Shown: piece by piece, positions 1 to 64,000 of the stretch
Layout of the letters: the number at the start of each line of letters is the position of its first letter
How positions within the stretch are numbered: position 1 is the first letter of the stretch
Origin: a virus
IMG/VR virus record: IMGVR_UViG_3300027782_000035
Strand: one strand, 5' to 3'
DNA: 64,000 nt
Made by a program: the position numbers and the translations under genes
The notes under the pieces: model-generated
The model's input: the letters and a program-made list of their open reading frames with translations, nothing else
What the model was told of the DNA's origin: nothing
Database searches by the model: none

Positions 1-445
1 CTCCGTCAGTTGGATCTTTTATCTTATCTACATTAGCATATACGAATGATGCTAAATTTAAGATATGATAATATAACTGATCTCCTCGTTGAGCTAGTAC
101 ATTGTCAAGAAACATCTTGCGTTCCTTATCTTGGCAATACCAAGAGAATTGACACGTGCTTTTAGTCTTTTGTGTAACTACCTCGCATATAGAAGATGGG
201 AATTCTTGGTTCCTAGTTCTATTAATAGTTACAAATGCTACTGCAATCTTACCAATATCTGGTTCGTGTGCAGATTCGAAATAAATGTTTTCAGCTAAAC
301 ACCTAATCTCTTTTTGAGTACTTGGTGTAAATGAATTGAATGTAACTTGTAAGTCAGACGGTTTAGAATGTGATATCGCGTACATATATGCGATAAATAT
401 CGTCACTAATGCTATAGCAGTTATAGCAATAATTTTTTTATGCAT
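1..445 (-). CDS. Cell wall hydrolase, SleB/CwlJ family (runs off window)
   Basis: Manual translation MHKKIIAITAIALV...CLAENIYFESAHEPDIGKIAVAFVTINR...FPSSICEVV...CQFSWYC is typical of the Hydrolase_2 family. Confidence 0.85.
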   Translation of the reverse strand, partial: MHKKIIAITAIALVTIFIAYMYAISHSKPSDLQVTFNSFTPSTQKEIRCLAENIYFESAHEPDIGKIAVAFVTINRTRNQEFPSSICEVVTQKTKSTCQFSWYCQDKERKMFLDNVLAQRGDQLYYHILNLASFVYANVDKIKDPTDG

Positions 446-496
446 TATATTGTCTCCTAGAGTAAAAGAAGGGACGAACGTCCCCTCTAATCCCGA

Positions 497-772
497 TCAG
501 GTGGACTTTTTGCTATTAGTCTTTATATCTAGTGGGATGTTTGAAACAAAACCATTAAGTGCCGTTGCTTTGACAATAATTTCTTGTTCAGTTGGGATAG
601 CAGGAAAACCTGGATGATCAGGAATTGTGCCTCCATTGAGTTTAGCAGATTCGACTTTCATATGCCAGTCGTTGCTAATTTGTTCACGCTTACCGAAATA
701 TTCATCGTTAAGCATGTCTTTCGCCATTTTTAGTAGTTCAAGGCGAATCTCGAACGGGGTCATATTACTCAT
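497..772 (-). CDS. Conserved T4-like phage hypothetical protein
   Basis: MTPFEIRLELLKMAKDML motif; AAGGAG SD upstream. Confidence 0.7.
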   Translation of the reverse strand: MSNMTPFEIRLELLKMAKDMLNDEYFGKREQISNDWHMKVESAKLNGGTIPDHPGFPAIPTEQEIIVKATALNGFVSNIPLDIKTNSKKST

Positions 773-853
773 ATTATACTCCTTGTGTGTTTATGAGTTG
801 TGTGTAATGATGGTTTTATTGGGATCCATCAACCCATTATTATTTATTACTTC

Positions 854-1033
854 TTATTTCTTAGCTTCGGCTTTCTTCTCTACCTTCTTCTCATCTTTCT
901 TAGCATCTGCTTTTGCAGGTGCTGGAGCAGTAGTTGCAGCTGGTGCAGCAGCAGGTGCTGGTGCTTTGGCTGGCTCTGCAGCGAAAGAGGTCAAAGCGAA
1001 TGCGGACAAAATTGTAGCGATCAATGTTTTCAT
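854..1033 (-). CDS. Small secreted Ala/Pro/Lys-rich protein (59 aa, not in ORF track)
   Basis: MKTLIATILSAFALTSFA signal peptide followed by AEPAKAPAPAAAPAATTAPAPAKADAKKDEKK; AAGGA SD. Confidence 0.75.
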   Translation of the reverse strand: MKTLIATILSAFALTSFAAEPAKAPAPAAAPAATTAPAPAKADAKKDEKKVEKKAEAKK

Positions 1034-1181
1034 ATCATTTCCTTAGAAAATTAAAAAGTTAAACTATCAAATTCATCAGCTTCGTCACTATCGTTTCAGT
1101 ACAAGATACTAAGGTATCGGTGGCTGGCGAATAGCAAGGACTAACTAAAGATAGGTTTTGAAGAGACCTATAACTCTCAAA

Positions 1182-1631
1182 TTAAAACGAGTATTTCAAA
1201 CCAACTGCAATTTGATTACCATCAAATGCATTTACACTTTTCTGACCTTCTTGACGGCGCCAATCAATCGTTGCGGCCAAATTCTTGGCAACAGGAACAG
1301 AACCACCGACACCAGCAGTAACGGCATAACCATCAGCACCAGTTTGATTCATCAAATATGCAACGCCACCTTTTACTGCAACAGTAACAGGTCCGACTTT
1401 CGTAACATCATATGAACCAACTAAACTATAACGGTCTTGGTCATTTGTCCCTTGAACGAAACGAGTGTAACCGGCTTCAACACCAATAGCACCAAATTTT
1501 TCACCTAAAGTAATACCATAACCTGTGCGGTCGGCACTACCAGAATAATCACGGGTACCGTTTACACCAACTTCTACTGCTGATGCTGATAATGCCAAAG
1601 TGGCCAATGTTGCAAATAAAACTTTTTTCAA
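1182..1631 (-). CDS. Outer-membrane beta-barrel protein (OmpA-TM/Ail-Lom-like)
   Basis: Signal peptide, alternating beta strands, C-terminal VGLKYSF BamA signal. Confidence 0.8.
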   Translation of the reverse strand: MKKVLFATLATLALSASAVEVGVNGTRDYSGSADRTGYGITLGEKFGAIGVEAGYTRFVQGTNDQDRYSLVGSYDVTKVGPVTVAVKGGVAYLMNQTGADGYAVTAGVGGSVPVAKNLAATIDWRRQEGQKSVNAFDGNQIAVGLKYSF

Positions 1632-1654
1632 AATAAACTCCTTGTTGTTAATAG

Positions 1655-1990
1655 TGGTTAGTTATTCTGTTACGAGGAAACTAACCGAAACCCTAAGCTG
1701 CGTTTAAGCTGCTAATGCGAACTGTGAGTCGTTTGCGTTTACTTTTTTTGCTTGATTAACGGTCATCGCCTACCGTGTTGCCGTCGCCACTATCTAGCCC
1801 TGTCGAAACTATGCAGGCCCATCAGAAAGACACTTATGTTTAGTTAACCCTTTATCCCTTACCCACTCAAATCTAATAAAACAGGTTGGGCATAATGCAG
1901 TATATCTATGTTTCATAATTATCTTTTTGGTGGACCTGGGGGGATTCGCACCCCCGTCCAGAACTCCTTCGCTTTGAAGGGATTACAACA
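1655..1990 (-). ncRNA. ssrA: tmRNA, circularly permuted two-piece form (acceptor piece ~1990-1928; coding piece 1820-~1655; tag ANDSQFALAA at 1736-1704)
   Basis: 3' end CAGGUCC-ACCA lies upstream of 5' end GGGCCUG, giving a 7-bp acceptor stem with G3.U70; UUCGAC after the 5' stem; tag ends ALAA-stop. Outer ends approximate. Confidence 0.9.
1809..1916 (-). CDS. Possible 35-aa Cys/His peptide inside the tmRNA intervening segment
   Basis: MKHRYTALCPTCFIRFEWVRDKGLTKHKCLSDGPA; no clear SD. Confidence 0.3.
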   Translation of the reverse strand: MKHRYTALCPTCFIRFEWVRDKGLTKHKCLSDGPA

Positions 1991-1992
1991 AT

Positions 1993-2559
1993 TCAATAAC
2001 TGACTGATAACCTATCAGTCAGTGTAAACTCTCTGTCTCTTACAAATGCAGTCAAAATATATTTTGACCCTGCGATCACACTTTCACCTTGATGAATCAT
2101 TGGTTCTTGTGTGTTGTATTTATAAACAACACAACTGCCACGCCGGGGTTTGATTCTCAAATTGTTTTTGGCAAAAACTGTGCAACCACCTTCAAAATCA
2201 TCATTGAGATACATGATCATTGTGGCTGTTCTTTGCGACGCAAAGCCCGACGTCAAGTCTGTGTGCCAATTGAAATAGTCTCCAACATCATATCTAATGA
2301 GAGGCATGGGTTCAATTTGCTGGATATTTTTAATATTAAAAAAATCTGCCACTCGCTTGGTCAACAAGTCAAAGTACTCATCATTGCCATATTCAATTCT
2401 GTGAGTTTTGCATTTTCTAATGTCATGGTATTCCAACTGACCGTTACGATGAACTTGACCATTTTTCCAATCGTAGTGCTTGGAAAAAATCTTGACAAGA
2501 TCTTGATCACTCAGCCAATTGTCATACTGCACAATTGAAGAACCATGGTGTGTTATCAT
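1993..2559 (-). CDS. 2OG-Fe(II) oxygenase (prolyl 4-hydroxylase-like)
   Basis: HxD (WHTD), YLNDDFEGG, distal H and K.ILT motifs. Confidence 0.85.
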   Translation of the reverse strand: MITHHGSSIVQYDNWLSDQDLVKIFSKHYDWKNGQVHRNGQLEYHDIRKCKTHRIEYGNDEYFDLLTKRVADFFNIKNIQQIEPMPLIRYDVGDYFNWHTDLTSGFASQRTATMIMYLNDDFEGGCTVFAKNNLRIKPRRGSCVVYKYNTQEPMIHQGESVIAGSKYILTAFVRDREFTLTDRLSVSY

Positions 2560-2642
2560 TGCACTTTTCTCTTTACTTCATACAGCAATATAGTTTATTA
2601 TATATTATATATTATCAATGATTATTGTGGAAATTAATTTTA

Positions 2643-3296
2643 TCAATTTCCTTTAAGCTTAAAGTACTCTTCACGCAACTCAAGAAATTTTCCAATCCAA
2701 TCATCACGCTTTTCGATAAACACTGAAGCTTCTGGTTGTTCATCTACTGTCATAAGGATAACTAGTCTATCAACAGGAATCCCAGTACGCTCCTCAAACA
2801 TTACTGCGTACGCAGACGTTTGCATAAAATACCCATGAATATCGTCTCGAGCTTTAGCTCTCTTAGAGGTCTTAAAATCAATGACAGACATTCTTCCATC
2901 GTATTCTGCAATACAATCTACAGTTCCAGCAACTCTTAGATGATCTGAATATAATTGGGTTTCAAGACAGTGCACATTATCTATTCTGCACAACTCAGGT
3001 ACAATTGAATTCCACGTTTCGACCTCAAACATGTCGCAGTTGACGTCTTTGTTATTGAGGAAGTCTTCGCAAAGTGAGTGAACTCTTGTTCCTCGCTTTG
3101 TTGCTTTAGCGGAGACGCGGTTTGCTTCTTCCTCTCCGACTCGCTTTCGCCATGCGAAGATTGCTTCCTTTCCGTGCAATCCTGTGACGGACGTGACGGA
3201 AGGATAGGCTTTACCGTTTGGTGTTTGGTAGACTCTACCTTTGTCGGAATCAATACGCTTGAGTTTAGCGATATCATGATGTATATGTGTTATCAT
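2643..3296 (-). CDS. PD-(D/E)XK exonuclease (Cas4/RecB-like, T4-like phage type)
   Basis: YPSVTSV, RGTRVH, AGTVDCI, IDFKTS, Q..AY motifs. Confidence 0.85.
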   Translation of the reverse strand: MITHIHHDIAKLKRIDSDKGRVYQTPNGKAYPSVTSVTGLHGKEAIFAWRKRVGEEEANRVSAKATKRGTRVHSLCEDFLNNKDVNCDMFEVETWNSIVPELCRIDNVHCLETQLYSDHLRVAGTVDCIAEYDGRMSVIDFKTSKRAKARDDIHGYFMQTSAYAVMFEERTGIPVDRLVILMTVDEQPEASVFIEKRDDWIGKFLELREEYFKLKGN

Positions 3297-4048
3297 TCAA
3301 TATGGTCTTCATATTTCAATTTTGCAAGGATGTAATCCTTAACTAGGGAACTGCGAACAATGTCGTTTACAGTAAATTCAATTTTCGTAAACGCATCCAT
3401 ATGATATGCAATATCAAAGAATTTTAAGATACCACTTACGTCATTCTTCTTTTTATTTAGATCAGTCTGACGATAATCGCCACACCAAATAATTTTAGAG
3501 CGATAACCAACACGAGTCATAACAGTATCGATTTCTTCAAATGTCATATTTTGCATTTCATCCACGATAATAATAGCGTCATCAAAAGACATACCGCGAA
3601 TGAATGATGTAGAGATAAACTCTATATGGTTTTGTTCCTCTAACCTATCCCATGCATCTCTTCGACCAAAGAGAGTTTCACATATCTGACGATATGGTTG
3701 CTGATAGATTTCCATTTTCTCATCAACACTACCAGGAAGATGTCCAATTTCACGAGATTGAACAGCAGAACGAACAATGATTATTTTACTGAATGGATTT
3801 GATTTATCGAGAACTTCTTCAATTGCTTTATAAAGTGCACAGAATGTTTTACCAGTTCCTGCTACTCCATGAAGTGCTACAAAATAATCTCCTCTTTTAT
3901 AGGCATCAAAAAATATTTTTTGATTATCAGTAAGAGGCTGAAAAGTTTTAAGATCATCTATTCTTATCTTGAGAGAATTAGTAGATCTAGTCGGTCTTTC
4001 ACCTTGTTCATTATCAACTATTTTCAGAGGCGGTTTCTTAATAGCCAT
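3293..4048 (-). CDS. phoH: PhoH-family ATPase
   Basis: GVAGTGKT, IGHLPG, FIRGMSF, IIVDEMQN, TRVG, GD..QTDL. Confidence 0.95.
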   Translation of the reverse strand: MAIKKPPLKIVDNEQGERPTRSTNSLKIRIDDLKTFQPLTDNQKIFFDAYKRGDYFVALHGVAGTGKTFCALYKAIEEVLDKSNPFSKIIIVRSAVQSREIGHLPGSVDEKMEIYQQPYRQICETLFGRRDAWDRLEEQNHIEFISTSFIRGMSFDDAIIIVDEMQNMTFEEIDTVMTRVGYRSKIIWCGDYRQTDLNKKKNDVSGILKFFDIAYHMDAFTKIEFTVNDIVRSSLVKDYILAKLKYEDHIE

Positions 4049-4066
4049 GTCTTCTCCTGTTAGTTG

Positions 4067-4306
4067 TTAGATTACATTCATTTTTTTCAGGTCGCTTCCT
4101 GGTGTCCTTTGATGTATTCTCTGTAGAACGTCTCTGAAGCCCGTGTCACGACCACGGCCAAGCCTTACTGAATCGCCAATTGCTGGCGCAGTAATGACAG
4201 ATTCAAGATGGGGATTTTGTTTTAGATATTCTTCTCGAGCAGAGATTGACATTATCTGATCAAATTGTTCGAGAGTGTCTTTGTTACGGAAGGTGTAAGT
4301 GGGCAT
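4067..4306 (-). CDS. FmdB-like small phage protein
   Basis: MPTYTFRNKDT...EEYLKQNPHL; start reassigned to the MPTY Met. Confidence 0.6.
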   Translation of the reverse strand: MPTYTFRNKDTLEQFDQIMSISAREEYLKQNPHLESVITAPAIGDSVRLGRGRDTGFRDVLQRIHQRTPGSDLKKMNVI

Positions 4307-4940
4307 TCTTAGATTCATAAAGAGGCATTGATATAAAGCGATCCTTTTTATCATCACGTAGGATGTAACAGGCATCTCCATATAAGGTATTTATACCATC
4401 AGCAAACCACGTAGGCATTGGAGAGTTGGTCCAACGAGACATTTTTACTTTGTCGTTGAGATAGTAATTGCGATAAGATGTAATTGAATCGCCTAGAACT
4501 TTATAATCTTCCGGCATTGCAGGAGTAGGTTCAGTAAACTCGCCATCTGGAATATTGCAAGGCTTAATTATTGATAGAGTATCGAGCAACAAATCGCGTT
4601 CAACTTTGTGAACTTTATTATAACGATACGTGTATTCCTTGCAGCATTCATCAAGAAGTTTAGTAAGCCAAACGTAATTTGCTTTTGACTTTCTTACCCA
4701 TACTGCCGAAGGATGATTGATATGAGTAGCCTTATACAATGTATAATCACGGCTATCACCTAGTGTCCAGAATTTCTTTTTTCTTCCTGAATCAGAAAGA
4801 CCAATGAGTTCTACACCATCAAGAACACGATGAGCAGTAGAAAGTAATTGAGCATATTCAAGAATCATTTTTACGACATGTTTGTCGTTGTGCATTTTAG
4901 CGCACAGTTCAGGATCATTGTCTAAATAGAAGATGTTCAT
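4284..4940 (-). CDS. Pyrimidine-dimer DNA glycosylase-like protein (DenV/PDG superfamily)
   Basis: MNIFYLD...DKHVVKMILEYAQLLSTAH, THINHPSAVW, YRNYY. Confidence 0.75.
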   Translation of the reverse strand: MNIFYLDNDPELCAKMHNDKHVVKMILEYAQLLSTAHRVLDGVELIGLSDSGRKKKFWTLGDSRDYTLYKATHINHPSAVWVRKSKANYVWLTKLLDECCKEYTYRYNKVHKVERDLLLDTLSIIKPCNIPDGEFTEPTPAMPEDYKVLGDSITSYRNYYLNDKVKMSRWTNSPMPTWFADGINTLYGDACYILRDDKKDRFISMPLYESKNAHLHLP

Positions 4941-4957
4941 TTTTCTTCCTCAAGTTT

Positions 4958-5455
4958 TTAGTTACCACCATTCCACTCCAAGTTGAGACGTGCTAATTCG
5001 TTAATAGTAGCGTCTATATCATGATGTAGAATAGCCGTACCACCTGCAGTACGATATTTTTCTACTACATGCTCGGTGTCATCAACCAAGATATTCCAAG
5101 GTGAAGCAAACTCAGCTTTCTTAGATCCACCTGGAACAATGTTAGCTTTGTACATGATACTGTTATTGCGAAGCCAAGCATTCTTTTGGGCAGTCACACA
5201 CTCATGATGCTTTTGACCACCTGACGATGATAAGATCTCAACTGGAACTTTAAGTTCATGTATGAACTGTAGAAGCTTGTCAGCATTTGGCATTTTAGGT
5301 TGTTTTACGAAGTTACCACCAGTAACGTATACATCCCAATTCTTCCAGAATTCTTTCTGACGGCGTTGAACATCAGAAGGTCTTTGTCCAAACAGCGACT
5401 CGTACTGAGCAGTAAAATCGGCGATTACGCCATCCATGTCAAGATATATTTTCAT
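4958..5455 (-). CDS. HAD-family 5'(3')-deoxyribonucleotidase
   Basis: IYLDMDGVIADF, ILSS, K..W, ILVDD. Confidence 0.85.
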   Translation of the reverse strand: MKIYLDMDGVIADFTAQYESLFGQRPSDVQRRQKEFWKNWDVYVTGGNFVKQPKMPNADKLLQFIHELKVPVEILSSSGGQKHHECVTAQKNAWLRNNSIMYKANIVPGGSKKAEFASPWNILVDDTEHVVEKYRTAGGTAILHHDIDATINELARLNLEWNGGN

Positions 5456-5480
5456 ATTATAATTATAACACTACTATGAA

Positions 5481-5765
5481 TTATGGTACAGGCTTATTTC
5501 TTTCTGTATCAAAATAATATTCAGAATGTTCTACTTCCTCTTCAGTTTCTTCCGATTGTCCAACCCAATCTGGAAATTGCTCGTCAACGAAATCAAGATG
5601 ACCATCGAAGTAGAAGCCGCATCCTCTTAGAAATGTTTCAAACTTTTCTAACATTTGAGGTAGAGCAATATCACCTTCAAATTCGATTGTCACAGTTTCC
5701 TTTGGAGAGGAAGTATGCATTCCTGTATAACCAGGATATTCTTGCTTAAGTGTATATTTTGTCAT
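5481..5765 (-). CDS. Hypothetical phage protein
   Basis: FETFLRGCGF motif; ATGA-coupled to upstream gene. Confidence 0.65.
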   Translation of the reverse strand: MTKYTLKQEYPGYTGMHTSSPKETVTIEFEGDIALPQMLEKFETFLRGCGFYFDGHLDFVDEQFPDWVGQSEETEEEVEHSEYYFDTERNKPVP

Positions 5766-6205
5766 TTTACAATATCTCCATTTTCATCGATTTTAGTAAC
5801 TAATTTACTTACTTTAAGTTCATCTTCCCAGCTTTTTAGATAGTCGTTATCTTCATTAAAAACTCGAAGGTATTCTTCTCTATCGATTACTCGATGAGAT
5901 ACAATTTGTTCACCAAGGTGTTCTTGAGAGAATTCTTCAGCTTCATTCATAGTCACAGTATCAAGCGCCCATTCTTTCTTCCCCTTTGGTACTTCTACTA
6001 CATAACGCATACGAAATGTAGATACACATTCAACCATCACTAATTCTGTTTCCATTTCTTTCTTTCTTAAGATCCAAGTGCCATCTTCATTATCAATCCA
6101 TTCGACAGTATCGCCGATCTTCCATCCAAGTTCATCAAAAATTTTATCACCGAGTGGAAGAATCAACTCACCATTTTCATCTTTTTCAATAGTAACTATA
6201 GTCAT
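5762..6205 (-). CDS. Protein with N-terminal AbrB/MazE-like domain
   Basis: GELILPL...ELGWKIGDTVEW. Confidence 0.6.
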   Translation of the reverse strand: MTIVTIEKDENGELILPLGDKIFDELGWKIGDTVEWIDNEDGTWILRKKEMETELVMVECVSTFRMRYVVEVPKGKKEWALDTVTMNEAEEFSQEHLGEQIVSHRVIDREEYLRVFNEDNDYLKSWEDELKVSKLVTKIDENGDIVK

Positions 6206-6615
6206 TTAGTTTGCTCCGCTAACAGTTTATAACCTTTTCCAGTTGGATGCACTCCATCTGAACTCATGTGATTCATAGGCCTAGACAATATGACATCTCC
6301 ATACTCAACTGCAATTTTTGACATTGCTTCATGAGGAATAGGCTTACGATCTTTTCCAGGATCAATCCAAAAGACACGTTTACCTTTTATAGATTCACGC
6401 ATCTTTCTAAGTTCCTTTTCCGTTTTAACACCTTTATGATCATTAGCTCCAAGACTAATGATAATAGTTTCACGATAGTTGGCAGCAGCTTCAGAAAGAT
6501 AATCCTTATTCCACTGCCAACTATTCCAACCACCTTTAGCGTATGCTACGCACTCTTTACGTTGAATAGCTACGCCAACTGCGATACTATCGCCAATAAT
6601 CATACAATCAATCAT
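6202..6615 (-). CDS. SGNH/GDSL hydrolase-like protein
   Basis: IIGDSIA, SLGAND, DGVHP. Confidence 0.75.
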   Translation of the reverse strand: MIDCMIIGDSIAVGVAIQRKECVAYAKGGWNSWQWNKDYLSEAAANYRETIIISLGANDHKGVKTEKELRKMRESIKGKRVFWIDPGKDRKPIPHEAMSKIAVEYGDVILSRPMNHMSSDGVHPTGKGYKLLAEQTK

Positions 6616-7529
6616 ACTTCAATACACTTTAATTCAAAATGATCAGCACGACCTTCGTAGTTGATATAACCACGAGGATTACAAACAATGCGAGTAGATC
6701 CAACCATATAATCAAAATCTTCGTGAGTGTGGCCGTGAGTCCACAATTTGATTTGCGGATGATCGAGAATAAACTCTGATAGATCTGAAGAGTAGCCACC
6801 ATTCATAATTGCTTCTTTAGCATATCGAGGATGAGTAGATAATTTACTTGGAGCATGATGTCCAGCTACAACAAACTTTTTATCGTGCTTTCCTTCTACG
6901 ACTGTACGGATATATCCAACAGTATACTTAAAATCTTCTACTGCATCTTCAGGAGAGAAGTGTGCATCACGAGTTTTGAACTCGGCCTGTGTCATTGCAC
7001 GGCCGTCTTCTCCATAGCGCACTTTTCCGTTCTCGTCTAATAGAGGAACGTAAGTTTTGTATGAAACTTGACGACTTGAATTATCAACGCATCGGAAGTC
7101 GTTCATCATACGTGTCATGGCATGTAGAGTGAGAGGATCTTCCTTGTTCATATCAGTCCAAAGAGTTGCGCCAATGAAAGTTACATCATCGATAACTTTG
7201 CATTCTTTATCGAGAAGATAAACGTTACTAAGCATGTTAGATTCTAACATAGACTTGAGTTTAGTTGCACTTTTGGCAAAGTCACCATTGTAGTGCTCGT
7301 GATTCCCCATGATATAGACAACATGGGGAAATTGAAAAGAACAACGCTTGAAGAAATCTACAATGCGATTACTACGAGCGCCTTCTAGGATGTTGTGTGG
7401 GTCAGGTCGACCAATGTCGGCAACAACACAGATGTCACCGCTGAGAATCAGCACATCAGCGTTCTCAGTGTTTTGTAAATTGATATCACCAAATTCAAGA
7501 TGAATATCGGATGCTAATGCTATTTTCAT
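6612..7529 (-). CDS. Calcineurin-like metallophosphoesterase
   Basis: SDIHLE, GD, GNHEHY, HHAP, HGHTH, NPRGY. Confidence 0.9.
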   Translation of the reverse strand: MKIALASDIHLEFGDINLQNTENADVLILSGDICVVADIGRPDPHNILEGARSNRIVDFFKRCSFQFPHVVYIMGNHEHYNGDFAKSATKLKSMLESNMLSNVYLLDKECKVIDDVTFIGATLWTDMNKEDPLTLHAMTRMMNDFRCVDNSSRQVSYKTYVPLLDENGKVRYGEDGRAMTQAEFKTRDAHFSPEDAVEDFKYTVGYIRTVVEGKHDKKFVVAGHHAPSKLSTHPRYAKEAIMNGGYSSDLSEFILDHPQIKLWTHGHTHEDFDYMVGSTRIVCNPRGYINYEGRADHFELKCIEV

Positions 7530-7535
7530 AGGTTA

Positions 7536-7564
7536 ATTATACCATAGTCATGAATATTTGTACA
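7536..7564 (-). promoter_or_regulatory. Phage early promoter
   Basis: TGTACA-N17-TATAAT repeat family. Confidence 0.7.
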
Positions 7565-7702
7565 ACGATTATTGTTGAATTCTAATCTTAGTGAGAAGAA
7601 TTCTAATTTGTTCTTGAAGCTCAGGGTTCGATTCATGCGTTTTCAAGTAGAGAAGTTTATCAATGAGAGCTGCTCTTATTATCTTAGCTTCTTCAGGAGT
7701 CA

Positions 7703-8365
7703 TTAGTCCCACAGTCCTTCATAGTACTTGCCAAACAAGCGAAATCCATTTGTCATACGTGTTTGATGCGCATCCATACCTTCTTGATCAACTTTGAAAG
7801 TATCATTAGGACCACTGCGCATTTCGAAGTATTTGGCATTTTTCTTCTCAACTTCGTTTCCGTCTTTGTCGACAGGCACTATCAGCATATCATGGTTTCC
7901 AGAATAATACTGATCAGTCCAATCGCAATCGGGATGTTTCTGTTCGAAGGCCCAAATCATTTCGTCCATGACCCAATCCCAACGTTTGAAGTGATTATCA
8001 TCAGTATCGTACTCATTTTCCTTGGCAGGAGCGCTAGTAGACTTCAATTCTACGGGCACATCCTCATCGTCAACGTTTGGAGCACCATGTTTATCGGTTT
8101 TAAGCTGTTTTAGCATTGGAACGATGATTCGAGTAAGGGTTCCATCCATATTCCAAGTGTCATAACGGTCAATTTTGACGTATGCAACATGGGGATGCAC
8201 AAAATCGAGGAATTTTTGCCATACGCGGCAAAAAGGCTCTAGTCGATTGGACCATTTTTCGATCATAGGCTCATCATAGTCAATTTCGCGCCAAAAAATC
8301 ACTTTTTCAAGAATAGTGTAGGGCGAAAGCCAGTGATTTCTGTAATTCGAAAAGTAAATTTTCAT
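7703..8365 (-). CDS. Conserved phage hypothetical protein
   Basis: YDTWNMD..L, RWDWVMDEMIWAF, GFRLFGKYY..LWD. Confidence 0.75.
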   Translation of the reverse strand: MKIYFSNYRNHWLSPYTILEKVIFWREIDYDEPMIEKWSNRLEPFCRVWQKFLDFVHPHVAYVKIDRYDTWNMDGTLTRIIVPMLKQLKTDKHGAPNVDDEDVPVELKSTSAPAKENEYDTDDNHFKRWDWVMDEMIWAFEQKHPDCDWTDQYYSGNHDMLIVPVDKDGNEVEKKNAKYFEMRSGPNDTFKVDQEGMDAHQTRMTNGFRLFGKYYEGLWD

Positions 8366-8375
8366 TTTTATCCTT

Positions 8376-8660
8376 TTATAACATTCTAATCAAACCAATA
8401 GTATCTATTGTCGTCAACAAGACATAGTTAGTAAGCATCCCAAAAGATTTCCGAGTATAAGCAGCCCAAGCATACATGGCGCAACCAGCAATCCAAGCAG
8501 GATAAAGAGCAAGAAGTGGGGGATGAGGGACAGTAAGAGCCATAGTGATAGAGCACCCAATACTAATAGCCCAAGCAAGCAACTCAATAACAAAACGAAA
8601 CTTATTACTGTACCAGTCATTGCGAATCCATTCAAATGTAGGTCTAAAGAGTTCAATCAT
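8376..8660 (-). CDS. Small membrane protein
   Basis: Three hydrophobic segments. Confidence 0.7.
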   Translation of the reverse strand: MIELFRPTFEWIRNDWYSNKFRFVIELLAWAISIGCSITMALTVPHPPLLALYPAWIAGCAMYAWAAYTRKSFGMLTNYVLLTTIDTIGLIRML

Positions 8661-8666
8661 TAACCT

Positions 8667-8978
8667 TTATCTCCATGTTCTATGTCTCTCGGCAACCCAC
8701 TCGCTGCCATCATATTCCTCGATGTACCAATTCACATCTTCAGGAATCTCGACGATACTAAGTTCGGCGCTATCGCCATTGGCTTCTTCACCTAGCTTCT
8801 CGACGATCTCGATTAGAAGAGGGTCGTCGCGGCAGAGTTCGCGCTCGTGAAAGTTAGAATAGTATCCCCATCTTTCCCACTTACCAGGATCGATATTTTT
8901 CTGCACGCAGTACATGTCTTGAGCCTTTTGCGAAAGACCGAATCCGCCATGGCACGCGTTAATAACGATTTTTTTCAT
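8667..8978 (-). CDS. Conserved phage hypothetical protein
   Basis: IVIN.CHGGFGLS, R.DP.L...VE.LG, IEEYDG.EWV. Confidence 0.75.
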   Translation of the reverse strand: MKKIVINACHGGFGLSQKAQDMYCVQKNIDPGKWERWGYYSNFHERELCRDDPLLIEIVEKLGEEANGDSAELSIVEIPEDVNWYIEEYDGSEWVAERHRTWR

Positions 8979-9187
8979 ACTTCTCCTCCGTAGTATCTAA
9001 TGATATTTTTCAAAGAATAGATCAGCTGGTGATTCCTAACAACGTCTTCCTCGTGAAGATACTGCCCATCCTCGATGTGAGCGCGGAGTTCTTCTTTGAG
9101 ATAGTCGTAGTGATCCTGAAGACTAAGCCTCGTGATACTTTCAGCAGTGTCGCTATCAATTTCGATTTTTCTATTCATTTGATTTCC
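8975..9187 (-). CDS. Hypothetical protein
   Basis: Coupled ORF; start uncertain. Confidence 0.55.
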   Translation of the reverse strand, partial: GNQMNRKIEIDSDTAESITRLSLQDHYDYLKEELRAHIEDGQYLHEEDVVRNHQLIYSLKNIIRYYGGEV

Positions 9188-9244
9188 ATAACGTGAGACC
9201 ACCTCGCAACACTTAATAAGGTCGGGGGATTTTTTTATAGTTTA

Positions 9245-9478
9245 TTATATACCATTCTCGATTATTTGTACACCGAATTGATTTGTTTCTACAGCCCAGT
9301 GTACTACCTTCCAATCATCAAGCATACTATCATCCGACATCAGATGTGCCTTATCAGCTTGAATCATCATATAGATCCAGTTGCGAGCCCAAGCGCATGC
9401 GAGAATTTGTTTCTCAGACCAAGTTTCAACAACATGCTGGCCCTCCTCGCCGGGAAATGATATCGTCCAGTACTTCAT
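9245..9478 (-). CDS. Hypothetical protein
   Basis: ATGA-coupled ORF MKYWTISFP. Confidence 0.6.
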   Translation of the reverse strand: MKYWTISFPGEEGQHVVETWSEKQILACAWARNWIYMMIQADKAHLMSDDSMLDDWKVVHWAVETNQFGVQIIENGI

Positions 9479-9705
9479 GGATTCACCCAATAGTTTTCAA
9501 TGTTAAACTCCACATCGCCGACTTCTTTTTCTAAGTCTGCATCAGGGATGTCATCTTCGATAGAGTAAACCTCACGAATATACTCATTCCTGTATGCCAT
9601 AGCTGATTCCTTGGTCTTGAAGACTCCGAGGATATTATCGCGCTCGTAATCATTCTCATCAAACTTTATGAGAATGAATACTTTTTCATTAAGAACAAAC
9701 TTCAT
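9475..9705 (-). CDS. Hypothetical protein
   Basis: ATGA-coupled ORF with GGAG SD. Confidence 0.6.
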   Translation of the reverse strand: MKFVLNEKVFILIKFDENDYERDNILGVFKTKESAMAYRNEYIREVYSIEDDIPDADLEKEVGDVEFNIENYWVNP

Positions 9706-9986
9706 TCTATAACTCCAAAATGTTCTTTAATCTCGTCCCTAATCTCTTTCAATGCGGCATAGGTCCATTCACACGCCATTTCACCAGCGGCACTGTTACC
9801 AACAGGAATTTGATGTGTTTCAATCTTGTCAATACATTCTTTCACAATCAACTCGGCGAATTTTTCTAACTGTAGCTCACGCTGTTGTTTTGACACAGGA
9901 TTATCTAAAAAGTCAACTGCATCTTTGGTTTCATACAATGCATCGACGGTAGCCTCTTCCCAAAGTTGTTTAATTCGTTCGTTCAT
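9702..9986 (-). CDS. Hypothetical protein, MNERIK...FAELIV.EC...HFGV family
   Basis: Paralogous to the C-terminal half of 10329-10778. Confidence 0.65.
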   Translation of the reverse strand: MNERIKQLWEEATVDALYETKDAVDFLDNPVSKQQRELQLEKFAELIVKECIDKIETHQIPVGNSAAGEMACEWTYAALKEIRDEIKEHFGVIE

Positions 9987-10168
9987 AATTTTAAGTCCCT
10001 CATCCAAACTTCACCATCAATAATTTCAAAGTCACCACGCATATATCTCTCACGAAGCATTCTACGATGTTCTTTACGTTCTTTCTTTTTGGCCAGATAT
10101 CCAGTAGACTCAAACCAAACTTGTAAGCAATGGCGTGTTTGTTTGGTACGCTTTACTTTCATTTTCAT
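9983..10168 (-). CDS. Small basic hypothetical protein
   Basis: Coupled ORF. Confidence 0.5.
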   Translation of the reverse strand: MKMKVKRTKQTRHCLQVWFESTGYLAKKKERKEHRRMLRERYMRGDFEIIDGEVWMRDLKL

Positions 10169-10328
10169 TCTTCAACTCCAGACTGTTTCAAGACCAATTT
10201 AAATTCAATTGAATCAATTTCAATCGGCACAGAAACTTTTTCTTTGATCAGTTGGTGTCGTCCTTCAGTATTTGTTCTACCAAGCAAGACACCATTATAA
10301 TATACTTCCCATTCGTATCGCTCGTCAA

Positions 10329-10778
10329 TCATTCTTCACGCTCCGCTACTCCGAAATGATCAAGAACATATCGACCAATAGAGTCGTGCGCATGGTTCTG
10401 TTGATGGATTGTTGCAATATCAGCGCATTCACGAATAATAGCCTCAGCAAATATTTCCAATTGACGCTCACGTTGTTGTTTTGATACAGGATTATCTAAA
10501 AAGTCAACCGCATCTTTAGTTTCATGCAGTGCATAAACAGTGGCTTCATCTAACAGTTCTTTAATTCTCGTTTTACCCATAGAATAATTCCGAGCTTTAG
10601 CAAACTCTTCATATTTCTTTTGAGTGCCAATACTATATCCACCATCTCCGGCATATAGATCGGCACCTGCTTTAATGTTCTCGTTCTCGCATGCGTCCAA
10701 CCTATCATATACGGATCTGATACTATTCTCGCACCGTTCTATTTCTTTTTCTAAATCAGCCATTCTTTTTTCATTCAT
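10329..10778 (-). CDS. Hypothetical protein with duplicated TKDAVDFLDNPVSKQQRE segment
   Basis: Near-identical block shared with 9702-9986. Confidence 0.65.
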   Translation of the reverse strand: MNEKRMADLEKEIERCENSIRSVYDRLDACENENIKAGADLYAGDGGYSIGTQKKYEEFAKARNYSMGKTRIKELLDEATVYALHETKDAVDFLDNPVSKQQRERQLEIFAEAIIRECADIATIHQQNHAHDSIGRYVLDHFGVAEREE

Positions 10779-10921
10779 TCTTCAACTCCAAATACTTCTT
10801 CTTCTACCGCCGTCAACAGGATGTTGGCAAACTCCTGACAAAAGATACTAAACCAAAGAGTATTCAATACTTCCTCAGGAGCACCAGCTTCGATTGCAAT
10901 TGTCTTTAATTCTTCGTTCAT
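10775..10921 (-). CDS. Small hypothetical protein ending FGVEE (not in ORF track)
   Basis: MNEELKTIAIEAGAPEEV...EFANILL...FGVEE. Confidence 0.5.
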   Translation of the reverse strand: MNEELKTIAIEAGAPEEVLNTLWFSIFCQEFANILLTAVEEEVFGVEE

Positions 10922-11137
10922 ATAATTCCGATCACGTTCCGTTTCAAGGTTAAAATTTCTGGCGGGTTTTTTTTAAAACCCTTTTACAGGAATAAAATTC
11001 CTGCGGGATTTTTTTACCACAGTGTCAAATCAACTTGAATTCCGTTTTCAGCTGAAAAACTATGGAAGGACGCTATAGGCCCAGTAGCAGGAGCGGCCAC
11101 TTTATTTTTTAATACTGACCATTGCAAGTACCGGGGG

Positions 11138-11329
11138 CTAGCTCAAGTACTCGGTGTGAGCAGGGCTGTCGAGATAGTCTTCGTCCTTGGCTACGCTAGC
11201 GACCCACTTCAGCGCTTCGGCATGAGGGATCCTATACTCTAGCGCGATCTCCTCGGCGATACGATCGTAGTCACCTATCTGATATAGGCGATTCTCGATC
11301 TGTGCGTGAATTTCACTCATCTTGCTCAT
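11138..11329 (-). CDS. Hypothetical early protein
   Basis: Operon context; starts MSKMSE. Confidence 0.6.
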   Translation of the reverse strand: MSKMSEIHAQIENRLYQIGDYDRIAEEIALEYRIPHAEALKWVASVAKDEDYLDSPAHTEYLS

Positions 11330-11331
11330 GA

Positions 11332-11550
11332 TTACTTGCCTTTCGTTCCATAAGCTTGCTTGTTCTTGGCGCCTTTAGGACGTCCACGGCCGCGGGCTGG
11401 AGCATCGAAGACTTTGGCCTCGATGTTCATTTCAGCTAGCTTACCGGAGTATGCCTCAGCTGCTTGATGTACCAGACCGCGGGAGGTAATGGTAACCACT
11501 CCACCAGTGGCTTTGGAGATGTAGGTGGATCCGACTTTGAGTACTTGCAT
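11332..11550 (-). CDS. Small protein with AT-hook-like RGRGRPKG motif
   Basis: RGRGRPKGAKNK; AAGGA SD. Confidence 0.6.
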   Translation of the reverse strand: MQVLKVGSTYISKATGGVVTITSRGLVHQAAEAYSGKLAEMNIEAKVFDAPARGRGRPKGAKNKQAYGTKGK

Positions 11551-11610
11551 GATATATCCTTTGTATAGACAGGGGGTGGTCTGGAGACCAGGGGTGGTAG
11601 CAACCAGTGG

Positions 11611-12537
11611 TTAGTTGCAGAGAATGTAGGTAGCCATGCCTTTCCAGTTTTTGTTGCCAGAGGCACGGATCTTAGTGACCGAGATCAGAGTGCGGAGGCT
11701 GATTTCCTTAGCATCATCTTTGAGGGAAGTGATAAGTTCCAAAGCATCTTTCTTCTGATCAGCAGTGAATTCTGGCATGAATTCGTCTGATTGAGCGATG
11801 ACTTCCATGCGTTCGATCTTCTGGTCTTCGGTCATAGTCAGGTCAACCATCATGCTACGTGAGCGGATAGCCTGGTCAATCTTGTCTTGGGACAAGTTGC
11901 TGATGAAGATTACACGACCTTTGAATTCGAAAGATCGTGGAAGATCGTCGTCCTTACCAAAGCCGGTTTCTGCATTCCAAGAGATGATACGCTTGCCGTA
12001 GGAGTCCAAAGCAGACTTGAGCAAGTTCAGCGCAACTGGATCTTTGAGGATGCTGTCGCAGTCGTCGAACACGATCACAGAGTCTTTGTTCTCGTAGAGA
12101 GTACGATAGAGGCCCTTAGGAGTAGAGTAGCCTTTGACCGAGGTGAAGGAATTCTTGCGATTCAGAACTGAACCAACTTCCAGAGCACCTGCATCAGACA
12201 GATCTTTCAGACCTGACTTGACAAGAGTCTTGTTCACAGTGTAGGTCTTGCCGAGGCCACCTTCACCGGTGATTACAGCCGAGGGAGTTAAGCCTGAGGC
12301 GATCATGTTAACCAGACCTTCAACGAATTCGAAGCGCTCGTTGATGTCGAACTTCTCAGCCTTGGATTCTTTCTTGGATCCAACGATCTGCTCGAAGGTC
12401 TTCTTGTCGCCAGTGATTTTCTTGTACATGTATTCGATGTAGTCCTGTTTGCCAGTAGAGAATTTGTTACCGTTGATTACACAAGTGAACTTGTTAGAGG
12501 TTTTGTTGAAGGTAATCTGAACGTTTGCCTGAGTCAT
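11611..12537 (-). CDS. AAA+ family P-loop ATPase (early)
   Basis: GEGGLGKT Walker A, VFDDCD Walker B, IFISN, AIRSRS; has its own early promoter. Confidence 0.85.
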   Translation of the reverse strand: MTQANVQITFNKTSNKFTCVINGNKFSTGKQDYIEYMYKKITGDKKTFEQIVGSKKESKAEKFDINERFEFVEGLVNMIASGLTPSAVITGEGGLGKTYTVNKTLVKSGLKDLSDAGALEVGSVLNRKNSFTSVKGYSTPKGLYRTLYENKDSVIVFDDCDSILKDPVALNLLKSALDSYGKRIISWNAETGFGKDDDLPRSFEFKGRVIFISNLSQDKIDQAIRSRSMMVDLTMTEDQKIERMEVIAQSDEFMPEFTADQKKDALELITSLKDDAKEISLRTLISVTKIRASGNKNWKGMATYILCN

Positions 12538-12568
12538 TTTGTGGTCCTTTTCTTGATTTGTTAGAGTA

Positions 12569-12630
12569 ATTCTATCAAATAACGTATTTTCTGTACACCG
12601 TTTCTGCAGAAGTTGACTAAATTAGTCAAC
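12569..12630 (-). promoter_or_regulatory. Early promoter with upstream palindrome GTTGACT-N5-AGTCAAC
   Basis: TGTACA-N17-TAGAAT at 12597-12569; perfect inverted repeat at 12612-12630. Confidence 0.75.
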
Positions 12631-12730
12631 TATTGTCAGGGTTGCATTGTAACCAGAAAGTAATAAAAAAGCGGGCCGAAAAACAGACCCGCAAGAACGG
12701 TTGCCTGAAGCAACTCGACCACAAAACGCT

Positions 12731-12967
12731 TCATACACGCTCCTCGATGATCATCTCGCCAAGGATGTATTTTGCCACATTCATCTGCTTGCGGACGTGT
12801 TCTACTGAACGAGGACCTGCGCCCATCGCCAGCATTTCCTGGCAGTCCGACAAGATGCCCATCACGACCATCTCCATGCCGGAGATACGTGCCGTTAGGG
12901 ATTCCATGTACTGCGTGCGGATGTCTTCCTGAGACATGCCGTAGCAGTTCTTTTCGAATTCATTCAT
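12731..12967 (-). CDS. Hypothetical early protein
   Basis: MNEFEKNCYGMS; AAGGA SD and promoter upstream. Confidence 0.65.
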   Translation of the reverse strand: MNEFEKNCYGMSQEDIRTQYMESLTARISGMEMVVMGILSDCQEMLAMGAGPRSVEHVRKQMNVAKYILGEMIIEERV

Positions 12968-12997
12968 GTGAGGTCCTTTGCTCGATTTGTTAGAACA

Positions 12998-13060
12998 ATT
13001 ATACCTCAGGACGTATTTTCTGTACACTCTTTTGTGCAGAAGTTGACTAAATTAGTCGGG
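12998..13060 (-). promoter_or_regulatory. Early promoter plus palindrome variant
   Basis: TGTACA-N17-TATAAT; GTTGACTAAATTAGTCGGG. Confidence 0.7.
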
Positions 13061-13283
13061 TATTATTATGAATACTTTGGTTTTCAAGACGCCGCGCTGC
13101 GAAGGTCACCTGCATCGACGGATAAATACGGCTCGCGTCCACTCGTTTACCACTTTTTACCACTTTCTACCACCGAATAGGTGTCACCACCTGATACTAC
13201 ATACACCGAATTCTGCTAATAGTAGACTAGATCTCTTCTCAAGAATCTCATTCAACTTTATGAATGTCTTCACGCGCTGGTTT

Positions 13284-13598
13284 TCATAGGTCGCTTTCTT
13301 CTATTAGTTTGATTGATGTCTTTGTGTCTTTCAACTTCTCTACAAAGCCTGAATAGATCGAGGCTGAATAGGAACTCATGCCATAGTTACTCTTGACACA
13401 GGTATAGACGCTTCCTGATTCGTTCTCGATTTCGTAGAATGTGCCCTTGTCGTGGACTGCTGTGATGCCAGAACTTAGGCGCCACGCATCGGAACCGGCG
13501 AAGCCACCGTACCAAGCTGATAGGATCTTACGAATTGGAATGTCACCGAGTGTGGAGAACTCTAGAATGACCCAACGATCAGGATGATATAAACTCAT
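13284..13598 (-). CDS. Conserved phage hypothetical protein
   Basis: Y.PD.W, W.GG..G.D.WRLSSGI, SGS.Y.C motifs. Confidence 0.75.
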   Translation of the reverse strand: MSLYHPDRWVILEFSTLGDIPIRKILSAWYGGFAGSDAWRLSSGITAVHDKGTFYEIENESGSVYTCVKSNYGMSSYSASIYSGFVEKLKDTKTSIKLIEESDL

Positions 13599-13692
13599 GC
13601 TTATTTCTTCTCGTTCTTCTTGGGTTTTGGATGTCCCTGCTTGTGATATCTGCCGGGACCACGCTTGGTTGCTGATGGATTCTTGCTGTGAC

Positions 13693-13935
13693 TCATGTTG
13701 ATTTCCTTTTCTTTAATGTGTTACCCTTAACACGGATGATGTTGATGATCCTATCGTCATGCTTGATGGGAAGATCAAGCATGACTGAGACCATCAGGCC
13801 TTCTTCCTCGGATCGCATTCCTTCGAATCCTGTCGTGCCGACGAAGGGAATGCCCTCGTACTTGCCTTCGACTCGATCTCCAAGGATGAAGCTACCTTTT
13901 GGACGATTCTTTTCAAAGTACTCTGCGAGATTCAT
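13693..13935 (-). CDS. Hypothetical protein
   Basis: Probable start at MNLAEYFEKN. Confidence 0.55.
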   Translation of the reverse strand: MNLAEYFEKNRPKGSFILGDRVEGKYEGIPFVGTTGFEGMRSEEEGLMVSVMLDLPIKHDDRIINIIRVKGNTLKKRKST

Positions 13936-14149
13936 GAATAATCCACTCCTCGATCCCGGCATAGTAACCAGTGTCCTCGTCATAGAATTCAAATTCCTCT
14001 TCAGCAAGTACGACATCGGAGCCAAAGTATTCAACGAGCTCGTCGAGATGCTCCTTTGCGTCTTCCCTTGAGCTATAGACATTCTTAATGGGATTGAAGT
14101 CCATGTATGGATCTACGCACTGCTCAATGACAATATAGACTTTAGGCAT
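13913..14149 (-). CDS. Hypothetical acidic protein
   Basis: GGAG SD; operon context. Confidence 0.55.
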   Translation of the reverse strand: MPKVYIVIEQCVDPYMDFNPIKNVYSSREDAKEHLDELVEYFGSDVVLAEEEFEFYDEDTGYYAGIEEWIIHESRRVL

Positions 14150-14432
14150 ATTCTATCTCCATAGTTTCGTACACACGATCTACAGCTTCACCTTTCAGAC
14201 CGCCAATGTGCCAGCCATACTCACCTCGAGGTGTATAGATTTCCTTCCAGTCGTAGATCGTGGCGATCGTACCATCGCGGAACTTGATGCACCATTCGCA
14301 GGTCACCTTGTCGCCGCTGTCTTCGGGTCCGTAGGTCGGAGCACCGAATACTCGCACGAGTTCGTCGTACGTAGTGACAATGCGGCCTTTGAGAGAGGTG
14401 CCATTTACTAGCTTAGTCTTGGTGAACTTCAT
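14142..14432 (-). CDS. Conserved phage hypothetical protein
   Basis: GTSL.G, DKVTCEW, ATIYDWK, WHIGG. Confidence 0.7.
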   Translation of the reverse strand: MKFTKTKLVNGTSLKGRIVTTYDELVRVFGAPTYGPEDSGDKVTCEWCIKFRDGTIATIYDWKEIYTPRGEYGWHIGGLKGEAVDRVYETMEIEYA

Positions 14433-14719
14433 GCATGCCGCTCCTGAACATAGACATCGATGCGTTGGGCATCTTCCATTTTGATTGATTTGATCCACTG
14501 AAAGCGATACTTCGCTGCGGCAGGGTTACCCTGCCCGAGACGTGGCTTGAGGCATACGCGATAGATCACAGGCTTTTCGCCGGTCCACTTTGCTCGCTGC
14601 TTGGCTAGCGTGTTCGAGGTACGTACGGTTTTGCGTACGATGTCGATTTGTTGTATATCGTTCACCGACATAGGATCTGCCGTGAAGATGTAGTTAGGAG
14701 TACGAGGTTTGATTTTCAT
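14429..14719 (-). CDS. Hypothetical protein
   Basis: Directly behind an early promoter (possibly leaderless). Confidence 0.6.
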   Translation of the reverse strand: MKIKPRTPNYIFTADPMSVNDIQQIDIVRKTVRTSNTLAKQRAKWTGEKPVIYRVCLKPRLGQGNPAAAKYRFQWIKSIKMEDAQRIDVYVQERHA

Positions 14720-14725
14720 GATTAA

Positions 14726-14754
14726 ATTATATCAGGTTGACGAATATTTGTACA
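14726..14754 (-). promoter_or_regulatory. Early promoter
   Basis: TGTACA-N17-TATAAT. Confidence 0.7.
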
Positions 14755-14758
14755 GGGC

Positions 14759-15076
14759 TTAAAGAGAAAGTTCCTGCGCACCGTAGGTGATCTTGCCCTC
14801 GTACTCCCATTGGCTACGCTCGAAATCTGTGAGGTAGTCATCAGCCACGATTTCCCAACCGATGATCTGCTCGCGGTACGCATCGTTATCTTGCTCGATC
14901 TTGGGACGTAGAGCCATCACAGTCTCTGTGACACGGTTGAAGTCCTTGAAGTTCTTCAGCACGTAATCACTGCCACCCTTCGCCTTCCAGTAGGCGTTTT
15001 CGCCGGTGCCGAGGGAACCGTCCTCGTTCCAGGCGTAGTTTTCGTAAACTTGAGTGGTGATGAGAAGTTTTGCCAT
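14759..15076 (-). CDS. Conserved phage hypothetical protein
   Basis: TQ..ENY, YWK.KGG. Confidence 0.7.
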   Translation of the reverse strand: MAKLLITTQVYENYAWNEDGSLGTGENAYWKAKGGSDYVLKNFKDFNRVTETVMALRPKIEQDNDAYREQIIGWEIVADDYLTDFERSQWEYEGKITYGAQELSL

Positions 15077-15105
15077 GTTTGCCCTTTGCTTGATTTGTTA
15101 GAACA

Positions 15106-15165
15106 ATTATATCAAATTAACGATTTACTGTAAACAACTTTGTGAGTAGTTGACTAAAACTAGCT
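15106..15165 (-). promoter_or_regulatory. Early promoter plus palindrome half-site
   Basis: TTTACA-N17-TATAAT; GTTGACTAAAAC. Confidence 0.65.
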
Positions 15166-15178
15166 GTATACTTCGGTA

Positions 15179-15373
15179 TTACAGTTTTTCAAGTTCAAGG
15201 TAGACTGCCTCACGTACCGCAGTGTCGGTCGCTTCGCCAAAGCCTTCCTTTTGTGACAGCTCGTAGAGTTCCATTTCAACTTGATCCCAATTCATATTCA
15301 GGATCCTAGCGCTACGTACGATACGAGCGACTGCATCATTACCAAACACAGTGAACATTGCGAAGTCATTCAT
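15179..15373 (-). CDS. Hypothetical protein
   Basis: MNDFAMFT..GN; AAGGAG SD. Confidence 0.6.
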   Translation of the reverse strand: MNDFAMFTVFGNDAVARIVRSARILNMNWDQVEMELYELSQKEGFGEATDTAVREAVYLELEKL

Positions 15374-15374
15374 A

Positions 15375-15647
15375 TTAAGCTCCTTTACGCAGCATGCTTG
15401 CTGGCACCAAGTAACGACCTGAAGTACTTTCAACCACGACTTTTGTACGCTTTACTTCGCGAACCTTACCAGTCACACGATTGCCAAACTTACTCGAAGT
15501 GTAAGTCACTGTGTCACCTGGCATGAAGTTAAACGTAGCCGTACGATTGTTCATACGTTGCTTTTCCTTGACGACTGTCACGATCTGACGATTCAGTTTC
15601 AAGAGGTCTTCGATAGTCATTGCATTCATTTGAGTTGCTGTAAGCAT
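15375..15647 (-). CDS. Hypothetical protein with SH3/KOW-like C-terminus
   Basis: PGDTV...VTGKV..V.RTKVVV...YLVPASML. Confidence 0.65.
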   Translation of the reverse strand: MLTATQMNAMTIEDLLKLNRQIVTVVKEKQRMNNRTATFNFMPGDTVTYTSSKFGNRVTGKVREVKRTKVVVESTSGRYLVPASMLRKGA

Positions 15648-15676
15648 TTGGGTTCCTTTTTTGATTTGTTAGATAG

Positions 15677-15737
15677 ATTCTATCAAATAGACGATTTATT
15701 GTACACCGTTATTTAATAGTTGACTAAAACAGTCGGG
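15677..15737 (-). promoter_or_regulatory. Early promoter plus palindrome (~55-bp block repeated at 16061 and 28978)
   Basis: attctatcaaatagacgatttattgtacaccgttatttaatagttgactaaaacagt. Confidence 0.75.
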
Positions 15738-15739
15738 TA

Positions 15740-16054
15740 TTAGTCGCCTGAGTCGATTTCATAAGATGAAACACAGTGTTTGCAGGTGTAACGAGTAAGA
15801 CAACGTCCAATCGTAGTACTGGTGTATTCATGTTTGCAAGGCGTTCCATCCTCACGGAGAGGCACCTGACCACTTGGACGACCGTACATGGTCTGTCCTC
15901 CACAGTTGTTACAAGGGAGCGTATCAGTCTCCTTGTCATAACCAGCATATACGTCCTTGTAACGTTGTTCGAAGTCGAACAGTCCACGACGCTTTGAGCC
16001 ATTACACACGGGACAGATCCCGTACTCTTTTTGAAGTTGTATTTGATTTTCCAT
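15740..16054 (-). CDS. Cys-rich zinc-binding protein
   Basis: CPVCNG, CNNCGG, C.H, CKHC. Confidence 0.7.
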   Translation of the reverse strand: MENQIQLQKEYGICPVCNGSKRRGLFDFEQRYKDVYAGYDKETDTLPCNNCGGQTMYGRPSGQVPLREDGTPCKHEYTSTTIGRCLTRYTCKHCVSSYEIDSGD

Positions 16055-16060
16055 AGTAGT

Positions 16061-16121
16061 ATTCTATCAAATAGACGATTTATTGTACACCGTTATTTAA
16101 TAGTTGACTAAAACAGTATAC
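16061..16121 (-). promoter_or_regulatory. Early promoter plus palindrome variant
   Basis: Identical to the 15677 block over ~57 bp. Confidence 0.75.
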
Positions 16122-16128
16122 TATTTCA

Positions 16129-16320
16129 TCAGATGAAATTCGACCCTAAAAGGAAGGATTTGAATTCTTGAATACTTTGGTTTTCACCTTGGACTGTAAA
16201 ATATCCAAGTTCAAGATCTGATTCATTTTCGATGATTCGTAAATCCAAAGTATTCAGATCATCGAAAATAGTAGAAACGTATTCTAAAAGAATTACGAAA
16301 GAAAATTTACAATTTGACAT
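16129..16320 (-). CDS. Hypothetical protein
   Basis: GGAG SD; promoter at 16340-16368. Confidence 0.55.
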   Translation of the reverse strand: MSNCKFSFVILLEYVSTIFDDLNTLDLRIIENESDLELGYFTVQGENQSIQEFKSFLLGSNFI

Positions 16321-16372
16321 TTTTTACTCCGAAAAGTAGATTATATCAAATTGACGATTTATTGTACACAGG

Positions 16373-16651
16373 CTACTCACGACTCCACACGGCGCCATCA
16401 TCAACAAATTGATTGGATGTAAGATGCGGTGCATTCATATCTGGTGGAGATACCGGAGCATCACGGTCCTCATCCCAATTCAAACTCCAAGCACGCTCTT
16501 GGCCTGCATCAGTGTACAGCATCTTATCACGCATCTTTTGCTTGTACTCGTCATCACGCCCCATGTTAGAACACGTCTTCGAACAGAATGTCCCCTTCTT
16601 TCGATGCGTTAGACTACACGTTGGACACACTTTCTCTCTATATTGGCCCAT
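16373..16651 (-). CDS. Zinc-ribbon hypothetical protein
   Basis: CPTC...FCSKTCSN; GGAGG SD before MGQY. Confidence 0.6.
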   Translation of the reverse strand: MGQYREKVCPTCSLTHRKKGTFCSKTCSNMGRDDEYKQKMRDKMLYTDAGQERAWSLNWDEDRDAPVSPPDMNAPHLTSNQFVDDGAVWSRE

Positions 16652-16664
16652 AAACCCTCCATAA

Positions 16665-16672
16665 TATAAATA
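16665..16672 (+). promoter_or_regulatory. T4-type late promoter TATAAATA driving the plus-strand island
   Basis: Exact gp55 consensus ~33 nt upstream of ORF 16706. Confidence 0.65.
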
Positions 16673-16705
16673 TGTATAATCCCGACAATATAGAAAGTGT
16701 GTTAA

Positions 16706-16948
16706 ATGCACAAAAGAATCGCTACAGCGGTGCTTTTTGTCATGGTAATATTATGTCTAACTCAAGCAAGTTCATCTTCACCATTATATGGAGGTGATAA
16801 ACCTAATGTAGCAAAAGAAATTCCTTCTAGAGAGAAAGAAGTAAAACTCAATTACGGTGTTGCTGAATGTGTTAGAACTGCTTGGATTGGTGATATTAAT
16901 AGGACACTAATTTGTGTCGAGTACCGCTACAAAAAAGAAGTTAAGTAA
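16706..16948 (+). CDS. Secreted hypothetical protein
   Basis: Signal peptide-like N-terminus. Confidence 0.6.
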   Translation: MHKRIATAVLFVMVILCLTQASSSSPLYGGDKPNVAKEIPSREKEVKLNYGVAECVRTAWIGDINRTLICVEYRYKKEVK

Positions 16949-17718
16949 TGGATCCGCTAACGCTATTCGCTCTTGCTAATGGTGCAGTATCTGCGATCAA
17001 GGCCGGGTGCAAACTTTATAAAGACATCAAAGGTGCAGCTGGAGATATTAAGGATGTACTCAAAGATCTAGATGAGCAGTTTCATGGTGCATATGCAGCA
17101 AAGGGAAAGACACCTCCACCTGCTGCAGTCAAACAACTGAATGAAGAAAAAGCGAGAATAAAGGATTTAAATCAGAAAGATTCAGGTGACATTTATTTCG
17201 AACTTGGTCAACATCTTGGTGCTTTCTTTGACAATCAAGCAAAATGTATAGCAGTATTTGAAGCAGAAGAAAAAAGATCATATGATTTATACACTGGTGA
17301 TTCTTCTGTAGGTGCTCGTGCCCTACAAAGAGTACTGATGAAAAAGAAACTCGAACAAATGGAAGTAGAGTTACGTGAGGTAATGATATATCAAAGTCCA
17401 CCAGAACTTGGCGCTCTATGGACAGAAGTGTTACAGCAGTCTAAGATACTAAATGCAAGACAGGCAATTGCATTAAAGAAACAAATTGAAGCGCAACATA
17501 AACAAGATGTTGAACATGCTAAATTTATGAAAAAGGTGTATACAGTAACTTGGTGGGTATGTGGATTTATAGGAATATTATTACTAGCTTTTGCCATGAT
17601 GGTATTCGTTGCTCAAGATAGAATGCAAAAGTATCCTCAGTTGGGTTATGAGTTATTTCCAAAAACTGAGAAACAAAGAAGACAGGAAGCCATGCCTAAA
17701 GAATATATTGGAAGATAA
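16948..17718 (+). CDS. Coiled-coil membrane-anchored protein
   Basis: MDPLTL..A N-terminus; coiled coil; C-terminal TM helix. Confidence 0.7.
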   Translation: MDPLTLFALANGAVSAIKAGCKLYKDIKGAAGDIKDVLKDLDEQFHGAYAAKGKTPPPAAVKQLNEEKARIKDLNQKDSGDIYFELGQHLGAFFDNQAKCIAVFEAEEKRSYDLYTGDSSVGARALQRVLMKKKLEQMEVELREVMIYQSPPELGALWTEVLQQSKILNARQAIALKKQIEAQHKQDVEHAKFMKKVYTVTWWVCGFIGILLLAFAMMVFVAQDRMQKYPQLGYELFPKTEKQRRQEAMPKEYIGR

Positions 17719-17719
17719 T

Positions 17720-18001
17720 ATGAAAGCACTAGCATTATTAATACTTGGTTTTTCGCTATCCGTTCAGGCGCAAGTACAAACATTTACATACAACTATCAA
17801 GTGATTTGTGGTCCAACGATCCCAATAATAGAATTTCTTTCTAAAACACAAAAAGAAGAATTGACTTGGATAGGATCAGATATTTCAGATGGATCATCAT
17901 ATTCTTTATGGGAAGATAAAGACGGTAACTGGACACTACTAAAAAAAGGTAGAGAAATTGCTTGTATCATAGGTTCTGGTACAAAACCAAAGATTATATA
18001 A
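17720..18001 (+). CDS. Secreted hypothetical protein
   Basis: MKALALLILGFSLSVQA signal peptide; WTLL...ACIIGSG. Confidence 0.65.
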   Translation: MKALALLILGFSLSVQAQVQTFTYNYQVICGPTIPIIEFLSKTQKEELTWIGSDISDGSSYSLWEDKDGNWTLLKKGREIACIIGSGTKPKII

Positions 18002-18022
18002 CAATAAAAAAGGAAGACTAAA

Positions 18023-18374
18023 ATGGCAGAAGAAAACAAAAAAGAAGATCAAAAAGGTGCATTCATTGAGAAACTACTATTTGCGCTATTACCACTATTA
18101 ATCGGTAGCACTGGCTATCTAATTAGTGCATTGGGCGCAATTCAACATGATGTTACAATTCTAAATCAAAAAGTTAGTTTGGTTGTTACAACAGATAACA
18201 AGCAAGCAAGCAAGCAATAGTGGTGCTGAATTGGCACGTGAAAAACTACGTCAAGACTTGGAAAAAGAAATTCAAAAGAACCGTGATGCTATCATGGAGA
18301 ATCGTCAACACATTGCTATCCTTGAAGATAGACAGGGCATGACACAAAAGAAAATTCCTTCAATGAAGGAATAG
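18023..18374 (+). pseudogene. Membrane coiled-coil protein split by a frameshift in a (CAAG)4 repeat
   Basis: Removing one CAAG unit at 18199-18214 fuses ORFs 18023-18220 and 18183-18374 in frame (..TTDNKQASNSGAELAREKL..). Confidence 0.6.
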
Positions 18375-18378
18375 TAAC

Positions 18379-18765
18379 ATGGCCTACTCAGATAAAGTGT
18401 TAGATCACTATGAAAATCCACGCAACGTGGGTTCTCTAGACAAAGACGATCCAACAGTTGGCACTGGTATGGTTGGCGCACCAGCATGTGGTGATGTGAT
18501 GAAATTACAAATAAAGGTAGATGAAAATGGTATTATTAGAGACGCTCGTTTCAAGACATATGGCTGCGGTTCGGCCATCGCTAGTAGTTCGTTGGTTACA
18601 GAGCTTGTTCGTGGGATGCATATTGATGATGCTTCTAATATACGCAACAGCCAAATTGCCGAAGAACTAGCATTGCCTCCAGTTAAAATCCACTGCTCTA
18701 TACTTGCAGAAGATGCAATTAAAGCAGCTATCCACGACTATCAATTAAAGTGTGCATGCTCATGA
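18379..18765 (+). CDS. iscU: Fe-S cluster scaffold IscU
   Basis: MAYSDKVLDHYENPRNVG, GAPACGDVMKLQI, FKTYGCGSAIASSS, LPPVKIHCS. Confidence 0.97.
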   Translation: MAYSDKVLDHYENPRNVGSLDKDDPTVGTGMVGAPACGDVMKLQIKVDENGIIRDARFKTYGCGSAIASSSLVTELVRGMHIDDASNIRNSQIAEELALPPVKIHCSILAEDAIKAAIHDYQLKCACS

Positions 18766-19073
18766 TTACCTTAACAGAATCCGCAAAAAAACAAATTGAT
18801 GAAATCCTAATGGACGATGCATCAATGAAATATGTAAGAGCATTTATTTCTGGTGGGGGATGCTCTGGTTTTAATTATGGATTTACTCTTGAAGAAGATA
18901 AAGAAGAAGATGATCTTATCATAGACAACCTTATAGTTGATGCTATGAGTATGCAATACTTTGATAATGCTACGATCGATTATACAAGCGACAAACTCAA
19001 AGGATCGCAGTTTGTTATATCAAACCCAAATGCAAAATCAACATGCGGTTGTGGAAGTTCGTTTAGTGTATGA
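18762..19073 (+). CDS. A-type Fe-S carrier (IscA/ErpA, HesB family)
   Basis: GGGCSGFNYGF, NPNAKSTCGCGSSF. Confidence 0.93.
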   Translation: MITLTESAKKQIDEILMDDASMKYVRAFISGGGCSGFNYGFTLEEDKEEDDLIIDNLIVDAMSMQYFDNATIDYTSDKLKGSQFVISNPNAKSTCGCGSSFSV

Positions 19074-19924
19074 AATACCGCACGATATTCATAAGTGATG
19101 TTCACTTGGGTACGCGTGATTGTCAAGCAGCTAAGTTAAATAATTTCCTCAAACATAATACGTGTGATACTCTATATTTGGTTGGGGACATTATTGATGC
19201 TTGGAAAATTCAGCAGAACAAGTGGCGTTGGAAACAATCTCATACTAATGTAGTTCGTAGAATCCTTGGTCACGCTAAACGTGGCACAAGGGTTATATAC
19301 GTTGCAGGTAATCATGATGAATTCTTAAGACCGATGATCCCATACGGATTTTCTTTCGGTCTGATTGAAATTAAAAACCAAACAGAACATATCGGCGCAG
19401 ATGGTAAACATTATCTAATAACACATGGCGATCTATTTGATGGTATTACTCGCCTTGCACCATGGCTTGCGTTTCTTGGTGATAAACTCTATGACTTGGT
19501 TCTTGACTGGAACTCTCGTTTCAATTGGGTTCGTCATAAATTTGGATTTGGGTATTGGTCGCTGAGTAAATACTTGAAGCATAAAGTTAAGAAAGCGTCT
19601 GACTTTATGTTTCAGTTTGAACGTAATCTTGCTGGTTATTGTAAGAAGCGAGGATACGATGGAGTCATCTGTGGTCATATACATCATGCTGAAATCAAAG
19701 AGATCGATGGCGTTATATATATGAATGATGGTGACTGGGTTGAGTCATGCACTGCTCTTGTTGAGCATCATGACGGTAAATGGGAAATTATAACTTGGAC
19801 CAAGGAGAACGACCATGAAAGTTCGCAAGATAGTAAAGAAGATGTATCAAGCGTGCATGAGCCACAACAAAATCAAAGAAAAGAAGATGTGGTTGAAAGC
19901 GTTGAAGAAATCACTAAAGCATAA
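19070..19924 (+). CDS. plcP: PlcP-type Mn-dependent phospholipase C (LpxH-like metallophosphatase)
   Basis: RTIFISDVHLG, LYLVGDIID.W, GNHDEFLR, HGDLFD, GYWSLS.YLK.KVK.A, GVICGHIH, Y.NDGDWVESCTALVE; adjacent to agt. Confidence 0.8.
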   Translation: MKYRTIFISDVHLGTRDCQAAKLNNFLKHNTCDTLYLVGDIIDAWKIQQNKWRWKQSHTNVVRRILGHAKRGTRVIYVAGNHDEFLRPMIPYGFSFGLIEIKNQTEHIGADGKHYLITHGDLFDGITRLAPWLAFLGDKLYDLVLDWNSRFNWVRHKFGFGYWSLSKYLKHKVKKASDFMFQFERNLAGYCKKRGYDGVICGHIHHAEIKEIDGVIYMNDGDWVESCTALVEHHDGKWEIITWTKENDHESSQDSKEDVSSVHEPQQNQRKEDVVESVEEITKA

Positions 19925-19946
19925 ACATACTCAAGCAGTTCAATGA
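19815..19946 (+). CDS. Small basic ORF overlapping the plcP 3' end
   Basis: AAGGAG SD; MKVRKIVKKMYQAC...; ATGA-coupled to the GT4 gene. Confidence 0.45.
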   Translation: MKVRKIVKKMYQACMSHNKIKEKKMWLKALKKSLKHKHTQAVQ

Positions 19947-20944
19947 CCAAAAAGATTTTAATTATAACTGATAACTTACCTGATCAAATCAATGGTGTTG
20001 TTACGACCTACAAGAATATTGAAGCATGTGCGATTCGCGATGGCTATACTGTGGATTATGTTGATCCCAGGTGCTTCCGCTATGTTGATTGTCCTGGCTA
20101 CAACGAAGTCAAGATTACCTTTCCATGGAAGATATGGAAGAAGATTGAGGAGATTAATCCAGATCATATCCACATCGCCACAGAAGGTACTGTGGGTTTG
20201 TGGGCTAGAGCATATCTTTCAAAACATAATATTAGGCACAATACTGCTTACCATACTAAGTTTCCTGAAGGTTTAAAAAAGCTGTTTGGCATACCAGAAT
20301 TTGTAACATGGCGATTTGTTCGTTGGTTTCATAAACACAGTGGTAAAGTGTTAACTACTACTGAGACAATGGTTAAAGATTTAAAGGCGCATGGTTTTGA
20401 TGGTGAGGTGATTTCTTGGACTCGTGGTGTTGATAGAGAAATCTTTAATCCATCTTACAGGCATGACAATATTACGGGAAAATATCTACTCTGTGTATCT
20501 CGTGTGAGTAAAGAAAAGAATCTAGAAAAGTTCTTTGAGTTGGATTATCCTGGATACTACAAGATTATGGTTGGGGATGGACCAATGCTTGAAACATACA
20601 AGAAGCAATATCCTGATGTAATCTTTACTGGATTCAAGACTGGCGTAGATCTGGCAAGATACTACGCAAATGCTGAAGTGTTTGTATTTCCCAGTCAATG
20701 GGAAACCTTTGGCATTGTTATGATTGAAGCAATGGCATGTGGCACTCCAGTTGCTGCATATCCATGTGATGGTCCACTTGATGTTATTGATGACAGCATA
20801 ACTGGATACATGGATGAAAATTTAGCAGACGCAGTTTTTATGTGTATGAAATTAGATAGAGAGAAAGTGTTAGAAGGTAGTCAGCGTTGGACATGGGACA
20901 ATGCTTGGAAAATCTTTAAAGAAAATCTAGTAGACAAAACATGA
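19943..20944 (+). CDS. GT4 glycosyltransferase, Agt-like glycolipid synthase
   Basis: ITD...QINGVV.T, HIHIATEG..G, TAYHTKFPE, W.RGVD, RVSKEKNL, VFVFPS..ETFGIVMIEAMACGTPVAAY. Confidence 0.85.
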   Translation: MTKKILIITDNLPDQINGVVTTYKNIEACAIRDGYTVDYVDPRCFRYVDCPGYNEVKITFPWKIWKKIEEINPDHIHIATEGTVGLWARAYLSKHNIRHNTAYHTKFPEGLKKLFGIPEFVTWRFVRWFHKHSGKVLTTTETMVKDLKAHGFDGEVISWTRGVDREIFNPSYRHDNITGKYLLCVSRVSKEKNLEKFFELDYPGYYKIMVGDGPMLETYKKQYPDVIFTGFKTGVDLARYYANAEVFVFPSQWETFGIVMIEAMACGTPVAAYPCDGPLDVIDDSITGYMDENLADAVFMCMKLDREKVLEGSQRWTWDNAWKIFKENLVDKT

Positions 20945-21588
20945 AAACTCTTGCATTGTTTATGCGTCATCCAGAATGTTCTACGGATTGCGCTTATGCA
21001 ATGGTACATGCGTTATCCTCTGAGTACCAGATAAGAATATTCGAAGAGAAGGAGTTGGATGATGATAATTTCTTTGAGCATCTTGATGTTATTGCTTTTC
21101 CTGGTGGCATTGGTGATAGCGACACTTATCCTAATTTCTTCACTCGAACAAGAGCGAATCGAATCGCCGAGTTCATATCAGGTGGTGGTTGCTATCTTGG
21201 TATCTGCATGGGTGCTTATTGGGCTGGAAGCAGGTACTTCGATATACTTGATGATGTCAATCCCATTCAATATATAAAGCAACCAAACGCAGAAGTTAAA
21301 AGAAGCTACTCAACAGTAGCTTCTGTGACATGGGCAGGTCAACAAGAGAAAATGTTTTTCTATGATGGCTGCACTTTCGAATGTGATGAAACAAAGTTTA
21401 AAACAATTGCAACATATTCAAATGGTGATCCTATGGCTATCATACAAAATAGGATAGGTTTGATAGGATGTCATCCTGAAAGTGAAGAGTATTGGTACAA
21501 AGATCACGTATACATAGATAAACACTGGCACCGTGGAACACATCATCAATTGCTATTGAATTTTGTCAATACTTTGGTGCAACAATGA
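20941..21588 (+). CDS. BPL_N / class I glutamine amidotransferase-like protein
   Basis: FPGG.G, YLGICMGAY, IGCHPE. Confidence 0.8.
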   Translation: MKTLALFMRHPECSTDCAYAMVHALSSEYQIRIFEEKELDDDNFFEHLDVIAFPGGIGDSDTYPNFFTRTRANRIAEFISGGGCYLGICMGAYWAGSRYFDILDDVNPIQYIKQPNAEVKRSYSTVASVTWAGQQEKMFFYDGCTFECDETKFKTIATYSNGDPMAIIQNRIGLIGCHPESEEYWYKDHVYIDKHWHRGTHHQLLLNFVNTLVQQ

Positions 21589-21606
21589 AAGAAAACAAGG
21601 ATTAAT

Positions 21607-22029
21607 ATGTATCAATATAAAGCAAAAATATTAAAAGTACTAGATGGCGACACCGTTGAAATTGATTTAGATCTTGGCTTTAACATCGTTCTTGCAAATC
21701 AGAAAGTTCGTTTAGCAGGAATCGATACACCTGAATCACGCACAACAAATCTAGAAGAAAAACCAAGAGGTCTCCTATCAAAGAAAAAGCTTCAGGAAAA
21801 ATTGCCAGTAGGAACATGGGCTATTATCGAAACGCTTAAGTCTGATAATAACGACGATAAGTTCGGGCGTATCTTAGGAGTGTTCATTGCCGCTGATGGA
21901 ACTCGCGTCAATCAATGGCTGATTGATAACAACTACGCAGTAGGGTACTTGGGCGAGAACAAAGAGCTTGTTCAAGAAGCTCATCAGAAGAACAAACAGA
22001 TACTCATACAGCGCGGTGAGTTGAAATAA
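21607..22029 (+). CDS. Thermonuclease (SNase-like)
   Basis: VLDGDT, VRLAGIDTPESR, DKFGRILG. Confidence 0.9.
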   Translation: MYQYKAKILKVLDGDTVEIDLDLGFNIVLANQKVRLAGIDTPESRTTNLEEKPRGLLSKKKLQEKLPVGTWAIIETLKSDNNDDKFGRILGVFIAADGTRVNQWLIDNNYAVGYLGENKELVQEAHQKNKQILIQRGELK

Positions 22030-22038
22030 AAAGGAATT

Positions 22039-22740
22039 ATGATAGAATTACTATACACCCTGATTGTAACTCACATCACTATCATATGTGTAACAGTGTA
22101 TCTACATCGTGGTCAAGCTCACCGCGCTTTGGAGTTTCATCCAATATTAGAACACTTCATGCGCGGTTGGCTTTGGTTAACAACTGGAATGGTAACTAAA
22201 CAATGGGTTGCCATACATCGTAAACATCATCGTTATAGCGATATCGAAAACGATCCTCATAGTCCTCATGTCTTTGGAATATATAATGTATTGTTTAAAG
22301 GTGCTTATCTCTATCATGAAGCATCAAAGGACAAAGATATGGTTAACACATACGGCGTTGGTACTCCTACTGATTGGATGGAGCACAACGTATACAGCGC
22401 TCACTCTCGACTTGGCATTGGCGTTCTCCTTCTGCTCAATACGTTAGTGTTCGGATGGTGGGGAATTCTTATATGGGCAGTTCAAATGATATGGATTCCA
22501 TTCTGGGCAGCTGGCGTGATTAATGGAGTAGGGCATTGGATAGGGTATAGAAATGGACATACGAAAGATCATAGTCGCAACATTAGTCCTTGGGGTATTG
22601 TTATTGGTGGCGAGGAGTTGCATAACAACCACCACATGGACCCAGCGAGTGCCAAGCTCAGTGAAAATTGGTGGGAGTTTGATGTAGGTTGGATGTGGAT
22701 TAAGATATTCGAATCACTACGATTAGTGAAGGTGAAATAA
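22039..22740 (+). CDS. Fatty acid desaturase (DesA/delta-9 type)
   Basis: His boxes HRGQAH, HRKHH, HNNHH; WEFD.GW. Confidence 0.92.
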   Translation: MIELLYTLIVTHITIICVTVYLHRGQAHRALEFHPILEHFMRGWLWLTTGMVTKQWVAIHRKHHRYSDIENDPHSPHVFGIYNVLFKGAYLYHEASKDKDMVNTYGVGTPTDWMEHNVYSAHSRLGIGVLLLLNTLVFGWWGILIWAVQMIWIPFWAAGVINGVGHWIGYRNGHTKDHSRNISPWGIVIGGEELHNNHHMDPASAKLSENWWEFDVGWMWIKIFESLRLVKVK

Positions 22741-22763
22741 AAAAGGACCCGTGAGGGTCCTTT
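22740..22763. terminator. Bidirectional intrinsic terminator between convergent operons
   Basis: aaaaaggaccc-gtga-gggtccttt hairpin. Confidence 0.75.
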
Positions 22764-22783
22764 GTGATATCTGGGTCTGTGCG

Positions 22784-24211
22784 TTAGATATCGTAACGTT
22801 CTACCATCAATGCTTTTAACATGATAGCTTCTGGAGTAAACTCTTCAGTGTTACCCGAAAGTACTGCATTCAAGATTGAAGGTGAGAATCCAGAAATTAG
22901 TGCAGTTCCACTCTTATCGAATTTTACTGGCACATTGCCTTTTGCGTTCAAGTTCCAGAATACAACCTTTGGAAGGTCGTACCCTGCTGCTTGGTACTTA
23001 TGTTCAATCATCTGCATTGCAGAGTGATCAAATTTAGCACAAGCATCGAACTGCATGTCGGACATAATCAGAAGCATCTCTGGCATTTCTTCTTGAGGAA
23101 CGCCACCTTTAACTGCAGTGCTAAGGATTTTATCGAAAGCTTTATGCAAGTTGGTATTCATTGCCCAGTCAGACTTAATCATTTGTTGAGCCTTCTGAAC
23201 TACGTTACCCTTTAGGTTCAATAGTTGTGGATTGGCCGAGAATGTCAAGAACGTATCCTTGAACACACCTTTGTTCTTGTCGGCAACATACAATCCCAAA
23301 GAGACTGCAACGTCTAAACAGGAAATAGCTGAACCAGAACCAAAGCCACCAACTGGACATGTCATAGATCCAGACACATCAACTAATGCAAGAATGTTTG
23401 CATCCCCAACATAGTTAGGTAGTGCTTCCCATTGCTTAACGACTACGTCTAGTTCATCCTTGGTGAATGAAACAGAACTAAAGCGATTGGTTACACCTTT
23501 CAATACGTCGTATGGATACACGGCACCGGCATTAACCTTAACTGTTGGATCAGTTCCCTTCACCAAAGCTTTTACGTATTCGCCATACTTTGGAGTGTTA
23601 CGTCCAAAAGCTTTCTTATAACGAGCATGAGCTACTGAAGGTACGTGTGAGAAGTTAATGTCATCCCATTCTTTAGCGCACATCTGAGATTCCACAACCT
23701 TAGTCAATTCAACCAAGGACTTACGATAGAACTTTGGAGACATACCAAAGAATGTGCGGATCTCTGCTGCTAGAGGTCCTTGACGAGGAGTCCACTTAGC
23801 GGCCAAACCATTACGTTGGCGCAGTGCTTCGCCCAACATAGTAAAAGCTTGGGCTTTCAATTCTTTGTTTTTAAAGACAAAGATATCGTCCCAACGTCCT
23901 AGTTCTGGAACCTTTGGTAGCAGCTTAGCTGCAAGGTCAGGACGATGAGTGTCAAGGTAACCTAGAATGTCGCGGAAGATCTTACGTTCTCCAGCTCCTC
24001 CGCGCACATCACGAACCCATTGAGTGATACGCAACGCTATATCTTCATTCTCAACAAGAGCTGCGACGAATTCTTTCGTCACATCTTTACCCCGTGATGC
24101 TCCTATTCCAAAGAATAGGTCTACACACTTATTAGCTGTAGACTTACGAGCTTTCATACCATTTTCAGTACGAGCTTCTTGATTCTTAACTGCTTCTACG
24201 AATGTTGACAT
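22784..24211 (-). CDS. TROVE-like helical + vWA protein (DUF2828-type, Ro60-related architecture)
   Basis: RDVRGGAGER, GRWDD, LAAKW.PR, MIDAS DVSGSM, TNL..AF, SDMQFD, FWNL, SGFS. Confidence 0.8.
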   Translation of the reverse strand: MSTFVEAVKNQEARTENGMKARKSTANKCVDLFFGIGASRGKDVTKEFVAALVENEDIALRITQWVRDVRGGAGERKIFRDILGYLDTHRPDLAAKLLPKVPELGRWDDIFVFKNKELKAQAFTMLGEALRQRNGLAAKWTPRQGPLAAEIRTFFGMSPKFYRKSLVELTKVVESQMCAKEWDDINFSHVPSVAHARYKKAFGRNTPKYGEYVKALVKGTDPTVKVNAGAVYPYDVLKGVTNRFSSVSFTKDELDVVVKQWEALPNYVGDANILALVDVSGSMTCPVGGFGSGSAISCLDVAVSLGLYVADKNKGVFKDTFLTFSANPQLLNLKGNVVQKAQQMIKSDWAMNTNLHKAFDKILSTAVKGGVPQEEMPEMLLIMSDMQFDACAKFDHSAMQMIEHKYQAAGYDLPKVVFWNLNAKGNVPVKFDKSGTALISGFSPSILNAVLSGNTEEFTPEAIMLKALMVERYDI

Positions 24212-24231
24212 AATGAACTCCTTTTCAAATC

Positions 24232-24290
24232 AACAGGTTGCTTATTTTTCAATTAAAAGTTGAATTTTTTAATTTGCTGGACGCAACCTA
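24232..24290 (-). ncRNA. CAGCA-stem small RNA, unit 1 (contains tRNA-Lys-like anticodon stem-loop)
   Basis: U-AGGUUGC GUC CAGCAA ... GCAACCU-GUU. Confidence 0.6.
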
Positions 24291-24295
24291 AAATA

Positions 24296-24434
24296 AACAG
24301 AATAGTTTTCTACTTTTTAATTTTCTAGTATCGAAACTAGCCGGAAAGAACTCGAAACTTACCGGAGATTACCGAAGCAATCAACCTAAGGATGCGCTTG
24401 GAAGCGCAAGTTTTAAATTGCTGAACCTATTCTA
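24296..24434 (-). ncRNA. CAGCA-stem small RNA, unit 2
   Basis: U-AGAAUAG GUU CAGCAA ... CUAUUCU-GUU; internal UUCG hairpins. Confidence 0.6.
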
Positions 24435-24439
24435 AATTT

Positions 24440-24656
24440 AACGGGATGATCGGGTTAGTCGTATATGGTTCTTAAACCTCGGTGCTCCTTGCGGTAAACC
24501 CCACCGTAATCAGATAGACTACTATCATATTTCTGTCTTTCCAGTGTCAAGTTTAGTTCAGGTTTATTCCCTAGTCGCGTAATTACACATTACTGTGGTC
24601 CTCCTGTAGCGACACTTCTAGTACTTTATAGTTTTTGAAGTGCTGTAATCATCCCA
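24440..24656 (-). ncRNA. CAGCA-stem small RNA, unit 3
   Basis: U-GGGAUGA UUA CAGCAC ... UCAUCCC-GUU; starts at the predicted TSS. Confidence 0.6.
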
Positions 24657-24665
24657 AGTTTTTTT

Positions 24666-24694
24666 ATTATATATCACTCACGATTATTTGTAAA
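24666..24694 (-). promoter_or_regulatory. Promoter for the small-RNA array and TROVE-like gene
   Basis: TTTACA-N17-TATAAT. Confidence 0.7.
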
Positions 24695-24713
24695 TCAAAT
24701 GAGTCTATATTTC

Positions 24714-24788
24714 TGGTACCTTGTGACGGTTTCGAACCGCCGACATCCCACTTGTAAGGAGGGCGCTCTACCACTGAGCTAACAAGGC
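24714..24788 (-). tRNA. tRNA-Val(UAC)
   Basis: Cloverleaf; encoded CCA. Confidence 0.9.
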
Positions 24789-24795
24789 ATAATCT

Positions 24796-24871
24796 TGGGC
24801 AGACGTTACGGACTTGAACCGTTCCTACGAGTTTCACAGACTCGTGTGCTAACCACTACACTAAACGCTGC
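24796..24871 (-). tRNA. tRNA-His(GUG)
   Basis: Cloverleaf with G-1; bulged acceptor stem. Confidence 0.85.
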
Positions 24872-24874
24872 ATA

Positions 24875-25006
24875 TACCATATAGAAACACACTGTGGTGC
24901 TTGAATCCGTGATAGCCCCTCTCTTCCTGGCCGGTCCTTGCACTGTCTAGAATTGGCAAGTATTTCGGTGTTCCAGTGTAGCTACTCAATGTGTTTTTAT
25001 ATGGTA
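24875..25006 (-). ncRNA. tRNA-trailing 17-bp stem enclosing a ~95-nt insert (element A)
   Basis: taccatatagaaacaca ... tgtgtttttatatggta. Confidence 0.5.
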
Positions 25007-25076
25007 GAGGTACAGGGAATCGAACCCTGATTAATAGGTTAAAAGCCTACTACTTTAGCCGTTAAGTTATACCTCC
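25002..25076 (-). tRNA. tRNA-Lys(UUU)
   Basis: Cloverleaf; CCA. Confidence 0.9.
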
Positions 25077-25207
25077 ATTGGTATTTGTTTTTGTGCTTTA
25101 CGTAATGCCTTATTAGACTTACGATGAACACCTGCTTTACGGAAAAGTGCAAGTCGAACGAAGCAGTTACGTTCGCGCACGATTGTCTTTCGTTTACTCA
25201 TCTTCAT
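25067..25207 (-). CDS. Small basic protein (46 aa), weakly ArfA-like
   Basis: AAGGAG SD; RERNCFVRLALFRKAGVHRKSNK; stop codon inside tRNA-Lys. Confidence 0.55.
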   Translation of the reverse strand: MKMSKRKTIVRERNCFVRLALFRKAGVHRKSNKALRKAQKQIPMEV

Positions 25208-25226
25208 TCTCCTTGTTAATAATTAG

Positions 25227-25300
25227 TGGAGCGGGGTAGGAGAATCGAACTCCTCGCTTTAGCTTGGAAGGCTAGGGTATTACCACTATACGAACCCCGC
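25227..25300 (-). tRNA. tRNA-Gly(UCC)
   Basis: Cloverleaf; CCA. Confidence 0.92.
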
Positions 25301-25301
25301 A

Positions 25302-25577
25302 TTATACTTTAATTGTACTCCATTGACGAAGTTTTTCTCGTTTTGCTTCACGAGCTTTTTCTATCCAAAGAGCACCAATGATATCGTGCTCAATAAGTAA
25401 GTCGATCATACACAGAAGATCACCAACTTCTTCCTCAAGATGTTCGCGGTTAGTAACGCTGTTATATTCAGCATCTATACCAAACCTAAACACCTTGCTG
25501 ATAGCTTGGATAACTTCAGCGCATTCCTCTTGAGCGATCAAGAGAATTTCTTTTCCATTGTCATTTGTGTTTTTCAT
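25302..25577 (-). CDS. MazG-like NTP pyrophosphohydrolase
   Basis: EECAEVIQAISK..RFG, LEEEVGDL; promoter at 25584-25612. Confidence 0.75.
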   Translation of the reverse strand: MKNTNDNGKEILLIAQEECAEVIQAISKVFRFGIDAEYNSVTNREHLEEEVGDLLCMIDLLIEHDIIGALWIEKAREAKREKLRQWSTIKV

Positions 25578-25620
25578 ATTGTAATTATACCACAAACACG
25601 AATTAATGTACACCGTTATT

Positions 25621-25696
25621 TGGAGCGGGCGATCGGGTTCGAACCGACGACATTTACCTTGGCAAGGTAATGCTCTACCAACTGAGCTACGCCCGC
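25621..25696 (-). tRNA. tRNA-Gly(GCC)
   Basis: Cloverleaf; CCA. Confidence 0.93.
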
Positions 25697-25697
25697 A

Positions 25698-25904
25698 TTA
25701 ATTGTCTACTACTGTGTACGTAGGGCTAACTATTACATACTTAGCACGCTGCACATTCACTTCAATGATAGGAACACTATTAGCTTCATTCGTTGCTTTA
25801 ACAAAAGCACGTGCTTCATGTTCAGTGTCAAAATATATGGTACCATCTACATTCATAGATGTTTCATCTTCACGCGTAATCAATACAACTTTATATGGTT
25901 TCAT
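25698..25904 (-). CDS. Hypothetical protein within the tRNA cluster
   Basis: ORF fills the inter-tRNA gap. Confidence 0.55.
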   Translation of the reverse strand: MKPYKVVLITREDETSMNVDGTIYFDTEHEARAFVKATNEANSVPIIEVNVQRAKYVIVSPTYTVVDN

Positions 25905-25917
25905 AATGTTTCTTATT

Positions 25918-25991
25918 TGGCATCCCTCCAGAGACTCGAACTCCGACTAATGGTTTTGGAGACCATCGTGCTGCCATTACACCAGAGAGAC
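25918..25991 (-). tRNA. tRNA-Trp(CCA)
   Basis: Cloverleaf; CCA. Confidence 0.88.
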
Positions 25992-25994
25992 ATT

Positions 25995-26077
25995 TGGTAC
26001 CCGAAGCCGGACTCGAACCGGCACGCACTAGGCGGGAGATTTTAAGTCTCCTGTGTCTACCATTCCACCATTCGGGC
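25995..26077 (-). tRNA. tRNA-Leu(UAA)
   Basis: Long variable arm; CCA. Confidence 0.92.
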
Positions 26078-26356
26078 TTATTTCTTAACTAACGGATTCT
26101 CGGAATCTAGCGCATCTTCATTCTTAAATACAACCTTGGCGCTACCAACAGTGCCAGGCATATCTAAAATACAATCTTCAGTAGATAACACATCTTGATA
26201 TTCATTCTTAGCTGTGCCTGTATTATCTTCATCAAGATTATCACGCCTAAAGATAGCGTCCCAACGAGTATTATACTCTTCTTGACTTACGCTAAATGGA
26301 CGTGGATTTGATCCTTTACCTCCGGGATTTCCCGTCATATCAAATGTTGCTGTCAT
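26078..26356 (-). CDS. Hypothetical protein (GGKGS..RP motif)
   Basis: GGKGSNPRPFSV....Y...WDAIF; AGGAG SD. Confidence 0.65.
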   Translation of the reverse strand: MTATFDMTGNPGGKGSNPRPFSVSQEEYNTRWDAIFRRDNLDEDNTGTAKNEYQDVLSTEDCILDMPGTVGSAKVVFKNEDALDSENPLVKK

Positions 26357-26364
26357 ATGAACTC

Positions 26365-26487
26365 CTATCTACCTTGTCCTCGATATCTTTTTGTGCGTTT
26401 ACGCGTTTTGTTAAGAGTACTAGTCTTACTTCCGTTTTGACAAGTTTTCTTAACAATTTTTCTACGTGAACTCGTGCCTTTACTCAT
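26365..26487 (-). CDS. Small basic protein ending KRYRGQGR (40 aa)
   Basis: AAGGAG SD; not in ORF track. Confidence 0.6.
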   Translation of the reverse strand: MSKGTSSRRKIVKKTCQNGSKTSTLNKTRKRTKRYRGQGR

Positions 26488-26499
26488 AATTATCTCCTT

Positions 26500-26574
26500 T
26501 GGTGCTGATGGCGGGACTCGAACCCACGACCTCTTCCTTACCAAGGAAGTACACTACCACTGTGTTACATCAGC
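26500..26574 (-). tRNA. tRNA-Thr(GGU)
   Basis: Cloverleaf; CCA. Confidence 0.92.
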
Positions 26575-26585
26575 AAATTATAAAA

Positions 26586-26662
26586 TGGTCGGAGTACAAG
26601 GATTCGAACCTTGGACCCCCTGGTCCCAAACCAGGTGCGCTACCAGACTGCGCTACACTCCG
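26586..26662 (-). tRNA. tRNA-Pro(UGG)
   Basis: Cloverleaf; CCA. Confidence 0.93.
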
Positions 26663-26674
26663 TAAAACTATATA

Positions 26675-26750
26675 TGGTAGTTGAGGTGGGACTCGAACCC
26701 ACGATAGTCACCGTATGAAGGTGGTGCATTAGCCACTATGCTACTCAACC
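26675..26750 (-). tRNA. tRNA with CAU anticodon (elongator Met or Ile2)
   Basis: Cloverleaf; loop UUCAUAC. Confidence 0.85.
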
Positions 26751-26759
26751 ATATAAACT

Positions 26760-26834
26760 TGGTGCCGGATGTCTGGTTCGAACAGACGACCTATCGCTTA
26801 CAAGGCGATTGCACTACCACTGTGCTAATCCGGC
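26760..26834 (-). tRNA. tRNA-Thr(UGU)
   Basis: Cloverleaf; CCA. Confidence 0.92.
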
Positions 26835-26840
26835 GAAAAC

Positions 26841-26917
26841 TGGTAGCGGAGGAGGGATTCGAACCCCCGATTCTTGGCTTATGAGACCAAGCGGATAGAC
26901 CACTTCCATACTCCGCG
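26841..26917 (-). tRNA. tRNA-fMet-like (CAU)
   Basis: CGCGGAG 5' end with a 1:72 mismatch. Confidence 0.8.
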
Positions 26918-26923
26918 ATATAT

Positions 26924-26999
26924 TGGTGGAGGTGACAGGACTCGAACCCGCTACCTACTGCTTGCAAAGCAGCCGCTCTCCCAGCTGAGCTACACCCCC
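26924..26999 (-). tRNA. tRNA-Ala(UGC)
   Basis: G3.U70; CCA. Confidence 0.93.
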
Positions 27000-27007
27000 A
27001 AAAAACT

Positions 27008-27082
27008 TGGCGCGTCCTGAAGGAATCGAACCTCCATCCCAAAGTTCGTAGCCTTGTATATTATCCATTATACGAAGGACGC
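27008..27082 (-). tRNA. tRNA-Arg(ACG)
   Basis: Cloverleaf; CCA. Confidence 0.9.
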
Positions 27083-27089
27083 ATTATTC

Positions 27090-27145
27090 AACAGAATCGT
27101 TTTGCTTTTTTTCATAAAAAGTTTTTTATTGCTGAACCGATTCTA
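27090..27145 (-). ncRNA. CAGCA-stem small RNA, unit 4 (dispersed copy between tRNAs)
   Basis: U-AGAAUCG GUU CAGCAA ... CGAUUCU-GUU; stem covaries with unit 2. Confidence 0.6.
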
Positions 27146-27149
27146 AAAC

Positions 27150-27225
27150 TGGCTCCCCAGCGTGGGATCGAACCACGGACACCTTGATTAACAGTCAAGT
27201 GCAACTACCGCTGTGCTACTGGGGA
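27150..27225 (-). tRNA. tRNA-Asn(GUU)
   Basis: Cloverleaf; CCA. Confidence 0.92.
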
Positions 27226-27379
27226 ATAAATATTTTTATGATAGACGTCAACACCGCAATTGCTCGCTTGTACAAATTTTCACAAAGAAAATACGTACAG
27301 CGTGCGTCTTACACTAACTCTAAAGAATTCAAACTTGATGAACTTCTAAGTAAACCTAAGCCTGAATTCAAACCAATCG

Positions 27380-27467
27380 TGGTGGGTGTTGATGGTAACG
27401 CTCCACGAACCTGACTTCCCATCTCTTTAGGTAACGGTTTTACAGACCGCCGACGGGGGCAACACCC
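27380..27467 (-). tRNA. Atypical tRNA-Tyr(GUA)-like RNA lacking a normal D arm
   Basis: Acceptor GGGUGUU/AACACCC-ACCA; anticodon arm GCGGU CUGUAAA ACCGU; non-canonical D and T regions. Confidence 0.6.
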
Positions 27468-27473
27468 TAAACT

Positions 27474-27547
27474 TGGTCCCCTCGTATGGAATCGGACCAT
27501 CTTCTCTCGGTTATCAGCCGAGTGCTCTACCATTGAGCTACAAGGGG
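27474..27547 (-). tRNA. tRNA-Ile(GAU)
   Basis: Cloverleaf; CCA. Confidence 0.88.
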
Positions 27548-27553
27548 AAATAT

Positions 27554-27629
27554 TGGTAGGAACGATTGGACTCGAACCAACCACACGCAAATTTTCAGTC
27601 TGCTGCTCTACCTGATGAGCTACGTTCCC
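27554..27629 (-). tRNA. tRNA-Phe(GAA)
   Basis: Cloverleaf; CCA. Confidence 0.9.
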
Positions 27630-27635
27630 ATTATA

Positions 27636-27727
27636 TGGCGGAAAGCAGAGGAGTCGAACCCCATCCCATTTCTGAGAACCCAGTTTTCAAGGCTGGTCGC
27701 CGGACCATCCCAGCTGCATTACTTTCC
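27636..27727 (-). tRNA. tRNA-Ser(UGA)
   Basis: Long variable arm; G73. Confidence 0.85.
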
Positions 27728-27734
27728 ATAAACT

Positions 27735-27811
27735 TGGTACCCCAGAGGAGACTCGAACTCCTAAAATTTGGTTTCTAAGACCAACACGTATACCAATTCC
27801 GTCACCGGGGC
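27735..27811 (-). tRNA. tRNA-Leu(UAG), short variable loop
   Basis: 77 nt; Leu-type D loop but no long variable arm. Confidence 0.85.
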
Positions 27812-27818
27812 AATAATT

Positions 27819-27963
27819 ATTGTTAAGTGTTATCCGCCGATTTGTCAAAAATGTAGCTAGCACTGACAAGCGAATAGCAGTTATATCAGGACCTGTTCCT
27901 CGCACAGTTAGGCCCGCATAGTGTAAGCGTCCTTACACGATACCTTGATAACACTTAACAATA
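27819..27963 (-). ncRNA. Structured RNA enclosed by a perfect 17-bp stem (element D)
   Basis: tattgttaagtgttatc ... gataacacttaacaata; internal hairpins. Confidence 0.5.
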
Positions 27964-27968
27964 AACTA

Positions 27969-28043
27969 TGGCGGTGCCAAGGGGTAACGATCCCCTTCTT
28001 CGAGCGTGACAGGCTCGTGTGCGTCCATGAACACTTTGGCACC
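27969..28043 (-). tRNA. tRNA-Asp(GUC)
   Basis: Cloverleaf; G73. Confidence 0.88.
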
Positions 28044-28047
28044 AAAT

Positions 28048-28236
28048 TAGGATAAGCTACTGGGTTCCACGCCAGCCCTTAATTGAGCAGTTACTCTGTC
28101 CATCCCTTTTATTCTGATGTCTGTGTGCAGAGGGAACTGCCTATCAGAGCCTGAGGGGTTACCTCGCTAACGGTTTTCTGCCACCGGATCTCTGTCGCTA
28201 ATCAAACGCTATTTTAACGAAAATAGTAACGGGATT
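28048..28236 (-). ncRNA. Unassigned multi-hairpin structured RNA
   Basis: GC-rich, ORF-free, several hairpins (e.g. CUAUUUU-CGUU-AAAAUAG, UCUGAU...AUCAGA). Confidence 0.4.
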
Positions 28237-28237
28237 C

Positions 28238-28410
28238 TACCATAAAGAAACACACTGGCAAATCCCTTCCTGAGACTATTGCGTTTGCTCCGCTCACTCT
28301 TGTTTTCTCGGATTCCTTGGGCTTGAGATTAAACTCAGGAAAGCATAGGGTTCCAGCCTATGGCTAACATCCGCCCTCACCGGTACTGGGCAATGTGTTT
28401 CTTTATGGTA
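28238..28410 (-). ncRNA. tRNA-trailing 17-bp stem enclosing a ~135-nt structured insert (element B)
   Basis: taccataaagaaacaca ... tgtgtttctttatggta (perfect). Confidence 0.55.
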
Positions 28411-28480
28411 CACGGTACGGGAATCGAACCCGTCTTACATACGTGAAAGGCATGTGTCCTAACCGATAGACGAACCGTGC
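28406..28480 (-). tRNA. tRNA-Glu(UUC)
   Basis: Cloverleaf; CCA. Confidence 0.9.
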
Positions 28481-28510
28481 ATGGTGGTGGTTTTTAGAGA
28501 ACCACCAAAC

Positions 28511-28621
28511 TCAATGGCTGACCTTTGGTCATTTAATGTTTCCTGCTCGGCGTTTTGACGTGCATCCTTTTCAGGCTGACCTTCAAGGTCCATTTAATGC
28601 GTCCTGCGTTGCGTTTTGAAA
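28511..28621 (-). repeat. Tandem pair of ~50-nt structured RNA motifs in the tRNA operon leader
   Basis: UCAAAACGC-n3-GCAGGA-nn-CAUUAAAUG(G)ACC-loop-GGUCAGCC..UGA, two copies. Confidence 0.6.
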
Positions 28622-28676
28622 CAACCTTTACGTGCCTCATGCTCCGTATTTACCGTAGACTTAGAGAGGACTTTTA

Positions 28677-28746
28677 GAATTTTTAAAGAACGTTTGCTTT
28701 ATCAGCAGTAGATAGAGATTATACACCATCTACGATTTATTGTACA
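28677..28746 (-). promoter_or_regulatory. Early promoter, hairpin and rrn-like boxA for the tRNA operon
   Basis: TGTACA-N17-TATAAT; UGCU-GAUAA-AGCA hairpin; CGUUCUUUAAAAAUUC. Confidence 0.65.
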
Positions 28747-28755
28747 CCGTTATTT

Positions 28756-28947
28756 TTAAACTCTTTCAACGGTTCCTAAAACACCGCGCGTACCGCGCGT
28801 GTATTTAGACACAGTCTGAGCCCATACAGTGTACCTAGATTTGTCAATGGGAAAAGTCTCTTGACCTTTCTTTGGTCCACGATAAGCGCACTGAGTAAAC
28901 TTAACGCCATCAATAACGATTACAGTGTCTTTAGATTTCCTAGCCAT
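28756..28947 (-). CDS. Hypothetical early protein
   Basis: AAGGA SD; own promoter and palindrome at 28978-29039. Confidence 0.6.
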   Translation of the reverse strand: MARKSKDTVIVIDGVKFTQCAYRGPKKGQETFPIDKSRYTVWAQTVSKYTRGTRGVLGTVERV

Positions 28948-29189
28948 TTAAGTTCCTTTGTTTGACTTGATATAGCTATTCTATCAAATTGACGATTTAT
29001 TGTACACCGTTATTTCAATAGTTGACTAAAACAGTCAACTTAAACCTTTAGTATTCAAAATGCATCAGGTGATCTTGAAAGGCATCGAGCTAGGGTAATC
29101 CCTATCGAGCCATCAAACGTTCATTCTGGTGCATTCTGTACACATAAGTTGTTGATTTATAAGGGCTAAAAATAGCCTTTTTATCACTT

Positions 29190-29267
29190 TGGAGCAACGG
29201 GTGAGATTCGAACTCACGGTTTTACGGATTTGCAATCCATTGCGTTGGGCCTCTCCGCCACCGTTGC
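29190..29267 (-). tRNA. tRNA-Cys(GCA)
   Basis: U73; CCA. Confidence 0.88.
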
Positions 29268-29268
29268 A

Positions 29269-29826
29269 TTAATTCCATACACGAGAATGTTTTGGCACTC
29301 CTGACTTTAGGTACTCCATCTGATCAGCCAGAATGTGTCGATTCTGAAGGATCATGTTTTCGTAATGATTAGGTGCGTATGGAACATATAGAAGTTCAAG
29401 CCCGCACTGATGAAGTAACTTGGCTCCTTTATGAGTGTTACACTTTACGCATGCAGTCACTACGTTAGACCATACGTTTTCACCACCTTTTGAAACTGGA
29501 ACAATGTGATCCCGTGATAGGTTGTTATTGGTAAAGAGCCCACCACAGTAAGCACATATATGCTTGTCGCGCGAGAATAAAGTTTTATTTGTTAGGATAA
29601 CACTGCCAGCACGTTCGATTGCAAATCCTTTACCACGTACAGCAATGATCGATGGAGTTTCTATAACGGACATACGGCCATCATTCTGAGTTCCTCCACG
29701 GAACGTTGCTACTACGTCACCAAGAGTCCACACTACCATATCCTTAGCGAAGTATGATACTGCGTCTTCATAGTTAATCCACTTGCGTGGTAGTCCAGAT
29801 ACGTCTAATGCTAATACATGTGACAT
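29269..29826 (-). CDS. HNH endonuclease (McrA-like)
   Basis: RD...CAYCG, DHIVPVSKGG, WSNVVTACVKCN..KG. Confidence 0.9.
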   Translation of the reverse strand: MSHVLALDVSGLPRKWINYEDAVSYFAKDMVVWTLGDVVATFRGGTQNDGRMSVIETPSIIAVRGKGFAIERAGSVILTNKTLFSRDKHICAYCGGLFTNNNLSRDHIVPVSKGGENVWSNVVTACVKCNTHKGAKLLHQCGLELLYVPYAPNHYENMILQNRHILADQMEYLKSGVPKHSRVWN

Positions 29827-29863
29827 GATTACTCCTTACAACTTTCTTCCTTAATTATATAGG

Positions 29864-29939
<76 letters not shown>

Positions 29940-29947
29940 ATTAAAAC

Positions 29948-30039
29948 TGGTACCAGCGGAGGGGATCGAACCCTCTCAAGAACGCTAATCTGGCGCTAAA
30001 AGGCTTATAAGACCTCTCTGACTTCCAAGTCTCGCTGGC
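29948..30039 (-). tRNA. Atypical tRNA with UAU anticodon and long variable arm
   Basis: Acceptor GCCAGCG/CGCUGGU-ACCA; minimal D arm GACU-UGGA-AGUC; canonical T arm. Confidence 0.75.
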
Positions 30040-30044
30040 ATATT

Positions 30045-30134
30045 TGGCGGAGTGACTGGGACTCGAACCCAGAAGCCTGCTTTCGCAAACCGACGGATTA
30101 GCAATCCGCTCTAATACCATTATAGGACCACTCC
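30045..30134 (-). tRNA. tRNA-Ser(GCU)
   Basis: Long variable arm; G73. Confidence 0.9.
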
Positions 30135-30141
30135 AAAATCT

Positions 30142-30219
30142 TGGTCTGGGTAGCAGGATTCGAACCTGCAGCCTCGAAGTTCCAAACCTCGCCGTCTACC
30201 TGATTGACAATATACCCAG
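30142..30219 (-). tRNA. Second, divergent tRNA-Pro(UGG)
   Basis: Loop UUUGGAA (A37); CCA. Confidence 0.8.
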
Positions 30220-30225
30220 ATGAAA

Positions 30226-30307
30226 CCATATCGAAACACACTTCGGATACTGTACTAAACAGGAACTATCCACCACGGCCATGGCGCTGAAATGCATTTC
30301 AATATGG
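30226..30307 (-). ncRNA. tRNA-trailing stem with ~50-nt insert (element C)
   Basis: ccatatcgaaacacac ... atgcatttcaatatgg; same family as A and B. Confidence 0.45.
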
Positions 30308-30378
30308 CACCGGAACTAGGGTTCGAACCTAGGACGACAGAGTCAAAGTCTGTTGTGTTACCACTACACTATTCCGGA
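30305..30378 (-). tRNA. tRNA-Gln(UUG)
   Basis: Cloverleaf; G73. Confidence 0.9.
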
Positions 30379-30395
30379 TCAATTATAAAGAATAC

Positions 30396-30470
30396 GAATT
30401 TTTAAAGAACGTTGTCAATCTTTTTGATTGACTGTAGATGTATTATACACCATCTACGATTTATTGTACA
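30396..30470 (-). promoter_or_regulatory. Early promoter, boxB-like hairpin and rrn-like boxA
   Basis: Promoter identical to 28718-28748; GUCAAUC-AAAAA-GAUUGAC hairpin; CGUUCUUUAAAAAUUC. Confidence 0.7.
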
Positions 30471-30476
30471 CCACTA

Positions 30477-30512
30477 AACAAAAAAGGCCCTAGTTTTTTT
30501 ACTAGGGCCTTT
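30477..30512 (-). terminator. Intrinsic terminator (attenuator) upstream of the tRNA array
   Basis: AAAGGCCCUAG-loop-CUAGGGCCUUUUUU. Confidence 0.85.
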
Positions 30513-30540
30513 GGTTAGATTAACTTGCTTCTATCTTACC

Positions 30541-30639
30541 TTAGACCCTTACGCTCCATTCTGGAGAAAATGTGCGTGCAATCGCCTGATCATTTAGACC
30601 ATTAAATTTTACGCTATAAGATATGTAACAGAGATGCAT
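30541..30639 (-). CDS. Putative attenuator leader peptide containing all 20 amino acids (32 aa)
   Basis: MHLCYISYSVKFNGLNDQAIARTFSPEWSVRV; stop codon inside the antiterminator; AGGT SD; late promoter upstream. Confidence 0.7.
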   Translation of the reverse strand: MHLCYISYSVKFNGLNDQAIARTFSPEWSVRV

Positions 30640-30668
30640 GATTACCTATTAAGTTAGGGTGTTTAATT

Positions 30669-30676
30669 TATTTATA
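30669..30676 (-). promoter_or_regulatory. T4-type late promoter TATAAATA
   Basis: Exact consensus ~30 nt upstream of the leader ATG. Confidence 0.7.
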
Positions 30677-30908
30677 CGCTTGAACTGGCCGATGATGAAA
30701 ATAGTTCATCATGATAGTCGATTTCATCACTTTTTTCGCCACGCCAAAATACGATAGAAGTGTCATCATGGTCTGTCACTTTGTACTGAGCGATGTCAAA
30801 ATTAAATGCTTTGCAATGAGAGATTACAGTTTCAATCGATCCTTCAAGGGATTTGGAATACCCCATCTCTTTGTCATTCTTAAAAATTTTGTACATTCGA
30901 ATTTTCAT
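30672..30908 (-). CDS. Hypothetical protein
   Basis: ATGA-coupled to the ligase gene. Confidence 0.55.
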   Translation of the reverse strand: MKIRMYKIFKNDKEMGYSKSLEGSIETVISHCKAFNFDIAQYKVTDHDDTSIVFWRGEKSDEIDYHDELFSSSASSSV

Positions 30909-32227
30909 TTGATAACCTTTGATGAATCTGCTTTGTCTTTATCTTCACGTACCTCAATAAACACCGGCAGAAAAAGCGATTCTTCACCTTGCTTGTTTTT
31001 AATACGTGCGTTATACTTTACACTTATAATTTTATCAACAATTGATTGAGTTGTAAAATTAATTCTATCTAAATCTTTGAAGCCTGAGCCTACGTCTACT
31101 TTAATTACACCATCGTCTGATTCACAAATGAGTGCACCAAGCATTCCTTCGTATTTCCCAGTGCCAGGTTGAATGCCAACTACTTTTAGTTCGCACTCAA
31201 GTTCTCCTTTGAACTTAATCTGATGCTTAGCGCGTTTGTCTTCCCATACACCAAGCATATTCTTAAGGATGATACCCTCAAGACCTAGATCATAATACTC
31301 TTGAAACTTCTTGTTAGCTTCATCTATGTCATTGACGATATCATAGGACACCAGCCAGATTTTCTTTTCAGGTAAACGAGCATTAAATATGTTCAGCAAC
31401 GCTTGCAATGAAGCAAAGCGAGTTGAATATGGGATGTTATATACACCAGTCTTCCAGTGATCATAAGGTATAACATCCCATATCGTAGCATGCACCATTG
31501 CTGCTTCTTCTTTAGAGATAGTGCCCTTGTTAGCCTTATTCAATATGCCATTGCCGGTTTGACGATCTGTGAACTGATGATCTCCTGGAAGCATCACCGT
31601 TAATTCGCCATCAAATACACAATCGTTTCCAGCCGAAAGCTTAATGAACTCTTGGCCAAGATTTCCAAGCAATTGGATTTCCTTGCCATTACGACTACGA
31701 AACTCGACAGAACTATCAATAGCAGTGTGTCTTACAATAGCATTGAATCGCATACCATCCATCTTAAGCTGAGCCATCGCAGGCCAAGACATCTTATCTA
31801 CAAGCTTTTGATCATAACCACTTGCAAGCATGCAAGGGTACTCATGAATGAGATTAGACCAGATCTTGTTTGCTGTAGATTCTGATGCGCCGCACTTAAG
31901 ATCTTTTCCAATGATACGCTCAATAACTTTAGCATCGCTTGGCGATACCTCGCTAAGTAGCAACTTAAGATACTCAATAGCTTTATTTCCAGTTAGCTGG
32001 CGCTTGCTAAGCGTATCTAACTTAGGAAGTGCAGACTCAAGTGTATGCCACACCGGACGATCAGTAACATAATCGGGAATCTTACGCTGATAGAACTGAG
32101 TGAATGGATCGTAAGCGAGAAAGAATACTCGCTTCAGTAGTTCATTATCCTTTTCACGCTTAAGGATAGCTTCCTTCTCAAGACGAGAAGAAGTAGACTC
32201 AAGTTCGCTTAGGATAGACAGAATCAT
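30905..32227 (-). CDS. ATP-dependent DNA ligase (T4 gp30-like)
   Basis: KMDGMR, FDGEL, EGIILKN, WEDKR, SLFLPVF. Confidence 0.95.
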   Translation of the reverse strand: MILSILSELESTSSRLEKEAILKREKDNELLKRVFFLAYDPFTQFYQRKIPDYVTDRPVWHTLESALPKLDTLSKRQLTGNKAIEYLKLLLSEVSPSDAKVIERIIGKDLKCGASESTANKIWSNLIHEYPCMLASGYDQKLVDKMSWPAMAQLKMDGMRFNAIVRHTAIDSSVEFRSRNGKEIQLLGNLGQEFIKLSAGNDCVFDGELTVMLPGDHQFTDRQTGNGILNKANKGTISKEEAAMVHATIWDVIPYDHWKTGVYNIPYSTRFASLQALLNIFNARLPEKKIWLVSYDIVNDIDEANKKFQEYYDLGLEGIILKNMLGVWEDKRAKHQIKFKGELECELKVVGIQPGTGKYEGMLGALICESDDGVIKVDVGSGFKDLDRINFTTQSIVDKIISVKYNARIKNKQGEESLFLPVFIEVREDKDKADSSKVIK

Positions 32228-32436
32228 ATGCGTTCCTTAATAGAATTCACGCCAAAAAACATTAGAGCAAGACCAAGTGCAGCGATGGCAAGCGCGCCAA
32301 GTACGGGAAATGTAGGATCGTGATCTAGAGATCCTACAGCGCCATAAACAAGAAAAAGTCCTAGTATTGTACGAATCATAATGTCCTCTAAATCTGATAG
32401 TAAAATTATATCAAATTGATGAATATTTGTACAGGG

Positions 32437-32651
32437 CTATTGATTATTCTTTGTGAATTTGTTTATCACTTCTCGTGCTTCTTCAAAACCGCTATGATCT
32501 AAGACTATCCTATCCAACGCGAATTCAACTTCTTCAACAAGCCATTCAATGTATTCGATTTCGTCGTCGGGTAGATTTGCCAGCCAGTGAGCGAGTTCTG
32601 CTTGCTCCATCGAGAGAATAACCTTAAGATTTTTTTGGTGTTGTGTCCTCA
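32437..32651 (-). CDS. Hypothetical protein
   Basis: Resembles 59349-59567 (NL..IL, D..YI.W.L pattern). Confidence 0.55.
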
Positions 32652-33064
32652 TTCTTTTTGACCTGTACTGGAATGAAGCCATGTTCGGCTGCTAACTTAG
32701 CAGTGACATTCTTATATAGTTTATTTAGCTTTTGATCTTTTACAGCAAGAAGAACTTTCGCTTCAGACGGATGAACACTCTCAAGCAATTGAAGGAAGAG
32801 CTGTTCTCGTCGGAGCTTGGGAAGTTGACGTGCTTTCGTGAAGACATATAGTTTACGCATTTCTTGCGTAAAGTTTGTAGGAGTCATTCCAATAGGCGCT
32901 GCATCAGGCTTAAATGGAGGATCTCCTTCGGGTAGATCAAATTTTTGTTCAGGAATGAAAGCGTATTGGAAGAGAAACTTTAGCCCAACATCTTCACGAT
33001 ATTTTGCTAGTGTTGTCGGTTCCTTATTAACTTCCTCTAGGATTTCAGTAATATACTTTCGCAT
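32624..33064 (-). CDS. Conserved T4-like protein downstream of rnh
   Basis: LPEG.PPFKP, RREQLF.QLLE..HP.EA. Confidence 0.75.
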   Translation of the reverse strand: MRKYITEILEEVNKEPTTLAKYREDVGLKFLFQYAFIPEQKFDLPEGDPPFKPDAAPIGMTPTNFTQEMRKLYVFTKARQLPKLRREQLFLQLLESVHPSEAKVLLAVKDQKLNKLYKNVTAKLAAEHGFIPVQVKKNEDTTPKKS

Positions 33065-33934
33065 TTAAAAGTCCTCTAATTCGTCAAGCAGCAATCTGCA
33101 TTTGTTCTTAATAAGATAATTCATAATAGAATTCTTATCACCTTTGGGCTGTTCCTCAAAGCTAGTCATTACTGCTGCCTTTACATCATCGGGGATATAC
33201 GTAAAATCCACTAGTGTGATGTTGCGGCGCCAGTTATGGCGTTCTTCATCAGTCTTACAACCAATAAAACCATTTTCAAAGAATTCATTAAGACGCTTAG
33301 AGCTCACTGGCTTTTGACGTTCGCCTTTCATAAAGACATCGCCATTAGACAAAATGTTAGGAATGCCATCACCAGCGTCACCTTTAACGATGTGCTCGAT
33401 AAGCCATTCCTTTAGCTCCTTCTTATTTACTACGATTTGCTTCTTAAGCATAGGGCTAAACTGCTTAACATTATCATATTCATGAAGCTGTTTAAAGTCT
33501 TTATCTGACGAGATGATCATTACAGGCTCGTGCTTGCCGAACTCTTGAGTCGATTCAGCAAGCACCGCAATAACGTCATCGGCTTCGCAGCGATCGACAT
33601 TAAGAACTCTATAAGGAAAGTGTTCCTTCAAATCATTACGGATTTCGGACAGCGTATCAAAAATGACATTCCAATCAAGGTCAGATTCTTCACGAGCTTT
33701 CTTGCGCATTCCCTTGTAGTTGGGAAAGTATTCCTTACGCCAATAGTTACGGCTATCACATGCGATAACCATTTCGCCAAATTCTTTGCCATACTTTTTC
33801 TTGTACGATTTGATTGATGAGAGTGCAACATGTCGGATAAGATCTTTCTTATCGCCTGGAGCATCCTTGCGAAGGTCTTTACTGAATGCAAGAATTGCTG
33901 CGACACACACCTGCGAATAATCTAGAAGAATCAT
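33065..33934 (-). CDS. rnh: T4-type RNase H (5'-3' exonuclease)
   Basis: ILLDYSQ, YWRK..FP.YK..RK, EADD.IA, SSDKDF.QL, KGD.GDGIPN. Confidence 0.95.
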   Translation of the reverse strand: MILLDYSQVCVAAILAFSKDLRKDAPGDKKDLIRHVALSSIKSYKKKYGKEFGEMVIACDSRNYWRKEYFPNYKGMRKKAREESDLDWNVIFDTLSEIRNDLKEHFPYRVLNVDRCEADDVIAVLAESTQEFGKHEPVMIISSDKDFKQLHEYDNVKQFSPMLKKQIVVNKKELKEWLIEHIVKGDAGDGIPNILSNGDVFMKGERQKPVSSKRLNEFFENGFIGCKTDEERHNWRRNITLVDFTYIPDDVKAAVMTSFEEQPKGDKNSIMNYLIKNKCRLLLDELEDF

Positions 33935-34276
33935 TTACTGCCATCCAATTTGGTTGTATACAATAACATAACAATTGCAAGCATAATCATATTGACTACG
34001 CTTTTCGTAGAGCGGAGTTGCACCGTTGTAAGGAGCCTGAGGTAGACTGTATACGCCAGGTTGCTGCATGACTATCGGAGGTTGTTGCACTACAACAGGA
34101 GGTTGCTGTATAACGACCGGACGATTTTGATTCATGGCATAGCCAATCACACCGCCGATTACAAGTGGAGCAACCCATCGGTTACCGCCACCGTGATGAT
34201 AACCGTGATTGTATCCATGCTGAGCAAAAGCTGGAGCAGCTAGCAATAGACTTAGTGATAAGAGAATCTTTTTCAT
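33935..34276 (-). CDS. Secreted Gly/Pro/Gln-rich protein
   Basis: Signal peptide; WVAP..IGGVIGY; (VVxQQPP)x3. Confidence 0.7.
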   Translation of the reverse strand: MKKILLSLSLLLAAPAFAQHGYNHGYHHGGGNRWVAPLVIGGVIGYAMNQNRPVVIQQPPVVVQQPPIVMQQPGVYSLPQAPYNGATPLYEKRSQYDYACNCYVIVYNQIGWQ

Positions 34277-34340
34277 GACAGTTTCCTTGAGTTTAGTTAA
34301 TTATATCAAATTAACGAATATTTGTACAGGGCTATGAATA

Positions 34341-35495
34341 TTAGAAAACTTTTAGAATGATACAATCCTCATTGATCCTGCCATTCACAGCAGATTCCTT
34401 GGTCTTTAAGTTCTTGAACTCGTTGGCAAGGTTGCGTTTAGTCATATCGGCGTAACCAGTAACCAGCTCAGGCTTACGCATAGTCTTGGAGCCTGAGGTA
34501 GCCACTTCATAATTAAGAATGGTTGTACCCTTGATCGACAGTTTTCCATCACCAACTGCACGATATACTTGCAGTTTCTTATATTTAGTATTATATAACC
34601 AAGTTTCGTTGGATCCTACGATATTGACAGGAGTAACAGACTTGAGCTTAAGTTCGACAAATTCCTTGAGGAACTTTACTTTTGCTGCTAGCACCGATGC
34701 AGGTTTTTCCTTACGAGCTCGAGGTTTGCGTGCAGCCTTAGAAGCAACCTTTTGTTGAGCACATGCATCAGAGATAGCTTTAACGATTGCAATTAGTTTC
34801 TTTACTTTTACCTTCTTAAGGTTAGAGTAACCCTCAACTAGTTGTTTATCTTCACCTTCGAGAAGTTCTTCTAGTTCGTTAAGAGTTTTTGTAAATGCAG
34901 TTGGAATGTGCTTAGACACTGCAGCACTAACATCATTAGATTTCAAGTAAGCTTCGAAGTCTGGCACAGTATCGTTTAAGATAAACTCGTCAATCAATCC
35001 ATTGAATTCGCCAATGTGTTCACTTGCAGATTCTTTGATACGATCTTGAACAGACACTAGAACCTTCTGAGGTTTTTCCTGAGGTTCACCTTTTAGTTGT
35101 GAATAAGCTCTACCTTCAGTGGAAAGACGTGCCATTTCTTCGAGACGCGCTGTGATAAATTCTTCGTCTTTAGTTTGCAAAGGCTGACCACGCTGTTTCA
35201 AGCGAATGACAGTGCCTACAGAACGGAATTCATAGTCTGACAGGTTTTCGTACTTTGCAGCATTTGCTTTGCCAACGTATGACAACACCCACTTGCGTTT
35301 GTCTTTGTTGTCGAACGCAGAGTTGTAATAGTTTAAAGCACGCATCAATGATGCGGTGTAATCAAGAGGATTAAGTGTTGGCTCGGTACTTCCCTTACCA
35401 GTCCCAAAGACTTGTTCCATCTGTACAGCCGTTTCACGGCGCTTTTGAGCTCGCTTTTCGCCAGCTGTCAGCTTTGGTTCTTTGACAATAGCCAT
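34341..35495 (-). CDS. Conserved T4-like hypothetical protein
   Basis: ALNYYN, YNTKYKKL, IKGTTI, NGRINED.IIL; own promoter. Confidence 0.75.
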   Translation of the reverse strand: MAIVKEPKLTAGEKRAQKRRETAVQMEQVFGTGKGSTEPTLNPLDYTASLMRALNYYNSAFDNKDKRKWVLSYVGKANAAKYENLSDYEFRSVGTVIRLKQRGQPLQTKDEEFITARLEEMARLSTEGRAYSQLKGEPQEKPQKVLVSVQDRIKESASEHIGEFNGLIDEFILNDTVPDFEAYLKSNDVSAAVSKHIPTAFTKTLNELEELLEGEDKQLVEGYSNLKKVKVKKLIAIVKAISDACAQQKVASKAARKPRARKEKPASVLAAKVKFLKEFVELKLKSVTPVNIVGSNETWLYNTKYKKLQVYRAVGDGKLSIKGTTILNYEVATSGSKTMRKPELVTGYADMTKRNLANEFKNLKTKESAVNGRINEDCIILKVF

Positions 35496-35565
35496 GTATT
35501 TCTCCAGTTTATGGGATAATTATATCAAATAGACGAATATTTGTACAGGGCTATTTTTGTAATAC

Positions 35566-35826
35566 TTAAGTACTACCATCTACGATAGTAGTGTAGAGTG
35601 CCTCGAACTCTTCGTGATCAGCCTGTTCGACGTGGAAGTTTTGTTTGTAGTAAACCTTCGCCATCTTATTTAAAGTGCGTTTAGGAAGCTTGAACTCATC
35701 GCTCATTTCCTTGATAGTTTCTTTGATAAGATCACGTTCGGCTGCAATGCGTGTCATTGAATCAGATACTTCACTAAGTAGTTTCTTGATTTTTTGACGA
35801 TCTGAAGGGGATGAAATTTGTGTCAT
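35566..35826 (-). CDS. dsbA: Double-stranded DNA-binding protein (T4 DsbA-like)
   Basis: E.SDS..RI.AE...IKE, NKMAK.YYKQNF, FE.LY. Confidence 0.75.
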   Translation of the reverse strand: MTQISSPSDRQKIKKLLSEVSDSMTRIAAERDLIKETIKEMSDEFKLPKRTLNKMAKVYYKQNFHVEQADHEEFEALYTTIVDGST

Positions 35827-36023
35827 GATTTAAAGCTCACTTTGCTTTCAAAAATAAGTCGTACTACGACAATTGCTGCCCATGTTTCGAGAGTGTATGG
35901 AATATTTAGAACAGGAAATAGTATGTTCAAACCCCAGATAATTAGGAATGGACCAAGTACTGCAACAAGTATTGCTAGCACTATTGCACTGCCAATAATT
36001 GTATTCTTTGCATTAGAATTCAT
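35823..36023 (-). CDS. Small membrane protein
   Basis: Two TM segments; IW.LN.LFP...IPY. Confidence 0.65.
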   Translation of the reverse strand: MNSNAKNTIIGSAIVLAILVAVLGPFLIIWGLNILFPVLNIPYTLETWAAIVVVRLIFESKVSFKS

Positions 36024-36333
36024 ATTCAATCCTTACAACATTTTCAGGGATAAAAGAACGCCACTCATTCTTATCAAGATCGAATGCTGCGATAGACTTA
36101 GTGCTTTCGCTTTCGCCTTTAGGATGAAATTCTTCAGGAATAAGTTCAGTGTTGCGAGTACACCTCATTGTACGAGAAGTTCCATCTTTCTTCGTGAAGT
36201 GTACTGTGGTGGGGTTACTGTCAGATAGAAGTCCCTTAAGCCAAGATGCGAATTCTGGATCTTTAAGAAATTCTTTTGTGTCTTCAGTTGACATAATGTT
36301 TATCCAGTCGGTGCCGGAATTAGATGTGATCAC
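36013..36333 (-). CDS. WYL_2/SH3-like fold protein
   Basis: V.FTKKDG..R.M.CT, FDL.KNEWRSF. Confidence 0.75.
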   Translation of the reverse strand: MITSNSGTDWINIMSTEDTKEFLKDPEFASWLKGLLSDSNPTTVHFTKKDGTSRTMRCTRNTELIPEEFHPKGESESTKSIAAFDLDKNEWRSFIPENVVRIEYEF

Positions 36334-36523
36334 GTGTTACCTCATTAATATAGTTGACAAATTGTGTAAGTTGATCCTTGGTTAGGAACATCTCGTTTTT
36401 TGAAGAGCTAAACCCTTTTGTTTCTTCCAAAAAGATTTTCTCAAGAATGAACTGAAACGTATCATCGTTTACTTTAATAACATCAACTTTCATTCTATAG
36501 AAATCATTAAAGTCAATGATCAT
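36320..36523 (-). CDS. Hypothetical protein
   Basis: Coupled ORF. Confidence 0.55.
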   Translation of the reverse strand: MIIDFNDFYRMKVDVIKVNDDTFQFILEKIFLEETKGFSSSKNEMFLTKDQLTQFVNYINEVTRDHI

Positions 36524-36747
36524 GTGAAATCCCTTACGACATTCACTTTGATGATTTGTTGATCGCCAGCATATGCTTTTGCTGAGGACTCCTTAGGGAA
36601 GACCTTAACAACTACATGCGACATATCATTTTCAAATTCAGAGAGAATCATGTATCCCTTCTGAAGACCTTTTGTCAAGGTTGTTGTTACCTCATCGGTG
36701 GCTGTAAATTTAGCTTTTAGCAACGCTGGTACCTGCCTTTCTATCAT
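36520..36747 (-). CDS. Hypothetical protein
   Basis: Follows the promoter at 36779-36807. Confidence 0.55.
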   Translation of the reverse strand: MIERQVPALLKAKFTATDEVTTTLTKGLQKGYMILSEFENDMSHVVVKVFPKESSAKAYAGDQQIIKVNVVRDFT

Positions 36748-36817
36748 AATAAAATAACTCCAATTAGTTAATGATATAATTTTATATAAAATACGAATAT
36801 TTGTACACCGAAATATT

Positions 36818-37720
36818 CTAAAGTATTCTAACTCCTATGCCAGTTATAGTATCTTCTTTAAAGATTTCTACAAAGTCTTTCGCCGTTATAGGAGAAGTAG
36901 TCTTTATCTTGTGAGATTCTCCACTTGGTTGTGGCATTTCAGCTGGCGCTTCTTGAACTTCTATTGGATCTTTTTTATTATATGAAAGTGTTTGATTTAC
37001 AGCAACGAACATCAATACGGCAAGTGGATCAAACACAAACACTATGAGAAGAATCATAAGCCTGACGGCTTTTTCTAATATTGCGGCGTCAGGGTTATCT
37101 TCATATATTAACGCTGCGATGTATTTGATCGGACCGACTTCGGCTTCGACTTTACGGAGTTCGACTGCAATTGGGGCTTTCTCGTCGTTAAGGGCTGCGA
37201 TGGCTTTTTGGGCTGTGGCGATCTCTTCGACGATACGGGTTCTCTCACGGGCTTGACCTCTTCTAATTGAGGCTGAACGATCGGCTCCTGCTTCACTGGT
37301 ACTTCGATCGAGGGCCGCGTTAACTTGTGAATCCAGTTGAGAAATTGTCTTACGAGCTGCATGTATGTTCTCCTTTTGAATATTGATTTTTTCGTCGATG
37401 ATTGCAACCTTTGCTACAACATCACCACTTGTTACACCTTGATCTAAATGTGCTTTAGACAAGAAACCAAATATACCCATGCTTGTTAATAGCATGAGAA
37501 TTGCGATCGCACTTACGAAGTAAGTTTTTAGTAATATCGTAGTGCGATACCAATTTTGATACAGCCATGACGTAACTACGATCTTAGATAGACCTAGTAC
37601 TCCGCCCATGATTGCGATTGAATAAGGTGCGCCTGAGAAGATTGCCATCAATCCCATGATGGCATAATACTCTGCAATTGCTGAGAGTGATAGCGCGCTA
37701 AAGAATAGTAGATATGTCAT
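36818..37720 (-). CDS. Multi-TM coiled-coil membrane protein
   Basis: LTSMGIFGFLSKAH, EAEVGPIKYIA, IVFVFDPLA. Confidence 0.8.
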   Translation of the reverse strand: MTYLLFFSALSLSAIAEYYAIMGLMAIFSGAPYSIAIMGGVLGLSKIVVTSWLYQNWYRTTILLKTYFVSAIAILMLLTSMGIFGFLSKAHLDQGVTSGDVVAKVAIIDEKINIQKENIHAARKTISQLDSQVNAALDRSTSEAGADRSASIRRGQARERTRIVEEIATAQKAIAALNDEKAPIAVELRKVEAEVGPIKYIAALIYEDNPDAAILEKAVRLMILLIVFVFDPLAVLMFVAVNQTLSYNKKDPIEVQEAPAEMPQPSGESHKIKTTSPITAKDFVEIFKEDTITGIGVRIL

Positions 37721-38115
37721 AACTTTACGTGTGTCCTGTGTATTTTGCATTGTATGATGCCATTATACCACAAATCTGGAAATTCTAGCACTCTGCGTGA
37801 AAATTGCTCACGTGCTTCCAGATATGACATAGTGCCTTTGTTAGCACACAAATATAGAATCTCTCGAGTGAAGTTCTCTTCACCAAGATTAATGACATCA
37901 TTCTTCAGTTGTTCTGAAGATGACCAATATGTTTGCCAATCGGAAAGAGCTTTTTCTTTTTTCTTTTTGCCCTTAACTGTTCTAGTCTTGGAGAACCAAA
38001 AAAGTTTCTTTCCAATGTACTGTCTATTATTTAGTTTATTAGTGATTAGATAAACATAGCCTATGTTTTTGTCTATATCACTTTCAGTAAATTCTTTATT
38101 TTGATAGATCCACAT
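37717..38115 (-). CDS. GIY-YIG family nuclease-like protein
   Basis: GYVYLITN....QYIGKK; late promoter at 38145-38152. Confidence 0.75.
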   Translation of the reverse strand: MWIYQNKEFTESDIDKNIGYVYLITNKLNNRQYIGKKLFWFSKTRTVKGKKKKEKALSDWQTYWSSSEQLKNDVINLGEENFTREILYLCANKGTMSYLEAREQFSRRVLEFPDLWYNGIIQCKIHRTHVKL

Positions 38116-38404
38116 TTATACCATTACTAATTCCTGTAATAGTATATTTATAATCAGATCCTGCAACGAAGTTATAGGTACCTTCAGAAGGCGTACTACC
38201 ACAAGTTATTGTGAATGGCGGCTCCCAATATGGCTTTGTTGTAACTGGCGAATACTCTTTGATCTTATAGTAGTCTGGTCTTAGATCAGGCCACGGAGCT
38301 GGAGTTTTATCTTCTTGATTCTGTGTATCAGAAACGCCAGTTTTAATTTCTTCGTATGTTCCATCGTCATAGTAGATTGTTACCTTATTGATCTTCTTCG
38401 ACAT
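38096..38404 (-). CDS. Hypothetical protein
   Basis: GAGGAG SD before MSKKINK. Confidence 0.55.
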   Translation of the reverse strand: MSKKINKVTIYYDDGTYEEIKTGVSDTQNQEDKTPAPWPDLRPDYYKIKEYSPVTTKPYWEPPFTITCGSTPSEGTYNFVAGSDYKYTITGISNGINVDLSK

Positions 38405-38546
38405 CTTCGTACTCCTCTTCTTCAAAAATATCACTTCCACAGAAAGGACAATACGCTACATCAGATGTTCTAAATTGATCATCAGCTTTAAACGTAATCT
38501 TACCGTGGGCTCCACAATTATCGCAATCAAAGTGTTTTAGTGCCAT
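38385..38546 (-). CDS. Small zinc-ribbon protein (53 aa, not in ORF track)
   Basis: CDNC...YCPFCG and acidic tail; TAATG-coupled to nrdB. Confidence 0.7.
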   Translation of the reverse strand: MALKHFDCDNCGAHGKITFKADDQFRTSDVAYCPFCGSDIFEEEEYEDVEEDQ

Positions 38547-39535
38547 TATGCTGCTCTCCCCCAAACGTCATTCCATGATCCCCCTAGAGCTCCTTTAGCG
38601 TAATCAGTTACGCGGTTCTCAAAGAAGTTACCATGAATTGGTGCATTAATCATTTCCTCTACCCAAGGTAGAGGATTCTTTTTCACTTTGAAGATACCCT
38701 TCATTCCAAGACCGATTAGACGACGATCAGCAATATAACGAATATAGTGCTTAACATCTTCCTTTGTCAGATCTTGCATAGGACCCATAGCAAATGCTAG
38801 ATCAATGAAATTGTCTTCTAGTTCGACCATCTTCTCAGCAATAGTATATATCTTGCCTTTCAACGAGTCATTCCAGATCTCTGGATTCTCCTTGATATAC
38901 TCTTTAAAGAGTTTAATCATAGATTCAGTATGTTGAGTTTCATCTACAATAGACCAAGTTACGATCTGGCCCATACCTTTCATCTTGCCATGACGAGGAA
39001 AGTTTAATAGCATAATGAATGAACTGAACAGTTGCATACCTTCAGTAAATGCTGAGAATACTGCGATATGTGTTGCAGTAGATTCTACGGTTGTATTTTT
39101 AGAAGAGATGTCCATGATGTAATCATGTTTGTCTTTCATTTCCTGATACGCAAGGAATTCGTTGTATGTAGTATCAGGTAAGCCAAGTGTTTCAATGAGG
39201 TGAGAGTATGCTGCAATGTGAAGTGCTTCACGTGCTGCAAATCCTAATAGCATCATTCTTACTTCAGGCTGAGGGAAGTAAGGTAGATAATTACGTACAT
39301 AACCACCAGCTACGTCGATGTCACCTTGTGTAAAGAAGCGGAAGATGTGTGTAAGAAACTTCTTTTCTTCGCTAGTTAGTTTCTTTTTCCAGTCTTTAAC
39401 ATCTTCTGCCATTGGAACTTCAGTGTGAAGCCAATGACTTTGTTCATGCTTTAACCATGCATCATATGCCCACGGATAGTTAAATGGTTTGAACGTATTA
39501 CGTTCTGATAATAGATTACTTTTTTCTCTAGCCAT
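38546..39535 (-). CDS. nrdB: Ribonucleotide reductase class Ia beta subunit
   Basis: FFTQGD, EALH..AY, EGMQLFSSF, DE..H, NFFE. Confidence 0.95.
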   Translation of the reverse strand: MAREKSNLLSERNTFKPFNYPWAYDAWLKHEQSHWLHTEVPMAEDVKDWKKKLTSEEKKFLTHIFRFFTQGDIDVAGGYVRNYLPYFPQPEVRMMLLGFAAREALHIAAYSHLIETLGLPDTTYNEFLAYQEMKDKHDYIMDISSKNTTVESTATHIAVFSAFTEGMQLFSSFIMLLNFPRHGKMKGMGQIVTWSIVDETQHTESMIKLFKEYIKENPEIWNDSLKGKIYTIAEKMVELEDNFIDLAFAMGPMQDLTKEDVKHYIRYIADRRLIGLGMKGIFKVKKNPLPWVEEMINAPIHGNFFENRVTDYAKGALGGSWNDVWGRAA

Positions 39536-39854
39536 TTATAATCTCTCTTGATTGTTTTTGAGCGTCATTCATAATCTCTCTTAATTCTTTTCGTGTGCCA
39601 TTTATAAACTCCCTCAATTGTTCTTGTGTTAAAGATCCAGTAATTCTTCTTGTTTCAGTCGACTCGGCGTTACGGCCTGACATCATTATGAGTGTAGGAA
39701 CAGTTCTTATATTAAACTGCTTTGCCATCTCTATGTTGTCATCTATGTCAATTTCGATAAACTCAGTATCAAGATCGTTAGTATTCTTAACAACTTCCGA
39801 AAGAGATTTACATGGTGCGCACCATGATGCTTGAAATTTGTATACGATTTTCAT
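39528..39854 (-). CDS. Thioredoxin
   Basis: WCAPCK, IRTVPT. Confidence 0.9.
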   Translation of the reverse strand: MKIVYKFQASWCAPCKSLSEVVKNTNDLDTEFIEIDIDDNIEMAKQFNIRTVPTLIMMSGRNAESTETRRITGSLTQEQLREFINGTRKELREIMNDAQKQSREIING

Positions 39855-40046
39855 TTACCAGTTCCTTATAGTGTTGGCTATAATAAAGAAACATGTGATA
39901 ACATGTATTATAACCCAAAATGTTTTTAGTGCCAAAGCTACGTGAGCTTCTTTAAGAGTAAGGATAGGAACATCTGGTCTATCCTTATCATCTTGTCCCA
40001 TTAGATGGCCAGTAGCTCTGGCCCATATTTTCCAGTATTTCATCAT
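39855..40046 (-). CDS. Small membrane protein
   Basis: W.IWA.A.G...TCFFIIAN. Confidence 0.6.
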   Translation of the reverse strand: MMKYWKIWARATGHLMGQDDKDRPDVPILTLKEAHVALALKTFWVIIHVITCFFIIANTIRNW

Positions 40047-41851
40047 CCCTCACATGCAATACAATCGTTGCCTTGGGCGATTGCCGCTAGATCAAGCTCT
40101 TTGATGATTTCTCTTTCCACTTTTCTTGCAACCTTATCGGCCTTGCCGATCTTTTCAGAACGGCAGTAATATAGTGTCTTGAGCTTTTTCTTCCATGCTA
40201 AGAAATGAACACTATGAATATATTTGATGTGCGAGTCTGGTCGAAAGAATATATTAATAGACTGAGCTTGATCTATATATTGTTGTCTATCAGCAGCATG
40301 TTCAATGACCCAGCGCTGATCAATTTCCATAGAAGTCTTAAACACTTCCTTAGTATGCTCATCCATCCAATCTAAGTGTTGAACACTACCATCATTGGCG
40401 ATAATTGAAGACCAGATATCATTGTAATCATTTTGTGATATTGTTCCACTATCGCTAGACAAGTGATTCTGAATAACTTTATCAAGCCAACGATTCTTGT
40501 TTAGGTGAGAACCCGAAAGAGTATCTTGCCTATAAGCATTGGCGCGATAAGGTTCAACGCTAGGACTAGTGTTGCCCATAAGAATGGAAGAAGAAGCATT
40601 GGGAGCAATAGCCATAAGATGACTAAACCTATTCCCAGTACCCACTGCATCAGGCGCTTCACCTCTTTCCAATCCCAACTGCTTGTTCGCTTCATCTAAC
40701 TTCTCTCTTATATTTTTGAATATTCTATTATTCAAAGATTTTGCTACCACTGATTCCCATGCGATGTTATTCTTTTGCAGTAGTGCATGCCAGCCCAAAG
40801 CACCGATACCAATGCTGCGCTCACAACTGGCAGAATACTTTGCACGCTTAATAGCGGAAGGAGCATTATCAATAAAATACTGAAGAACATTATCAAGCAT
40901 TTCAGCAATATCACGCAAAAATAGAGGATGGTCTTTCCATTCATCGTAATACTCTAAATTTAGAGATGACAGACAACATACTGCAGTACGCTTTTCGTTT
41001 GTTGGAAGAATAATTTCAGAACAAAGATTTGACTGGTGAATCTTTAATCCTTTGTCCTTAAGCCATTGCGGAAGTTTTCTGTTAGACTCATCGATGAAAT
41101 GAATGTATGGTTCACCTGTCATCATTCGCAATTCTAGTATCTGTTGCCATAAGTGTTTAGCTGATACAACTTCACGCACTTCATTACTTGCTGGATCAAT
41201 AAGTTGCCAATCGTCATTAGCATCAGGATCGATCATGCACTTTTCAATAATTTCCATGAATCGATCTGGAATATTAACGCCATGATGAAGATTCAGAGTA
41301 CGCATGTTTTGATCGCCTGTTGGCTTACGCATTTCTAAAAAGTTGATGATGTCTGGGTGATCAATAGACAGATAAGCAGCATAACTGCCACGACGGGTGC
41401 GACCCTGACGGTATGCCAAACTAGATGCGTCATACATTTTGAGGTGAGGCATAACGCCAGTACTTTTATCGTCAGCCGAACGAATACCAAAGCCAATCCC
41501 AACACCACCGCCCAACATACTAAGCCAATTTGTTTCAGATAGATTATCAACTAGACCCTCCGCAGTATCTTCAATAAAGTTGAGAAAACATGAGATAGGT
41601 AAGCCACGCTTACTGCGCCCATAACTAAGAATAGGAGTGCTATAAGATAACCAATGTTTACTGCTATACTCATATAGACGCAGAGCGTGAGCCCCATCGG
41701 TTCCGAAAGTCGATGAAACATATGCAAACCTTTCTTGAGGCGAAACCTCTTCATCCTTCATATAAGATTCTTTTAATCTAATTCTACCCAATTCATCAAA
41801 TAGATTATCACGTGTATAATCCACCTTGATGCCGTGTACAACGTCATCCAT
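40043..41851 (-). CDS. nrdA: Ribonucleotide reductase class Ia alpha subunit
   Basis: PISCF, SNLCSEI, VCCLSS, APNASSS, TLYY, C-terminal CIACEG. Confidence 0.95.
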   Translation of the reverse strand: MDDVVHGIKVDYTRDNLFDELGRIRLKESYMKDEEVSPQERFAYVSSTFGTDGAHALRLYEYSSKHWLSYSTPILSYGRSKRGLPISCFLNFIEDTAEGLVDNLSETNWLSMLGGGVGIGFGIRSADDKSTGVMPHLKMYDASSLAYRQGRTRRGSYAAYLSIDHPDIINFLEMRKPTGDQNMRTLNLHHGVNIPDRFMEIIEKCMIDPDANDDWQLIDPASNEVREVVSAKHLWQQILELRMMTGEPYIHFIDESNRKLPQWLKDKGLKIHQSNLCSEIILPTNEKRTAVCCLSSLNLEYYDEWKDHPLFLRDIAEMLDNVLQYFIDNAPSAIKRAKYSASCERSIGIGALGWHALLQKNNIAWESVVAKSLNNRIFKNIREKLDEANKQLGLERGEAPDAVGTGNRFSHLMAIAPNASSSILMGNTSPSVEPYRANAYRQDTLSGSHLNKNRWLDKVIQNHLSSDSGTISQNDYNDIWSSIIANDGSVQHLDWMDEHTKEVFKTSMEIDQRWVIEHAADRQQYIDQAQSINIFFRPDSHIKYIHSVHFLAWKKKLKTLYYCRSEKIGKADKVARKVEREIIKELDLAAIAQGNDCIACEG

Positions 41852-41862
41852 ATTTCTTTCCC

Positions 41863-42570
41863 TTATTGTGTTATATAATTATTGGCTAGAGGAAATACTT
41901 CCGCGATAACCTTAGCACATTCTAGTGCAACGAGTCTGTGTTCTTTTTGTGTGCCATTACCTGAGCGTAGTTGGATAAAGTGTATCCACGATCTCAGTGT
42001 ACCATTCATATATAGGCGACTTACCGTGTTACCTTCCGGTAATACAGCTCTAGCCTGTTCTTTAGCTATGCCATTATCAATTGCCCATTGATAAGCATTC
42101 TTTGCTTCTTCAATGACTCGCTTTTGCATGTTTTCCCATTGATAAGCAACAAATCTATCCTTATCTGTTTCTAAATTAAAGTCTACGCTGTTCTGTCGAT
42201 TCTTGCTATCTTGGTAACGTGGCTCTCTTAGTACGAAATTCAGATCCTTGGTAGGATCTGCGTATCGTTGAGAGAATTCTTGAAAGGAAAAGCTGCGATG
42301 ACGTAGCATCTGCCGTGCAATGTCTCGAGTAGTTTCTATCTCGAGACATGCTGAAACCATTTCGAGTGGAGACCAGTGTTGATGCTTAACCAAATAATTG
42401 ATTAGCTTTTCTGATGTTTCTGTGTTGAATTGATTCGAAGGATTAGACACTCTAGCACAAAAAGCAATAAGTTCTTGCACATCATAAAGACCTTCAGATA
42501 TCAATTCTTTAGAAGGTTTAGAAAAAGAAATTAATTTAACTTGCACCGTATCTCCGTTTAATATAGTCAC
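41863..42570 (-). CDS. thyX: Flavin-dependent thymidylate synthase
   Basis: HWSPLE, RHRSFSFQEFSQRY. Confidence 0.95.
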   Translation of the reverse strand: MTILNGDTVQVKLISFSKPSKELISEGLYDVQELIAFCARVSNPSNQFNTETSEKLINYLVKHQHWSPLEMVSACLEIETTRDIARQMLRHRSFSFQEFSQRYADPTKDLNFVLREPRYQDSKNRQNSVDFNLETDKDRFVAYQWENMQKRVIEEAKNAYQWAIDNGIAKEQARAVLPEGNTVSRLYMNGTLRSWIHFIQLRSGNGTQKEHRLVALECAKVIAEVFPLANNYITQ

Positions 42571-42610
42571 CTGGTTGATTATATATTAAACGCGTGATCT
42601 AGTACAATTT

Positions 42611-42940
42611 TTATTTTAAAATTCTATCTAACAAATTTATATGTGACAATAGATAACCAATTGCTATAGCGCCGCCTACGATCATCCATTTCCAACGCTC
42701 TAAAAGATCTACACGATCATTGATCGCATCAATTTTTTTCGACATTGCAGCATGTTGATCTGCGTCACTACGTGCTAAAGCATCAATTTTATTGTCAATA
42801 TGGTCTGTAATCTCGCGCGTCGTGGTAGTTACACGCGAGTGTAGTTCTTTGATGTCTTGCTTTACAGCGGCAACATCTTCTTTAACGCCTTCTACGTGTG
42901 CTTCCATTTTAGCAATTCTTTCTGACAATTCCATAATCAT
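42611..42940 (-). CDS. Coiled-coil protein with C-terminal TM (XhlA-like)
   Basis: Heptad repeats; LERWKWMIVGGA. Confidence 0.65.
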   Translation of the reverse strand: MIMELSERIAKMEAHVEGVKEDVAAVKQDIKELHSRVTTTTREITDHIDNKIDALARSDADQHAAMSKKIDAINDRVDLLERWKWMIVGGAIAIGYLLSHINLLDRILK

Positions 42941-43146
42941 TACTTCTTATCTGGAACTTTCGTTCCTTCTAATTTATTATGGACTTTCATTTCCTTGCAA
43001 TTCTGCTTTACGTTGCCCTTGGCATCTTTAACAGGTTTGCCCTCTTTGTCTTTAACATCAACGCAAACTTTTGTTTTTTCAGCATCAGCATAAACTGCTG
43101 TTGACATACCAAACAATAAAGCGATGGATAATACTACTGATTTCAT
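42940..43146 (-). CDS. Small secreted protein
   Basis: Signal peptide; two Cys. Confidence 0.6.
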   Translation of the reverse strand: MKSVVLSIALLFGMSTAVYADAEKTKVCVDVKDKEGKPVKDAKGNVKQNCKEMKVHNKLEGTKVPDKK

Positions 43147-43148
43147 TT

Positions 43149-43364
43149 TTATTCCTTTTTAGTGAATTTTTCGGATGCTGTAAAACCTAAGCCCGCTATT
43201 ACAATGTACATCATCGAATCAAAAATCTTTGAATCTATTGGGTGGCCATATACCATAGCAATGTACCCACCACCACACAATAAAAATGCGAGAAGCGTGA
43301 CTACTCTTTTGCTAGAAACGGTATTGTTAGTACCATCTGATAACACACTTAATATGAAATTCAT
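43149..43364 (-). CDS. Holin-like 2-TM protein
   Basis: SSKRV, two TM helices, basic C-terminus; lysis context. Confidence 0.55.
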   Translation of the reverse strand: MNFILSVLSDGTNNTVSSKRVVTLLAFLLCGGGYIAMVYGHPIDSKIFDSMMYIVIAGLGFTASEKFTKKE

Positions 43365-43843
43365 TTATAACTCTGGTTGAAAGGCTGGAGCAGGTGCGGG
43401 TTTACCTCCGAAGCCTGTGACAATTTGAGGCTGAGATACGCTTCCAAAGCTATTTCCGCCTCCCATTGGTTGCGATCCAAAACTGTTTGTTGGCGTAGAA
43501 AAGCTAGATGTTGTAGAGAGGCCTGGTGTAGAGGATGTCGTTGGTGCATTTGGTGGTGGTCCTGAAACTACTGGTGGTTTATTAGCCGCATCAAGTGCTT
43601 TTGCTCTCAAGTCTTTATCGTTACCAGCCAACATAATACCAGATAAAGTACCAGTTAAAAATGTCGCAATTGGAATAATCAACTCAAAAAATTTCTGGTC
43701 AATAGGACTAATGGCATTCAATGGTTGTGTCACAAAGATTAACGAATATAGTACAACAAATACAATGCCAAATAATGTCAATGATAGACAAATGCCGATA
43801 AAGAATTTTAATCGAGCCATTAGTTGCTCTTCAGTATACATAA
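43365..43843 (-). CDS. Membrane protein with Pro/Ser-rich tail
   Basis: Two TM helices; start uncertain. Confidence 0.65.
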
Positions 43844-43854
43844 TGTCGGGTTGA

Positions 43855-44172
43855 TTATTTTCCACAGTTTGCTCCTTGTGATGTAGGCGCTGCCACACAC
43901 GCTGGAGTGGCTGGCGTAAATGATTGTACAGGTGTTTGAGTTGATCCATCTTTTGGGGGTCCTAATCTTGGGTCACGTTGACCTTTAAAAATGTGTTCGG
44001 GACATTCTCTTCGAACATCACATGTAGGCATTTTGCACATATCCTTATCCCAATTTGCAGGATCCTGACATGGATAGCGGAATCTATCACCGCTGAATAT
44101 TGCTAAGGTTAATGGCAATAATAGTAATAGAAACAACCATCTTACTAATTTAATATCGTTATGAGATGACAT
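43855..44172 (-). CDS. Cys-rich exported protein
   Basis: RYPCQDP.NW...C..P.C....CP. Confidence 0.65.
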   Translation of the reverse strand: MSSHNDIKLVRWLFLLLLLPLTLAIFSGDRFRYPCQDPANWDKDMCKMPTCDVRRECPEHIFKGQRDPRLGPPKDGSTQTPVQSFTPATPACVAAPTSQGANCGK

Positions 44173-44177
44173 ATGTA

Positions 44178-44801
44178 TTAAACTCCTAAAACGTGTAAGG
44201 CGTGTTCATAATGTTTAATACGATCTTCAAGTCCAATGGTACCGCCGTTGATTCGTTTTGTCAATGTAACGATATCGCCTTTGTCGGCCCATTGATTTAA
44301 ATTGTTTGTTTCCCAGAACCAGCAAGCTGATTGGGCTGCACCTTCAAATGTAGCCATGTACTCTGCGGCTTCTTCTACAGAAATTTGTAGTGAGCCAGCA
44401 AAGAATGTATAATTATCTTTACCAGTCAACTGAATTAGACCACGACCACGGTATCTGTATCCATCACCAGAAGATTCATCGCCATTGCCCATGCGTGATG
44501 CATAGATTTTGTTTGCGATAGCTTCTTGTTTGTTTGGCTTAGAGCAATACTGTGTCGCAATCTCATCATTAGGAAAATACTTAGCAAACAACTTGCGTAG
44601 AGTTGGTGGCTTATAGTTTAGATTTTCTTGTAGTGCAGTAAAACCACCAGATTCATGTGAACATTGCGCAATGAAAGCTGCAATGCGTTTTGCATTATTG
44701 ATTTCGTAATCTGGTAGCAATTGTGAAAGCGCATGATGCCAATGCTCTACGTATGGATTTTTTGGCAATAGCTGCTTTAGTTGTTCTAATGTTAATTCCA
44801 T
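44178..44801 (-). CDS. Endolysin, glycoside hydrolase family 19
   Basis: AQ..HESG, ENLNY, YRGRGLIQLTG..NY, RINGG. Confidence 0.92.
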   Translation of the reverse strand: MELTLEQLKQLLPKNPYVEHWHHALSQLLPDYEINNAKRIAAFIAQCSHESGGFTALQENLNYKPPTLRKLFAKYFPNDEIATQYCSKPNKQEAIANKIYASRMGNGDESSGDGYRYRGRGLIQLTGKDNYTFFAGSLQISVEEAAEYMATFEGAAQSACWFWETNNLNQWADKGDIVTLTKRINGGTIGLEDRIKHYEHALHVLGV

Positions 44802-44809
44802 GGCAATCC

Positions 44810-45079
44810 TTATTTGTTAAATACTTCATCATGTATCGCCTTTTGATCGTTGATCCATTTCACGAGTAAATCGTGTTTTGCCGCACAATCGTAGTAAAGC
44901 GAGTAGTTTTTAGTAACTGCTTTCAAAAATTCAGTTAATTGTTCTTCATTCTCATTAAGTTTATATAAATCAATGCATTTCTCTGAAATTACTTCAGGAA
45001 GTTTTGGAAATTGGTGTTTGACTGGTGTAGCAACACAACCAGCCAATAAAAATAAGCAAGCAATTAAACTATATTTCAT
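44810..45079 (-). CDS. o-spanin-like lipoprotein
   Basis: LLAGC lipobox; Pro/Cys; next to the endolysin. Confidence 0.75.
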   Translation of the reverse strand: MKYSLIACLFLLAGCVATPVKHQFPKLPEVISEKCIDLYKLNENEEQLTEFLKAVTKNYSLYYDCAAKHDLLVKWINDQKAIHDEVFNK

Positions 45080-45513
45080 TTCGGGGCCTTTGCTGCTTCA
45101 TTATGTAGTGTAATCACTTCCTTTGGCAGTTTACAAACTTCATTATACTTAGTGATTTCACGATCTATATATCGAATTTGTTCTTCGCCTTTTTCGCGTA
45201 TAACTTCTCGTTTCGTAATATATTTAGTAACTACTTCAGTGCTAACTTTCTCAGACTTAACTTGAGATTCGGCGTATTGTTTTTCTAGTTCAGCTACGCG
45301 ATCTTTCCACTTCTGTTCATTTGCAATAACACCTGACATATAAACGCCAAGTGCGATCATTGCTACAGACGCTAACTGAATAGGAGTCTTGTAGATAAAG
45401 ATCGCAGGAATAGGAATAAAGCGAAGAAAATAAGTTACAACTAAGCCTACTAAACCCATGCTTAGTATTGCGTAAAAAATCCAGTCAGGAAGTAATTGTA
45501 ATACCCATAACAT
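45076..45513 (-). CDS. i-spanin-like membrane protein
   Basis: N-terminal TM helices, coiled coil, C-terminal Cys; coupled to the lipoprotein. Confidence 0.7.
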   Translation of the reverse strand: MLWVLQLLPDWIFYAILSMGLVGLVVTYFLRFIPIPAIFIYKTPIQLASVAMIALGVYMSGVIANEQKWKDRVAELEKQYAESQVKSEKVSTEVVTKYITKREVIREKGEEQIRYIDREITKYNEVCKLPKEVITLHNEAAKAPK

Positions 45514-45524
45514 GTCTTATTCCA

Positions 45525-46019
45525 TTATTTCTTAGAGTCGTTATCAAACTGTTTGAAAGTTGCTTTCATGATACCTTTGAAACGCTTATGGCCTAGATCA
45601 TATTTTCCAGCTTTATCTGCAGCTGTAGCAGCCATACCAGCTTTTTCTTTGTAACGAGCTAATAAGTCAGAAGACAATTCATTAACTGATTCTTCTTCCA
45701 CTGTTTTTTGCGAGTACATATAATCACATGCTGTTTGCACATAATCTTGTGCTAAAGTAATTTTAGATTGAACCCACTCAGGAAGATTATCGTTTTTGCT
45801 TAATTGATCATGCAATTCTTGTGCATGGTAGATAATAGTACGTAGCTGTGCCATGACCATATCGCCTTCTTGGTCATATTCACCAGCATCTTTAGCTTCT
45901 ACTACAGCTTTCTTTTTTTCTTTCTTTTTAGCATCATCAGCTTTCTTTTGACGAGCTTGAATAGATTGATCGTATTTTGGTTCATCCATAGGTCTAAAGG
46001 ATTCTTTAAATGTTTTCAT
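45525..46019 (-). CDS. Putative internal head protein
   Basis: MKTFKE N-terminus; LPEWVQSKIT.A.DY; VNELS..L..Y repeat. Confidence 0.6.
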   Translation of the reverse strand: MKTFKESFRPMDEPKYDQSIQARQKKADDAKKKEKKKAVVEAKDAGEYDQEGDMVMAQLRTIIYHAQELHDQLSKNDNLPEWVQSKITLAQDYVQTACDYMYSQKTVEEESVNELSSDLLARYKEKAGMAATAADKAGKYDLGHKRFKGIMKATFKQFDNDSKK

Positions 46020-46561
46020 TGTCCCACCTGTACGTTCTTTTTTCTACGAACCATGTAGTCTGGAATTCCTACGATTCCAGATATAGGTTTATTCTTTTTT
46101 AACTTAATCGCAGCTTGATCTGTTGAAGTAGAAGTGCCTGTAGTATTTACTATAGCGCCATCTTCATGGAGTTTCATAAACTTTTCTATAAGAATCTCTT
46201 CTTCTACTAAAGTAATATTACTACCTTCTAGAAGATCGATTGTTTCTTGCAGTTCACCTTGAGTTATTTTTCTTCCATTGACATAAGACTCTTTGATAAG
46301 CCAATACGCTGCGACAAGACTCTTAAGTTTATTGTCACCACCAGGAAGTTTAGCAAGGATGCGCTTTAAAGAAAACACTAGTTTGTCGAGTTGAGTATAG
46401 GAATCTTTTTCATCTTCGGTTTTAAGATCGCGCGTCTTCTTAAGAGGCTTACCATCCTTATCGATGATCCCGTATTTGTATGCTTGCGTTTTCTCGAATG
46501 GAGTAACGAGCATATACAAAATCTTAAAAGCTATAAGATTATTGATAATTCTACCAGCCAT
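46016..46561 (-). CDS. Conserved T4-like hypothetical protein
   Basis: L.TPF.K..AY..GIID..G. Confidence 0.7.
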   Translation of the reverse strand: MAGRIINNLIAFKILYMLVTPFEKTQAYKYGIIDKDGKPLKKTRDLKTEDEKDSYTQLDKLVFSLKRILAKLPGGDNKLKSLVAAYWLIKESYVNGRKITQGELQETIDLLEGSNITLVEEEILIEKFMKLHEDGAIVNTTGTSTSTDQAAIKLKKNKPISGIVGIPDYMVRRKKNVQVGQ

Positions 46562-46932
46562 TAAAGTTTCCTTAAAGCTATTACTACATCTTTGTCTAAA
46601 ACAATGTTAGACAACTTAATTCCACATTCTTCTATCTCGTCGGGCATTCTATTAAGATATACTAGAAAGGTGACTAATATAGGCCAGTCTTCTTCATCTA
46701 TCTTTAAGAATAACATCTTGGTGAGAGCATCGCCAAACAAATTATAAAGAACTATAATATGATTGAGAATAAGTCTTTCTCTTAGTTCTGCACTGCTCTT
46801 ATATCTTGAAAATAATTTCTTAAGATATAAGAGCCTTTTCAGATCTTCTTCAAATTCTTGTACGCTATGACACTGCGGATTATCATAGTGATGCATAGCA
46901 TACAAGAGAAAATTACCATCATTCAATTTCAT
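46561..46932 (-). CDS. Conserved T4-like hypothetical protein
   Basis: YDNP.C....F.EDL, RLILNHII.LYN.FG. Confidence 0.75.
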   Translation of the reverse strand: MKLNDGNFLLYAMHHYDNPQCHSVQEFEEDLKRLLYLKKLFSRYKSSAELRERLILNHIIVLYNLFGDALTKMLFLKIDEEDWPILVTFLVYLNRMPDEIEECGIKLSNIVLDKDVVIALRKL

Positions 46933-46959
46933 AATAAGTAGGGACCGAAGCCCCTATAA

Positions 46960-47520
46960 TTAGGTACCGAATGTTAATGTTGCTGCGTCGGAATTAACCT
47001 TAACTGCACCAGTTGTAGAAGATACTACTACACGATATTGAGAAGCGCTATCGGCAGAAACTTGTCCTGTTAAAGCAAGTGTAGCATTGGTTGCGCTAGC
47101 AACGTTAGCCCAGCGTGCTGTTGAGCTAGCACGCTTTTGCCATTGATACGTCGGTGAACCTGTAGAAGAAGTTGCAGTAACTCCAAAGGTTGCTCCACCT
47201 GAGCTTGTTGTTTGATTAGCCGGTTGTACGCTAATAGTGATAGATACTTCTGTATCAGCGACGATAGTATCGTCAGCTGCATCACCTGATGTTGCATTAG
47301 CAACTGACATTGCAATTAGCAATTCAGATTTATAGCGTGATTCGCCATTAGAACCTTTGTATTCATCGACTAACCACCAACCCGCGCCAAGGATACCCTT
47401 GTCTTTGTTAGTCTTTAGTAGTGCTTCTTCTCTAGAAACGAATACTGCTTTTGCTTTGTCTGCAGTAGATAGGTACTTTGGTTTGCTACCTGTTGCGTCT
47501 GTGTTTCCCCATAGTGGCAT
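46960..47520 (-). CDS. Virion protein with Ig-like domain
   Basis: MPLWG start; I..QP, YQWQ, YRVVV. Confidence 0.7.
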   Translation of the reverse strand: MPLWGNTDATGSKPKYLSTADKAKAVFVSREEALLKTNKDKGILGAGWWLVDEYKGSNGESRYKSELLIAMSVANATSGDAADDTIVADTEVSITISVQPANQTTSSGGATFGVTATSSTGSPTYQWQKRASSTARWANVASATNATLALTGQVSADSASQYRVVVSSTTGAVKVNSDAATLTFGT

Positions 47521-47535
47521 GGTTTTCTCCTTGAA

Positions 47536-48756
47536 TTATTTGGTTAATTTATTAATCGCTTGGTCGACGCCTTCACGACGCTTCCAAGATTTAGCTTTAT
47601 ACTTATCAGCAAGTGATGTAGAGGCAGCTTTCATTCCAGGGCTTCTTGCTTTCTTTGCCTGATTTTCAAAATCAGCTCCTATTTTACGAGTAATCGTAGA
47701 ATCACGTGATGCTTTCTTAGCATAATCACCTAATGTCGTTTTGCTTAGTTCATCTAATTGCTCATATTGTTCCATGAAAGAATCAAATCCTTCTTCCATT
47801 ATAGAGTCAAATGTTTCTTCATCTAATGCAATTAGGAACTCTACAGCCTCGGCGAACTTATCTTTCTTTGGACGTCCTCTACCGCGCTTTGGTTCATCCT
47901 TTGCTTTCTCAGCAGTATCATTATCGGCGAATCTGCGTGTTGCGACTACGCCTGTAGAAGTTTTCTTGATATCGTGACGAGCACCAGCACCAGTTACACG
48001 ATCAGTATCAAATTTCTTTTTATACTCTGGTGTTCCTGGCCATAAAGCTTCGTCAACAGTATCTTCTTTACGAAGAAGTTTAAAGTCGTGTTTGTCAAGC
48101 TTGCCGTTCTTATTTTTGTCAAGATCGTGTTGATTGCCCTTAAGTTCTTCTTTCGTAGTGTGCTGTTCAATAAAAGATTTATACGATTTCTTTTCTTCCT
48201 TCATTTCTTCTTCTCCTTTGTTGAAGATGATTTTGTGAGCTTTGTGCTTGCGGCCCTTTTTGTCTAGTTTATAGTCATCGCTATCTTGTTCAGTCTCTTC
48301 ATTGAAGTGACTATGAGCCACTGTTGTTTTTGTTGAAGAAGTCTTTGGGCGTGTTAAGTGAACTTTGTCACCTTCACGATGTGCATGAACATTACTATTA
48401 GTCTCATCTTTAAAAGAAGTCTTTTCGCCATCTTTTAATTTCTTAATAGCGCTTTGATGTTCTGGATGTAGAGGATATGATGTACTTGAACCATGATGTA
48501 CAGTTACCATCTTACCCCAGCTATACTTATCTTTCTTGACAGTTACTGCTTCATCTAGTTCAATCTCTTCATTGGCTTTACGAAGAGCTTTCTGTATTGC
48601 GGGATGATCAGATAGACCGGGCTTTAGTTTATCCATAGCCTTAGTGGCACCTGTCATATTTCCACCAACATAACGTTTGTCATTAGCAATACCAATGCCC
48701 TGTTTGACATCTTTTTGAGTCATGCGTTTTTCTAAAATTTTTGTTATAACCGACAT
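47536..48756 (-). CDS. Modular charged protein, putative internal head protein
   Basis: Repeated (L/V)DE junctions, EF-hand-like DKNKNGKLD, RGRGRP. Confidence 0.6.
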   Translation of the reverse strand: MSVITKILEKRMTQKDVKQGIGIANDKRYVGGNMTGATKAMDKLKPGLSDHPAIQKALRKANEEIELDEAVTVKKDKYSWGKMVTVHHGSSTSYPLHPEHQSAIKKLKDGEKTSFKDETNSNVHAHREGDKVHLTRPKTSSTKTTVAHSHFNEETEQDSDDYKLDKKGRKHKAHKIIFNKGEEEMKEEKKSYKSFIEQHTTKEELKGNQHDLDKNKNGKLDKHDFKLLRKEDTVDEALWPGTPEYKKKFDTDRVTGAGARHDIKKTSTGVVATRRFADNDTAEKAKDEPKRGRGRPKKDKFAEAVEFLIALDEETFDSIMEEGFDSFMEQYEQLDELSKTTLGDYAKKASRDSTITRKIGADFENQAKKARSPGMKAASTSLADKYKAKSWKRREGVDQAINKLTK

Positions 48757-49209
48757 TTATACTCCTTTTAAGGATGCTGTTATCATCCATGCGTGTTTTT
48801 TATGCGTATCAATTCTTTCGGCAATGAAATTGGCCAAGCCTTGTTCATTAGCTGAAGATGCAAGCGCAAATGTTTTGTTGAGACAATCAATAACTTCGTT
48901 ATTGTCTGTTGCTAAACTATTTAGCATATCTTTCACGGTATTGTCTACAATAGCTGTATTTTCAGTTAAAGTAGAATATGTATATAATTCTGTTAAGCTC
49001 CTTGGAGCATATGCTCCAAGCTTTCTAATATTTTCTGCAAATGGATCTATGGCGTCATATAAGTCAAGGTAGAGATTGCCAAAGAAATCGTGATACTGGC
49101 TGAAGTGTATTCCTTCAACGTTCCAGTGAAAACCTTGTGTCTTATAATGCATTACAGCTGTATTCGCCAGACAGCTTTTAAGTGAATTCGTTAGTTCATT
49201 CATTTTCAA
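48757..49209 (-). CDS. dps: Dps ferritin-like DNA-protection protein
   Basis: FHWNV.G..F...H..F, D..AE.IR.LG, H.K..WM. Confidence 0.92.
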   Translation of the reverse strand: MKMNELTNSLKSCLANTAVMHYKTQGFHWNVEGIHFSQYHDFFGNLYLDLYDAIDPFAENIRKLGAYAPRSLTELYTYSTLTENTAIVDNTVKDMLNSLATDNNEVIDCLNKTFALASSANEQGLANFIAERIDTHKKHAWMITASLKGV

Positions 49210-49215
49210 TACCTA

Positions 49216-50961
49216 TTATTTGGTGTACGTTTTGTGTGTTAAACGATCATTCTCTACTCTGCGTACTCTTGGTACTAGCTTCATAGCAATTCTATTTAAT
49301 ACTGTTTTTCTTTTTTGAATTGTACGTTCAATTCTTTCCTTCTCTGCAACAGATAATGTACTTAGAGGTTTTCTTGCTAATCTTTGTTTCATTAGATTAA
49401 CAGCAAGTCTACGTGCTCTATTATTAATTACCTTATTACTGGAGCGCATATTTAGTGCAATCTTTTGTCTACGAGTGCGCTTAGCTTGCGTCTTTGCAAA
49501 TCTCATTTTTGCTTTAATTCTTTCGCTACGGGAAAGAACTTCCATGATGACTTCTTCTTTAACGTCAATTATATGCTCTCCAGTTTCATCATCAATGATT
49601 GACAGTTCTTCGTCATCGTATGCTTCTAGATAATCATCATCAGTCATACTGCTTATCATATCATCAATGTCTTTATCTTGGAAACCAGATTCGCCTTCGC
49701 CAACATCAGCGCCAATATCTATATCATCTTCTGTACCAAGTGAAGCTTCACCTAGCTTGTATTTAATTTTCATTCTGCGGTGAGTATCTGTATTTCCGCT
49801 AAGCGATGAACCTACTTTAGTATGACCTTCTTTATCAGAATGTTCTGCTTCTTGATCAGACTCATTATCCTTTACAGTATTCTTTGTAGCAACTTCTTCT
49901 GCTACTTTACCTGCTACTATTTTACGATCGTATTTGATTCCAGCATCAGTAGCCATCTGTAACATATTGCTAATGATAGACCATGCTTCTGGTGTAAGGC
50001 GCTTGTTTTTAATTGCACGCAATCCTTGATTGACCATGTTTTCTGGTCCGCTCTTTTCATCTACATCTGTTACTCCCAGTGATGATGCCACTATTCGAGC
50101 GACTTTAATTTTATCTGCTGGAGAGAATTTCATTTCTTGTAATCCCTGTTTGAATTGTTTGTCAGACATTTGAATATCCTGCGGCCACTTGCTTATTAAT
50201 TCACCTTGTTCATTCTGAAGTAGCAAGTGGTTTGAACCGCGTTTAACTATCTTATATACCACGCCTTCAGACTCTACTATCTCATCAATATGAAATATCT
50301 CGCCAGCAAAATACTTTTCGCGAAGTTCATTAGTTTCAAACTTAACTTGTTCTTTTACTGCTTCTACGCCCATGCCTTCGCGAATCTCATTCATTAAACG
50401 CTTGCCGTCTAAATCAGTAAGTGTATGAGGTAAGCCTTTTTTGAAGGAAGTATAATCACCTTTCTTTGCAGCTTCTCTCATCTTAGTGCCTGACATACCT
50501 GAAGCAGTGTCAGCATCTGGATCACGTTCTCCAGCAGATACTACTTCTACCGTATCAAAGTTGAATACATCGCCGTTATACTTGTTAAGAAGTTTAGTAT
50601 ACTCTGGAACGCGATCAGAACCAGCGATCATTACTAAATTTTTATATTTTTTGGAAAGAAACTTTGCTGCTTCCATGAATGTTCTAATCTCTTCGCTTGC
50701 TGCAGCAAAGTTAGTCCTAGGAAACATTCTTTTAAGGTAATATACCTTACGATCTACTGGAAGTGGATTGGATTTTTTGTCATGAGTTCGTGATGCGAAT
50801 ATGACATGATCTGCCTTCTGTGCAGAGGCAATTCTTTTGACTGCATTAACTAGTAGTTCATGCCCTGTAGTAGGAGGTTGAAATCTACCAAATGCAAATA
50901 CGACTTTTTTAGAGGGCAACTCTTTAACGAGTTGTCTATATTTTTTCATATGCTCCATCAA
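49216..50961 (-). CDS. Cytidylyltransferase-domain protein with long C-terminal extension
   Basis: FGRFQPPTTGH, AGSDR, SAGERDPD, MSGTKMR. Confidence 0.85.
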   Translation of the reverse strand: MMEHMKKYRQLVKELPSKKVVFAFGRFQPPTTGHELLVNAVKRIASAQKADHVIFASRTHDKKSNPLPVDRKVYYLKRMFPRTNFAAASEEIRTFMEAAKFLSKKYKNLVMIAGSDRVPEYTKLLNKYNGDVFNFDTVEVVSAGERDPDADTASGMSGTKMREAAKKGDYTSFKKGLPHTLTDLDGKRLMNEIREGMGVEAVKEQVKFETNELREKYFAGEIFHIDEIVESEGVVYKIVKRGSNHLLLQNEQGELISKWPQDIQMSDKQFKQGLQEMKFSPADKIKVARIVASSLGVTDVDEKSGPENMVNQGLRAIKNKRLTPEAWSIISNMLQMATDAGIKYDRKIVAGKVAEEVATKNTVKDNESDQEAEHSDKEGHTKVGSSLSGNTDTHRRMKIKYKLGEASLGTEDDIDIGADVGEGESGFQDKDIDDMISSMTDDDYLEAYDDEELSIIDDETGEHIIDVKEEVIMEVLSRSERIKAKMRFAKTQAKRTRRQKIALNMRSSNKVINNRARRLAVNLMKQRLARKPLSTLSVAEKERIERTIQKRKTVLNRIAMKLVPRVRRVENDRLTHKTYTK

Positions 50962-50978
50962 TTATTAAACTGTACTAC

Positions 50979-51215
50979 TTATTTATTCTTTTCGTGTTCT
51001 TGGTTATCAAAATCAGGTAACATCTTTGGAGTTACCGGTGACTCACCTGGAGTCATCTTCTTACGATGTAGGGTAAGTTTATCAGTGCCTTCATAACCAA
51101 TGTTATTTTCTTCTTTTATACAAGAACCCGGAGCGCATGGCTTAGTTCCCGGCTTACGCTTGTAGTTTTTCCAACAATCGCAAGCTTCTTTAAAAAAATG
51201 TTTAAACGCTAACAT
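50979..51215 (-). CDS. Small putative internal head protein
   Basis: MLAFKHFFKE start; CW..Y...C repeat; TPGE. Confidence 0.55.
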   Translation of the reverse strand: MLAFKHFFKEACDCWKNYKRKPGTKPCAPGSCIKEENNIGYEGTDKLTLHRKKMTPGESPVTPKMLPDFDNQEHEKNK

Positions 51216-52144
51216 TAGCAATTCCACTTTCTAAGAGCTTTATTAATTCTAGAATCAGGATCTTTGGCAGTCTTAGCAGAAGTTAGCTTACTCTTCATAC
51301 CACCCATTCTAGCACAGAAAGACTTACGACGATTTGCTGCTTTGCTACCAGCTTTTAATTCTGATGGTGGAGTGGTGACTGGTGCTTGTAAGTGAGCACC
51401 TTTAGCATTGTATGCGTCACGACCTTTTTGTGTTAGACCACCAGTAGAACTTTTGTGTCCCTTAGCGTCAACTGCAGCTTCGTATAACTCTTCATCATCA
51501 ATTGACTCAAACTTTTCCCAAATGACTTCTGGGTCAATGTTATGCTTGTTTGCTAACTCTGTAACCATTTCTTCGATAAGGTCAAACTGCTCATCAGCTG
51601 ATAGTTCTTCTTTAATGTTTTTACCATAGATAACTTTTGATGATGATTTCATTGGCTTCTTCCACTTTGCATTATAAGCATCACGACTCATAGCACCCTT
51701 CATCATCTTTTCAAAATCCATCTTTTGTTGTGGAGTTTGTGCTTCGTCTAGTTCTTCAGATAACCCCATAGCTGTGGCTACCTTTTTGTCGCCATGCTTG
51801 TGTCGTAGATATGCTGAAATTGCATGATCTTTAGTACGATATTCTGAAGTGTCGACTATCTTTTGTTGCCCTTTGATCATGGTACGTAAAGTCTTAATGT
51901 CATGTTGCTTCAATGCTTTGTATTCTTTTGCGACTGGATGCTCCGGATCTATCGCTTCACCAAGATCAAATTGTTCTTTAACTTTGGTCTGAGATGCTTT
52001 AAAGTCAGCAGCAGTTGGACGACCCTTTTCACCGGGTTTACGCATACGTTCGCCAGAACCAGCTTTAATTCTTTTACGTTTAGCGTGAATATTATCCCAT
52101 AATCCACGCTCACCTTCTTCTAGGTAACTTTTAAACGATATCAT
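51215..52144 (-). CDS. Modular putative internal head protein
   Basis: MISFKSYLEE; GLW.NIHAKR; RRKSFCARM...RKWNC. Confidence 0.65.
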   Translation of the reverse strand: MISFKSYLEEGERGLWDNIHAKRKRIKAGSGERMRKPGEKGRPTAADFKASQTKVKEQFDLGEAIDPEHPVAKEYKALKQHDIKTLRTMIKGQQKIVDTSEYRTKDHAISAYLRHKHGDKKVATAMGLSEELDEAQTPQQKMDFEKMMKGAMSRDAYNAKWKKPMKSSSKVIYGKNIKEELSADEQFDLIEEMVTELANKHNIDPEVIWEKFESIDDEELYEAAVDAKGHKSSTGGLTQKGRDAYNAKGAHLQAPVTTPPSELKAGSKAANRRKSFCARMGGMKSKLTSAKTAKDPDSRINKALRKWNC

Positions 52145-53370
52145 CTTTGCCATCCTTTTATTATGTCGGCTGAGAAATTAGCCTTACTGAATTCCATACG
52201 ATCTACGATCTTTACTGCTCCACCGGTGAGGTGATCAATAGCAACAAATCCTTCTACGCCAGTTGTTTTAAATCCACTTGCTGTTCTAAGGAAAGTACTA
52301 ATGTGACCAGCTTGATTCATTTTATTTATGATCATTGCTTTTGCTTCAACTAATACATTGACTAAATCGAATATAGCTACGATCTGATTTTGGTCATGAT
52401 GTGCAAAGAAGTTTAAGACTTTCTTTCTCTTATCGTCTTGTGCTTTCTTTCCTGCTGGTGTTGATCGCTTTTCAATTTCTTTTTCATACTTGTCGTGAAT
52501 ATAGTGAAATAGTTCACGCACATGGGTTTTAGTATCAACAATTTGTTCTGACTTTTTAATCTTAGAATTGTTGAACGTTTTAACTGCAAGTAGTAAGTCT
52601 TCATCGCCGCTTATCCCATTTAGAGTTGGTGCGCTGATAGAACTAAATAACTTACCAGCACGTGACAAAACTTCTGTTACCTTCTTCGTTTCTTCAGCAG
52701 TAAAGGTAGCAGTACCGGAATAATCATGATAGTTTGCGTCGTCCATCCATATACTCGGAACGGCTGTAAACTTGTCTACAATCGTTTTGCCAAAGCTAGC
52801 GCTCATAGATTCAAATGAATTACCTGTATATGTAGTATGCCATACTACTCCAATCTTGGCAGAACGTATCTTCTTGCCAAGTTCCGAGTTAAATGGAACT
52901 GCATATACAATAGTGTTTGGGTGGAAGGTGATATACTTTTCACCATCGATAGTCTCAGTCTTCTTATCATTAGTAAACATCAAGTCACCTTGATATACAC
53001 CTGATTTTATACCGAGTTTTGAAAGTTCTTTTAATGCTGTCTTAAACTTCTCGGCTAAATCGCCAGAAGTATCTGCATCAATTTCTTTTGGTGTCTTGTA
53101 GATTTTAGGTTCTTTGTTAAAGACGCCCTTCTTAGCAACAAAGAATTTTCCATCGCGTGGATCTATACCAGCGAAAATAGCAGGAGCTCCGTCCCACTTT
53201 ACCGTTGCAGTAATTTTACTTTTGCTATGACCAGCAAGCATGTCGCGAAGAGATAGAAGGAATGCAATCGCTTTGCGCGTACCAGTTACACCTTCGTTGA
53301 AGACGAGATCTTCAACGTGTTCCATGTGCGTATTTTTTTCTTCTTTTATGAACTCTTTTAATTTTAGCAT
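52141..53370 (-). CDS. Conserved T4-like protein with ligase-like nucleotidyltransferase motifs
   Basis: H.EH.ED, TVKWDGAP, QGD, EGFV, K.VDR.EFS. Confidence 0.7.
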   Translation of the reverse strand: MLKLKEFIKEEKNTHMEHVEDLVFNEGVTGTRKAIAFLLSLRDMLAGHSKSKITATVKWDGAPAIFAGIDPRDGKFFVAKKGVFNKEPKIYKTPKEIDADTSGDLAEKFKTALKELSKLGIKSGVYQGDLMFTNDKKTETIDGEKYITFHPNTIVYAVPFNSELGKKIRSAKIGVVWHTTYTGNSFESMSASFGKTIVDKFTAVPSIWMDDANYHDYSGTATFTAEETKKVTEVLSRAGKLFSSISAPTLNGISGDEDLLLAVKTFNNSKIKKSEQIVDTKTHVRELFHYIHDKYEKEIEKRSTPAGKKAQDDKRKKVLNFFAHHDQNQIVAIFDLVNVLVEAKAMIINKMNQAGHISTFLRTASGFKTTGVEGFVAIDHLTGGAVKIVDRMEFSKANFSADIIKGWQR

Positions 53371-53444
53371 TTTGTCTTTATAGTATTATTATACCACAAA
53401 TTTGATTTATTGTACATATAGAACTAAAGTAATACTTTAACATA

Positions 53445-54176
53445 TTAGATACTTACTATTACGCCAGTTGAAGCAACTTTATCAGTAACAACAATTCGTC
53501 CAGCCGAGTCACCTCTAGAAGGACTTACTCCATATATCTTTGGAACTCCAGATTTGTCTTTTGCAAGTGGATCAAAACGCTGATCTTCACGACGTGCTCT
53601 AAGTCTAAAATAGAGTTCATGTTCTTGAGCATATTGTTTTGCTGGTATTAATTGACCATTTGAAAGTGTCAACACATTAGTTTTAGGATCATATTTATGA
53701 GAGACATCCATTTTACCAATGTACATAAAGTCAATAGGTCCACCCATTAGAACATTGCCAATAACAATTTTTAATTTATTGTTACCAGAAATTTTTCCAA
53801 ATACGTCTGGAACTTTGTCTCCAGGATTAAGCATTGTGTTGAGTTTAGCATGAGATGTTTTTAAAAACTTAGCAGCAATTCCAGGTACAGCTAATTCTAA
53901 GCCTTTCAATCCACCACCAGCTAAAGAAGGTGCAGATTCACCTTTTAGCGAACAATTTATAGGCTTAGCTTTTTTGTCGTGCAAAAATATTTGCACGTCA
54001 GTGTACGGTTCAGATCCACCCTCTTGTCGTCCAGTAAACTTCTCTGCGTTAATTACTCCAGTGATTTTAGTCTTTCCGGCTATTATAGTAATGGGATTAC
54101 CTTTGTTTGTTTTAACTGCTAGTTTAATAGCATTAACTACGCCGGTTTCTTGTCTTTCTGCTGATGCACCTGCCAT
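53445..54176 (-). CDS. Hypothetical protein, possible PD-(D/E)XK nuclease
   Basis: E..E, D.....SLK pattern; late promoter at 54204-54211. Confidence 0.5.
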   Translation of the reverse strand: MAGASAERQETGVVNAIKLAVKTNKGNPITIIAGKTKITGVINAEKFTGRQEGGSEPYTDVQIFLHDKKAKPINCSLKGESAPSLAGGGLKGLELAVPGIAAKFLKTSHAKLNTMLNPGDKVPDVFGKISGNNKLKIVIGNVLMGGPIDFMYIGKMDVSHKYDPKTNVLTLSNGQLIPAKQYAQEHELYFRLRARREDQRFDPLAKDKSGVPKIYGVSPSRGDSAGRIVVTDKVASTGVIVSI

Positions 54177-54217
54177 ACAAACTCCATCTATAAAGTAATA
54201 ATATATTTATAAAACTA

Positions 54218-54240
54218 AAATCGCCCCGAAGGGCGATTTG
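54218..54240 (-). terminator. Intrinsic terminator with UUCG loop
   Basis: AAAUCGCCC-UUCG-GGGCGAUUUU. Confidence 0.8.
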
Positions 54241-55425
54241 TTAGAAGAAACTTTCTAGACTTGGTATATCTACCTTATCTCGGACTTCATAAGTTTTTTG
54301 GCCATTAAACTGATAGACAAGATTAGCATTAAGTCTATCTCGCTTACCTTCAAGTGCAGCCTTTACTTCATTGGCCATGTCTGTAGCAGTTCCTACTGGT
54401 ACGTTTTGACATACGTGGTTTAGATTTCTTGAAGGATTTAGCATTTCAAAGTCTTCAGGTAGGCCCATGATACTCATAGCCTCACGATAAGTCAGGTATC
54501 TATCTTCGGTAGGATGAGTCAATAGATTCGGATAGTGCCCAACAAAAGCTCCAATATGACCTTTTGGCACAGTCGTAAGTCTTCGCATGATATTACCCTC
54601 ACCTTGTAACTTGGCAAAGATTCTATCACATCTTTCCGCTGCTCGATCAAGACTTTGCGACCTCATCCAATCACCTACTTCATCGTACTTCTTACCTTTA
54701 CGCTCGAGCCAATCCATAGCATTATCGGTTTTCTCAATAATATTGTAAAAGTCTTTATGAGTGATACCGCCTTCTAGTTCTTCCAAAACATAACGATACA
54801 TAGGATCCCACTTGCTTGGAATCTTCTCGTTAGTAACTACTTGCTGAGAAGCATTCTTAGACACACCATAGAACACGCTCTCGATTGTATTAAGAGGTTT
54901 ATCAAAGTAGTTAAACAGAGGAACAGTCTTACCTTTCCAAAAGAAATAGAAAGATCGTTCACGAATCTGAGGAACACCGTGCAACAATGACTTAGTCCTG
55001 TAGATAGACATTGTATAACCATTGCGAGTAGCAATGTCATGTAGTTTATCTACAATAGGTTTACCAAGTTTACCTGCGAATCCTGGTGCATTCTCTCCCC
55101 ATAATACCATAGGCTTAATTTGTTCAAGCACATATGTAGTTGTAGTATACATCCATTCATTGGCTGCAGCATCAGAACTAGCATATCCGCTAAGTGAAGA
55201 TAATCCTGCGCAAGGACATGTAGTTCCAACAACATCTACGTAGTGAGGATGTTTTCCACCTTCATCAAGTAGGATATATGGTACATCATTGTAGTGATTA
55301 ACTAAATGAGAATCATTTGATGTAAACGGAGTATATGAAAGTAGATAATCAGGTCTACTTCCAAATGCTGCGGTTTGACCAAGAGCTTGACCGCCAATCA
55401 AAGGGACGATAAAAGCGTGCTTCAT
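54241..55425 (-). CDS. C5 DNA cytosine methyltransferase-like protein
   Basis: TCPCAGLS (motif IV), ENAPG (VI), PQ.RER (VIII), RYLT.RE...MGLP (IX), QNVP (X); atypical motif I. Confidence 0.75.
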   Translation of the reverse strand: MKHAFIVPLIGGQALGQTAAFGSRPDYLLSYTPFTSNDSHLVNHYNDVPYILLDEGGKHPHYVDVVGTTCPCAGLSSLSGYASSDAAANEWMYTTTTYVLEQIKPMVLWGENAPGFAGKLGKPIVDKLHDIATRNGYTMSIYRTKSLLHGVPQIRERSFYFFWKGKTVPLFNYFDKPLNTIESVFYGVSKNASQQVVTNEKIPSKWDPMYRYVLEELEGGITHKDFYNIIEKTDNAMDWLERKGKKYDEVGDWMRSQSLDRAAERCDRIFAKLQGEGNIMRRLTTVPKGHIGAFVGHYPNLLTHPTEDRYLTYREAMSIMGLPEDFEMLNPSRNLNHVCQNVPVGTATDMANEVKAALEGKRDRLNANLVYQFNGQKTYEVRDKVDIPSLESFF

Positions 55426-56627
55426 AGGTTATCCTTTATCTTCTGCATCATTTCAGCAAAAGTATTCTCAGAGTCTTGATGTTGTTTATAGAATTCAAAA
55501 GCCATGTTGCGGTATTCATCTCGCATAACACTATCCTTAGACAATTTAGCTATGAGATCATATGCTGGTTGCATATCATTATCATCAAGCCATACAGTGC
55601 CATTATCTTTGCAGTCGATTAGCTTGTCTCCATATTTACGATGAGTACAACGTTCACCATATGACTTACGGAACACTGGTACTACGCCAGTACATGCTAC
55701 TTCACAATGAGTATACTCAATAGAGCGTTGAATGTATCGTTCATCTAATACAGATAATTGATAACCAAATCCAACTCGTGACATACGTTCAAGCATTTCA
55801 TCATTGATGAAGGGGCCAAACACATATGCTGGTTGATTATTTTCAAGATTAGTTGAGGCAATGTTCTTATCAATCATACCGTGGAACTCTGATAATTCGC
55901 GAAAGGCAAGATATGCTGGAGACTTTTCAATTCCTTCGAACGTAGTGATGCATCCATTGGGACGCAGAAATTCATTATGGAACTTAAACATCTGAACATA
56001 CCCTTTCCAAGAAGTAGTACGGCCAATCCATTTATGCATAATTGGATCAGTGTAATAAATGTCTTTCCAATACTTATCTCTTACTGAATCGAAGTCCATT
56101 CCTGGTTGAAAGTTTAAAATAGTCTTAGAGTTATCCTCTTCAAAGAATGCTGTAAGACCACCACCTTCAGTTACCTTAGATACGTACTTAGCGAAATCGT
56201 TGCTAGTGCTATGGCCAAAAAGAATGCTAGCTTTTCCAATAGCGTCATCGATTGCAGCATTACGCTTGATTGAAAGAGATGAGTGATCGTGTTGAATGAG
56301 AACGATTGGTTTGACAATTTCATTCAATGCTCGCTTAAATTGATTAATGCATTCCTCAGTGTGACCGACCGAGGGAAGACTATTAATAATAACTACATCG
56401 GCTTTGTTACAGCCTTCAATCATCTTATTAGTTTCTTCAGGTTTTGCAAACTTTAATTGTACAACATTAGAAACATCATGAGCATTCTTGCGAGTCCATG
56501 ATTTATCCTTAGATGAAAAGACTACAAAGTCATAACCATTCTTGGTCATCCATTTAGTCTGTTCAACTGTAAACTTGGTAACACCACATCCTTCAATGCC
56601 CCGTCCCATAATGATTGCTATTTTCAT
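55422..56627 (-). CDS. agt: DNA alpha-glucosyltransferase (T4 AGT-like)
   Basis: MKIAI.MGRGIEGCGVTKF..EQ, QHDH, IGRTT.WKG, FGYQLS, EYTH.E. Confidence 0.88.
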   Translation of the reverse strand: MKIAIIMGRGIEGCGVTKFTVEQTKWMTKNGYDFVVFSSKDKSWTRKNAHDVSNVVQLKFAKPEETNKMIEGCNKADVVIINSLPSVGHTEECINQFKRALNEIVKPIVLIQHDHSSLSIKRNAAIDDAIGKASILFGHSTSNDFAKYVSKVTEGGGLTAFFEEDNSKTILNFQPGMDFDSVRDKYWKDIYYTDPIMHKWIGRTTSWKGYVQMFKFHNEFLRPNGCITTFEGIEKSPAYLAFRELSEFHGMIDKNIASTNLENNQPAYVFGPFINDEMLERMSRVGFGYQLSVLDERYIQRSIEYTHCEVACTGVVPVFRKSYGERCTHRKYGDKLIDCKDNGTVWLDDNDMQPAYDLIAKLSKDSVMRDEYRNMAFEFYKQHQDSENTFAEMMQKIKDNL

Positions 56628-57172
56628 TCTTCTTCGCTCCATTCTCCAGTTTTGTTTCTTTCATGAGCTGCATCTTTGCCATAGACTTCATCAGCATGAG
56701 TATCACATAGAGTTGTATGCCAACGCTGATAATAAGTACGTCCAGGAGAACCGCACTTTTCACACGTGCGATAACTCATACTTTCAGCAAAGGAAATGTA
56801 ATTATAATGCTCGGGAGTTGCTGATTGAACATAGAATCGAAGACCACCAAACTTTTCTTTAATCTGAGAAGCAATTGGAACTAGTTCTTTTTCTTCTTCC
56901 ATTTTTTGCTTTGCTTCGTCAAGATCTTCTTGCGTTATTGTTCTTGTTCCATAAAGAATACCGCCAACACCCACTTCTGCACGATAGTCATATCGTTCTT
57001 TGGCTTGATTATATTTGTTAGTCAACAAACCACAGAGAGTATCAATGATAGTAAACCACCCATCACCGCAATCAAATCCCCAGCACATAGCTGTTTGAGT
57101 CATTGGCGCATTTCGATCTTTAAAGATCAGAGGGTACTTTGCACACAATAGTTCATCAAGTTCTTGTTTCAT
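56624..57172 (-). CDS. Conserved phage hypothetical protein
   Basis: CGDGW, QIKEKFGGLRFY, TCE.CG, W..TLC. Confidence 0.75.
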   Translation of the reverse strand: MKQELDELLCAKYPLIFKDRNAPMTQTAMCWGFDCGDGWFTIIDTLCGLLTNKYNQAKERYDYRAEVGVGGILYGTRTITQEDLDEAKQKMEEEKELVPIASQIKEKFGGLRFYVQSATPEHYNYISFAESMSYRTCEKCGSPGRTYYQRWHTTLCDTHADEVYGKDAAHERNKTGEWSEEE

Positions 57173-57190
57173 TTCAAAATAATCCTTAAA

Positions 57191-57643
57191 TTAAGATTGG
57201 ATCCATTCACAATATATTCCAGCTTCTTTAAACATATCCCGCGTTAACTCAAATGCTTCTGTCCAAATTGCTGGTACCGCATCATCTGTATATATGAAAA
57301 CTTTTTTAATACCAACTTGGATGATACCCTTAGCGCATTCAGAGCATACTGGAAGACCGTATACGTACAACGATGCACCATCTAGCGATACGCCATTAAA
57401 TGTAGCATTATAGATGACGTTCATTTCTGCATGAACTACTAACTTATATTTTGTAGGACGATCGCTATAACGATCAGCACTATCAAGAATTCCTCGAGGG
57501 AAACCATTAAAGCCTTGTGATAAAATTTGACCTTTAGATCCTACTGCAACTGCACCAATCTTTCTACTTGGATCTTTACTCCAAGTAGAAACTTGCTTTG
57601 CTAAATCAAGATACCGCTGTTGCCATACCATAACGTTTGTCAT
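57191..57643 (-). CDS. dCMP deaminase
   Basis: WSKDPS, GFNG.P, HAE.N, C..CA. Confidence 0.9.
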   Translation of the reverse strand: MTNVMVWQQRYLDLAKQVSTWSKDPSRKIGAVAVGSKGQILSQGFNGFPRGILDSADRYSDRPTKYKLVVHAEMNVIYNATFNGVSLDGASLYVYGLPVCSECAKGIIQVGIKKVFIYTDDAVPAIWTEAFELTRDMFKEAGIYCEWIQS

Positions 57644-58349
57644 ATTCTTCTTTAGTAATAGTTAGTTCGCGTGTATTTAGATAATGATCTAAAAGATAGA
57701 ATTGACGTTCATAAATGTGAAGTGATCCTGCATTCCAATAGATCTCACCACGGTCATAGCTTTTTCCACGATAGCAAAGTTCCTGTACTACTTCTTCTAG
57801 TATATACTGTTGCCAAGCATAATCATTACGATAACCAGCCCAAGCATCATTGCTACGCATACTTACAACAGCATGAACTCGATTGTTTCGAATCATATAT
57901 TGTACTGTATTAGTACACATAAAATCTGAACGACCATTCTCGTTATGATCACCCCACATAGTAGGACGAGTGTAAATCATAGTTGCACGGCGTGAATCTG
58001 GACGATCTTCAAGTTCAGTTATAACATGAGCAAACTGATTATTGTTTTCATCAGAGTATACACACCAACCATAATTAGAATTGATGTAACCATCTTTATC
58101 GGCAACTTGTTTCCAGATCGCTGGAGGTCCACCGGGAATATCATTAACATTCAATGATTGAGACTTATACCAATCAAGTTCACGCTTAACATAATCTTCG
58201 TTAACAGCACCAAAGATTAGAGGTGAGTTAGCCCAGAAGGACGCACCCATAATTTCAACAGTCTTTACACCTGACTTATCGGTTACAAACTTTTGTGCGC
58301 GATATAGGCGTGCAAACTCTTGGCGGATTTCATGTACAGTATTCATCAT
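57606..58349 (-). CDS. dCMP hydroxymethylase (T4 gp42-like)
   Basis: DK.GVKT.EI.GASF, REL.WYKS.SL, INSNYGW, DSRR, SDFMCTNTVQY, MRSND...GYRNDYAWQ, GSLH.Y. Confidence 0.9.
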   Translation of the reverse strand: MMNTVHEIRQEFARLYRAQKFVTDKSGVKTVEIMGASFWANSPLIFGAVNEDYVKRELDWYKSQSLNVNDIPGGPPAIWKQVADKDGYINSNYGWCVYSDENNNQFAHVITELEDRPDSRRATMIYTRPTMWGDHNENGRSDFMCTNTVQYMIRNNRVHAVVSMRSNDAWAGYRNDYAWQQYILEEVVQELCYRGKSYDRGEIYWNAGSLHIYERQFYLLDHYLNTRELTITKEEYDKRYGMATAVS

Positions 58350-58741
58350 TGCTTAAACTTTGAAGGAGTTAAATCAGTTGTTGGATGAGTTTCTTTGCTT
58401 ATACGACGATTAAAGATATCTTTGTTAGGTTCTTGACCATCAATATCGCCACGCATATATGCAACAAGGAATGAGGCATAATTAATCATGTCAATTGCAG
58501 AATCTTCAACCGATTCAAAGTTGACGTTACCACCTGCTTCCATAGTTTCCAATACAGAATACATACGAAGCATCTTACCATTAATGGTATCCAGAATAGT
58601 ATATACGCCACGTGGATAGTGATCGGCTTGGCGTACTCGGCTCAAAGGATTCTGATAATCCTGACCTTTACGTTCTTGAAGTGCAGCAGCTTCCAATAGA
58701 ATGTTTGCTGATTCACGAGTAAATTGTTTACCTTCTTTCAT
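58346..58741 (-). CDS. Nucleotide-modification-associated helical protein (MazG-like fold)
   Basis: EAA.LQ..K..DY, EDS.ID.INY. Confidence 0.6.
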   Translation of the reverse strand: MKEGKQFTRESANILLEAAALQERKGQDYQNPLSRVRQADHYPRGVYTILDTINGKMLRMYSVLETMEAGGNVNFESVEDSAIDMINYASFLVAYMRGDIDGQEPNKDIFNRRISKETHPTTDLTPSKFKQ

Positions 58742-58743
58742 TT

Positions 58744-59352
58744 TCAGTCCTTAATTAATTTAATACAAACGCCGTCAAACACGGCTTTTTGCCAATCAAA
58801 AATATAACTATCGTATTGACTATTAGGTGCTTTCTTAATGTACTTAGAATCATGTGCAATCACTGATTTCATGTCCATTAAGAATGCTGGTTGATACTCA
58901 TAGACAAGATGAGCCTTTTCACGATAACCACCTAACATAAGATGTTCGTTGAAAGGAGCACTACGTAATAGAGACAATAGTTGTTGGTAACTAATATACC
59001 ATTGTAAACCAGAATACTTTAGATTGAAAGTTTTTTGTTGTCCAAAACAACTTTCGCCCACAAGATATTTGTAATCACGCATACGATCAATAAAGTTTAA
59101 CTCCATTGCATCATCAACAATTTCGCTTACTTCACCAAAGTAAGGCAGTGTCAATAGAACTTTTTCAAATCCTAGACCCATTGCCGTATGCATTTTTACG
59201 GTATCATAGTCACGTTTACCACGGCGCTTCTTTTCTTGCTTCCAATTATTTTCTGTCATTTTCGACAAATCGTCTTTGTACTCTGCATTGAAGTCTACAG
59301 TAACTCGTAAGTTACTTAACTCTTCCATGATTTCAGGAGAATAAACTTTCAC
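58744..59352 (-). CDS. Hypothetical protein
   Basis: Long ORF in operon. Confidence 0.65.
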   Translation of the reverse strand: MKVYSPEIMEELSNLRVTVDFNAEYKDDLSKMTENNWKQEKKRRGKRDYDTVKMHTAMGLGFEKVLLTLPYFGEVSEIVDDAMELNFIDRMRDYKYLVGESCFGQQKTFNLKYSGLQWYISYQQLLSLLRSAPFNEHLMLGGYREKAHLVYEYQPAFLMDMKSVIAHDSKYIKKAPNSQYDSYIFDWQKAVFDGVCIKLIKD

Positions 59353-59567
59353 AGCATGAACTTTCTCAACACTTGGTTAGCTTGAGTAATGTCTTCTATG
59401 ACATCACTAAACTCAAGTTCTTTAAGAGCTAATTCTGTTTTACGTTTTGCAAAAAGTTCTAATGCATAGTCAACATCGTCTTCGTCGGCCTGGTCAAACC
59501 AATCTTCAAAAACTTCGGGACTTACGGTTAAAAGAAAATTAAGATTATTGCGGTCTTCATCATTCAT
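59349..59567 (-). CDS. Hypothetical protein
   Basis: D..NLNFLL...DDVDYALE; GGAG SD; promoter at 59593-59621. Confidence 0.6.
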   Translation of the reverse strand: MNDEDRNNLNFLLTVSPEVFEDWFDQADEDDVDYALELFAKRKTELALKELEFSDVIEDITQANQVLRKFML

Positions 59568-59643
59568 AACAAATCTCCAATGTTGTAGTATTATTATATC
59601 AAATAGACGAATATTTGTACAGGGTTTTACGAATATTCTTGCC

Positions 59644-60612
59644 TTATAGAGCATTCTTATAGGCAAATTCTATGGCTCGAGAAGCCTCTACGTTAAGTGG
59701 TCTCTTGGCGTATCTATTTGCGGTATCACGATCGAGCTGTCTCACAAGATCTACAATCTCATACTCAGTGATAGGATACTTATTCTTAATAGCATTACAT
59801 GCAATTGATGTCATAATCTTATAAATCATTGAGTAACGACCAGAACCATCTACTCCTGATATTTGCTTATACTCACTTACAAGTTTACGATTCACGAATG
59901 GACAATCGCCATATGACTTCCATTCATAAGTTCTCTTATTACTCTGAAGCTGTTGCTGACGATGAGCTATGACTTCCTTTTGAATCTCAACAGGAAGCCT
60001 GTCAATAAAACTATTAGAAGAAGAGTTGTCATTGTATTCATGCTTTCTTAGAAGATCATCAACGTTAAGATACCCATTTGCGCGATGAGTAAAAATAAAA
60101 TTGTAAGCATTAGGGTATTGCGCTGGGACGTAATACATCCTAGACAAATCTTTAGTCTGTCTATCTCCCACCATGCCAAATTCTGTGTTGAGTGCAAACC
60201 AAAAGTGTCGAATTTCTTCTCCCCTAACAGCTCTTGTAAGTGGGAACACCAAGCGGAACTTCGGCGCACTACGACTACTACTAGCAGTTGAATAGCAAAT
60301 AAAATAGATATTAGGGTAAAGCCTAGCCAATTCATCTTCAAGATCTCCATCATATGTTGTACTGTCTACATCTAGTGCGGCCCAATTTGCCCACTCGATT
60401 ACGTTAACGTTTGCTCTAGTTGTATTAGATTTATAAATCGCTGGAGAAATTAGAGGCGATGCTTTGTTAGTAAACTCACCGCGCTTAGCTTTATATCCAG
60501 GAAGAGTAGACAGATGATACAACGACTTCTCTAATTTCTCGAAAGAATCGAAGTCAACTCGTGTATCTGTCTTGTTATCAAAGATAGACTTAAAGACGGT
60601 GAGGCTATACAT
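59644..60612 (-). CDS. AEP/Prim-Pol-like primase-family protein
   Basis: ALDVD, YSTASS, KFRLVFPL, D...KD.SR.YYVP; helical C-terminal domain. Confidence 0.65.
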   Translation of the reverse strand: MYSLTVFKSIFDNKTDTRVDFDSFEKLEKSLYHLSTLPGYKAKRGEFTNKASPLISPAIYKSNTTRANVNVIEWANWAALDVDSTTYDGDLEDELARLYPNIYFICYSTASSSRSAPKFRLVFPLTRAVRGEEIRHFWFALNTEFGMVGDRQTKDLSRMYYVPAQYPNAYNFIFTHRANGYLNVDDLLRKHEYNDNSSSNSFIDRLPVEIQKEVIAHRQQQLQSNKRTYEWKSYGDCPFVNRKLVSEYKQISGVDGSGRYSMIYKIMTSIACNAIKNKYPITEYEIVDLVRQLDRDTANRYAKRPLNVEASRAIEFAYKNAL

Positions 60613-61010
60613 TAAAATACCTTTGCCAATAATCCTACGTTATCTGCATGAGTTGGTGCAATCCAACCTTCCGGTTTAATTAGATCTGGAAGACCTAGTG
60701 GATTAGGACGAGAAGGTTTAATGCCAATTTCCTTTGCCATGTTTGCGTCTAATACACGATTCCATGCTTTAAGAGAATCAACTTGATATGCATCAAGAGT
60801 TCCAATGGCAACCACGCAAAGATCGATCAATGCATCAACTACGTCATCTGCATTAGTTGCACCTTTCATTTCATCAAGTTCTTCTTGTAAGAACTTAATT
60901 CGAAATTCCAAAAACTTTTCAAGTTTTTCTTTATCAAAAGTTTCAATCACATCACGTACACCATATTTACCGTGCATACGTTCCATATCCCAAACCCAAT
61001 TCATACTCAT
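60612..61010 (-). CDS. All-alpha NTP pyrophosphatase (PRA-PH/MazG-like; candidate dCTPase)
   Basis: L.EE..E, DAL.DL, V..ANM.K, KPEGW..P. Confidence 0.75.
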   Translation of the reverse strand: MSMNWVWDMERMHGKYGVRDVIETFDKEKLEKFLEFRIKFLQEELDEMKGATNADDVVDALIDLCVVAIGTLDAYQVDSLKAWNRVLDANMAKEIGIKPSRPNPLGLPDLIKPEGWIAPTHADNVGLLAKVF

Positions 61011-61047
61011 AACATATCTCCAAAATTAAATTATAACACACTTATGA

Positions 61048-62442
61048 TTAAAAGTTAAATCCATCTCCAGCTTGTTTCATCTTTTGCCCAAAGGAAGTCT
61101 TATCAAAAGATGATCCATTATTTTGTCCAGAATCTGCAATGTTCTTTTGTGCAGTATCTTCAACATCATAGAGTTTCATCCTAGAACGGTCAACGCCAAT
61201 GACGAAACGCTTATAATAAGAAGGATCATTGTAGCGATTCTTAAGCTGTTTAACCATGATCTGGTTAAGATTTTCAAGCTCTTCAGTTGAAATAAGGGCG
61301 AACATAAAATCCACAGTAGCAGGCAAGCCAAAAGACTCGGAGGTATCAGTAAGGTCCACGTCGGTATTATCATATCCACCTCGAGTTGTTTGTGTTGCTG
61401 AAAGAACCGGAACATTATACTCTACGCCAAGACCACGAAGTTCTTCAGCGATAGACTTAACATATGTATAGGAATTAACACCTGAGCCATGTTTGATTCG
61501 AGATGATGCACAGATGTTTAGATAATCGATAACAATAAGATCTGGCTTGAAGTTACGCTTCATCTTAAGTTCTTCAAGCAAAGCTTTAAAGTGTCCTGCA
61601 TGAGCTGATGCAGTTGGATATTCTTTAACGATTAGTTTACCAGCAGTCTTCTTGATTAACTTACTAACTCGAGATTCATAAGCATCCTTATCAACTTTGC
61701 CAAGTTCATCCATCGTCATGTTAAGAAGGTTTGCATCAATACGTTCCGCAATTCTTTCCTCAGCCATTTCCAATGTGATATACAAAACATTTTTACCTTG
61801 CATCAAAGATGATGCTGCGTAATGACACATGAATAATGACTTACCAACACCAGTTCCTGCAAGAATTACATTAAGAGTTTTCCTAGATAAACCACCCTTT
61901 GTAATCTTATTAAGTAAGTCTAGATCGAATTCTAGCTTTTCCTCTTGGCGATGATAGAAGTCATAGCGTTCTGCGAAGTCTTCGAGATAATCATGGCCAA
62001 TAGCATTATCAAAGGATACTGCAAGGGCGTCTGAAAGCAATGAGGGGATTGCGTCTTGAGTTCTGTTTTTATCTTTTCCGTCAATGATCTCAATAGAACT
62101 AATGATAGCATTGTAAACAGCACGATCTTTGCAAAACTTTTCAGTGTGCTTATAAAGCCAATCATTGTTGTCTGTTTTATATGTGAGTTCATTGATATAA
62201 GACTCTATTTGATTCAGTTGCTCATGACGAAGATCCTTACGATTTCCAAGTTGAATTGCAAGGATCTCAAGCGATGCTGGTTTGTTATACTCAGTAAAGA
62301 ACGTTATAAGTTCTTGAGCTATCACATTTTCAAAGTGATCAGAAAAATATTCTGTTTTTAGAAATGGTACAGTCTTTCGACAAAATTCCTCATTGTGAAT
62401 TAGATTCGAAAGGATGGTCTGTTCTATTCTCTTTGTCATCAA
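61048..62442 (-). CDS. Replicative DNA helicase (T4 gp41)
   Basis: LAGTGVGKSL, LEMAEE, IDYL.IC, SATQT.R, SESFGLP.T.D, K.RY.D. Confidence 0.95.
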   Translation of the reverse strand: MMTKRIEQTILSNLIHNEEFCRKTVPFLKTEYFSDHFENVIAQELITFFTEYNKPASLEILAIQLGNRKDLRHEQLNQIESYINELTYKTDNNDWLYKHTEKFCKDRAVYNAIISSIEIIDGKDKNRTQDAIPSLLSDALAVSFDNAIGHDYLEDFAERYDFYHRQEEKLEFDLDLLNKITKGGLSRKTLNVILAGTGVGKSLFMCHYAASSLMQGKNVLYITLEMAEERIAERIDANLLNMTMDELGKVDKDAYESRVSKLIKKTAGKLIVKEYPTASAHAGHFKALLEELKMKRNFKPDLIVIDYLNICASSRIKHGSGVNSYTYVKSIAEELRGLGVEYNVPVLSATQTTRGGYDNTDVDLTDTSESFGLPATVDFMFALISTEELENLNQIMVKQLKNRYNDPSYYKRFVIGVDRSRMKLYDVEDTAQKNIADSGQNNGSSFDKTSFGQKMKQAGDGFNF

Positions 62443-62737
62443 TAAATCCTAGTTTATCACGTTCAAGTCCATAATGTAGTAATTCTACCACAAAGTCACC
62501 GAGTTCTTTTTCAAAAGCTTCTTTATTATATCCATAACATTCTTTTGGAACATCGTGAACATAATACTCGAATCCAACTACAAGTTTATCATGCTCGGTG
62601 TCTTCTTTAAAGCTAACATTAGTGTATGTAAAAACGATGTTAGCAAACTCGCCAGTTTCAAAACACAAAGCGTGCTGGTCACCATCGTGTCCAGGTCTTC
62701 CAAGAACTTTATGCGGCCGCAGCGGTGTCGTCTTCAT
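62390..62737 (-). CDS. Probable gp40 head vertex assembly chaperone
   Basis: Syntenic position between uvsX and gene 41. Confidence 0.5.
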   Translation of the reverse strand: MKTTPLRPHKVLGRPGHDGDQHALCFETGEFANIVFTYTNVSFKEDTEHDKLVVGFEYYVHDVPKECYGYNKEAFEKELGDFVVELLHYGLERDKLGFIDDKENRTDHPFESNSQ

Positions 62738-63791
62738 ATGATTGCATTTCCTCTATGATCTCTTCATCATGAATAATATCGCCGTGAGCGATTGCATACT
62801 TATTTTGTACGTATTCGTTGAATGACTTTGACGTTACAATAGACATCCAAAAGTCTTTAGTATCAGTATCTTTAACACGATACTTCTTATCTGAGATCTC
62901 GCCAGTTTCTTTATCTACTTTCGAATACCAACCATTGCTAGGCTTGATAACATGTCCGGATTCGAGAGCAATATCAAGTAAGCCAGACCATTTGCTAATA
63001 CCACCATCAAAAGAGACAGTAACAGGGATTTTAGATTTCTCTTTAACATATCTAGATTTTTCCACATTGATGATAAAATTATATCCAACAATCTCAGTTC
63101 CTTCTTTTTCTTGTTGTCGACCGATAATGAAAATATTATCAGCAGAATAGTACGAGCCGGTGCCACCACCAATAATTGCTTTAGGGAACATACCAATTTC
63201 CATGTATGTGTGATTCACTACAATCATTGGTATGTCTTTTAAATTCAAGTGAGGTGTAACCATACGGAACAAACTCTTTACTTGTTTTGCTCTGGACATA
63301 TCAGCAACTGATTTGCCATCAAGTGCATCATCAACTTCTTTCTTGGATGCAAGATTGCCAATGGAATCAATCACAATAATTAAATGTTCACCACGCTCAA
63401 GAGCAGTCAGTTGTTGCATTATGTCGAACTTGAGTTGTTCAATATCTGTAAGAGGAGTATGGAGCACCCTGTCTGTGTCAATACCAAAGCTATCGAAATA
63501 AGACTGCGGAGTACCAAACTCCGAATCGTAAAAGAGAAGTGCTGCATCTGGATACTTATCTAAATATGATCTTGCCATAAGCAAGCTGAACGCTGTTTTG
63601 AAATGTTTAGAAGGACCTGCCCACATTGTAAGGCCTGGAGTAAGTCCACCATCTAGTCTTCCACTTAACGCAATGTTTATCGCTGGGATAGAAGTAGAAA
63701 TCATGTCCTTCTTAGTGAAGAACTTAGACTGCGAAAGAATTGCTGATTCTTTAATCGTACTATTCTTTTTAATTTTATCTAATATGCTCAT
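62709..63791 (-). CDS. uvsX: RecA-like recombinase UvsX
   Basis: AGPSKHFKT, YDSEFG, DSIGNLAS, DM.RAK, NHTY, GG.G..YSAD. Confidence 0.95.
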   Translation of the reverse strand: MSILDKIKKNSTIKESAILSQSKFFTKKDMISTSIPAINIALSGRLDGGLTPGLTMWAGPSKHFKTAFSLLMARSYLDKYPDAALLFYDSEFGTPQSYFDSFGIDTDRVLHTPLTDIEQLKFDIMQQLTALERGEHLIIVIDSIGNLASKKEVDDALDGKSVADMSRAKQVKSLFRMVTPHLNLKDIPMIVVNHTYMEIGMFPKAIIGGGTGSYYSADNIFIIGRQQEKEGTEIVGYNFIINVEKSRYVKEKSKIPVTVSFDGGISKWSGLLDIALESGHVIKPSNGWYSKVDKETGEISDKKYRVKDTDTKDFWMSIVTSKSFNEYVQNKYAIAHGDIIHDEEIIEEMQSYEDDTAAAA

Positions 63792-63799
63792 TATTTCTC

Positions 63800-64000
63800 C
63801 TATGTGTAATGCAGGTATGTTGATAGAATATATTTGTCATTGCTAATTGGCTTTCTTCCTTTATGAGGATACATCCACATAGGCGGGAATACCACCATTC
63901 TACCACACTTTGGTTTTACAAGACAATCTATTTCGAATTCTGTTTCTCCTCCTTTTTCAACATCATTCAGATAAGCAAACATTACCAGATATCTTGATGC
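63800..64000 (-). CDS. 2OG-Fe(II) oxygenase, C-terminal part
   Basis: YLNDV..GGET, FPP.W..PH, KYI.STYLHY. Confidence 0.85.
   Translation of the reverse strand, partial: ASRYLVMFAYLNDVEKGGETEFEIDCLVKPKCGRMVVFPPMWMYPHKGRKPISNDKYILSTYLHYT

What the first reader, a model, noticed from the sequence alone, without database searches (positions are those of the whole stretch)
24248..24408. Anticodon stem-loop mimics inside the CAGCA RNAs (possible anticodon-nuclease decoys)
SEEN: the cargo of unit 1 is essentially one hairpin, UUCAA-CUUUUAA-UUGAA. This is a 5-bp stem with a 7-nt loop identical to the tRNA-Lys(UUU) anticodon loop (the same loop occurs in the tRNA at 25002-25076). The first hairpin of unit 2, UGCGC-UUCCAA-GCGCA, resembles the tRNA-Gly(UCC) loop but has 6 nt. 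KNOWN: tRNA-Lys(UUU) is the target of the anti-phage nucleases PrrC and PARIS AriB. INFERENCE: the RNAs may be decoys or baits for tRNA-targeting defences, or autoregulatory sensors in the 5' UTR of the TROVE-like gene. The region is AT-rich, so chance is not excluded.
Basis: partly seen in the sequence, partly recalled or inferred. Interest (0 to 1): 0.7.

Follow-up and report, generated by a model that had tools for sequence, protein, structure and literature searches.

The report
Anticodon-arm hairpin on phage Ro-like RNA
A small phage RNA that probably partners a Ro60-shaped protein carries one hairpin built like a tRNA anticodon arm, and relatives keep that build while changing the "anticodon"; the second hairpin is an ordinary tetraloop, and the proposed decoy role against tRNA-cutting defences is untested.

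Summary
Hairpin 1 (24248-24264, minus strand) is real: a 5-bp stem with the loop CUUUUAA, identical to the loop of the phage's tRNA-Lys. On its own it looks like chance, because it is weak and a competing A-U helix folds better. Relatives rescue it. Of 157 distinct short "CAGCA-handle" units, 76 carry exactly a 5-bp stem and a 7-nt loop, against about 4 in shuffles, and 55 read YU-NNN-RA. The stems covary. The loop flanks (positions 32, 33, 37, 38) are kept while the middle triplet varies, and A34 is avoided as in real tRNAs. In relatives the same handle carries whole or circularly permuted tRNA look-alikes, with the anticodon arm at the matching place.

The Lys identity is not conserved: the closest relative reads CUUGUAA. 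Hairpin 2 (24393-24408) is a 6-bp stem with a UCCA tetraloop, and its homologues carry UUCG or GAAA loops, so it is not anticodon-like.

The units sit between a promoter-like site and a DUF2828 gene whose model matches Ro60 structures. They are most likely Y-RNA-type partner RNAs that display tRNA parts. A decoy role against anticodon nucleases stays untested.

This scan had already found the same RNA family in at least 12 other genomes. I found it neither as an Rfam family nor in the papers searched.

The parts
24248..24264 (-). Hairpin 1: UUCAA-CUUUUAA-UUGAA, an anticodon-arm-type hairpin (5 bp + 7 nt; C32 U33 UUU A37 A38) and the sole cargo of unit 1
   Evidence: Sequence. Same loop as the tRNA-Lys. 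The homologous hairpin is conserved with covarying stems in relatives. Weak in isolation, and out-competed in the minimum-energy fold.
24234..24290 (-). CAGCA-handle unit 1: U-AGGUUGC / GUC / CAGCAA / 33-nt cargo / GCAACCU-G, followed by UU
   Evidence: Script scan. Covariance model R1 scores it 75.9 bits. Sub-threshold Rfam hit to RF01414, 30.5 bits. The whole unit folds with z = -4.3.
24274..24279 (-). CAGCAA box of unit 1, the invariant single-stranded part of the handle
   Evidence: Invariant in 76 of 76 aligned units, with no change along close-relative edges.
24298..24434 (-). CAGCA-handle unit 2: UAGAAUAG / GUU / CAGCAA / 113-nt structured cargo / CUAUUCUG
   Evidence: Homologues lie at the same place in L001, L002 and others.
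24393..24408 (-). Hairpin 2: 6-bp stem UGCGCU/AGCGCA with a UCCA tetraloop; not anticodon-like
   Evidence: Fold at -8.3 kcal/mol, z = -4.5. Homologous hairpins carry UUCG or GAAA loops.
24442..24656 (-). CAGCA-handle unit 3: UGGGAUGAU / UA / CAGCA / 190-nt cargo / AUCAUCCCG
   Evidence: The UGGGAUGA-type handle with a 188-260-nt cargo recurs in many relatives.
24666..24694 (-). Promoter-like site TTTACA-17-TATAAT just upstream of unit 3
   Evidence: Matches 11 of 12 consensus positions. This is a consensus match only.
22784..24211 (-). DUF2828 + DUF7788 gene (475 aa), a Ro60-like ring plus vWA protein and the presumed protein partner of the units
   Evidence: Pfam E = 2.7e-48 and 1.2e-23. AlphaFold model with pLDDT 73; the top 11 Foldseek PDB hits are all Ro60/Rsr/phage Ro60, E about 1e-7, TM 0.41-0.57.
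22742..22763 (-). Terminator-like hairpin after the gene; none lies between the units and the gene on this strand
27092..27145 (-). Fourth CAGCA-handle unit, inside the tRNA array, 4 nt after the CCA of tRNA-Asn and 9 nt before tRNA-Arg; its cargo is CUUUU-UAUGAAA-AAAAG
   Evidence: R1 scores it 56.6 bits, E = 7e-11.
25002..25076 (-). Phage tRNA-Lys(UUU), whose anticodon loop CUUUUAA equals the loop of hairpin 1; listed for comparison
   Evidence: ARAGORN and Rfam. Loop extracted.

Best explanation
Hairpin 1 is a genuine anticodon-arm-type module displayed by the smallest of four 'CAGCA-handle' small RNAs of this T4-like phage.

Each RNA has a conserved handle: U + 7-bp closing stem + 3 nt + CAGCAA ... 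stem + G-UU. The handle encloses a variable cargo.

Three units lie between a promoter-like site and a gene for a Ro60-shaped DUF2828/vWA protein, and a fourth sits in the tRNA array.

By analogy with Ro60 and its Y RNAs (inferred, not shown), the handle is the protein's docking site and the cargo is what the particle presents to other factors.

Across the family the cargo is built of tRNA parts. These are whole tRNA-like bodies, circularly permuted tRNAs of the YrlA kind, or, as in unit 1, a lone anticodon arm. That lone arm is probably a reduced form of the larger cargos (inference).

The arm keeps the anticodon-loop syntax (5 bp, 7 nt, Y32, U33, A37, A38, almost never A34). Its middle triplet changes between close relatives.

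It therefore most likely engages something that reads anticodon arms, with the triplet setting specificity. Candidates are a tRNA-modifying or repair enzyme, a synthetase domain, or a host tRNA nuclease. Which partner, and to what end, is unknown.

Hairpin 2 is only a stable tetraloop hairpin of the unit 2 cargo.
For: Geometry.
- Of 157 distinct short units from more than 100 viral contigs, 76 have as best hairpin exactly 5 bp + 7 nt.
- By distinct cargos the count is 74 of 155, against 3.9 +/- 1.95 (maximum 11) in shuffles.

Loop syntax.
- 60 of the 76 read YU-NNN-R-N and 55 read YU-NNN-RA. Only 4.9% of 7-nt loops in shuffled cargos fit YU-NNN-R-N.
- Among 46 distinct hairpins, position 33 is U in 38, 37 is A in 37, 38 is A in 35 and 32 is C in 24.
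- Position 34 is A in only 1, though A makes up 48% of the cargo. Position 35 is spread over all four bases.
- The phage's own 26 tRNAs show the same pattern: U33 26/26, A37 25/26, A34 1/26.

Structure under selection.
- All five hairpin pairs and six of the eight handle pairs show compensatory changes.
- Along 33 close-relative edges there are 0 changes at loop positions 32, 36, 37 and 38, and 4 at position 35.

Homology to real anticodon arms.
- Mid-size units on the same handle read anticodon arm (CUUAUAA, CUUGUAA, CUUCUAA...) - variable loop - canonical T arm (GGUUCGAAUCC) - closed acceptor hairpin - D arm. Others read D - anticodon arm - V - T.
- Rfam gives these units sub-threshold YrlA hits of 34-40 bits.

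Reach.
- Hairpins of 5 bp + 7 nt with U33 and A37-A38 also occur on handles in mycobacteriophage JoeDirt (AUGGUAA) and Campylobacter phage CJLB-7 (CUGAUAA). Synechococcus phage BUCT-ZZ01 has UUCAA-CUUUUAC-UUGAA.

Link to the protein.
- Handle units flank the DUF2828 gene in the freshwater relatives and in the Listeria, Synechococcus, Escherichia, Mycobacterium, Campylobacter and Bacillus phages examined. A candidate unit in Vibrio phage K567 overlaps the gene start, and Aeromonas phage Ah1 has none within 4 kb.
- Whole-genome scans with model R1 matched in four phages (none in Bacillus phage MrDarsey). All matches lie beside the gene except one weak outlier in wV8, E = 0.078.
- The protein model matches Ro60 structures.
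- A Felixounavirus protein described as Ro60-like, gp130, counters the Ppl defence (PMC11482910). I did not check that gp130 is a DUF2828 homologue.
Against: - In this window the hairpin is thermodynamically marginal. The U at loop position 35 creates a more stable competing 8-bp helix that would bury the loop.
- Only about half of the short units have the 5/7 geometry. A sizeable subclass has 9-nt loops such as AAGCAUAUC, and a third of the 7-nt loops start with A rather than a pyrimidine.
- The sequences are related, so counts overstate the number of independent events. The set aligned for covariation was chosen for having the hairpin.
- A/U richness alone would favour A/U at position 36 and A at positions 37-38.
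- No expression, RNA-end, modification or binding data exist for any of these RNAs. Protein-handle binding is an analogy.
- The window itself has no unit with a T arm or a D arm.
Confidence: 0.6

Rival explanations
1. Anticodon-nuclease decoy or bait. The isolated arm mimics tRNA-Lys(UUU), or other target tRNAs in relatives. It soaks up, inhibits or senses host tRNA-cutting defences such as PrrC or PARIS AriB. It might do so while tethered to the Ro-like ring.
For: - The loop is identical to a real tRNA-Lys loop.
- AriB cleaves tRNA-Lys, and phages answer with variant tRNAs (PMC11455837).
- The triplet is the most changeable part of the hairpin between close relatives.
- Different units in one phage carry different loops.
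- A Felixounavirus protein described as Ro60-like is a counter-defence factor (PMC11482910).
- The units sit in or beside phage tRNA arrays.
Against: - Lys identity is not conserved. UGU (26 units) outnumbers UUU (12), followed by UCU and GUU.
- The closest relative has CUUGUAA.
- PrrC also depends on base modifications of tRNA-Lys, and it is unknown whether the mimic receives them.
- In this window the loop is predicted to be sequestered.
- The defence that gp130 counters, Ppl, is proposed by the authors to degrade DNA, not tRNA.
- No anticodon nuclease is known for the unknown host.
Confidence: 0.15
2. Structural filler. The hairpin is a spacer or stabiliser that closes a minimal handle RNA. 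The conserved C-U...A-A merely gives a stable U-turn heptaloop and has no relation to tRNA recognition.
For: - Many short units have other loop sizes of 4, 6 or 9 nt.
- Felixounavirus and Bacillus short units are not anticodon-like.
- A-rich sequence favours A at the 3' side of loops.
Against: - The 5 bp + 7 nt geometry is about 19 times more frequent than in shuffles.
- A34 is avoided against a 48% A background.
- Loops are letter-for-letter those of real tRNAs: CUUGUAA = Thr, CUUUUAA = Lys, CUGUUAA = Asn, CUGAAAA = Phe.
- The same arm lies in tRNA order before a variable loop and a T arm in larger units.
Confidence: 0.13
3. Cis-acting leader. Unit 1 acts in the 5' UTR of the DUF2828 mRNA, for instance as the protein's own binding site for feedback control of translation, and not as a free small RNA.
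For: - Unit 1 ends 11 nt before the Shine-Dalgarno AAGGAG.
- The scan found one promoter-like site upstream of unit 3 and no terminator between the units and the gene.
- In Vibrio phage K567 a handle-like element overlaps the gene start.
Against: - Units of the same kind lie within tRNA arrays or downstream of the gene.
- That explains the handle but not the anticodon-type loop.
- Being co-transcribed does not exclude processing into free RNAs, as happens for tRNAs.
Confidence: 0.09
4. Chance. It is an accidental A/U-rich inverted repeat that happens to spell the Lys loop.
For: The isolated hairpin has z = -0.22, and 53 of 200 shuffles fold as well. The region is AT-rich.
Against: The hairpin is conserved with compensatory stem changes in dozens of relatives, and down to a phage with 48% protein identity.
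Confidence: 0.03

Closest known systems
Ro60 (Rsr) with Y RNAs, especially the tRNA-mimicking YrlA of bacteria and mycobacteriophages (Rfam RF02553; Chen et al. 2014, PMC4201824)
   Same: - Small RNAs are encoded beside a Ro60-shaped ring + vWA protein.
- A closing stem of the 5' and 3' ends is the presumed protein site.
- In relatives the cargo is a circularly permuted tRNA-like domain: T arm, closed acceptor hairpin, D arm.
- These units get full-length sub-threshold YrlA hits of 34-40 bits.
   Different: - The protein is Pfam DUF2828/DUF7788, not TROVE, and has no sequence-level PDB match.
- The handle (stem + CAGCAA + G-UU) got no Y_RNA or YrlA hit in the window, even at E < 10.
- As I recall it, the Ro60-binding helix of Y RNAs also differs from this handle.
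- As I read the YrlA model (Chen 2014, partly from memory), the anticodon arm is replaced by the Ro-binding stem. Here the anticodon arm is kept and can be the only cargo.
- There are several units per phage, with swappable cargo.
Class I RNAs of dictyostelid social amoebae (Rfam RF01414; Kjellin et al. 2021, PMC7919456)
   Same: - The architecture is the same: a short closing stem of covarying sequence, then a single-stranded motif ending in CAGCAA, a variable interior, a 3' strand followed by (C)UGU, and a length of about 60 nt.
- The Rfam model aligns full-length to the short units: window 30.5 bits, and L062, L072, L015 and L038 at 23-30 bits.
   Different: - All hits are below the gathering score of 41.5.
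- Class I RNAs are eukaryotic and have their own promoter element.
- Their known direct binder is an RRM protein.
- No link to a DUF2828 protein in amoebae was tested here.
- The resemblance may be convergent.
tRNA anticodon stem-loop
   Same: - The geometry and syntax match: 5-bp stem, 7-nt loop, C32, U33, A37, A38.
- The loops are identical to those of the phage's own tRNAs.
- A34 is avoided and the triplet varies.
   Different: - There is no acceptor end, D arm or T arm in unit 1.
- The stem sequence is unrelated to that of the phage tRNA-Lys.
- The stem is A-U rich and predicted to be unstable.
Phage answers to tRNA-cutting defences: nuclease-resistant phage tRNAs (T5 tRNA-Lys against PARIS; van den Berg et al. 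2023, as cited in PMC11455837)
   Same: Both sit in a phage tRNA island, and anticodon-loop sequence is the variable feature.
   Different: Those are working tRNAs that replace cleaved host tRNAs. The element here cannot be charged, and no protection has been shown.

Membership tests
tRNA anticodon-arm mimic | 5-bp stem closing a 7-nt loop | tested here: met
   In the window: UUCAA/UUGAA + CUUUUAA. In relatives: 76 of 157 distinct short units, against about 4 of 155 in shuffles.
tRNA anticodon-arm mimic | Loop syntax: pyrimidine 32, U33, purine 37, usually A38 | tested here: met
   The window loop has C, U, A, A at these positions. Among 46 distinct hairpins: U33 in 38, A37 in 37, A38 in 35, C/U32 in 30. 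Shuffles fit the pattern 4.9% of the time.
tRNA anticodon-arm mimic | Variable triplet with tRNA-like bias (A34 rare) | tested here: met
   Eleven different triplets among units of YU-NNN-RA form. A34 in 1 of 46 hairpins, against 1 of 26 in the phage's tRNAs.
tRNA anticodon-arm mimic | Lies in tRNA context (followed by a variable loop and a T arm) | tested here: not met
   Not in the window: unit 1 holds the arm alone. It is met in relatives' larger units on the same handle.
tRNA anticodon-arm mimic | The hairpin is the favoured fold of the RNA | tested here: not met
   The minimum-energy fold of unit 1 uses a competing helix at -14.6 kcal/mol, against -9.3 for the hairpin form, and the pair probability is about 0. 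Covariation nevertheless supports the hairpin.
tRNA anticodon-arm mimic (hairpin 2, 24393-24408) | 7-nt loop on a 5-bp stem | tested here: not met
   It is a 6-bp stem with a 4-nt loop. Homologues have UUCG or GAAA tetraloops.
Y RNA / YrlA (RF02553) | Reaches the Rfam gathering score | tested here: not met
   No hit in the window even at E < 10. Relatives' permuted-tRNA units score 34-40 bits against a gathering score of 69.
Y RNA / YrlA (RF02553) | Encoded next to a Ro60 orthologue | tested here: inconclusive
   The neighbour has a Ro60-like fold (Foldseek E about 1e-7), but it belongs to Pfam DUF2828/DUF7788, not TROVE.
Y RNA / YrlA (RF02553) | The RNA is bound by the Ro-type protein | not testable with these tools
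   Needs RIP/CLIP or a reconstituted complex.
Dictyostelium Class I RNA (RF01414) | Reaches the Rfam gathering score | tested here: not met
   30.5 bits against 41.5. Four relatives score 23-30 bits.
Dictyostelium Class I RNA (RF01414) | Closing stem + motif ending in CAGCAA + variable interior + 3' CUGU | tested here: met
   Unit 1 reads AGGUUGC-GUC-CAGCAA...GCAACCU-GUU. The features are as described in PMC7919456.
Anticodon-nuclease decoy | The mimicked tRNA identity (Lys UUU) is kept among relatives | tested here: not met
   The closest relative has CUUGUAA. Triplet counts are UGU 26, UUU 12, UCU 4, GUU 3 and others.
Anticodon-nuclease decoy | Is bound or cut by, or inhibits, a tRNA-targeting nuclease | not testable with these tools
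   Needs cleavage or competition assays, or plating tests.

The most novel reading that the evidence does not exclude
Phages use a Ro60-like ring protein loaded with a panel of handle RNAs. Each RNA displays a different isolated anticodon arm or tRNA body. Together they act as a programmable counter-measure against host tRNA-targeting immunity, by decoying, inhibiting or sensing anticodon nucleases or by steering repair of cut tRNAs. The displayed 'anticodon' switches by single substitutions in an arms race. The same handle in amoebal Class I RNAs would then point to an unrecognised, widely shared RNP type.
Probability: 0.15. Interest if true: 0.85.

Novelty: new variant of a known kind. Interest (0 to 1): 0.6.

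Why it matters
- Y RNAs are known to mimic the tRNA elbow, but what the mimicry is for remains open. A Ro-like particle that instead shows a bare anticodon arm, with a changeable triplet, narrows the possible partners to factors that read anticodon arms.
- That makes the question testable in culturable phages that carry the same system (Felixounavirus/Bas63, Listeria A511, mycobacteriophages).
- It bears on why phages keep tRNA islands and on how they meet tRNA-cutting defences.
- It gives the unexplained DUF2828 family, present in 711 phage records, a concrete RNA ligand to test.

Tried and rejected
- **Rfam at gathering thresholds** found only tRNAs and the tmRNA. At E < 10 nothing in the units matched except the sub-threshold RF01414 hit.
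- **Nucleotide search of the phage collection** with the locus gave only short matches inside the coding region.
- **Sequence search of PDB chains** with the protein found nothing. The fold search was needed.
- **The window's own assembly** is not held, so questions about RNA-repair genes (RtcB) and further units in the rest of the genome could not be asked. The nearest record is a 37-kb fragment with the same two short units.
- **A fifth candidate unit** at 43134-43190 (20.3 bits, E = 0.034) overlaps the junction of two ORFs, and its 3' strand would lie inside the next ORF. I treat it as probable chance.
- **A link from DUF2828 to Dictyostelium** through papers or identifiers found nothing useful. 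The protein atlas returned only viral DUF2828 clusters.
- **One literature search on PARIS targets** was badly worded and returned irrelevant mitochondrial papers. A search on the Ppl mechanism added nothing beyond PMC11482910.
- **Base-pairing of the loop with the gene's ribosome-binding region** (CUUUU with AAAAG) was considered and dropped, because the closest relative changes the loop and I did not test for a matching change.
- **Reading hairpin 2 as a Gly(UCC) loop** was rejected, because no 7-nt reading has a closing pair.
Full report
**Setting.** The window comes from an uncultured T4-like phage. On the minus strand a 26-gene tRNA array (24714-30378) is followed by a promoter-like site (24694-24666, TTTACA-17-TATAAT). 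Three tandem small-RNA units come next, then a 475-aa gene (24211..22784) and a terminator-like hairpin (22763-22742). The gene product matches Pfam DUF7788 (E = 2.7e-48) and DUF2828 (E = 1.2e-23). It has no sequence match in the PDB. An AlphaFold model built on 28 relatives has mean pLDDT 73 and pTM 0.72. Its 11 best Foldseek matches are all Ro60 proteins: frog and human Ro60, Deinococcus Rsr and Thermus phage phiLo Ro60, at E about 1e-7, TM 0.41-0.57, over the full length. vWA/MIDAS domains follow. The neighbour is therefore a Ro60-shaped ring + vWA protein of a different sequence family.

**The units.** Each unit reads U + 7-8-bp stem + 2-3 nt + CAGCA(A) + cargo + complementary strand + G + UU.
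- Unit 3: 24656..24442, 190-nt cargo.
- Unit 2: 24434..24298, 113-nt cargo.
- Unit 1: 24290..24234, 33-nt cargo.
- Unit 4: 27145..27092, inside the tRNA array, 4 nt after the CCA of tRNA-Asn and 9 nt before tRNA-Arg.

**Checking the observation: hairpin 1.** Hairpin 1 (24264..24248) is UUCAA-CUUUUAA-UUGAA as stated. The phage tRNA-Lys carries the same loop on a different stem, GUAGG-CUUUUAA-CCUAU. Alone it is indistinguishable from chance: -0.7 kcal/mol, z = -0.22, and 53 of 200 shuffles fold as well. In the full unit the predicted minimum-energy fold uses a competing 8-bp A-U helix at -14.6 kcal/mol, against -9.3 for the hairpin form, and the hairpin's pair probability is about 0.

**Checking the observation: hairpin 2.** Hairpin 2 (24408..24393) is real and stable, at -8.3 kcal/mol and z = -4.5, but it folds as a 6-bp stem with a UCCA tetraloop. 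At the homologous place relatives have GGCGC-UUCG-GCGCC, AUGGC-GAAA-GCCAU, CAGC-GAAA-GCUG and the like. It is not an anticodon-loop look-alike.

**Relatives.** A protein-guided scan of viral contigs gave 80 loci at 65-98% identity. Nearly all with enough upstream sequence have the same kind of units before the gene. A pattern scan for the short-unit handle, which placed no constraint on the cargo, gave 98 more stretches. Together they yield 157 distinct short units.
- In 76 of them the best hairpin has exactly a 5-bp stem and a 7-nt loop. By distinct cargos that is 74 of 155, and shuffled cargos give 3.9 +/- 1.95, maximum 11.
Only 4.9% of 7-nt loops in shuffles fit YU-NNN-R-N.
- Over 46 distinct hairpins, position 33 is U in 38, 37 is A in 37, 38 is A in 35 and 32 is C in 24 (A in 15). 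Position 34 is A in only 1, although A is 48% of the cargo. Position 35 is evenly A, C, G or U.
- The phage's 26 real tRNAs show U33 26/26, A37 25/26, A38 22/26 and A34 1/26.
- Several mimic loops are letter-for-letter those of the tRNAs: CUUGUAA = Thr, CUUUUAA = Lys, CUGUUAA = Asn, CUGAAAA = Phe.

**Covariation and rates.** In an alignment of 76 such units (A1), all five hairpin pairs and six of the eight handle pairs show changes on both sides, and CAGCAA is invariant. That set was chosen for having the hairpin, so the percentage paired is partly circular; the variety of pair types is not. Along 33 minimum-spanning-tree edges between close relatives there are 114 changes in all. Loop positions 32, 36, 37 and 38 never change, and position 35 changes four times. 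The numbers are small, but the flank conservation is clear.

**The Lys identity is not conserved.** The window's Lys-type loop is one substitution from the commonest loop, CUUGUAA, which the 98%-identical relative L001 carries. Among units of YU-NNN-RA form, UGU occurs in 26 units, UUU in 12, UCU in 4 and GUU in 3, with seven other triplets. Different units of one phage carry different loops.

**What the hairpin corresponds to.** Mid-size units on the same handle are tRNA look-alikes.
- L002, L004, L046, L050 and L038 read handle - linker - anticodon arm (UUCGA-CUUAUAA-UCGAG, AUGGC-CUUGUAA-GCCGU...) - variable loop (AGGUU) - T arm (GCAGG-UUCGAAU-CCUGU) - closed acceptor hairpin - UA - D arm (GCAC-AAUUGGUA-GUGC) - handle. 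This is a circularly permuted tRNA.
- Felixounavirus wV8 has the same layout, with the loop CCGGUAA (C at position 33) on its anticodon arm.
- Mycobacteriophage JoeDirt and Bacillus phage MrDarsey have units with the T arm - closed acceptor - D arm layout, but I could not parse a clear anticodon arm in them.
- Others (L102, L100, L005, L058...) read D arm - anticodon arm (mostly CUUCUAA) - V - T arm in normal order, inside a short acceptor-like stem.
- Of 128 distinct mid-size units, 47 have a canonical T arm. In 25 of these a hairpin lies 3-7 nt before it, and 15 of those are 5 bp + 7 nt.
- Rfam gives the permuted units sub-threshold, mostly full-length YrlA hits: L185 39.8, L004 38.4 (partial), L038 37.5 and L002 34.1 bits, against a gathering score of 69.

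The lone arm of the short units sits at the same distance from CAGCAA and bears the same loops. Many short units keep a covarying 2-3-bp outer helix (UGC/GCA against UAC/GUA), which looks like the remnant of the acceptor-like stem. That the short units are reduced tRNA-like cargos is my inference.

**Reach of the family.** The DUF2828 protein occurs in 711 phage records.
- Handle units flank the gene in Listeria phage A511 (three upstream), Synechococcus phage BUCT-ZZ01 (three upstream, one with UUCAA-CUUUUAC-UUGAA) and Felixounavirus wV8 (four downstream among the tRNAs).
- They also flank it in mycobacteriophage JoeDirt (three downstream, one with UUUCA-AUGGUAA-UGAAA), Campylobacter phage CJLB-7 (two upstream, one with CAUUA-CUGAUAA-UGAUG) and Bacillus phage MrDarsey (five in or after the array).
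- Vibrio phage K567 has only one candidate unit, which overlaps the gene start. Aeromonas phage Ah1 has none within 4 kb.
- Not all short units are anticodon-like. A subclass has 9-nt loops such as AAGCAUAUC, and the Felixounavirus and Bacillus short units differ.
- Model R1, built from A1, scores window units 1 and 4 at 75.9 and 56.6 bits. In whole-genome scans of five phages it matched in four (wV8, A511, JoeDirt, CJLB-7), and all matches lie beside the gene apart from one weak outlier in wV8 (E = 0.078). It found nothing in MrDarsey.

**Comparison with known families.** The closest described system is Ro60/Rsr with Y RNAs, above all YrlA, whose tRNA-like domain is permuted in the same way (PMC4201824). 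The differences are these:
- the protein belongs to a different family;
- the handle is different;
- there are several units per phage;
- the anticodon arm is retained, whereas in YrlA (as I read that model) it is replaced by the Ro-binding stem.

The handle resembles Dictyostelium Class I RNAs: closing stem, a motif ending in CAGCAA, a variable interior and a 3' CUGU (PMC7919456). The Rfam model aligns full-length, but below threshold, to five short units at 23-30.5 bits against 41.5. I could not test whether amoebae have a DUF2828 partner.

The only functional datum found concerns a Felixounavirus protein described as Ro60-like, Bas63 gp130. It counters the Ppl defence, and its authors guessed that nearby 'tRNA genes' might be Y RNAs (PMC11482910). 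I did not check that gp130 is a DUF2828 homologue.

This scan's earlier notes describe the same handle-RNA family in at least 12 other genomes with similar conclusions. I reached mine before reading them, and they agree.

**Mechanism.**
- Shown: the anatomy, the conservation pattern, the tRNA-derived cargos, the Ro60-like fold and the genomic linkage.
- Inferred: that the handle docks on the protein; that the RNAs are cut out of the transcript (in the arrays, tRNA processing would free them); and that the displayed arm engages an anticodon-arm reader, with the triplet as specificity determinant.

The decoy idea is compatible with three things. PrrC recognises the anticodon stem-loop region (PMC1484252). 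AriB cleaves tRNA-Lys (PMC11455837). The triplet is changeable. Three things count against it: Lys identity is not conserved, PrrC depends on base modifications, and the loop is predicted to be sequestered in this window. I give it about 0.15.

Noticed in passing
window 27092-27145 (-): A fourth CAGCA-handle unit lies inside the tRNA array between tRNA-Asn and tRNA-Arg, so tRNA processing on both sides would release it. Its loop (UAUGAAA, or AUGAA on a 6-bp stem) belongs to a second class, CUUUU-AUGGAAA-AAAAG, seen in relatives.
   Followed up: partly
window 43134-43190 (-): A weak match to the short-unit model (20.3 bits, E = 0.034): UAGGUUU-UA-CAGCA across the stop of one ORF and the ribosome-binding site of the next.
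   Followed up: partly
L084 2964-3100 (Vibrio phage K567): A handle-like element (UUAGACAUU-AUA-CAGCAAAC) starts 25 nt before the annotated start codon of the DUF2828 gene, and its 3' strand lies inside the coding region.
   Followed up: no
L082 1507-2058 (Listeria phage A511): A sub-threshold ROOL RNA match (87.5 bits, gathering score 99.1, E = 1e-16) lies about 1 kb upstream of the DUF2828 gene, among tRNAs. An RtcB-type 'tRNA splicing ligase' gene lies 1.3 kb downstream, which recalls the rsr-yrlBA-rtcBA operon of Salmonella.
   Followed up: no
window 24393-24408 (+): Read on the plus strand, hairpin 2 followed by AGTTTTAAAT scores as a terminator-like site. It may stop antisense transcription into the units.
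   Followed up: no
window 1613-2069 (-): A permuted (two-piece type) tmRNA gene with the tag ANDSQFALAA is carried by the phage.
   Followed up: no
L121, L181, L095 and other loci: Single contigs carry two or three short units whose arms differ, for example CUUUUAA + CUUCUAA + CUUGAAA in L121. This suggests a panel of arms per phage rather than redundant copies.
   Followed up: partly
L188 (Aeromonas phage Ah1): No handle unit was found within 4 kb on either side of this phage's DUF2828 gene. The RNAs may lie elsewhere or be absent.
   Followed up: no

Follow-up and report, generated by a model that had tools for sequence, protein, structure and literature searches.

A 32-codon ORF that contains all 20 amino acids lies on the minus strand between a T4-type late-promoter motif and an array of tRNA genes in the 64,000-nt stretch of DNA analysed here (the window), and the question raised by this locus is what such an ORF does in such a place. 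An earlier note had read it as the leader peptide of a transcription attenuator in which a ribosome stalled at any codon allows read-through into the tRNA genes. The parts on which that reading was built were recovered. The ORF was present at 30541..30639 with 20 of 20 amino acids, and TATAAATA, a predicted promoter, was present at 30669-30676, 30 nt before the leader ATG. The strong terminator was located at 30512-30483 (12-bp stem, T run, -19.5 kcal/mol), and the isoacceptor codon pairs listed for repeated residues (CTC/CTA, ATA/ATT, TCT/AGC, CGC/AGG and GTA/GTC) were right. In minus-strand order from 30680 to 30375, the region comprised TATAAATA, a Shine-Dalgarno (SD) sequence, the leader ORF, the antiterminator, the terminator, a sigma-70 promoter, a hairpin with a boxA-like element, and tRNA-Gln. 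The features were as follows.

30669-30676, minus strand: T4-type late-promoter motif TATAAATA, 30 nt 5' of the leader ATG
30644-30647, minus strand: SD-like AGGT, 4 nt 5' of the ATG
30541-30639, minus strand: leader ORF, 32 codons plus stop, 20 of 20 amino acids, the set being complete at Trp28
30587-30601, minus strand: small in-ORF hairpin at codons 13-18, with a 5-bp stem
30543-30549, minus strand: region 2, the antiterminator 5' strand AGGGUCU, formed by codons 31-32 and the first stop base
30513-30540, minus strand: antiterminator inner hairpin, GGU...ACC with AGAU...AUCU, which fits either state
30504-30510, minus strand: region 3, the shared strand AGGCCCU, whose partner is region 2 or the terminator 3' arm
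30480-30512, minus strand: intrinsic terminator with a 12-bp GC-rich stem, a 6-nt loop and a U run (hairpin 30512-30483, -19.5 kcal/mol)
30442-30470, minus strand: sigma-70-type promoter (TGTACA, 17 nt, TATAAT) between the terminator and the first tRNA gene
30396-30432, minus strand: hairpin and boxA-like GTTCTTTAAAAA, 3' of the sigma-70-type promoter
24714-30378, minus strand: tRNA array (ARAGORN, Rfam), headed by tRNA-Gln at 30378-30305
29826-29269, minus strand: HNH endonuclease gene within the tRNA array, which it splits

Relatives of the module

Relatives were drawn from IMG/VR and metagenome contigs by DNA pattern (exact or degenerate), by the 78-aa protein encoded next to the module, by a peptide profile and by the tRNA-Gln anticodon arm, all of these searches being blind to amino acid content. 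This yielded 20 variants of the module in contigs of uncultured T4-like phages; their peptides, of which 17 were distinct, were 31-35 aa long. About six classes could be distinguished by sequence, and pairwise identity averaged 60 %. The peptide profile search added two further peptide types only. Six loci that matched the degenerate core pattern were discarded as unrelated high-GC sequences. No match to the module was found among GenBank phages by DNA or by peptide, and therefore no cultured relative is known; the adjacent ligase was at most 43 % identical to the ligases of KVP40-like and PA5oct-like phages.

The left neighbour of the module varied, being the ligase, the 78-aa gene or two small genes, and the right side was constant, the promoter, the boxA-like element and tRNA-Gln always following. 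As the earlier note had anticipated for related phages, an ORF of 31-35 codons with full or near-full amino acid coverage was kept despite divergence to roughly half identity. The pattern that the same note had named as contrary evidence, a terminator kept where the ORF and antiterminator are lost, was absent, all three elements being kept in 18 of 18 variants with a complete downstream part. In L007:3150-3441 the 78-aa gene was followed immediately by a boxA-like sequence and tRNA-Ser, without the late promoter, leader ORF, terminator, early promoter or tRNA-Gln; the module is therefore dispensable in at least one genome or assembly.

The leader of L021 (2956-3181) looks recombinant from its sequence, the 5' half matching class B (as in L002) and the 3' half resembling class D. 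Its terminator was unlike that of every other class, and all 20 amino acids and a matched antiterminator were retained.

Predicted late promoter and phage type

Every variant of classes A-C retained the motif TATAAATA 27-37 nt before the ATG, with differing flanks, and in one class the motif was free of overlap with the upstream stop codon. In classes D and E, TATATATA stood in its place. The window encodes a T4-type RNase H, a SegE-like endonuclease and an alpha-glucosyltransferase, and a homologue of the late sigma factor gp55 was found in the complete relative G002 (166.8 kb; 39 % identity, E=5e-18), which has its own module with TATATATA; no gp55 was found within the 64-kb window. Given these T4-type genes and the gp55 of the relative, it is reasonable to read TATAAATA as a T4-like late promoter.

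The motif was not enriched in the window (6 found vs 4.8 expected), and three of its copies sit 28-30 nt 5' of start codons. At 38145-38152 and 54204-54211 (both minus strand) it occurred 28-30 nt before, respectively, a SegE-like GIY-YIG endonuclease gene and a 243-aa ORF, and these two sites are consistent with T4-type late promoters; the second was itself preceded by a terminator-like hairpin. A permuted tmRNA gene was predicted by ARAGORN at 1613-2020 (minus strand), with TATAAATA 97 nt upstream at 2117-2124.

Coding character of the leader ORF

The ATG, the reading frame and the length of 31-35 codons were kept across the variants. Every class possessed an SD-like motif (AGGT, GGGT, AAGGA, GAGG or GGAG) approximately 4-8 nt 5' of the ATG, and these motifs persisted although the 5' UTRs differed between classes. 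In-frame pN/pS was 0.38 between classes and 0.25 for close pairs, and the shifted frames gave 0.68-1.29. Among the eight closest sequences the variable sites were distributed 11/5/14 over the three codon positions and 19 peptide columns were invariant. Codon 19 (Ala) was found in all four forms (GCG, GCA, GCT and GCC), and a Gln-Ala core was common to 17 of 17 peptides. On this signature the leader ORF is probably translated.

The peptide is conserved beyond what amino acid coverage needs. Part of this conservation is due to RNA structure inside the ORF, where the 5-bp hairpin (30587-30601) was kept in all classes with changed base pairs; its preservation at the RNA level accounts for a swap of Gly and Asp in the peptide. 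Speculatively, this hairpin may act as an RNA polymerase pause hairpin that synchronises ribosome and polymerase.

Amino acid coverage

The earlier note had called for the chance of complete coverage to be computed. For a 32-residue peptide of this phage's composition the probability of holding all 20 amino acids was P=5.4e-4, and none of the 10,701 32-residue windows taken from the long ORFs of the window held all 20. Among the 229 short ATG ORFs of the window, one other, of 41 aa and with no further gene-like marks, also had the full set, and the single case is therefore only moderately surprising. Since a single case is suggestive and nothing stronger, the comparative data carry the weight.

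All 20 amino acids were present in 15 of the 17 distinct peptides. The set was completed at an invariant Trp (residue 27-30) in 14 of these 15, and in those 14 the residues after the Trp, which are encoded by the antiterminator strand, were repeats only. Four module variants, representing two distinct peptides, fitted the 20 residue types into 27 residues. Composition was constant as order shifted between classes: Tyr and His moved, Gly and Asp were swapped, and Thr, Ser and Pro were permuted. Coverage was incomplete in L009, which lacked Phe and Pro, and in L028, which lacked Cys; in L010 the sole Val was at the last codon. A null model based on an inferred tree and on site-specific residue preferences from the same alignment expected complete coverage in 3-5 of the 17 peptides, with P(>=15)<=0.003 even when divergence was set below that observed; this null is crude in that sites are treated as independent, the N-terminal third is aligned with some uncertainty and the exchange of Gly and Asp keeps the RNA hairpin intact as well. 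The comparison argues that shared ancestry and site conservation alone would not account for the retention of coverage.

These data bear on a generic translation-coupled attenuator, one that reports only whether ribosomes keep pace with the polymerase (through initiation, ribosome supply or global inhibition) and in which the content of 20 amino acids is incidental or serves some other purpose. The anatomy and co-variation described below apply equally to such a device. Most amino acids occurred once per leader, and tandem regulatory runs were absent, which would suit it, as would the broken coverage of the three variants L009, L028 and L010. Nor were leader codons enriched for those read by phage tRNAs: 25 of 32 (78 %) were so read, compared with 79 % genome-wide, and a choice of leader codons to match the phage's own tRNAs was not supported on this basis. 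A generic attenuator is nonetheless unlikely, given that coverage was far above the tree-based null, that a random 27-mer would hold all 20 residue types, as some members do, with P=3.6e-5, that rearrangements kept the composition, and that the module, wherever found, stood at the start of the tRNA array.

Terminator and antiterminator

The alternative pairing proposed in the earlier note was found when the RNA was cut before the terminator 3' arm, the MFE fold of this RNA being AGGGUCU:AGGCCCU plus the inner hairpin (-16.5 kcal/mol). Terminator and antiterminator share one strand and therefore cannot coexist, so that the mutual exclusivity for which a fold check had been suggested holds. The antiterminator was in the nascent-RNA MFE fold of 17 of 18 variants and in the local folds of 11 of 11 representatives (at least one per class; -14.0 to -19.2 kcal/mol), and a terminator with a U run was present in every complete variant (-12.1 to -24.2 kcal/mol). 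Region 2 overlapped the stop codon, or lay just 5' of it, in every variant; with respect to the stop it spanned -6 to 0 in most classes, -1 to +7 in L021 and -12 to -3 in L028.

The pairing was maintained through sequence change. The inner-hairpin pairs GGU/ACC became GAG/CUC in other classes, and three-way co-variation linked the terminator 3' arm with regions 2 and 3 at positions -6, -5 and -2 relative to the stop. In the order region 2:region 3:3' arm, these positions read A:U:A, G:C:G and U:G:C in the window class and C:G:C, A:U:A and G:C:G in the L050 class. A terminator of quite another sequence (AAGCCUUAA core) occurred in L021, where a different strand over the stop codon matched it. 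Cognate strands paired better than shuffles (p=0.004 for the window, <0.0005 for L050 and L021, and 0.0015 for L028) and better than non-cognate pairs (-17.1 vs -7.9 kcal/mol, and -14.6 vs about -5 to -10 kcal/mol).

In the model-based (covariance-model) alignment, 94.4 % of cells were paired, compared with 81.3 +/- 2.1 % in shuffles, a test that understates pairing because region 3 of L100, L051, L140 and L028 was one column out of register in this alignment (A3) as well as in the MAFFT alignment (A2); the pair tables rest on per-sequence folds. Five of the 10 antiterminator pairs were changed on both sides (3.6 +/- 0.8 in shuffles), and 27 cells were compensated (11.3 +/- 3.1 in shuffles), a value reached by 0 of 500 shuffles. 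The covariation score was 0.387, and that of slid-partner controls did not exceed 0.14. The antiterminator is thus under selection. No conserved region-1 partner for region 2 was found across the classes; ACCCU in the 5' UTR of the window was considered for this role and rejected, the 5' UTR pairing being absent from other classes.

The three-way co-variation weighs against a simpler account, in which the ORF is an ordinary small late gene with a promoter and terminator of its own, the terminator also insulates the tRNA operon against transcription from upstream, and the hairpin at the stop codon serves mRNA stability or translation termination and has no part in read-through. A stability hairpin needs none of this, whereas here one strand has two alternate partners and all three co-vary. 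The overlap of the strand with the ORF end was also kept where helix and stop had shifted (L021 and L028), the leader peptide belongs to no Pfam or PHROG family, and the retention of amino acid coverage would be left unexplained. For these reasons an ordinary late gene is improbable, despite the in-frame purifying selection and invariant peptide positions that it would share, the array's own promoter just downstream, and the fold of the full-length RNA, in which the terminator state is favoured (-51.6 vs -43.1 kcal/mol). A factor-dependent switch, in which the ORF is not the sensor and the antiterminator is held together or opened by a phage or host protein or by an RNA (a tRNA, for instance), is very improbable. 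Alternative helices alone leave the ligand unspecified, and the nearby element, if its presumed likeness to boxA is accepted, shows that the region uses host antitermination factors. Against such a switch, no match to an Rfam riboswitch, T-box or known leader RNA was obtained with E allowed to rise to 10, the ORF bears a coding signature and is preceded by a conserved SD, and a stop codon lies in or beside the sensor strand in every class.

tRNA array and downstream promoter

ARAGORN predicted 26 tRNAs for 19 amino acids and Rfam 24 tRNAs. The count in the earlier note, 28 genes for all 20 amino acids, was too high. A tRNA-Tyr gene was called by neither ARAGORN nor Rfam. A candidate at 27380-27467, within a tRNA-like element at 27378-27470 (minus strand), combines a GUA anticodon loop with an acceptor stem of 8 bp and lacks a normal D arm; this non-canonical candidate would be the sole Tyr decoder of the array. 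A similar HNH homing-endonuclease gene was present at a comparable place in the tRNA arrays of L019 and L021.

The tRNA genes do not, as had been stated, follow the leader directly, since a strong sigma-70-type promoter (30470-30442), a hairpin and a boxA-like element intervene before tRNA-Gln. In every complete variant a promoter of this kind, near-consensus in the window, began the right-hand part 60-70 nt beyond the leader stop, and a near-identical copy of it lies inside the array at 28746-28718 (minus strand). Both copies precede a hairpin and boxA-like GTTCTTTAAAAA (units at 30396-30470 and 28677-28746, minus strand), a sequence which we take to resemble the rrn boxA consensus. The paired promoter/hairpin/boxA-like units suggest that the tRNA operon may be subject to rrn-style processive antitermination. 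The conserved promoter 3' of the terminator makes the array independent of the switch, and because the array has its own promoter or promoters, the switch could gate only read-through from the late promoter or the upstream operon.

Proposed mechanism

On balance, the module is probably a ribosome-mediated transcription attenuator at the head of a phage tRNA operon. Each of the computational checks suggested in the earlier note favoured this reading, its function being deduced. Parts, conservation, coding signature, mutual exclusivity, co-variation and coverage retention were observed directly, and from them we infer promoter activity, translation of the leader, the direction of the switch and its physiological signal.

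Transcripts from the late promoter, plus any from the upstream ligase operon, would carry the 32-codon test ORF, and the device would be a race between translation and transcription. A ribosome arriving promptly at the stop codon would cover region 2 and the 5' strand of the inner hairpin, leaving region 3 free, so that the terminator would form and a leader RNA of roughly 185 nt would be released. If the ribosome lagged, through slow initiation or through slow decoding in the first 26-28 codons, for instance because a tRNA is in short supply, lacks its amino acid or has been cut, the antiterminator would form first: free region 2 would capture region 3 once this was made, and the polymerase would enter the boxA-like element and the tRNA genes. 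With no region-1 partner, an untranslated leader would default to read-through.

As every amino acid occurs within the first 27-30 codons, the device would sample the decoding of all of them. The reach of a ribosome is approximately 12-15 nt downstream of its P-site codon. Sensing would therefore end at about codon 26, with Trp28 and perhaps Glu27 at the edge of the zone, and a ribosome stalled at Trp, or perhaps Glu, may, on known footprint sizes, give no signal. The proposal that a stall at any codon is sensed would accordingly hold for about codons 2-26 and would fail, on this footprint, at Trp28 and perhaps at Glu27. Single codons should give low gain unless a stall is severe.

By analogy with T4, it may be conjectured that the switch acts late in infection, when early promoters are possibly off. 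The roles of phage tRNA genes and their regulation are debated; the main proposals are that the genes compensate for codon usage, replace host tRNAs that have been degraded, or help to evade defences that target tRNAs (PMC10264068). The attenuator could, tentatively, be a homeostat in which late read-through into the phage's near-complete tRNA set follows when any tRNA runs short or is cut, as by host anticodon nucleases; this further step is possible and we hold it with less assurance than the attenuator itself. A translated sensor coupled to the tRNA operon, if real, would mean that the phage measures decoding performance and responds to it, and leader-peptide attenuation would extend from single amino acid pathways to the whole translation apparatus. 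The module would then also be a compact natural part (<200 nt) that signals when decoding is slow, whichever amino acid is concerned.

Comparison with known systems

The earlier note had known of no description of such an attenuator in phages, and none was found in the literature or in Rfam, Pfam or PHROGs; in the literature, leader-peptide attenuators were found only for amino acid, synthetase-type and resistance genes, and none before phage tRNA genes.

The 6S RNA region of lambda (PR'-tR') resembles the module in having a late promoter, a transcript of approximately 190 nt and a strong terminator before the genes. In lambda, however, the agent is Q bound to polymerase and DNA, with no leader ORF and no alternative hairpin. 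The rrn boxA leaders, like the region studied here, have a promoter followed by a hairpin and a boxA-like sequence. The boxA-like element of the phage belongs to the neighbouring promoter and lies outside the attenuator, and it would act on any polymerase that passed the terminator. T-box elements likewise tie the choice between terminator and antiterminator to tRNA charging, but there the uncharged tRNA is itself bound, by a specifier codon and the T-box loop, and translation is not required, whereas a conserved ORF is present here.

Similar in anatomy are the antibiotic-responsive Firmicutes leaders discovered by Term-seq (vmlR, bmrCD and lmo0919, among others; see also PMC9226507), in which a small ORF and alternative hairpins respond to general ribosome slowing and not to the supply of a single amino acid. 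These leaders induce resistance genes and usually terminate by default; the present leader, in contrast, is on a phage late transcript before tRNA genes and has a complete peptide composition.

A further parallel is with the enterobacterial leaders trpL, hisL, pheL and leuL and the multivalent thrL and ilvL, which share with the module a short leader, a terminator and an antiterminator that shares a strand with it. In the enterobacterial leaders a ribosome at the stop masks the antiterminator strand, so that fast translation leads to termination, and the same would hold for the module. The two have no sequence or Rfam relationship, and they differ in several respects. The enterobacterial leaders regulate biosynthetic enzymes, compared with phage tRNAs here. 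In the trpL, hisL and pheL leaders, sensitivity comes from tandem regulatory codons, whereas the phage leader has all 20 amino acids, each about once. Unlike the enterobacterial leaders, the module has a promoter between the attenuator and the genes and no region-1 partner that could be found, so that read-through would be expected whenever the leader is untranslated. In its logic the module follows trp-type attenuation; what would be new is the quantity that it senses and the kind of gene under its control.
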